A stretch of DNA of 20,000 nt from IMG/VR virus record IMGVR_UViG_3300035698_011514; one strand, 5' to 3'. The translations under genes and the position numbers were made by a program. The DNA comes from an uncultured virus (IMG/VR IMGVR_UViG_3300035698_011514) (taxonomy: Duplodnaviria > Heunggongvirae > Uroviricota > Caudoviricetes). This document shows positions 1 to 20,000 of this stretch, piece after piece. The notes under the pieces are model-generated. The model ran no database searches, was not told where the DNA came from, and saw only the letters and a program-made list of their open reading frames with translations. Numbering within the stretch: position 1 is the stretch's first letter; each line of letters starts with the position of its first letter.

Positions 1-17
1 ATGTTTGTTCGGCTAAA

Positions 18-49
18 AAATAAGGTAGCCTGTGATGGCTACCTTATTT
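18..49. terminator. Intrinsic terminator hairpin, probably bidirectional
   Basis: Perfect 13-bp inverted repeat AAATAAGGTAGCC-tgtgat-GGCTACCTTATTT with an A-tract at 15-20 (U-tract on the - strand), just downstream of the - strand operon ending at 68. Confidence 0.8.
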
Positions 50-67
50 CTTCACTAGGCATGAGAT

Positions 68-394
68 TCAGGTTGGTCGAATGGAGATTAGGGAAGGGTG
101 CCACTCTAGGGGTTCTGAAGATCCGTCTCCGAAGAACCGATTGAGATGTTCAACGATCAATTCCTTCATTTCGGGCTCAATCTTGAGGAAGAAATCCTGT
201 TCGAAGTGGCTGACAATGGGGGATACAAGATCCAAAGAATTCTTCTGCATCTGAATTTTATGATATCTCCGGAGGATATCTGTCTTTGTCTTATCTTGAC
301 AGGATGTCTGGAAGCTACAATGAAACTGGCACTCTTCATGAGTTTCGTCATAGAATCCGTGACAATCTAGCCCTGTTGGAATTCTGTGAGACAT
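68..394 (-). CDS. Small Cys-cluster hypothetical protein (C-x10-C-x3-C-x5-C; putative metal binding)
   Basis: 108-aa ORF starting 5 nt after the vWA gene stop, with an AAGGTG SD-like sequence; N-terminal CHGFYDETHEECQFHCSFQTSC. Confidence 0.7.
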   Translation of the reverse strand: MSHRIPTGLDCHGFYDETHEECQFHCSFQTSCQDKTKTDILRRYHKIQMQKNSLDLVSPIVSHFEQDFFLKIEPEMKELIVEHLNRFFGDGSSEPLEWHPSLISIRPT

Positions 395-399
395 AGTGA

Positions 400-2544
400 T
401 TACACCTTTTTTAGATGGTGGTTTCGTAGATGGGATGCGAAGGCTTCGGGTAGGTCTTCAAATCCTCGGATCGTGACGCAGTGTGGTAATCCTTCTGTGT
501 GGGGAGAGAACCCTGTTTGGCAGATATTGAGCAAGAGTGGCGATACCTGTTTGGAAGCATGTGCCCACCGCACCTTAAAGAGGTGAAGTGGGTCTCCGCT
601 CCCATTACAGGCGTAATATGGCGCCCCATCCGAGATCAAGATCAGGTGCTTATTCTTTTCGGATCGGGACAGGAGTATTTGCAAAGCCTTATCCACAGCG
701 TCACCAAGGGGCGTGTAGCCCTGCGGGTGGAAGCCCGCCATTCTGGCTTGTGTCTTGAGCGCGAAGGGTTCGTGGAAGTCTTTTGCCACGTTCAGGATGA
801 GATGATCATAGTGTGTGTACCTATCGCCCCTCATGGGTTTCACATCAGACACCTGACAGGTAAAACCCACAACAGCGAAGGGTACATTTAGACTCTTGAG
901 GATAGATCCGATAGCGAGGAGAGAAATGATTGCAATATCCAAAACAGATGTCATGGATCCTGACAAGTCAAACATGATAATCACGCAGGACTTATCCGCT
1001 TTCTCCTGTGACCTAATTTCAAAAGGTCTAGGCTTATTGGCATGAATCGTCGAAAGGCTTCGAGTTGAGACTTGGCGCCCGCTTGTTTGGTAGGGCTTGC
1101 GGACACTCTTGTCTTTGTTTTCAAGCATTGACACAAGAGGCGGGCGCAGCTTGGTCAAGTAGGGCTGCGCTTGAGGCATGTAAACCCTCAAGGCATTCTC
1201 ATTCTCTCTCCCTTCGCTAATTTGATCTTTGACGCTTGAAGGCCGCAGAATACGGTTTTCGAGATGCCCCTTCTGGAACTCATGCTGGATATGTTTTTGG
1301 ATATCTTTGTTGAAGCTGTCTGAAATATCCGTATCTACTTGTATATCTTTTTCTTCCATGTCAGACAGGCTTTTCCTACAATTACTGCCTCCATTCTTCG
1401 CAGGAGCGGGCGCGTGGTTTTCCCCATCCTCTTCCGTTCCCTCCACGTCTTTTCCATCTTCGTCAGGATCTACATCCCCATCGAAGTCACCGGGATCACC
1501 GTCACCGGGATCACCGTCACCGGGATCACCGTCACCGGGATCACCGTCACCGGGATCACCGTCACCGGGATCACCGTCACCGGGATCACCGGGTTCCCCC
1601 TCACCTGAATCCTCATCAGGATCACCGGTGTCCCCCTTACCGGGGTCCTCTCCATCGGAATCATCCTCATTGGACTCCCCTTTACTGGGCTCCCCTTGAG
1701 AGTCATCTTTGCCCGCATCATCTTCTTCTGCTTCTTCATTGCCGCTCGGTTCCTCCAGATGATCGAGCAAGAGAAAGAGCGCCTTCAGGGCGACGGTCAA
1801 AGTCTTGTAGGTATCGTCTGCTATCAGCGCCTCATGCAAGAGTGCCTGAGGATAGATGTCTTTGATCTCCTGCGGGCGCTCAGGCAAGTCTTTTAAATAT
1901 ATTAAAGATTTACAATGATCTCTTAGATACATTATTGAGTGAGCGCAGTACCATTCGGTTGTGCCTTCCACCAAATGCTGCACCACTTCTTCTTTCTTCC
2001 AGATATAGTTGTGGACGGACTGAAGAAGGTAGGGGGCACCGGGAAATCTGGCACATCCTTTACGCTCGATCATGACATCTTCAAAGACATTCCAAAACGT
2101 CTTGATGAGGGGCTGGACTTTCGCTATCTTTTCAACATCCCATAAGGGTTCAATGGCTTTGAATATCTTTTTGACGTTCGGAACACCTCTTAGCGTGTAC
2201 AGGGAATGAAACACCTCATGGAGCAACCCCCCGTCCAGAGCTGTCTGTATGTCTGTGGGGCTATCTGGTGGTATGGAAGGCATGAAGATTGTGTTAGGTG
2301 ACTTTGACTTCTCGTAAGACAGGTTCACCTTCGCGTAAGCTTTTTCTACGACGTCTTCACTGAAGTTTATTTCTTTGGAGCGAAACACTTCTAAAGCGAT
2401 ACCAATGACACGAAAGTCTGAGCTGTTGGCGAAGTCTCCACCGCCCACTTTCACTTTCAGATCGGCCTCGCGCGCGATGATGCGCGCGACCGTCCCATGC
2501 TGGCGCTCGTAATCCCCTACCCATTGGTTCAGGATCGTCTTCAT
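400..2544 (-). CDS. CobT-like vWA protein: N-terminal HExxH domain, acidic linker, C-terminal vWA/MIDAS
   Basis: LLHEVFH plus WNVFEDVMIE; long D/E/G-rich linker; MIDAS DLSGSM...GYTP...LISDG. ATG at 2544 follows GGAG and overlaps the upstream stop (ATGA). Confidence 0.85.
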   Translation of the reverse strand: MKTILNQWVGDYERQHGTVARIIAREADLKVKVGGGDFANSSDFRVIGIALEVFRSKEINFSEDVVEKAYAKVNLSYEKSKSPNTIFMPSIPPDSPTDIQTALDGGLLHEVFHSLYTLRGVPNVKKIFKAIEPLWDVEKIAKVQPLIKTFWNVFEDVMIERKGCARFPGAPYLLQSVHNYIWKKEEVVQHLVEGTTEWYCAHSIMYLRDHCKSLIYLKDLPERPQEIKDIYPQALLHEALIADDTYKTLTVALKALFLLLDHLEEPSGNEEAEEDDAGKDDSQGEPSKGESNEDDSDGEDPGKGDTGDPDEDSGEGEPGDPGDGDPGDGDPGDGDPGDGDPGDGDPGDGDPGDFDGDVDPDEDGKDVEGTEEDGENHAPAPAKNGGSNCRKSLSDMEEKDIQVDTDISDSFNKDIQKHIQHEFQKGHLENRILRPSSVKDQISEGRENENALRVYMPQAQPYLTKLRPPLVSMLENKDKSVRKPYQTSGRQVSTRSLSTIHANKPRPFEIRSQEKADKSCVIIMFDLSGSMTSVLDIAIISLLAIGSILKSLNVPFAVVGFTCQVSDVKPMRGDRYTHYDHLILNVAKDFHEPFALKTQARMAGFHPQGYTPLGDAVDKALQILLSRSEKNKHLILISDGAPYYACNGSGDPLHLFKVRWAHASKQVSPLLLNICQTGFSPHTEGLPHCVTIRGFEDLPEAFASHLRNHHLKKV
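1486..1590. repeat. Perfect tandem repeat, 7 x 15 bp (GTCACCGGGATCACC), encoding (GDPGD)7 on the - strand
   Basis: Seven identical units read directly from the sequence. Confidence 0.98.
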
Positions 2545-3635
2545 CGCCAAGCTCCTTCCGTGTCATCAAGACAGGGGAGTAAGATACGGCGCAAGATTTC
2601 CCGCTGCTCCGGATCGAACCAATCCATCCAATCTTTCGCCGCGTGGCGGATCATGCCAACCTTTTCCATGTCTCTCTCGTTCCAACGTTCTTGGACGTCT
2701 ACGAGAGATTGACACCAATTGACGATGCGTCGATGGGAAAAAGACCCAAATATTTCCCCTTTCGCGATTGCATCTCGAATGAGTCCAGCACCGTGGAGCA
2801 TCATGCTTATAACTTTCTTTGGAAGAGAAGGGAATCTCTTCACAAGAATCTCCAATTCCTCTTCCTTATTAAGGAAAGGATAGTGGACCACGACATTGAA
2901 GCGGTCCAAGATGGATTCATCCATTTGCTGCGAAGTTGCGTAGAGGGACGTTGAATCCCCTCTCCCGCTTGAATTCGCTGTTGCAATGATCTGTGTGCCC
3001 GGAAATATCGTGATCGTTACTTTCAACTCCGGGACGAAAATGCTCTTAGCATTATCGTCCATGGCATGACGGAATATCTCGTGATAAACGGGTGGTGCGC
3101 GATCTATATCATCCATGAGGATAGTCACAGCCCGCTTCACCCCGTCCTTCCCTTCGCGGCCTTCGAAATCCAAAAGAAGCGGCCCCTTCTCGAATCGCGT
3201 CACGGATGCTCCATTCAACTCTTCAATTACCGTTCGCCCCAGATACAGTTCGGGATCCAGAGACTCACGCATCGCATAGTGAGAGCATTCGCGGTTGAAG
3301 TCGAATCCTAAGGCTCTAAAAATCGCGCTCTTTCCACTTCCGGCGTCACCATAGACGAAGATATGTCTTCGCTTGGAATAGGCTCTTGCGACGCGCGTAG
3401 CGGCTTCCCCGCTTGCGGCTTTTGCGGGATACTGGTAATAGGCTGGTAGGAGAAATTTGTAAAAAACCTCTCCTTCGTCTGCCCTGTACTCGTCTTCCCC
3501 CACAAGAAAAGTGATGGGCAGACGCTTGGATCCTTTCTTCTCTATTTTCTTCCCCTGTTCAAAGTGGGCGTGTATCGCTTCTTCTAAGCTGTCCTGATCC
3601 AAACTCTTTGTATCATGCTTCAGTTGTTCAATCAT
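2541..3635 (-). CDS. CobS/CbbQ/MoxR-family AAA+ ATPase
   Basis: Walker A GDAGSGKS, Walker B ILMDD, sensor-1 IATAN, QMDESILDRF arginine-finger region, SHRR sensor-2; adjacent to the vWA gene. Start moved to ATG 3635 because the longer ORF (to 3812) overlaps the divergent methyltransferase; the start is uncertain. Confidence 0.85.
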   Translation of the reverse strand: MIEQLKHDTKSLDQDSLEEAIHAHFEQGKKIEKKGSKRLPITFLVGEDEYRADEGEVFYKFLLPAYYQYPAKAASGEAATRVARAYSKRRHIFVYGDAGSGKSAIFRALGFDFNRECSHYAMRESLDPELYLGRTVIEELNGASVTRFEKGPLLLDFEGREGKDGVKRAVTILMDDIDRAPPVYHEIFRHAMDDNAKSIFVPELKVTITIFPGTQIIATANSSGRGDSTSLYATSQQMDESILDRFNVVVHYPFLNKEEELEILVKRFPSLPKKVISMMLHGAGLIRDAIAKGEIFGSFSHRRIVNWCQSLVDVQERWNERDMEKVGMIRHAAKDWMDWFDPEQREILRRILLPCLDDTEGAWR

Positions 3636-3681
3636 ACTTTTGGACACGCTAGACCTCTTTGAAGTAGGATCATCCCTAGCA

Positions 3682-3690
3682 CCATACGCA
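3682..3690 (-). promoter_or_regulatory. Partial copy of the shared promoter motif (TGCGTATGG) upstream of the AAA/vWA operon
   Basis: Reverse complement of CCATACGCA in the divergent intergenic region; no TTG at the -35 position. Confidence 0.45.
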
Positions 3691-3731
3691 TTAAAGTCTA
3701 AAATAACTACCCCCAAATTAAAGGAACCCCC

Positions 3732-4637
3732 ATGCGCGCACCATATCCCTACTTCGGCGGAAAAAGTAAAATCGCTCCTCTCATATGGGAGCGCTTTGGG
3801 AAGATTCGGCATTACGTCGAACCTTTCGCGGGATCGTTAGCCGTTTACCTAGGCTGTCCAGAAGGGGTTCACCCCGCGAACACGACGCTCAATGACCTTG
3901 ATGGGTATATTACTAATTTTTGGCGCTCTGTGAGATCACGCCCTCTCGATGTGGCAAGTCACGCAAAGAGACCTCGATCTGAAATAGACATGGTCGCCTG
4001 CCATGGGGAGATCCAGAGGAGACGTGAAACCTTGACCTTAAACCTTATGCGCGATCCTTATTACTGTGATCCCGAACTCGCGGGTTGGTGGGTTTGGGGT
4101 ATGTCTGTGGCGATAGGAGATCGTTGGCTTCAAATTTTTGAAGATCCTGAGCCTTTCCGCTCCGCCGCACCAAAGCTAGAAACTTCGGGTGTGTTCTCCG
4201 TGTATTCGGGAGGGCTTGAGAAGTGGATGCAAGATTTGGCTGCTTGTCTTGTGGAGTCGCGCATCTTGTGTGGAGACTGGAAGCGGTGCGTTACGGATGG
4301 CATTCTGTATTATCGAGATTGGGATACGGGCATATTTTTGGACCCACCTTACAAGGGGGAAGGTCGCAGGAAAAAGATTTATAGTTTTGACCTCGCAGAT
4401 GAGGTCGACCTTCATAAAGAAATACAAGATTTCTGTCTCGACACAGGGACGAACACGAAGATAGCTGTATGTGGTTACGAAGGGGATTTTGAGTTCCCGG
4501 AAACATGGGAATGCGTGTCGTGGAAATCTAACGGCGGCTACGCTAGTGATGGCGCGGGGAGAGAGAATCGAGATAGGGAGCGCATATGGTTTTCTCCCGC
4601 CTGTCAGAAGCCTGATAAGACGCCTAGCCTGTTCTAG
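3732..4637 (+). CDS. Dam-like (D12 class) N6-adenine DNA methyltransferase, copy 1
   Basis: APYPYFGGKS (motif X), YVEPFAGS (motif I), LNDLD (motif II), FLDPPY (motif IV); AAGGA SD. Confidence 0.9.
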   Translation: MRAPYPYFGGKSKIAPLIWERFGKIRHYVEPFAGSLAVYLGCPEGVHPANTTLNDLDGYITNFWRSVRSRPLDVASHAKRPRSEIDMVACHGEIQRRRETLTLNLMRDPYYCDPELAGWWVWGMSVAIGDRWLQIFEDPEPFRSAAPKLETSGVFSVYSGGLEKWMQDLAACLVESRILCGDWKRCVTDGILYYRDWDTGIFLDPPYKGEGRRKKIYSFDLADEVDLHKEIQDFCLDTGTNTKIAVCGYEGDFEFPETWECVSWKSNGGYASDGAGRENRDRERIWFSPACQKPDKTPSLF

Positions 4638-4643
4638 ATTGAA

Positions 4644-4671
4644 AAGCCCGCTTAGAAATCTAAGCGGGCTT
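4644..4671. terminator. Bidirectional intrinsic terminator between convergent genes
   Basis: Perfect 12-bp stem AAGCCCGCTTAG-aaat-CTAAGCGGGCTT with A-rich left and T-rich right flanks. Confidence 0.85.
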
Positions 4672-4679
4672 CTTTATTA

Positions 4680-5609
4680 TCAGCGTCCTAGAGCTGCCTC
4701 AATCACGTCGCCCCACTTGGCTTTCAAATAGGTCCGGATCTTGGTGACTAGATAATACACGGATCGCTCCGTGTAAGGCTTGAGAGACGTGCCCTCAATA
4801 AATGTTTTGTTCAGAGCCTCAACGAGTGGTATCGTCACCGTCTTATTGTTTAGGACGATCGTGATTGGCTCACGTCCAATCTGCACTGCGTTTTCAACAT
4901 CAGGATTCTCAAGATAGGCTTGCCAGATCATTCCCAGCGCGGGGTCTTGCTTCTCCAGATCTCTTCGGATCGTGTCTACCATGCTCTTGAGATCTGTGCG
5001 TAGCTCATTTTGATCAGATTTGTTCAAGCCCTGAAGGTCTACGATGCGTTCTGAGAGTTGCTTCTTGTCTTCACCTGTACCCGTATCTTGCAGCGACTTA
5101 CCTTGCTGGTTCACGACCACATGGCGGCTTTGCTTTCGCATCCATGAAGATCCCAGCTGGAAAACACGATTCTTGACGAGCTTGACGATATCCAAAGGAC
5201 TGCGCCCCGTGGCGAGGTAATCCGAACATATCTGCCCGATGTCACCATGACCGAACTTGGAGCCATTAGCACTATCCGTACCCGTCACGAGCGATGTGAC
5301 GACATGGGAAAGCATATCGTCAAAATCTTCTTTAGATAAAGATCGTGACTTCGATTGAAAATCACGAAAGACCTTCATCGTCGAAGTCATGATCTCGTGC
5401 CCCCAATTCCAACCCAAACTCGTGTCTACTTTGTGCGTAGTTAGAATTGAGTTGAACAAGACTTCAATGTCTCGCTTCGAGTAGGAGTCATTAAACGCCT
5501 TCTTGAAGAACCCGCGCACTGCTTTGACAAATCTTACGTTCAGGGGGAAAGACGCATAGACGCGCTTGCGTTCAGCATCAATACGAGCTACGACATTTCG
5601 ATTCGGCAT
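4680..5609 (-). CDS. Hypothetical protein; candidate divergent sigma70/ECF-like factor
   Basis: 309-aa ORF with GGAG SD. Segments resemble sigma region 2 (EDFDDMLSHVVTSL; KLVKNRVFQLGSSWMRKQSR) and region 4 (LEKQDPALGMIWQAY; TERSVYYLVTKIRTYLK). The ORF is solid; the function is tentative. Confidence 0.5.
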   Translation of the reverse strand: MPNRNVVARIDAERKRVYASFPLNVRFVKAVRGFFKKAFNDSYSKRDIEVLFNSILTTHKVDTSLGWNWGHEIMTSTMKVFRDFQSKSRSLSKEDFDDMLSHVVTSLVTGTDSANGSKFGHGDIGQICSDYLATGRSPLDIVKLVKNRVFQLGSSWMRKQSRHVVVNQQGKSLQDTGTGEDKKQLSERIVDLQGLNKSDQNELRTDLKSMVDTIRRDLEKQDPALGMIWQAYLENPDVENAVQIGREPITIVLNNKTVTIPLVEALNKTFIEGTSLKPYTERSVYYLVTKIRTYLKAKWGDVIEAALGR

Positions 5610-5800
5610 CAGGATACTCCAGCCTCAACGGGCGCTTGTGGAAGAGATACGATAGCATCTGTGGGGGGGTGAACGGAAAATTTGCTTGCGGCTCTTAAGT
5701 TAAATACCCGTAAGCATTTCGCTAGACATTATTTCCCCTTGACTAGAAGGGAAATTTCATCCTAAAGTTTGGAAGTTATGATCGCCATAACGTCTATCTA

Positions 5801-6160
5801 ATGCAAAAATATAAAACATCTTCAAAAAGAGCATTCACGATGAATACAACCCATATGAAAGCCTACTTTGAATCCTCACAGAAGACTATTTTTACTAAGA
5901 GGGATATGAAGGCATACTTTGAAGATCAGGGTTTTGCAAAATATAAGACCTTTCAGTCTCTCCAGAGCAGTCTGCGCAAAGACGTGACGAGCGCCTTTAT
6001 TTTGGAGCTAGATGCAGACGTGTATTGCTACCCCCAAAAAGAAACCTCTGCCGAGAGAGCCTTGCCTACGTTGGACGCCGACTTTTCGGTATTCTTGACA
6101 GGGGAATGGCTGCGACTTTGGCGATCCTATAATAGGCTACAAGATAGCAAATCGCGGTGA
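5801..6160 (+). CDS. Hypothetical protein with an internal MKAYFE duplication
   Basis: 119-aa ORF converging on the next gene; the start may be 5840 or 5855. Confidence 0.6.
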   Translation: MQKYKTSSKRAFTMNTTHMKAYFESSQKTIFTKRDMKAYFEDQGFAKYKTFQSLQSSLRKDVTSAFILELDADVYCYPQKETSAERALPTLDADFSVFLTGEWLRLWRSYNRLQDSKSR

Positions 6161-6165
6161 GTCTG

Positions 6166-6555
6166 TCAGCAGCATCGACTGCGCTCGCATGGATTGAAAT
6201 AAGAAGGCGTACAACAATTGTCTGAGCTGCTCGGTCCTCCTCTGACAATCTGCAAGAAAAAAGCCCACCAAGCGTCGTAGGAAACTCTGTAACAATGTTG
6301 AGTCATTAAGACCGTATTCTGTTCACATACAAAATAATCTAAAGTGCATCGGGAAAGATTCGCGGCGACAACTAGTTTCCGCACGATCGTGTTGGTCGCT
6401 GGATTGCCTGATATATAGTATTCTGAGTTTACGATTGGACCATCTTGAATTACCATATCTGGTAGCTTCATTGAAGATATCGTACCCATTGTGCTAAAAC
6501 CTTGAGTGATTGAGGCTGGAAGCCCCGGCAATGCAAATGGCGTAGCTATCGGCAT
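6166..6555 (-). CDS. Hypothetical protein with a Cys-rich C-terminus
   Basis: ATG 6555 preceded by AAGGGGG SD-like sequence; ends NCCTPSYFNPCERSRCC. Confidence 0.65.
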   Translation of the reverse strand: MPIATPFALPGLPASITQGFSTMGTISSMKLPDMVIQDGPIVNSEYYISGNPATNTIVRKLVVAANLSRCTLDYFVCEQNTVLMTQHCYRVSYDAWWAFFLQIVRGGPSSSDNCCTPSYFNPCERSRCC

Positions 6556-6612
6556 GATACCCCCCTTTATACCCATGTTCTTATAGACCTATTTATAAAC
6601 AGGAGATTTCTA

Positions 6613-7248
6613 ATGTTTAACATGCAAGCTGATCCGGATCGTCCCGGCTACGTCACGCCTTATGCCATAAATCACCTTCTCACTTATGTGGAAAAAGAAG
6701 GTCTGGACTTCAAAACCTATTACAAAGATGAAGGGTATCCTTGGGTTTACTGGAAGATGTTGTATTTTTTGGTGTGCTTCTGGGACAAGCTAAGTCCCGG
6801 ATTTCTTGAACACTTTAACACAAGAGTTTCTAACGCATCTTCCAAAGAGATCCTGTTCCCTTCCAGAGAGACACATGGAGACTGGACAAAGATCAACGTG
6901 TACTCTACATTAAGACATGAACTCGTGCATATTCGAGATGCGCGTAGATTTCCAATTCTCTTTCAGCTCTCCTACACATTACTACCCCTCCCCGCTTTGT
7001 TTGCTTATTGCCGCGCTGATTGGGAGTTTCGGGGGTATGCACAAAACATGATTGCTTCTTACAATCACCACGGTGTCATCGAAGATTCTCAGATAGAATT
7101 CATCGTAAGCAAGTTTAGTGGGTCTTTGTATTTTTGGATGTTTCCTTTTACAAAGACGATGCGCCGCAAGGTCAAAGCTCTAGCAAAAGACATCGAAGAA
7201 GGAACCGTTTATGGCTACTATCCAAAAATCCATATCTGGCAGTATTGA
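6613..7248 (+). CDS. Putative zincin-like metallopeptidase
   Basis: STLRHELVH (HExxH) with a downstream acidic ligand candidate in ADWEFRGY; AGGAG SD. Confidence 0.7.
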   Translation: MFNMQADPDRPGYVTPYAINHLLTYVEKEGLDFKTYYKDEGYPWVYWKMLYFLVCFWDKLSPGFLEHFNTRVSNASSKEILFPSRETHGDWTKINVYSTLRHELVHIRDARRFPILFQLSYTLLPLPALFAYCRADWEFRGYAQNMIASYNHHGVIEDSQIEFIVSKFSGSLYFWMFPFTKTMRRKVKALAKDIEEGTVYGYYPKIHIWQY

Positions 7249-7726
7249 CACATCCTCACAGTCTTATTTAGAATTCGCCCGAAGAATCCTTAAACCTACA
7301 TTTGAGACTTCCTACTGGAAAGCTAGATGTCTGACGAAAGGGTTTCACGGCGTTTTTTATCAGGTGCGCTGTGGTGCCGACAACATGCCGCAGCTATCAG
7401 CTTACCCCTTTTGGTCACACATGACGGAGGACATGCGTGGGGACTTCCAGAAAAACCTTAAAGATATAGACCTCGATGCTGATATCTTGATTCTATCTCT
7501 CTACGCGACTTTGAATCAGGATCCGCGCACGCAGCGGGAACCGAGGTCGCGTCATAACTATGTGTTAATGTTTAGGAAAGACTCTTTACACTTTGGGTAT
7601 TACGACTCGCCCATTGCAGATCAGGTTCATCTGAAAGAAAACTTGAAAGAGCATCAGAAACTAATTTCGCAATCCCTCCACAATTTTTTTGAGCATTTCC
7701 CTCTCGCTGCGTATGAGGATATGTAA
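7211..7726 (+). CDS. Hypothetical protein
   Basis: 171-aa ORF, GAAGGA SD, overlaps the upstream gene end. Confidence 0.7.
   Translation: MATIQKSISGSIDTSSQSYLEFARRILKPTFETSYWKARCLTKGFHGVFYQVRCGADNMPQLSAYPFWSHMTEDMRGDFQKNLKDIDLDADILILSLYATLNQDPRTQREPRSRHNYVLMFRKDSLHFGYYDSPIADQVHLKENLKEHQKLISQSLHNFFEHFPLAAYEDM
7689..7717 (+). promoter_or_regulatory. Shared promoter motif TTGAGC-N17-TATGAG
   Basis: T-tract, TTG, 17-nt spacer ending GCG, TATG; same geometry as 8989, 13885 and 14450. Confidence 0.6.
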
Positions 7727-8015
7727 GAAGCACCAGACCCTGAACGCTCTTCGCGCACTCTCTGACGACAAGAACAACGAGCGCGCACGCGCCCTGATCC
7801 CCACCGTGCGTAACCCGCAGGTTTGTGACGGGAAGATCATGGAAGACGTGCCCTCCTCCTCCTCCGACGCGGAGGATTACCGCGTGGTCATCCATCTCGG
7901 CTCGCAGCGGCGGCGATGTGCGTGCGAGGCGCATGTAAGGTTCCGCCAGCGGGCGTGCATGCACGTTCCGGCGGTGGGCATGGTGGTGAAGAACGTCTTG
8001 AGCCTCCTGTCTTGA
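7713..8015 (+). pseudogene. SWIM zinc-finger paralogue of 13980-14282, start codon apparently lost
   Basis: CACEAHVRFRQRACMH (CxC..CxH); long DNA identity blocks with the other copy; AAG at 7725 aligns to the paralogue's ATG; no SD. Could still be translated from ATG 7713. Confidence 0.55.
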
Positions 8016-8040
8016 CATGAGGGGGAGGGGGTGCTAGGAA

Positions 8041-8075
8041 AGATCGGGCCAAGAGACGGCTCGCTCTTTTTTTTT
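8041..8075 (+). terminator. Probable intrinsic terminator
   Basis: Imperfect stem AGATCGGGCC-aagagac-GGCTCGCTCT followed by a long T-run. Confidence 0.55.
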
Positions 8076-8085
8076 AAGGAAGCAC

Positions 8086-8706
8086 ATGCAGATCGACTTG
8101 ACCAAAGTAGTGCGGGATGAAGTGGGCAAGAGTATTCAAAAAGCTCTCGCCCAAGAGATGCCCAAGATGCTCGCCGCCATTCAAGCTGAAGCGATAAAAG
8201 CACTACATCTTCAGGTAGAGCGTGAGCCCCCTTTGGACGAGGAAGAGTCTTGGGATATCTTGATGATGTATCCATGTGTTGAGTTTCCCTACGTCACGAA
8301 GTCTTTCCTCTTGAGCTTGCTACAGGATCAAGGATTGATCCATAGCTCCGATCTTGAGAGGTTTTTTCTCAAGTGGAGAAAAGAAGGAAGGCTGGAGCTG
8401 GCGGGAGATCGTGTCACGTTTGATATGGAATACAATTCTCTGAGCGCAGAGGCTAAGGGCATCGGCACTTCGGAAGTACCCGAAATAGGGCGTGAATCGT
8501 TATCCCATCAAGGAAAGATTCTCAATTTTCTGCGTGACCATTCGTGTCCAATGTCTTCTCAACAAATACACAAGACGCTTTATCCCTCGTTAGAAAAGAA
8601 AGCGTTTAATGTGTTTCTCAAGGACTTGGAAGATAAATGTCTTGTCACCCTTGAGCGTAGGCTTGGATTGTCCAGCCTCGTCACTCTAAACGAAAAGGAA
8701 TCCTAA
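8086..8706 (+). CDS. Hypothetical protein with winged-helix-like segments
   Basis: AAGGA SD; C-terminal ILNFLRDHSCPMSSQQIHKTL...FLKDLEDKCLV pattern typical of wHTH. Confidence 0.65.
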   Translation: MQIDLTKVVRDEVGKSIQKALAQEMPKMLAAIQAEAIKALHLQVEREPPLDEEESWDILMMYPCVEFPYVTKSFLLSLLQDQGLIHSSDLERFFLKWRKEGRLELAGDRVTFDMEYNSLSAEAKGIGTSEVPEIGRESLSHQGKILNFLRDHSCPMSSQQIHKTLYPSLEKKAFNVFLKDLEDKCLVTLERRLGLSSLVTLNEKES

Positions 8707-8707
8707 T

Positions 8708-8986
8708 ATGAAGCCCCTCCACGATTATGTTCTGTTGCAGAAAGTTGAAGCTCCTAAGACCTCCTGCGGGGGGATACTTCTCGTGCCATTCGAAAAGAAG
8801 GATGGGGTCGTTGAGGGTATCGTCGTTGATTGCGGCCCCGGTCTTTACAGCTCGGATGGTACCTTAATCCCCCTCACGGATGCGCTCACACCGGGCGTAA
8901 AGGTCTTGTACAAGCCTTTCACGGGTATCGAGCTTCCTGACAATCATGTCTTGGTGTCTTATAGGGACATCTTGGCTGTGATTTAA
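8708..8986 (+). CDS. groES: Co-chaperonin GroES (Cpn10)
   Basis: MKPLHDYVL, mobile loop KTSCGGILL, GIVVDCGPG, GVKVLY, C-terminal DILAVI; 92 aa; AAGGA SD. Confidence 0.92.
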   Translation: MKPLHDYVLLQKVEAPKTSCGGILLVPFEKKDGVVEGIVVDCGPGLYSSDGTLIPLTDALTPGVKVLYKPFTGIELPDNHVLVSYRDILAVI

Positions 8987-8988
8987 TT

Positions 8989-9017
8989 TTGTGATCTCCA
9001 CGTTCTGCGCGTATGGG
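8989..9017 (+). promoter_or_regulatory. Shared promoter motif TTGTGA-N17-TATGGG
   Basis: Intergenic; T-tract-TTG, 17-nt spacer ending GCG, TATG. Confidence 0.65.
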
Positions 9018-9071
9018 TGACTGTGATAGGGATCACATGCATCTTCAAAAACTCAGAACGCGGAGATTATA

Positions 9072-9476
9072 ATGTCAGCATGGTTCACGACCCTTGACCT
9101 AATGGTTGAAGATGGCGTTTTGAACGAAGTGTCTTGCGACACTGCGTTTTTCCACCTATCTCAGATGGAGAAGTGGAACGCGCCTCCCCCCGTCGTCTCT
9201 TCGGTCGCCGTAGCGATCTCAGGGCTGGATGGCCCTCGGATTGATTTGGGGGCTATCAACTTAGAGTGGGAAGGGGAAGACAATGAAGGTTCTTGGACCC
9301 TCAGTATGGTCTTGCATCCCGCTGGAACCCTTACGGATTTCTTTTTCTGTCACTGGAAGAAGAAAGGCGACGTAATCGTCGCACCTAAGAAAACGTACCC
9401 TTTTGCCGAGGGGATGGTTCTCCTCATGCGCTGGCTCCCCATATCGGGAGGTTTTCACAAATATTCAAAGGTTTAA
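9072..9476 (+). CDS. Hypothetical protein
   Basis: 134-aa ORF, GGAG SD, stop 1 nt before the next ATG. Confidence 0.75.
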   Translation: MSAWFTTLDLMVEDGVLNEVSCDTAFFHLSQMEKWNAPPPVVSSVAVAISGLDGPRIDLGAINLEWEGEDNEGSWTLSMVLHPAGTLTDFFFCHWKKKGDVIVAPKKTYPFAEGMVLLMRWLPISGGFHKYSKV

Positions 9477-9477
9477 A

Positions 9478-10428
9478 ATGAAAGCCCCTTATGTTTGGTT
9501 TGGCGGAAAGAGCAAGATCGCACCCTTGGTTTGGGAGCGATTAGGGAACGTAGACCTTTATCTCGAACCTTTCGCGGGTTCCATAGCTACTCTCTTAGCG
9601 CGCCCTCATGTGGGGAACCGCGAAGTCATTAACGATCTTGATGGCTTCGTTCCGAACTTCTGGCGAGCTATTCAGAAAGACAGCGAATTGGTGCTACATC
9701 ACGCCAAGAATCCAATCATAGAAAGTGATGTTCATGCGCGAAATCACTGGCTGGAAGGTAACAGGTCAAGCCTGTCAGCGAAGCTAGAGGGTGATCCGTT
9801 TTACTATGATGCCATGATCGCGGGTTGGTGGGTTTGGACGCTCAGTGCTACCATTTCAGGAGTCTTCGGGAATAAAGGGCCTTGGGTTGTCAAGGATGGT
9901 ATGTTAGTAAAAAGCGATCCGTCTTCGGGGATCAAGAGGAGCATCCCGGCAATGTCTTATGGATACATTAGAGGATTTTTATCTCTTCATAATCCCGAAA
10001 AAACCTTTCAAGATTTATCTGAGAGGATTCAAGACCTCACTGTCGTATGTGGAGATTGGTCCCGCATCTTAAAACCTTCTGTTATAGGCAAAGCGAACAC
10101 TGTTGGCGTGATGTTAGATCCCCCCTATGGTGGTGAAGGATATGACACCCATGTGTATGCGGGTGGATCAGTAGGGACCGTCTCTTCGGATGTTCTGGCG
10201 TGGTGCATAGAGAACGGATCTGACCCTATCTATCGCATTGCTTTGTGTGGTTATGAAGGAGAGCATAACGAGCTAGAAAGTTTAGGATGGGATAAACTTG
10301 AATGGAAATCCTATGGAGGTATGTCCGCCTTAGCTTTGAAATCGCAAAGAGGTAAAGAAAACTCTCACAAAGAGCGTGTGTGGTTTAGTCCTCATTGTCT
10401 AAACAACGAAGCACCGTCTCTGTTCTAA
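9478..10428 (+). CDS. Dam-like (D12 class) N6-adenine DNA methyltransferase, copy 2
   Basis: Start ATG 9478 (MKAPYVWFGGKSKIAP), YLEPFAGS, INDLD, MLDPPY; collinear with copy 1. Confidence 0.9.
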   Translation: MKAPYVWFGGKSKIAPLVWERLGNVDLYLEPFAGSIATLLARPHVGNREVINDLDGFVPNFWRAIQKDSELVLHHAKNPIIESDVHARNHWLEGNRSSLSAKLEGDPFYYDAMIAGWWVWTLSATISGVFGNKGPWVVKDGMLVKSDPSSGIKRSIPAMSYGYIRGFLSLHNPEKTFQDLSERIQDLTVVCGDWSRILKPSVIGKANTVGVMLDPPYGGEGYDTHVYAGGSVGTVSSDVLAWCIENGSDPIYRIALCGYEGEHNELESLGWDKLEWKSYGGMSALALKSQRGKENSHKERVWFSPHCLNNEAPSLF

Positions 10429-10451
10429 CAAACAACGAAGAAGGATACGTC

Positions 10452-10670
10452 ATGAATCGCGTTATAATCATGTTCCCCAAGGGCGTTAAAATCAACTTGG
10501 ACACAATCAAGGATCACGGCCTCTATGGCGAGCTAGAGATATTGTCTGTCTTCAATATCCTCATGGGGTATATGACGGATGAGGATTTTGCGAACTTTCC
10601 GCGTCAAGAGCTTGGAGTGTTGTCTATCAAGCGTGAGGCTTCCTGTGAAACATCTGATCTTGGTAGATGA
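10452..10670 (+). CDS. Small hypothetical protein
   Basis: ATG 10452 after GAAGGA SD; 72 aa. Confidence 0.65.
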   Translation: MNRVIIMFPKGVKINLDTIKDHGLYGELEILSVFNILMGYMTDEDFANFPRQELGVLSIKREASCETSDLGR

Positions 10671-10932
10671 TCAGGGCTCCTACTTGATCTTGTATCTCGC
10701 GAAAAACTCGACTTCGGGGATGCACGAGACGGTAGCTTTAGCCAAGACGGCGATTGAATCTGTGACTCATCATTCGGACACGAAGATTCTCACGATCTGC
10801 TACGGAACACGACACACACTATCTGCTCACGATGACGGAGCAGCGCATACGATGATCCTCCAAGCTCTAGGCGTGAGCGTCGCGCTCGCGCGTACGGAAG
10901 GGTTGATCCGAAAAAAAGAGATAGAGCGTTGA
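10645..10932 (+). CDS. Hypothetical protein
   Basis: GTG 10645 after GAGG SD; stop overlaps the next start. Confidence 0.6.
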   Translation: MKHLILVDDQGSYLILYLAKNSTSGMHETVALAKTAIESVTHHSDTKILTICYGTRHTLSAHDDGAAHTMILQALGVSVALARTEGLIRKKEIER

Positions 10933-11777
10933 CAAATTTATGGATGCAGAAAGATGGGTCACCGATTCTTATCTCGGAGATGACGACGACCCATCTGATC
11001 AATGCTCTTCTTCGAAAAAGTCTTATCTACCCCTACGCGCTCGCTTTCGCGCTCCACGACCGTCTTAGGGATAACGTGATGGGTGAGTACCGCAGCGTCG
11101 AAGCTCAAGGGCAGGAGCGCGCCACGGGGCTCGTCGTCGCATGGATGATGTCATGGCATCCTCAAGAATACCAAGCGGTATGCTTTTCCAATCCAGATAG
11201 GACTATTTCAGTTATCCGTAATATGGAGGCATATCTTCATACCTTAAAAATTCTCAATGCTTGCCGCTTTGATTTTGACTGGACCCTCATGTCCGGGAAG
11301 AATCAGGCAGAGTGTATAGGAATCGCATACAATATTGCATCCCAATACCACACCCTGCATCAGAAGACTTTGCCTGAAAAGCCTTATCTACACAAAGCTG
11401 ATCGGGTTATCAAGATTGAAAAGAAATGGGGCGCCAATGTCTTGGGTACTTTTGTCAATTCCTATACCAGCAGAAAATCGACCTACCTAGAATACTTTCT
11501 CAAAGGGGCTGAAGACAGTCCACCCTATTTCCGTTGGAGCGTTCAAGGCAGGTCGATCATAGCCCCTTTCTTCCACACCATTATTCTTCCTGTTCTGGAA
11601 CGCCAGAAAAAACCCCTCGATGATACCTTGGCGTATCTCACGAATTTATATGCGCAAGAGCCTTCTAAGGAATTGCGACACAAAGACGCAGAAATTACAT
11701 ACAAGTGCGTAGTCAATGTTTTTCGCGTAATCGCGGAAGACCTAGAGGAGACGACGTACATCTTCCCTGCGATTTAA
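10929..11777 (+). CDS. Hypothetical protein
   Basis: 282-aa ORF with TTGA overlap; N-terminal WMQKDGSPILISEMTTTHLINAL resembles a motif common in phage hypotheticals. Confidence 0.75.
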   Translation: MTNLWMQKDGSPILISEMTTTHLINALLRKSLIYPYALAFALHDRLRDNVMGEYRSVEAQGQERATGLVVAWMMSWHPQEYQAVCFSNPDRTISVIRNMEAYLHTLKILNACRFDFDWTLMSGKNQAECIGIAYNIASQYHTLHQKTLPEKPYLHKADRVIKIEKKWGANVLGTFVNSYTSRKSTYLEYFLKGAEDSPPYFRWSVQGRSIIAPFFHTIILPVLERQKKPLDDTLAYLTNLYAQEPSKELRHKDAEITYKCVVNVFRVIAEDLEETTYIFPAI

Positions 11778-11807
11778 TTTGCAAAAGTGGGTTGTCGATG
11801 CCTATGT

Positions 11808-11845
11808 GTAAGGGGGGATAGGACCACAAGCCTATCCCCCCTTAC
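11808..11845. other. Perfect 15-bp hairpin in an intergenic/leader region
   Basis: GTAAGGGGGGATAGG-accacaag-CCTATCCCCCCTTAC; no clear U-tract. Confidence 0.85.
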
Positions 11846-11861
11846 CAATTTGAGGCGTAGT

Positions 11862-12140
11862 ATGCGATACCCTATCGACGAAAAAAAATGTCCAGATTGC
11901 GGCAGTGAATCCATTACCGCTTACCCACCCTATATGGGTCGCATGTCTTTGACCTATGTTGCGGGCGTGCTAGTAAAGCACGAAAACTTTGATGAGTGTT
12001 GGCGGATAAATCCGATCAAATGCGAATGTGACACATGCGAAGCTGAGTTCACTATTAGGTCGGTTGATCTCCCCGACGCTGAAGAATTGCTAAAACAAAA
12101 TACACAACACGGCCACGAAAAAGGATTTCCCAATGCCTAG
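11862..12140 (+). CDS. Zinc-ribbon protein
   Basis: ATG 11862 after GAGG SD; CPDCGS ... CECDTC. Confidence 0.7.
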   Translation: MRYPIDEKKCPDCGSESITAYPPYMGRMSLTYVAGVLVKHENFDECWRINPIKCECDTCEAEFTIRSVDLPDAEELLKQNTQHGHEKGFPNA

Positions 12141-12675
12141 TCAGCATCCCGGTAGCATGTTCAAGGGTGAGTACGCTTACTCTGATATGCTTCAAGTCTC
12201 TTCTTCTTTGGGTGTAGACAAGCATGAGCTGTGGTCATTCCTAAACGAAGGGTTCTATTCTGATTCTATGTTTCGCCTCCTCTCACGCTTGAGGGGTGTA
12301 CCCGATGACATGTGCGCGCACATGATAAGTCTCTTTTACAGTGACAGAAACTTTCTTGAAAGCAAGAAGCAAGACATAGATCAAATAGAGCATAAAATCC
12401 ACGAGCTGTGCCTTCTTCGGAAAAAAATGCTGGAAGATGCGCAGCATGAGGACAGTGGTGGAAGATCGATCACATTTCTTGTCGATGATTACCTTGAAGA
12501 GCCTTCAATCATCTCGAAGTACTCAGATTGGCATTCCATGGTTCGGGTTGTGGATGGGGAAAGCCAGTATATGGCGGGTGGTACTAGAAGATGTATTCCC
12601 TTAGATCCTAAGAGTTATACTTGGAATGACGATGACGCGCCCGAATATATAGGCGCGGAGGGAGAAGACGAATGA
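12133..12675 (+). CDS. Hypothetical protein
   Basis: 180-aa ORF, AAGGA SD, overlaps both neighbours. Confidence 0.75.
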   Translation: MPSQHPGSMFKGEYAYSDMLQVSSSLGVDKHELWSFLNEGFYSDSMFRLLSRLRGVPDDMCAHMISLFYSDRNFLESKKQDIDQIEHKIHELCLLRKKMLEDAQHEDSGGRSITFLVDDYLEEPSIISKYSDWHSMVRVVDGESQYMAGGTRRCIPLDPKSYTWNDDDAPEYIGAEGEDE

Positions 12676-13241
12676 ACAGAGTCCTGATCTTATCGCTGCA
12701 TGAACATCATCTCCAAAGAACAGGCGATCTCAGGCTGCATATGACGGCGGGTGACGACACATGGATTCTCAAGGTGTCAGGGACTCGCGTAAATTTAGAG
12801 ATCTTTACCCAGCAAGGATCGCGTATCATTCTATCCGATACCGAGGACGATCTTGAGCGTGCATTTTTAAGAAACGCAGTCAATCAAGCCGTCTTGTACT
12901 TTGACGGTAGCTTAGAGAGCTGGGCTGCCAACGTGCGGTTGCACGATAAATACATGGGCACTTACCCTCTCCTAGGGGGCCTAGGGATCATTCTTCTGTT
13001 ACTAGTCCTGTGGGCGTTTCATGGCATGTGCAGCGTCCCAGCTACGAGCGCTCTCACGGTGTTCTTTCTTCTCACCTTTCTTGCTATCTTGAATTACAAT
13101 CGAGATAGCTATCTGAAAAGCGAAGCTGCTCTTCAAGTGCTTGAAGTCAAAGCTTCTCGGAACGTGCATCATGCGGAACAGATTCAGACACACAACATTC
13201 TCGTCAAGATACAGGAAAATCTAAATGCGTCAGTACGATAG
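12672..13241 (+). CDS. Membrane protein with two predicted TM helices
   Basis: Hydrophobic LLGGLGIILLLLVLWAF and ALTVFFLLTFLAIL; GGAG SD; ATGA overlap. Confidence 0.75.
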   Translation: MNRVLILSLHEHHLQRTGDLRLHMTAGDDTWILKVSGTRVNLEIFTQQGSRIILSDTEDDLERAFLRNAVNQAVLYFDGSLESWAANVRLHDKYMGTYPLLGGLGIILLLLVLWAFHGMCSVPATSALTVFFLLTFLAILNYNRDSYLKSEAALQVLEVKASRNVHHAEQIQTHNILVKIQENLNASVR

Positions 13242-13863
13242 TATCCCCTTTGGAAACGCTAAGACCTTTGGTAGCGGACCGTGGATGGTCTTTGATAAGC
13301 TCGACGGATCCAATCTTCGCGTTGAAGTCCACACCAAGAAGGGCAATTTCACGAAATGGGGTTCCAGAAAAGTGTTGATGGACGTGAGCAATGAAGCAAA
13401 TATCCTCACGAAAGCCGTGGGGATTTTTGAATCACACTATGAAGCCGCCACGATCTTGCAGTACCTTAGAACATTCTCCAAGAACAGCTTGTTCACTTTG
13501 TACTTCGAGTTCGTCGGTCTTCAATCGTTTGCTGGACAGCACGAAGAGGACGATACACACGAGCTTAGGCTTCTGGATATTTGGGAAGAAAAGAGAGGCT
13601 TTATCCCATCTTCGGATCTTACACGAGCGTTCCCCCTATTTGTGCCTAACTCCTTGGGTACTATCTTCGAGCTTGGTGCCGAGTTCTTAGCTGCGGTGCA
13701 AGGGGGTACTCTGGAAGGGATGGGGATGGAGGGCGTGATTCTAAAACATCCCAATCTGAGAACGTACAATTCCAAGAATCCTCGCATGATGAAGATCAAG
13801 CGCTCGGACTGGATTCAAAAAGTGCAAGCGAAGCATAAGAACGATTGGCAAGAATATATTTGA
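13225..13863 (+). CDS. ATP-dependent RNA ligase-like nucleotidyltransferase (Rnl2-like core)
   Basis: Motif I KLDGSN, III LYFEF, IIIa LLDI, IV EGVIL, V MKIK; 212 aa, no C-terminal accessory domain. Confidence 0.8.
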   Translation: MRQYDSIPFGNAKTFGSGPWMVFDKLDGSNLRVEVHTKKGNFTKWGSRKVLMDVSNEANILTKAVGIFESHYEAATILQYLRTFSKNSLFTLYFEFVGLQSFAGQHEEDDTHELRLLDIWEEKRGFIPSSDLTRAFPLFVPNSLGTIFELGAEFLAAVQGGTLEGMGMEGVILKHPNLRTYNSKNPRMMKIKRSDWIQKVQAKHKNDWQEYI

Positions 13864-13884
13864 AGATCATCCCTTGAATCTTTT

Positions 13885-13913
13885 TTGCAGACTCGTATCC
13901 CCTTGCGTATGGG
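13885..13913 (+). promoter_or_regulatory. Shared promoter motif TTGCAG-N17-TATGGG
   Basis: Intergenic; its upstream ~30 bp is nearly identical to that of the 14450 copy. Confidence 0.7.
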
Positions 13914-13979
13914 TTAATGTGACCGGGAACGGTACACGGAGACGGATGAACCGCCCTCCCAAACAACACAGGATACACC

Positions 13980-14282
13980 ATGAAGCACCCGAACTTGATC
14001 GCCATCGCCGCCCTCCTCTCGCACTCTGACGACAAGAACAACGAGCGCGCCAGCGCCCTGATCCCCACCGTGCGTAACCTGATGGTGACGGATGGTAAGA
14101 TCACGGCGGATGTCGCATCCGCCACCTCCTCCACCACCAAGGTATATAAAGTCACGATCCACCTAGACGCCAAGCGGCGCCGCTGTGAGTGTGAGGCACA
14201 CCATCGGTTCAAGAACCGGACGTGTAAGCACGTTGTGGCGGTGGGCATGGTGGTGAAGAACATCTTGAGCCTGATGGCGTGA
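13980..14282 (+). CDS. Stand-alone SWIM zinc-finger protein
   Basis: YKVTIHL...CECEAHHRFKNRTCKHVVAV (CxC-x10-CxH); AGGA SD. Confidence 0.85.
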   Translation: MKHPNLIAIAALLSHSDDKNNERASALIPTVRNLMVTDGKITADVASATSSTTKVYKVTIHLDAKRRRCECEAHHRFKNRTCKHVVAVGMVVKNILSLMA

Positions 14283-14309
14283 CAAGGGCGGGGGATGGGG
14301 TACATGAGG

Positions 14310-14337
14310 GGGGGTGGGCTAATGATAGCCTACCCCC
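14310..14337 (+). terminator. Hairpin downstream of the SWIM gene, possible terminator
   Basis: GGGGGTGGGCTA-atga-TAGCCTACCCCC, 12-bp stem with one G.U pair; weak U-tract. Confidence 0.55.
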
Positions 14338-14449
14338 TATCTCGTTAGGAATCTCATGCAGTTCTGCCAATCCGTCGCCTCATTTGCTGCTCGGATTAAC
14401 AAGCTCGGTTACGCCATTGCGGATTTGAAGATATCTCCTTGAATCTTTT

Positions 14450-14478
14450 TTGCACGTCACGATCCTCTTGCGTATGAT
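14450..14478 (+). promoter_or_regulatory. Shared promoter motif TTGCAC-N17-TATGAT
   Basis: Closest copy to the sigma70 consensus; first motif copy upstream of the gene run that includes the FtsH-like module. Confidence 0.75.
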
Positions 14479-14523
14479 AGGGTAGGGCTTCGAGGATGAA
14501 TCCTTCCCACTAGGAGATACCGT

Positions 14524-14610
14524 ATGAAGTGTGCGATGGTCGTCGAGGTGTTGGCAGGAATGGTCACGATGTTGGCCGCTTACGGGCTGGGTTATCTGGT
14601 GATGATGTGA
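14524..14610 (+). CDS. 28-aa hydrophobic peptide (MKCAMVVEVLAGMVTMLAAYGLGYLVMM)
   Basis: Strong TAGGAG SD, first ORF after the promoter, stop overlaps the next GTG (GTGA); absent from the ORF track. Confidence 0.65.
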   Translation: MKCAMVVEVLAGMVTMLAAYGLGYLVMM

Positions 14611-14966
14611 AATTTCCAGAAGTCTATCCCTACAGGCAGCAATGGCTCATGGTGGAAGAAAGAATTCACGAGCGGATCCAACACCTGATTCTGGAGTGTC
14701 TAGGTGGTTATGTCCACCACGCCCAAGAAACACTTTTGGATCGTTGGGATGTGACGTTAGGCTGTTACGGGCTCCACTACCACAAGGCGTGGCAAGACCT
14801 GCATACCTTGGAGCGCACGCACAAGGCATTGCCCTCCCAGATCAAGGCTTTGTGTTGGTTGCTCTTTAACTATCCCTCGTATCCCGGCGAAGGCAGTCTA
14901 ACCTTGTGCTATCCAACGGAACAGCTAACAATGAACGGAGCCTTGGATGTATATCCACCCTTGTGA
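14607..14966 (+). CDS. Hypothetical protein
   Basis: Probable GTG start at 14607 coupled to the peptide stop; in frame with track ORF 14529-14966. Confidence 0.6.
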   Translation: MKFPEVYPYRQQWLMVEERIHERIQHLILECLGGYVHHAQETLLDRWDVTLGCYGLHYHKAWQDLHTLERTHKALPSQIKALCWLLFNYPSYPGEGSLTLCYPTEQLTMNGALDVYPPL

Positions 14967-15025
14967 ATCCCTAAAGATTCCATATACAGGGAAAAGGCAC
15001 GAACCAATGAACCACGAGAGACACG

Positions 15026-15586
15026 ATGAGTCAGAAGTACACATGTAAAGTTGCTGTTAAGGAATCTGTAAAGTCTGATGATGAGATACGTCAGAAGATT
15101 GACCTTGCCCCTATCATCTCCGCAGACGATATGAAGGCTCTCCTCCGCAAAGAGCTTGAGGCTGACGGTTGGGCAAAGATTGACGGGGATGTCTACGTCA
15201 AGATTGACGGGGATGTGAAGTCTACGCTGGAGATAGGTACCATGGAAGTCGCCCACACGGTTGAGAAGACGATTGAGGTGGATGAGGAGGTGAGGGTGAC
15301 GGCGGACCATTGGGAGTTGGAAGACTCCAAGAAGGCCGCTCAGGACGGGGCCAAGAAGCGGATCGAGGCGCGCTTGAAGCATGCTAAGGATGAGGCCGCC
15401 GCGCATGTCCTCAAGGTTCTGACAGACGTTGAGGCGAAGAAGACGGGTGAGGTTCAAAGCGTACTCCGGAAGGTGTACGCAGAGGCGCTCAAGCAGAAGG
15501 CTCGCAAGATGGGAGATGTTCTGGAGCAGACTGAGGGTACCAATGATAAGGGTGAGTACGAACTGATCATCAAGGTTGCGCTGTGA
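15026..15586 (+). CDS. Conserved-looking partner of the FtsH-like protease (resembles an FtsH ternary system accessory domain)
   Basis: 186 aa; MSQKYTCKVAVKESV...DMKALLRKELEADGW...YAEALKQKARKMG...YELIIKV; GTGA overlap with the protease. Family resemblance is from recall. Confidence 0.65.
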   Translation: MSQKYTCKVAVKESVKSDDEIRQKIDLAPIISADDMKALLRKELEADGWAKIDGDVYVKIDGDVKSTLEIGTMEVAHTVEKTIEVDEEVRVTADHWELEDSKKAAQDGAKKRIEARLKHAKDEAAAHVLKVLTDVEAKKTGEVQSVLRKVYAEALKQKARKMGDVLEQTEGTNDKGEYELIIKVAL

Positions 15587-17742
15587 AAGACCAAACGACT
15601 GTGTCTATCAAAACCCTCCCCATCGAGCTTACTTACGATCAGGCCGTTGAGGCCGTCTACAAGGCGGACTTGGACTGGATTGAGGAGAAGCTACGCGCGC
15701 GCCTGTCCGTCCTTATCGAGTGTGACAAGCAGCTCTCTAACTACATCTATAAGTCGCTGCGTCGTAGGTTCAAGGCGGTGAAGGAAGGTCCCCAGTTGAC
15801 CCTCTTGTCCGGGCACCCGCGCGCGGAAGATCCCGCAACGCCCACACAGCACAACATGACCTTGTGTCAGAGATTGCTGGAGGAGCTTCGAGCCGCGATC
15901 TATGGGGGCGTTGAGGATGGAATCTTGGTGCTAACCCATCTGGACATCCTCACCACCACGACGCGATCTGCGCTCAACGTGGAAGCTCGTGAGGCCGCTG
16001 CGATCATGTATGAGAACCCGGACCTCGTGTTCTTGGGCTTCACAGATCCCGCGTTTGAGATCCCCACCGTGATTGAGAAGGTCTTCACGGTGAAGTACCA
16101 GATCATCGGCATTCCCCGCGATGCTCTCCAGAACATTATCCTCCAGCGCGAGGCGCGTAAGTTCGGCGTGGACTCGTTTAACCCGTTCACGTTGTACAAG
16201 TATGTGTCGGGTTTGAACGCGGTGCGCGCTCGGCAGGTATTCGCGCAGATCGCCGGGCGGGTGGATTACGATCCCATCGCGCCGCAGAGCGTGGACGCGA
16301 TCTATCGAGATATTCGCGCGCTCACGCTGGTGGGCGATCTGGAGATTCCTCGTGTGGATCTAGACAAAGACATCGGAGGTTATCCCGAAGTCAAGGACAA
16401 GATTCAGAAAGAGATCTTGGACCTTCTGGCGATGAAGGATTCATGCTCAACGCCGGAACAGGTCAAGGCTATTGAGACGATCATCCCTCGTGGTATGATC
16501 TTTGAGGGGCCTCCGGGCACGGGTAAGACGTTCTTTGCCAAGGCTATCGCCACAGCCCTGAACGCTACCGTGACGGTCGTGAGCGGGCCTGAGATGAAGT
16601 CCAAGTGGGTTGGAGAGTCTGAGGAGAATCTTCGCCGTGTCTTCGCGCAAGCGCGCAAGTCTGCCCCGTCGATCATCATCTTCGACGAGATCGACTCGTT
16701 CGCTACGGCGCGTGGTACCTACACGGGGTCCGGCGTAGAGCATTCGATGGTCAATCAGCTGCTCACTGAGATGGATGGGTTTCGCAAGGATGAGCTGGTC
16801 TTCATCGTGGCGACTACCAACTTTGCCGAGTCTCTTGATCCCGCGCTCCTCCGTCCGGGACGCTTTGAGCTGGTAATTGAAATCCCCTACCCTGATGAGG
16901 CGGACCGTCGTTCGATTCTTGAGATTTATCGCGCAAAGTTTTCTCTGGACATTTCCCAGACTGTCATGGATTACACCGTGATTCAAACAGGGAGCTTCGT
17001 TGACGGGGGTAAGGGGGTCCGTTACAGCGGGGATCACTTGTATGCGATCATGCGCAGCTTGAAGCGTGAGCAGTTGCGGCGTGGTGGTGCGTTCCCGGTG
17101 ACGTGTGATGATGTGGACTTGGCGCTGCACGGGCCTAAGAAGACAAAGGGTCGTGAGCTTGATCCCAAGGATCGTGAGCGCGTGATCATCCATGAGGCAG
17201 GTCATGCTATCGTCGCCTACACAAGCCGTCATGCTGCACCCGTAGACACGATCTCCGTGGCCAGTCGTGATGATGATGGGTTCTTGGGTTACGTCATGCA
17301 AGATGTCTCCAAGAAGCGCCACCTGTACACACAGCAAGAGCTTGAGGACAACATCTGCATCGCATTGGCGGGGCGGGTCGCGGAGAAGCAAAGGCTTGAT
17401 AGTACGTCAAGCGGCTGTTCCAACGATCTCCAGCAAGCCACTACTATCGCCGCGATGATGGTGGAGGAGCTGGGCATGAGTAGGCTTGGCCGCTCTGTCT
17501 ACAAGCTAGGGTCGGCTGTAGGTCAGGGTCCCAAGCCCCGTGTGATCAGTGACATCACGGCGAGAGAGGTGGATCTGGCGATCCGGAGCATCCTCGAAGA
17601 TATGGAGAGTAAGGTACAGGACACCCTGACGACGTATGGGGATCAGCACATGAAGCTGTGTACCCTCTTGAGGTCGAAGGATACGGTGACGGGAGTGGAG
17701 CTGGCGGACATCTTCTGCGGGCATTCTTTCAAAGAAACCTGA
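15583..17742 (+). CDS. Soluble FtsH-like AAA+ ATPase / M41 zinc protease with a degenerate N-terminal AAA-like domain
   Basis: Walker A GPPGTGKT, pore loop KWVG, Walker B IIIFDEID, SRH ATTN...LDPALLRPGRF, HEAGH, LAGRVAE, SGCSNDLQQAT; no transmembrane segment. Confidence 0.92.
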   Translation: MKDQTTVSIKTLPIELTYDQAVEAVYKADLDWIEEKLRARLSVLIECDKQLSNYIYKSLRRRFKAVKEGPQLTLLSGHPRAEDPATPTQHNMTLCQRLLEELRAAIYGGVEDGILVLTHLDILTTTTRSALNVEAREAAAIMYENPDLVFLGFTDPAFEIPTVIEKVFTVKYQIIGIPRDALQNIILQREARKFGVDSFNPFTLYKYVSGLNAVRARQVFAQIAGRVDYDPIAPQSVDAIYRDIRALTLVGDLEIPRVDLDKDIGGYPEVKDKIQKEILDLLAMKDSCSTPEQVKAIETIIPRGMIFEGPPGTGKTFFAKAIATALNATVTVVSGPEMKSKWVGESEENLRRVFAQARKSAPSIIIFDEIDSFATARGTYTGSGVEHSMVNQLLTEMDGFRKDELVFIVATTNFAESLDPALLRPGRFELVIEIPYPDEADRRSILEIYRAKFSLDISQTVMDYTVIQTGSFVDGGKGVRYSGDHLYAIMRSLKREQLRRGGAFPVTCDDVDLALHGPKKTKGRELDPKDRERVIIHEAGHAIVAYTSRHAAPVDTISVASRDDDGFLGYVMQDVSKKRHLYTQQELEDNICIALAGRVAEKQRLDSTSSGCSNDLQQATTIAAMMVEELGMSRLGRSVYKLGSAVGQGPKPRVISDITAREVDLAIRSILEDMESKVQDTLTTYGDQHMKLCTLLRSKDTVTGVELADIFCGHSFKET

Positions 17743-17751
17743 AAAAGATTT

Positions 17752-17794
17752 GTAGAACCCCCTCAACCTGCGTTCGGGTTGCTGGGGGTTCTAC
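17752..17794. promoter_or_regulatory. Inverted repeat overlapping a variant promoter motif (TTGTAG-N17-TTCGGG, 17750-17778)
   Basis: GTAGAACCCCC-t-CAACCTG-cgtt-CGGGTTG-ct-GGGGGTTCTAC. Confidence 0.6.
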
Positions 17795-17883
17795 TTAGAA
17801 AGGTAATAATGGTGTCTTTCCGAGAACCAAAAACCCCCCGTTATACATCTACATATACCCAATCTCCAGCAATAGAGACCCCT

Positions 17884-18597
17884 ATGGCAACAGACGAAAT
17901 ACCGCTTCCGCAAATGATCGCCTCTTTGAGGGAGGCATTTCATGCGGATAAGGACTCAGGGAATAACAGACCTGAGGATTGGCTAATGAGGATTTACAAC
18001 CATAGCACCCTGATTGAGAACTCTTTGGAGACTATGCTGGAGATAGGGGCGGCGGTTTACATCGCCCCTCCCAGTAAGCGGTATCCATACTTCGCCAAGA
18101 TCCTCCCCCAAGCGATCCGCTATGGGCATGGGGAAGCTCTCAAGACGCTGATCAAGGAAACCGAGGAAGCTCATCAATTCCTCGCCAACACCAAGATCAG
18201 TCTTGAAGAGCAGAAGCAGCTCTTTCTGGCATGGCTTGCTACGGATCAGGGGAAGGCTACTTGGGACAAAAGGGTCGAGAAGGCTATCCACAAGACCTTT
18301 AACGGTCAGTTCAATGAACACCGGGATTTCCTGACGACAGCGGTTCACCAGACGTTAGACCAGACGATCCGTGAGCATGTCGCCAATATCCTCCATGAGG
18401 AAGTGGGTGATGATTTGGCGGTCTTGGTACGGGATGTCAAAGCCGCTCAGGAGGAGGTCATGGACCTCAATCTGATGATCCCTCGCCCGGAGACACCGAT
18501 AGTCAAAGAGAGCTTTTTGGACTTCTCGATCCAAGAGATCACTCTGTCAATCCTCTTGTGGTCTCTTCTGCTCGCGTTTATCTACACCCAGCTCTAA
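17884..18597 (+). CDS. Helical hypothetical protein with a C-terminal membrane anchor
   Basis: Long ORF (start 17884 or 17809, uncertain); ends ITLSILLWSLLLAFIYTQL. Confidence 0.7.
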   Translation: MATDEIPLPQMIASLREAFHADKDSGNNRPEDWLMRIYNHSTLIENSLETMLEIGAAVYIAPPSKRYPYFAKILPQAIRYGHGEALKTLIKETEEAHQFLANTKISLEEQKQLFLAWLATDQGKATWDKRVEKAIHKTFNGQFNEHRDFLTTAVHQTLDQTIREHVANILHEEVGDDLAVLVRDVKAAQEEVMDLNLMIPRPETPIVKESFLDFSIQEITLSILLWSLLLAFIYTQL

Positions 18598-18616
18598 CCA
18601 AATCTAGGAGTTCGCA

Positions 18617-18871
18617 ATGTCTGAAGTCACTATCAAGATGATCGATAAGGGTATGGGGCAGCGCGAGATCACAATTGATCTCGTCTCCGATTCAGATATG
18701 CTCCCCCATGAGCATGAGCAAGAGCATAAGCGCGTGATCGAAACCCTCTTGGGGCAGGGGATCATCAAGGGGTCAGATACCGTCACGGTGACGCGTGGCG
18801 GACAGCCAACAGGTGCCGTGCAGGTGCCTCCTGTACAGGCTCCCCCCGTGAAGCAAAGCCAAGCGACCTGA
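18617..18871 (+). CDS. Small protein resembling an FtsH ternary system accessory domain
   Basis: TAGGAG SD; MSEVTIKMIDKGMGQREITIDLVSDSDMLPHEHEQEHKRVIETLLGQG plus a Pro/Gln tail. Family resemblance is from recall. Confidence 0.7.
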   Translation: MSEVTIKMIDKGMGQREITIDLVSDSDMLPHEHEQEHKRVIETLLGQGIIKGSDTVTVTRGGQPTGAVQVPPVQAPPVKQSQAT

Positions 18872-18963
18872 AAAGATTTTAGGGGATCACGAGAAGCGCG
18901 CGGTATGTCGAAAGCCTCACGTCCTTTGATGTTCGAAACTTCATGTGTAATTATAGGGATTCG

Positions 18964-19200
18964 ATGGTGATTCGCATAGAGTTGGAAGATCCGAAAACTT
19001 TTCATACATGTTTTTGTAACAATAGTTATAACCTTCGGGATTACTTCCTTAACATTTTCGGGTATGATCAAGCTGTTCACTTGGTCTTACCCAAGGGATC
19101 GTCTAAGGATCTACACAAGAAGATCACACAGGTGATCCATGTCGCAGCGACACAGGAGGATTGCCCTTACAATTTCAAAGTCCTAGAGGATATGTGGTGA
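18964..19200 (+). CDS. Hypothetical protein
   Basis: ATG 18964 after AGGGA; stop overlaps the next GTG. Confidence 0.6.
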   Translation: MVIRIELEDPKTFHTCFCNNSYNLRDYFLNIFGYDQAVHLVLPKGSSKDLHKKITQVIHVAATQEDCPYNFKVLEDMW

Positions 19201-19505
19201 AAGAGCTACAAGTGACGTATACGATTGGCTGTAACAAGAACGGGATCGAGCATGTCAAGTATGAGATCCGAATGAACAAGGCTTGGTATCTCTCCCATAC
19301 TTCAGAAGCAATCTTTCCCAAGATTGCGGAGTATATTCATGAAGGCAAAGAAGAGATAGTAATCACAGAATACGCGGCAAACAACGCAGTGGTTAAGTCT
19401 CTGTTAGATGCTTTAGGAGATATGAGCAAGGTCAACACGGGCATGACCGAGCCTAACTTCTACGCGCTCATACTCTTGAAGGCACTCTTAGGTATGTGGG
19501 ATTGA
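19197..19505 (+). CDS. Hypothetical protein
   Basis: GTG start after GAGGA SD; GTGA overlap. Confidence 0.65.
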   Translation: MKELQVTYTIGCNKNGIEHVKYEIRMNKAWYLSHTSEAIFPKIAEYIHEGKEEIVITEYAANNAVVKSLLDALGDMSKVNTGMTEPNFYALILLKALLGMWD

Positions 19506-19546
19506 GGCTTACAAATGAAGACATTACTGAGACTAAAGGCTGAAAC

Positions 19547-19897
19547 ATGCGTCAACCCATAGATTGGAATTCTTACCCTAAAACGATTAGGGTTTTTAAC
19601 GAGCTGATCGTGGACGTACTCCACAGTGATCGAACTTGTGATTATCCCTGTTGTGATGCAAAAGCGCACTTTTTGGTCACGTTACCAGACGTAGATGCCT
19701 TGAGGCTTTGCCCTAAGCACTACATACTGCTCGGCGTTGAAATTCAGAAGACCTTGCCATCTTACCGCTCCTGTGAAGAAGATGGACGTCTCACCTTGGT
19801 CGAAAGCGGGCATCTCACGCTCTCTAGCGAAAGCGTTACGGTGGATCTTCCCCAATCTTGGTGGGTTCGCTTCAAGAATTTTTTCAAGCGAATATGA
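19547..19897 (+). CDS. Hypothetical protein, possible Zn-binding (C-x3-CC...LCPKH)
   Basis: 116-aa ORF, AAGG SD. Confidence 0.65.
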   Translation: MRQPIDWNSYPKTIRVFNELIVDVLHSDRTCDYPCCDAKAHFLVTLPDVDALRLCPKHYILLGVEIQKTLPSYRSCEEDGRLTLVESGHLTLSSESVTVDLPQSWWVRFKNFFKRI

Positions 19898-20000
19898 TCC
19901 CTAACCGTCACAACAGCTGATCTAGCTGATGCTGTGGGGTTGGAGTTTGGATCGCGGGAAGTGGTTTTGGATTGGGAGAATTTTGAATCGCTGTTTGAAT

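Follow-up and report, generated by a model that had tools for sequence, protein, structure and literature searches.

The 20,000-nucleotide stretch of DNA analyzed here (the window), from an IMG/VR virus record, encodes an fvmX5 protein, a soluble AAA+ zinc protease and an fvmX3-analog protein. Their three genes make up the middle of the predicted FtsH ternary operon and stand in the same order as in cells. All three lie where the initial annotation had placed them, and its family assignment was confirmed with Pfam, where every match exceeded the cut-off, including those of the two small genes (15026-15586 and 18617-18871) to fvmX5 and fvmX3-analog. The trio is probably a new, phage-borne variant of the FtsH ternary system, a predicted bacterial immune-like system that has already been described; the suggestion that it represents an undescribed system is thus not sustained.

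15026..15586, + strand: fvmX5 protein, 186 aa; PF20003, 84.6 bits; putative cofactor
15583..17742, + strand: protease, whole gene; Pfam AAA and Peptidase_M41, above cut-off
15583..16350, + strand: degenerate N-terminal AAA domain of the protease, residues ~1-255, without Walker A/B; from structure alignment to p97/Cdc48 D1 and from sequence
16351..17130, + strand: active classical AAA domain of the protease, residues ~256-515, pore loop SKWVGESE
17158..17742, + strand: M41 zinc peptidase domain of the protease, residues 526-709, HEAGH and D615 intact, fast evolving; PF01434, 125 bits
17779..18597, + strand: orphan gene, 272 aa (likely 237 aa from ATG 17884), one C-terminal hydrophobic segment
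18617..18871, + strand: fvmX3-analog protein, 84 aa, invariant EHE..H motif; PF20002, 57.5 bits; putative cofactor
400-2550, - strand: vWA protein with N-terminal HEVFH, context outside the module; CobS/CobT-like phage-type pair
2541-3812, - strand: CobS-like MoxR, context outside the module; CobS/CobT-like phage-type pair

The predicted structure of fvmX5 (pLDDT 89.5) has a beta-rich core, a 65-residue helix and a C-terminal hairpin; both fvmX5 and the fvmX3-analog are probable cofactors of the protease. The orphan gene had no match in Pfam, PHROG or NCBIfam, its Atlas leads were all below 0.9, and tblastn against 292 loci returned nothing; judged by these searches, it appears to be an insertion between protease and fvmX3-analog, foreign to the cellular operon. 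Its C-terminal segment has a hydropathy of 1.89.

Domain architecture of the protease

Neither hydropathy nor the AlphaFold model (pLDDT 89.7) shows a membrane segment in the protease, in agreement with the initial annotation, and the AAA+ and HEAGH motifs are intact as it had read them, with Walker A, Walker B, SRH, HEAGH and D615 all kept. These catalytic residues, and W342 of the pore loop, are invariant in 83/83 aligned homologues (chosen among the 120 listed of 303 matches). The model superposes on FtsH over residues 256-712 and on both rings of p97/Cdc48/Rix7 over residues 18-517; the N-terminal extension of about 250 residues is present as claimed, and the second superposition identifies it as a dead first AAA domain. 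An FtsH ternary component with an inactive first AAA domain is described in the text of section 21 of Kaur et al. (2020; PMC7159879), and the combination by which the system is recognized, an inactive N-terminal AAA followed by an active second AAA, is found here.

The label 'FtsH-like' fits the AAA-M41 half of the protein and not the rest, which has a double ring and a pore loop of the Cdc48/VAT type. The AAA domain alone scores 186.7 bits with CDC48, 168.2 with PAN and 163.3 with FtsH. In a 35-row tree without a PAN reference it falls outside the FtsH group (100/100) and within neither the D1 nor the D2 group of CDC48; in this tree a joint clade with FtsH survives the AU test (p=0.061). On this sequence evidence, the protein is best worded as Cdc48-like in layout and pore loop and FtsH-like in its peptidase. 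The recognition of a motor that is Cdc48/VAT-like in these two respects is new here.

The cellular FtsH ternary operon and the components absent from the window

A scan with the N-terminal domain of the protease confirmed 398 stretches among GTDB genomes and 308 among metagenomes; from each set the 80 best loci entered the comparison, a few contigs being shared by the two sets. The carriers belong to Myxococcota, Planctomycetota, Verrucomicrobiota and a small number of other groups, and the usual order is radical SAM - fvmX6 - fvmX5 - protease - fvmX3-analog - fvmX7 - bpMoxR - ivWA. The neighbour profiles were derived from the same loci, and a 10-kb flank may cut off MoxR or vWA. In the 59/160 loci with at least 4.5 kb upstream and at least 7 kb downstream, we found the fvmX3-analog in 53, fvmX5 in 49, fvmX6 in 45, fvmX7 in 44, radical SAM in 36, MoxR in 33 and vWA in 26. 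The most constant neighbours of the protease are fvmX5, immediately upstream in 84/133 loci with enough flank, and the fvmX3-analog, immediately downstream in 95/125. Breaks in the cellular operon often fall to one or the other side of the fvmX5 - protease - fvmX3-analog block, which therefore behaves as a unit. Fifteen of the 59 loci lack fvmX7, MoxR and vWA nearby; 12 of these are genome loci, and 11 of the 12 have an fvmX7 homologue elsewhere in the genome. Across 28 genomes picked mostly for missing these genes nearby, fvmX7 was found in 24 and an ivWA-N match in 16. The bare trio occurs in three bacterial chromosomes, two from Verrucomicrobiales and one deltaproteobacterial (L088, L091 and L120), each of which carries fvmX7 next to MoxR at another place.

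Profile and tblastn searches bore out the absence from the window of the system's MoxR and vWA, and extended it to radical SAM, fvmX6 and fvmX7; none of the five lies in the 15 kb upstream of the trio. Radical SAM gave no match in six frames of the window, NEFF1 none in a general Pfam scan of 30 ORFs, and the 20 kb hold neither a MoxR of the bpMoxR type nor a divergent vWA with a helical N-terminus. The MoxR-vWA pair at 400..3812 (- strand) matches phrog_249, phrog_1576 and CobT_C, and has no match to bpMoxR/ivWA or to the profiles of the system's own MoxR and vWA. The initial annotation had read these absences as a reduced version of the system, which is not borne out: the view is of 20 kb, the bacterial operon is often split, and a lone trio is no sign of reduction since bacteria with the bare trio keep fvmX7 elsewhere.

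The phage may instead hold a complete or near-complete split system, with the rest outside the window and with the role that it has in bacteria, such as defence against competing phages. The genome loci with a distant fvmX7 are consistent with such a layout; however, the 15 kb upstream are empty of system genes though radical SAM (36/59) and fvmX6 (45/59) normally lie directly upstream, and a second phage record discussed below, G001, is without the remaining components on 113 kb. We consider a split system unlikely, if a serious contender.

Within the literature searched, which leaves most subscription journals outside, no paper dealt with fvmX5 or fvmX3, reported a phage-borne copy or put the system to an experimental test, and the FtsH ternary system is known there from computational description alone. 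The main text of Kaur et al. (2020) treats the protein as a chaperone and does not contain the terms 'M41', 'CDC48' or 'prophage'; its figures and source data may show peptidase or phage cases.

Probable viral nature of the window

The window is very probably phage DNA, and probably from a large phage. Its DNA is present in salt-lake metagenomes, and it contains the CobS-like MoxR and peptidase-vWA genes, a lone GroES, two Dam-type methylases, an RNA ligase and many small orphans. The RNA ligase has 20 matches in a phage-only collection, and the 12 listed are huge phages of 385-642 kb. The check on whether the contig is viral thus came out in favor as to gene set, but no virion gene (terminase, capsid or tail) was found in the 20-kb window.

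That gap leaves some room for the window being a plasmid, prophage remnant or cellular island, in which the trio would be the first part of a split chromosomal operon of the usual kind, as does the bare trio of bacterial chromosomes; the best phage-collection matches of the vWA protein, moreover, are Klebsiella/Escherichia phages of 84-120 kb and not jumbo phages. Against a non-phage origin stand the dense small orphans, the methylases, the lone GroES, the MoxR and peptidase-vWA pair, the huge phages among the listed ligase matches, the lack of any housekeeping gene among the 30 ORFs scanned, and a third-position GC of 0.65-0.70 in the module versus 0.43-0.61 in most neighbours, and we judge it very unlikely. 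Third-position GC is also high in the orphan (0.65) and in two small paralogues with Cys/His motifs (0.80-0.83), so that it may mirror expression class as much as transfer.

Origin of the trio and other phage copies

In the protease tree the window copy pairs with P0006/P0007 and is nested among Myxococcota/Bradymonadales copies (SH-aLRT 98-99), to which its N-domain is 71-73% identical. The nearest rows beyond this pairing (P0002-4, P0029) were provisionally taken as cellular, on the sole ground that P0003 and the cellular-type fvmX5 P0126 agree in the length of their longest contig. By the same token, the sister copies occur with fvmX5 on equal-sized contigs (P0006 with P0134, P0007 with P0124). 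Seven fvmX5 sequences, the window's included, form a single long-branch clade; in a quick tree it stands apart from the Bradymonadales-type fvmX5, a placement that may stem from acceleration or from a second donor. Related copies span at least five 90% clusters.

A single IMG/VR record carries a relative of the protease: G001, a 113-kb, 55% complete myovirus with terminase, portal, capsid and sheath genes. Its protease and fvmX3-analog are 2.9 kb apart, and no fvmX5, fvmX7 or ivWA was found on the 113 kb. The G001 protease groups with Gemmataceae, a planctomycete-type donor, and a single origin with the window protease is rejected (AU p=1e-46); by phylogeny, G001 appears to be an independent phage capture of protease and fvmX3-analog. 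No fvmX5 was found in 50,697 phage records or in any viral record searched. The initial annotation had proposed looking for the same trio in other phages; it was found complete in no other confirmed phage, G001 being without fvmX5.

Divergence of the peptidase domain and possible signs of retuning

Divergence within the window protease is uneven. Its identity to P0003 and P0008 is 75-80% over the dead ring, 75-78% over the motor and 41-45% over the peptidase, while P0003 and P0008 share 81%, 79% and 62%, respectively. On a fixed tree, the root-to-tip distance of the M41 domain is 1.44, against 0.83 for the sister and a median of 0.52 (maximum 0.68) for 20 relatives; elsewhere it is near normal (N-domain 0.30 versus 0.28, AAA 0.33 versus 0.28). 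Relative-rate tests gave p<=0.003 in 6/6 triples for M41, and p<0.05 in 3/6 triples each for the N and AAA domains. The partners have diverged as well: fvmX5 is 37% identical to cellular-type copies that share 70% among themselves, and the fvmX3-analog 44-50% identical to four such copies that share 79-84%. The faster change of the peptidase can also be relaxed selection. An intact but fast-evolving cutting domain suggests that the phage put the protease to a new use.

Early decay of the trio as neutral cargo would fit the rapid change of the peptidase and the orphan inserted within the block, but the frames are all open, the catalytic residues are kept, departures at columns conserved >=85% number 14, and the related copies fall into several clusters; this explanation can hardly be right. 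It is also quite unlikely that the phage proteins act as a decoy or jammer, joining the host ternary complex to inactivate it or break down its components. In favor of this reading, the host probably belongs to the donor clade, and the N-domain, a likely assembly surface, is well conserved while the peptidase and fvmX5 diverge; yet intact ATPase and zinc sites would be superfluous in a pure decoy, the divergence of both partners makes a poor fit to host partners, and the host itself is a deduction.

We tentatively favor a captured and retuned soluble unfoldase-protease with two cofactors, kept working and self-contained by a large tailed phage whose host is probably among the Myxococcota/Bradymonadales. 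This rests on the family matches and gene order, the donor clade, the M41 rate and the retained catalytic residues, together with the sister copies that hold protease and fvmX5 and the pair kept independently by G001. Counted against it are the orphan between protease and fvmX3-analog, the missing virion gene, the incompleteness of G001 and its lack of fvmX5, the somewhat accelerated N and AAA domains, the 20-kb view for missing genes, and the fvmX5 clade apart from the Bradymonadales type.

Classical AAA proteins and FtsH are hexamers in which the active ring threads substrate by its pore loop into the M41 zinc chamber. By analogy, a phage that took the central block from a host FtsH-type ternary operon would possess a soluble cytoplasmic hexamer whose active ring pulls substrate by the Trp pore loop into the zinc chamber. 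The dead N-terminal ring may serve as a docking platform for the two small proteins, which as dedicated cofactors would choose or load substrates. The phage copy would have been retuned to new substrates, such as host defence or takeover targets, with no need of MoxR-vWA; new substrates are proposed because the motor is kept while the cutting chamber and partners change.

Significance and comparison with known systems

The phage copy, with three genes and all products soluble, is the smallest unit for assaying the protease and partners of the FtsH ternary system. If the trio works alone, ATP-dependent proteases would gain a new layout, and phages a route to targeted degradation.

A parallel new here is that with the Ycf46 AAA/Ycf35 (DUF1257)/DUF2997 module of cyanobacteria, plastids, plasmids and phages. 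The DUF1257 gene is found with DUF2997 and a large AAA gene in bacteria, plasmids and phages (SM1, P-SSM2); we take these AAA proteins to be of the Ycf46 type. Both share a three-part plan of an AAA protein with a long N-terminal part, a 130-190-aa partner and a 65-85-aa partner; Ycf46 is without a peptidase, whereas the AAA protein of the trio has M41. The predicted topology of fvmX5 resembles DUF1257/Ycf35, with a collinear alignment and a common C-terminal helix-hairpin pattern. Pfam gave no PF06868 match for fvmX5; aligned end to end with DUF1257 profiles, it reached hhalign probabilities of 2-15% (11.7-15.4% at E 0.002-0.003), a score attained by 0/60 and 2/40 block shuffles. For the DUF2997 pair and the Ycf46 N-terminal pair, compared by sequence with shallow profiles, the probability was < 1% and 6/60 and 19/60 shuffles reached the score. 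The likeness is thus one of plan, with homology only hinted at. A bolder and rather doubtful proposal is that the block is a machine of its own, in which a single chain joins a dead ring, a Cdc48-type motor and a zinc peptidase in the manner of a proteasome and is served by two dedicated cofactors, and that it shares a common ancestor with the Ycf46/Ycf35/DUF2997 module; bacteria would plug it into a MoxR-vWA conflict operon, and unrelated large phages would have acquired it on more than one occasion and turned it to the destruction of host proteins. Were the link true, it would offer a mechanism for the cyanobacterial stress operon with this module, whose function is stated as unknown in the relevant text of PMC7496141.

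The window shares a MoxR and metallopeptidase-vWA pair and HSP10 with group 2.2 jumbo phages in the 20 kb compared; the text of the survey by Iyer (2021; PMC7824862) that bears on these genes reports the pair in group 2.2 and HSP10 in groups 2 and 3. With FtsH (TIGR01241) the protease shares an AAA domain followed by an M41 peptidase with HExxH, but FtsH is membrane-anchored and has the pore loop FVG, whereas the trio protease has no membrane anchor, an extra dead AAA ring and KWVG, and scores 280 bits with a model whose cut-off is 600. With Cdc48/p97/VAT (TIGR01243) it shares two stacked AAA domains and a pore loop identical to that of VAT D2; in contrast, its first ring, from about residue 18, is dead and lacks Walker motifs, there is no Cdc48-type N-domain, a peptidase is fused, and the score is 187.7 bits against a cut-off of 802.65. 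The simple radical-SAM subtype of the FtsH ternary system (vWA-MoxR subsystem 3 of Kaur, Burroughs, Iyer and Aravind, 2020, PMC7159879; Pfam fvmX) has the same dead-plus-active AAA protein, fvmX5 upstream and the fvmX3-analog downstream; the window differs from it in being phage-like, in the absence of 5/8 genes, in the inserted orphan and in its diverged peptidase and fvmX5.

Variation among protease homologues and related loci

Several protease homologues reach about 1180 aa and contain an intein that includes a homing endonuclease (P0005, P0022, P0028, P0039, P0074 and P0077 among the matches listed). In one group of loci (L081, L082, L089, L093, L161 and L186) a gene of about 410 aa, for which no match was found in Pfam, lies between fvmX5 and the protease gene. 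An RNA 3'-terminal phosphate cyclase gene lies upstream of the operon at L127, L197, L198, L199, L213 and L219, and in some of these loci fvmX7 is duplicated. The protease gene of G001, an IMG/VR myovirus, is followed immediately on its 3' side by a further gene:

L001 12193-13080, radical SAM gene

The product of this gene has no match to the profile of the FtsH ternary system's own radical SAM protein. As for the module of AAA, DUF1257 and DUF2997 genes, all three are present in Pseudomonas phage SM1 (L286); P-SSM2 (L285) has DUF2997 and DUF1257, with no AAA gene within 6 kb, and on a Treponema plasmid (L288) DUF1257 is surrounded by tail-like genes.

Repeated motifs and other genes of the window

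Repeated motifs lie in intergenic positions 5' of genes and are possible phage promoters:

13858-13889, repeated motif
14423-14454, repeated motif
9009-9032, repeated motif
13905-13928, repeated motif

Loose ends at 13881 and 13914 in contigs of runs X1 and X3 suggest that further copies of the motifs exist elsewhere. The stop codons of the protease and fvmX3-analog genes are each spanned by a similar stretch, ACCTGAAAA(A)GATTT.

Two paralogous genes of about 100 aa each share 79% DNA identity across 121 nt:

7689-8015, small Cys/His protein
13980-14282, small Cys/His protein

Both products, neither of which has a match in Pfam, contain a CxC...CxH pattern that we take to be SWIM-like, and third-position GC within the window peaks at these two genes. 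The window also encodes:

3732-4637, D12-class adenine methylase
9403-10428, D12-class adenine methylase, paralogous to the preceding
8708-8986, lone GroES
13225-13863, RNA ligase
400-3812 (-), CobS-like MoxR, then vWA protein

Near its N-terminus the vWA protein bears the motif HEVFH, and a 15-nt tandem repeat (1456-1696) encodes its acidic linker. This MoxR-vWA pair fits the pair known from group 2.2 jumbo phages, as described in PMC7824862.
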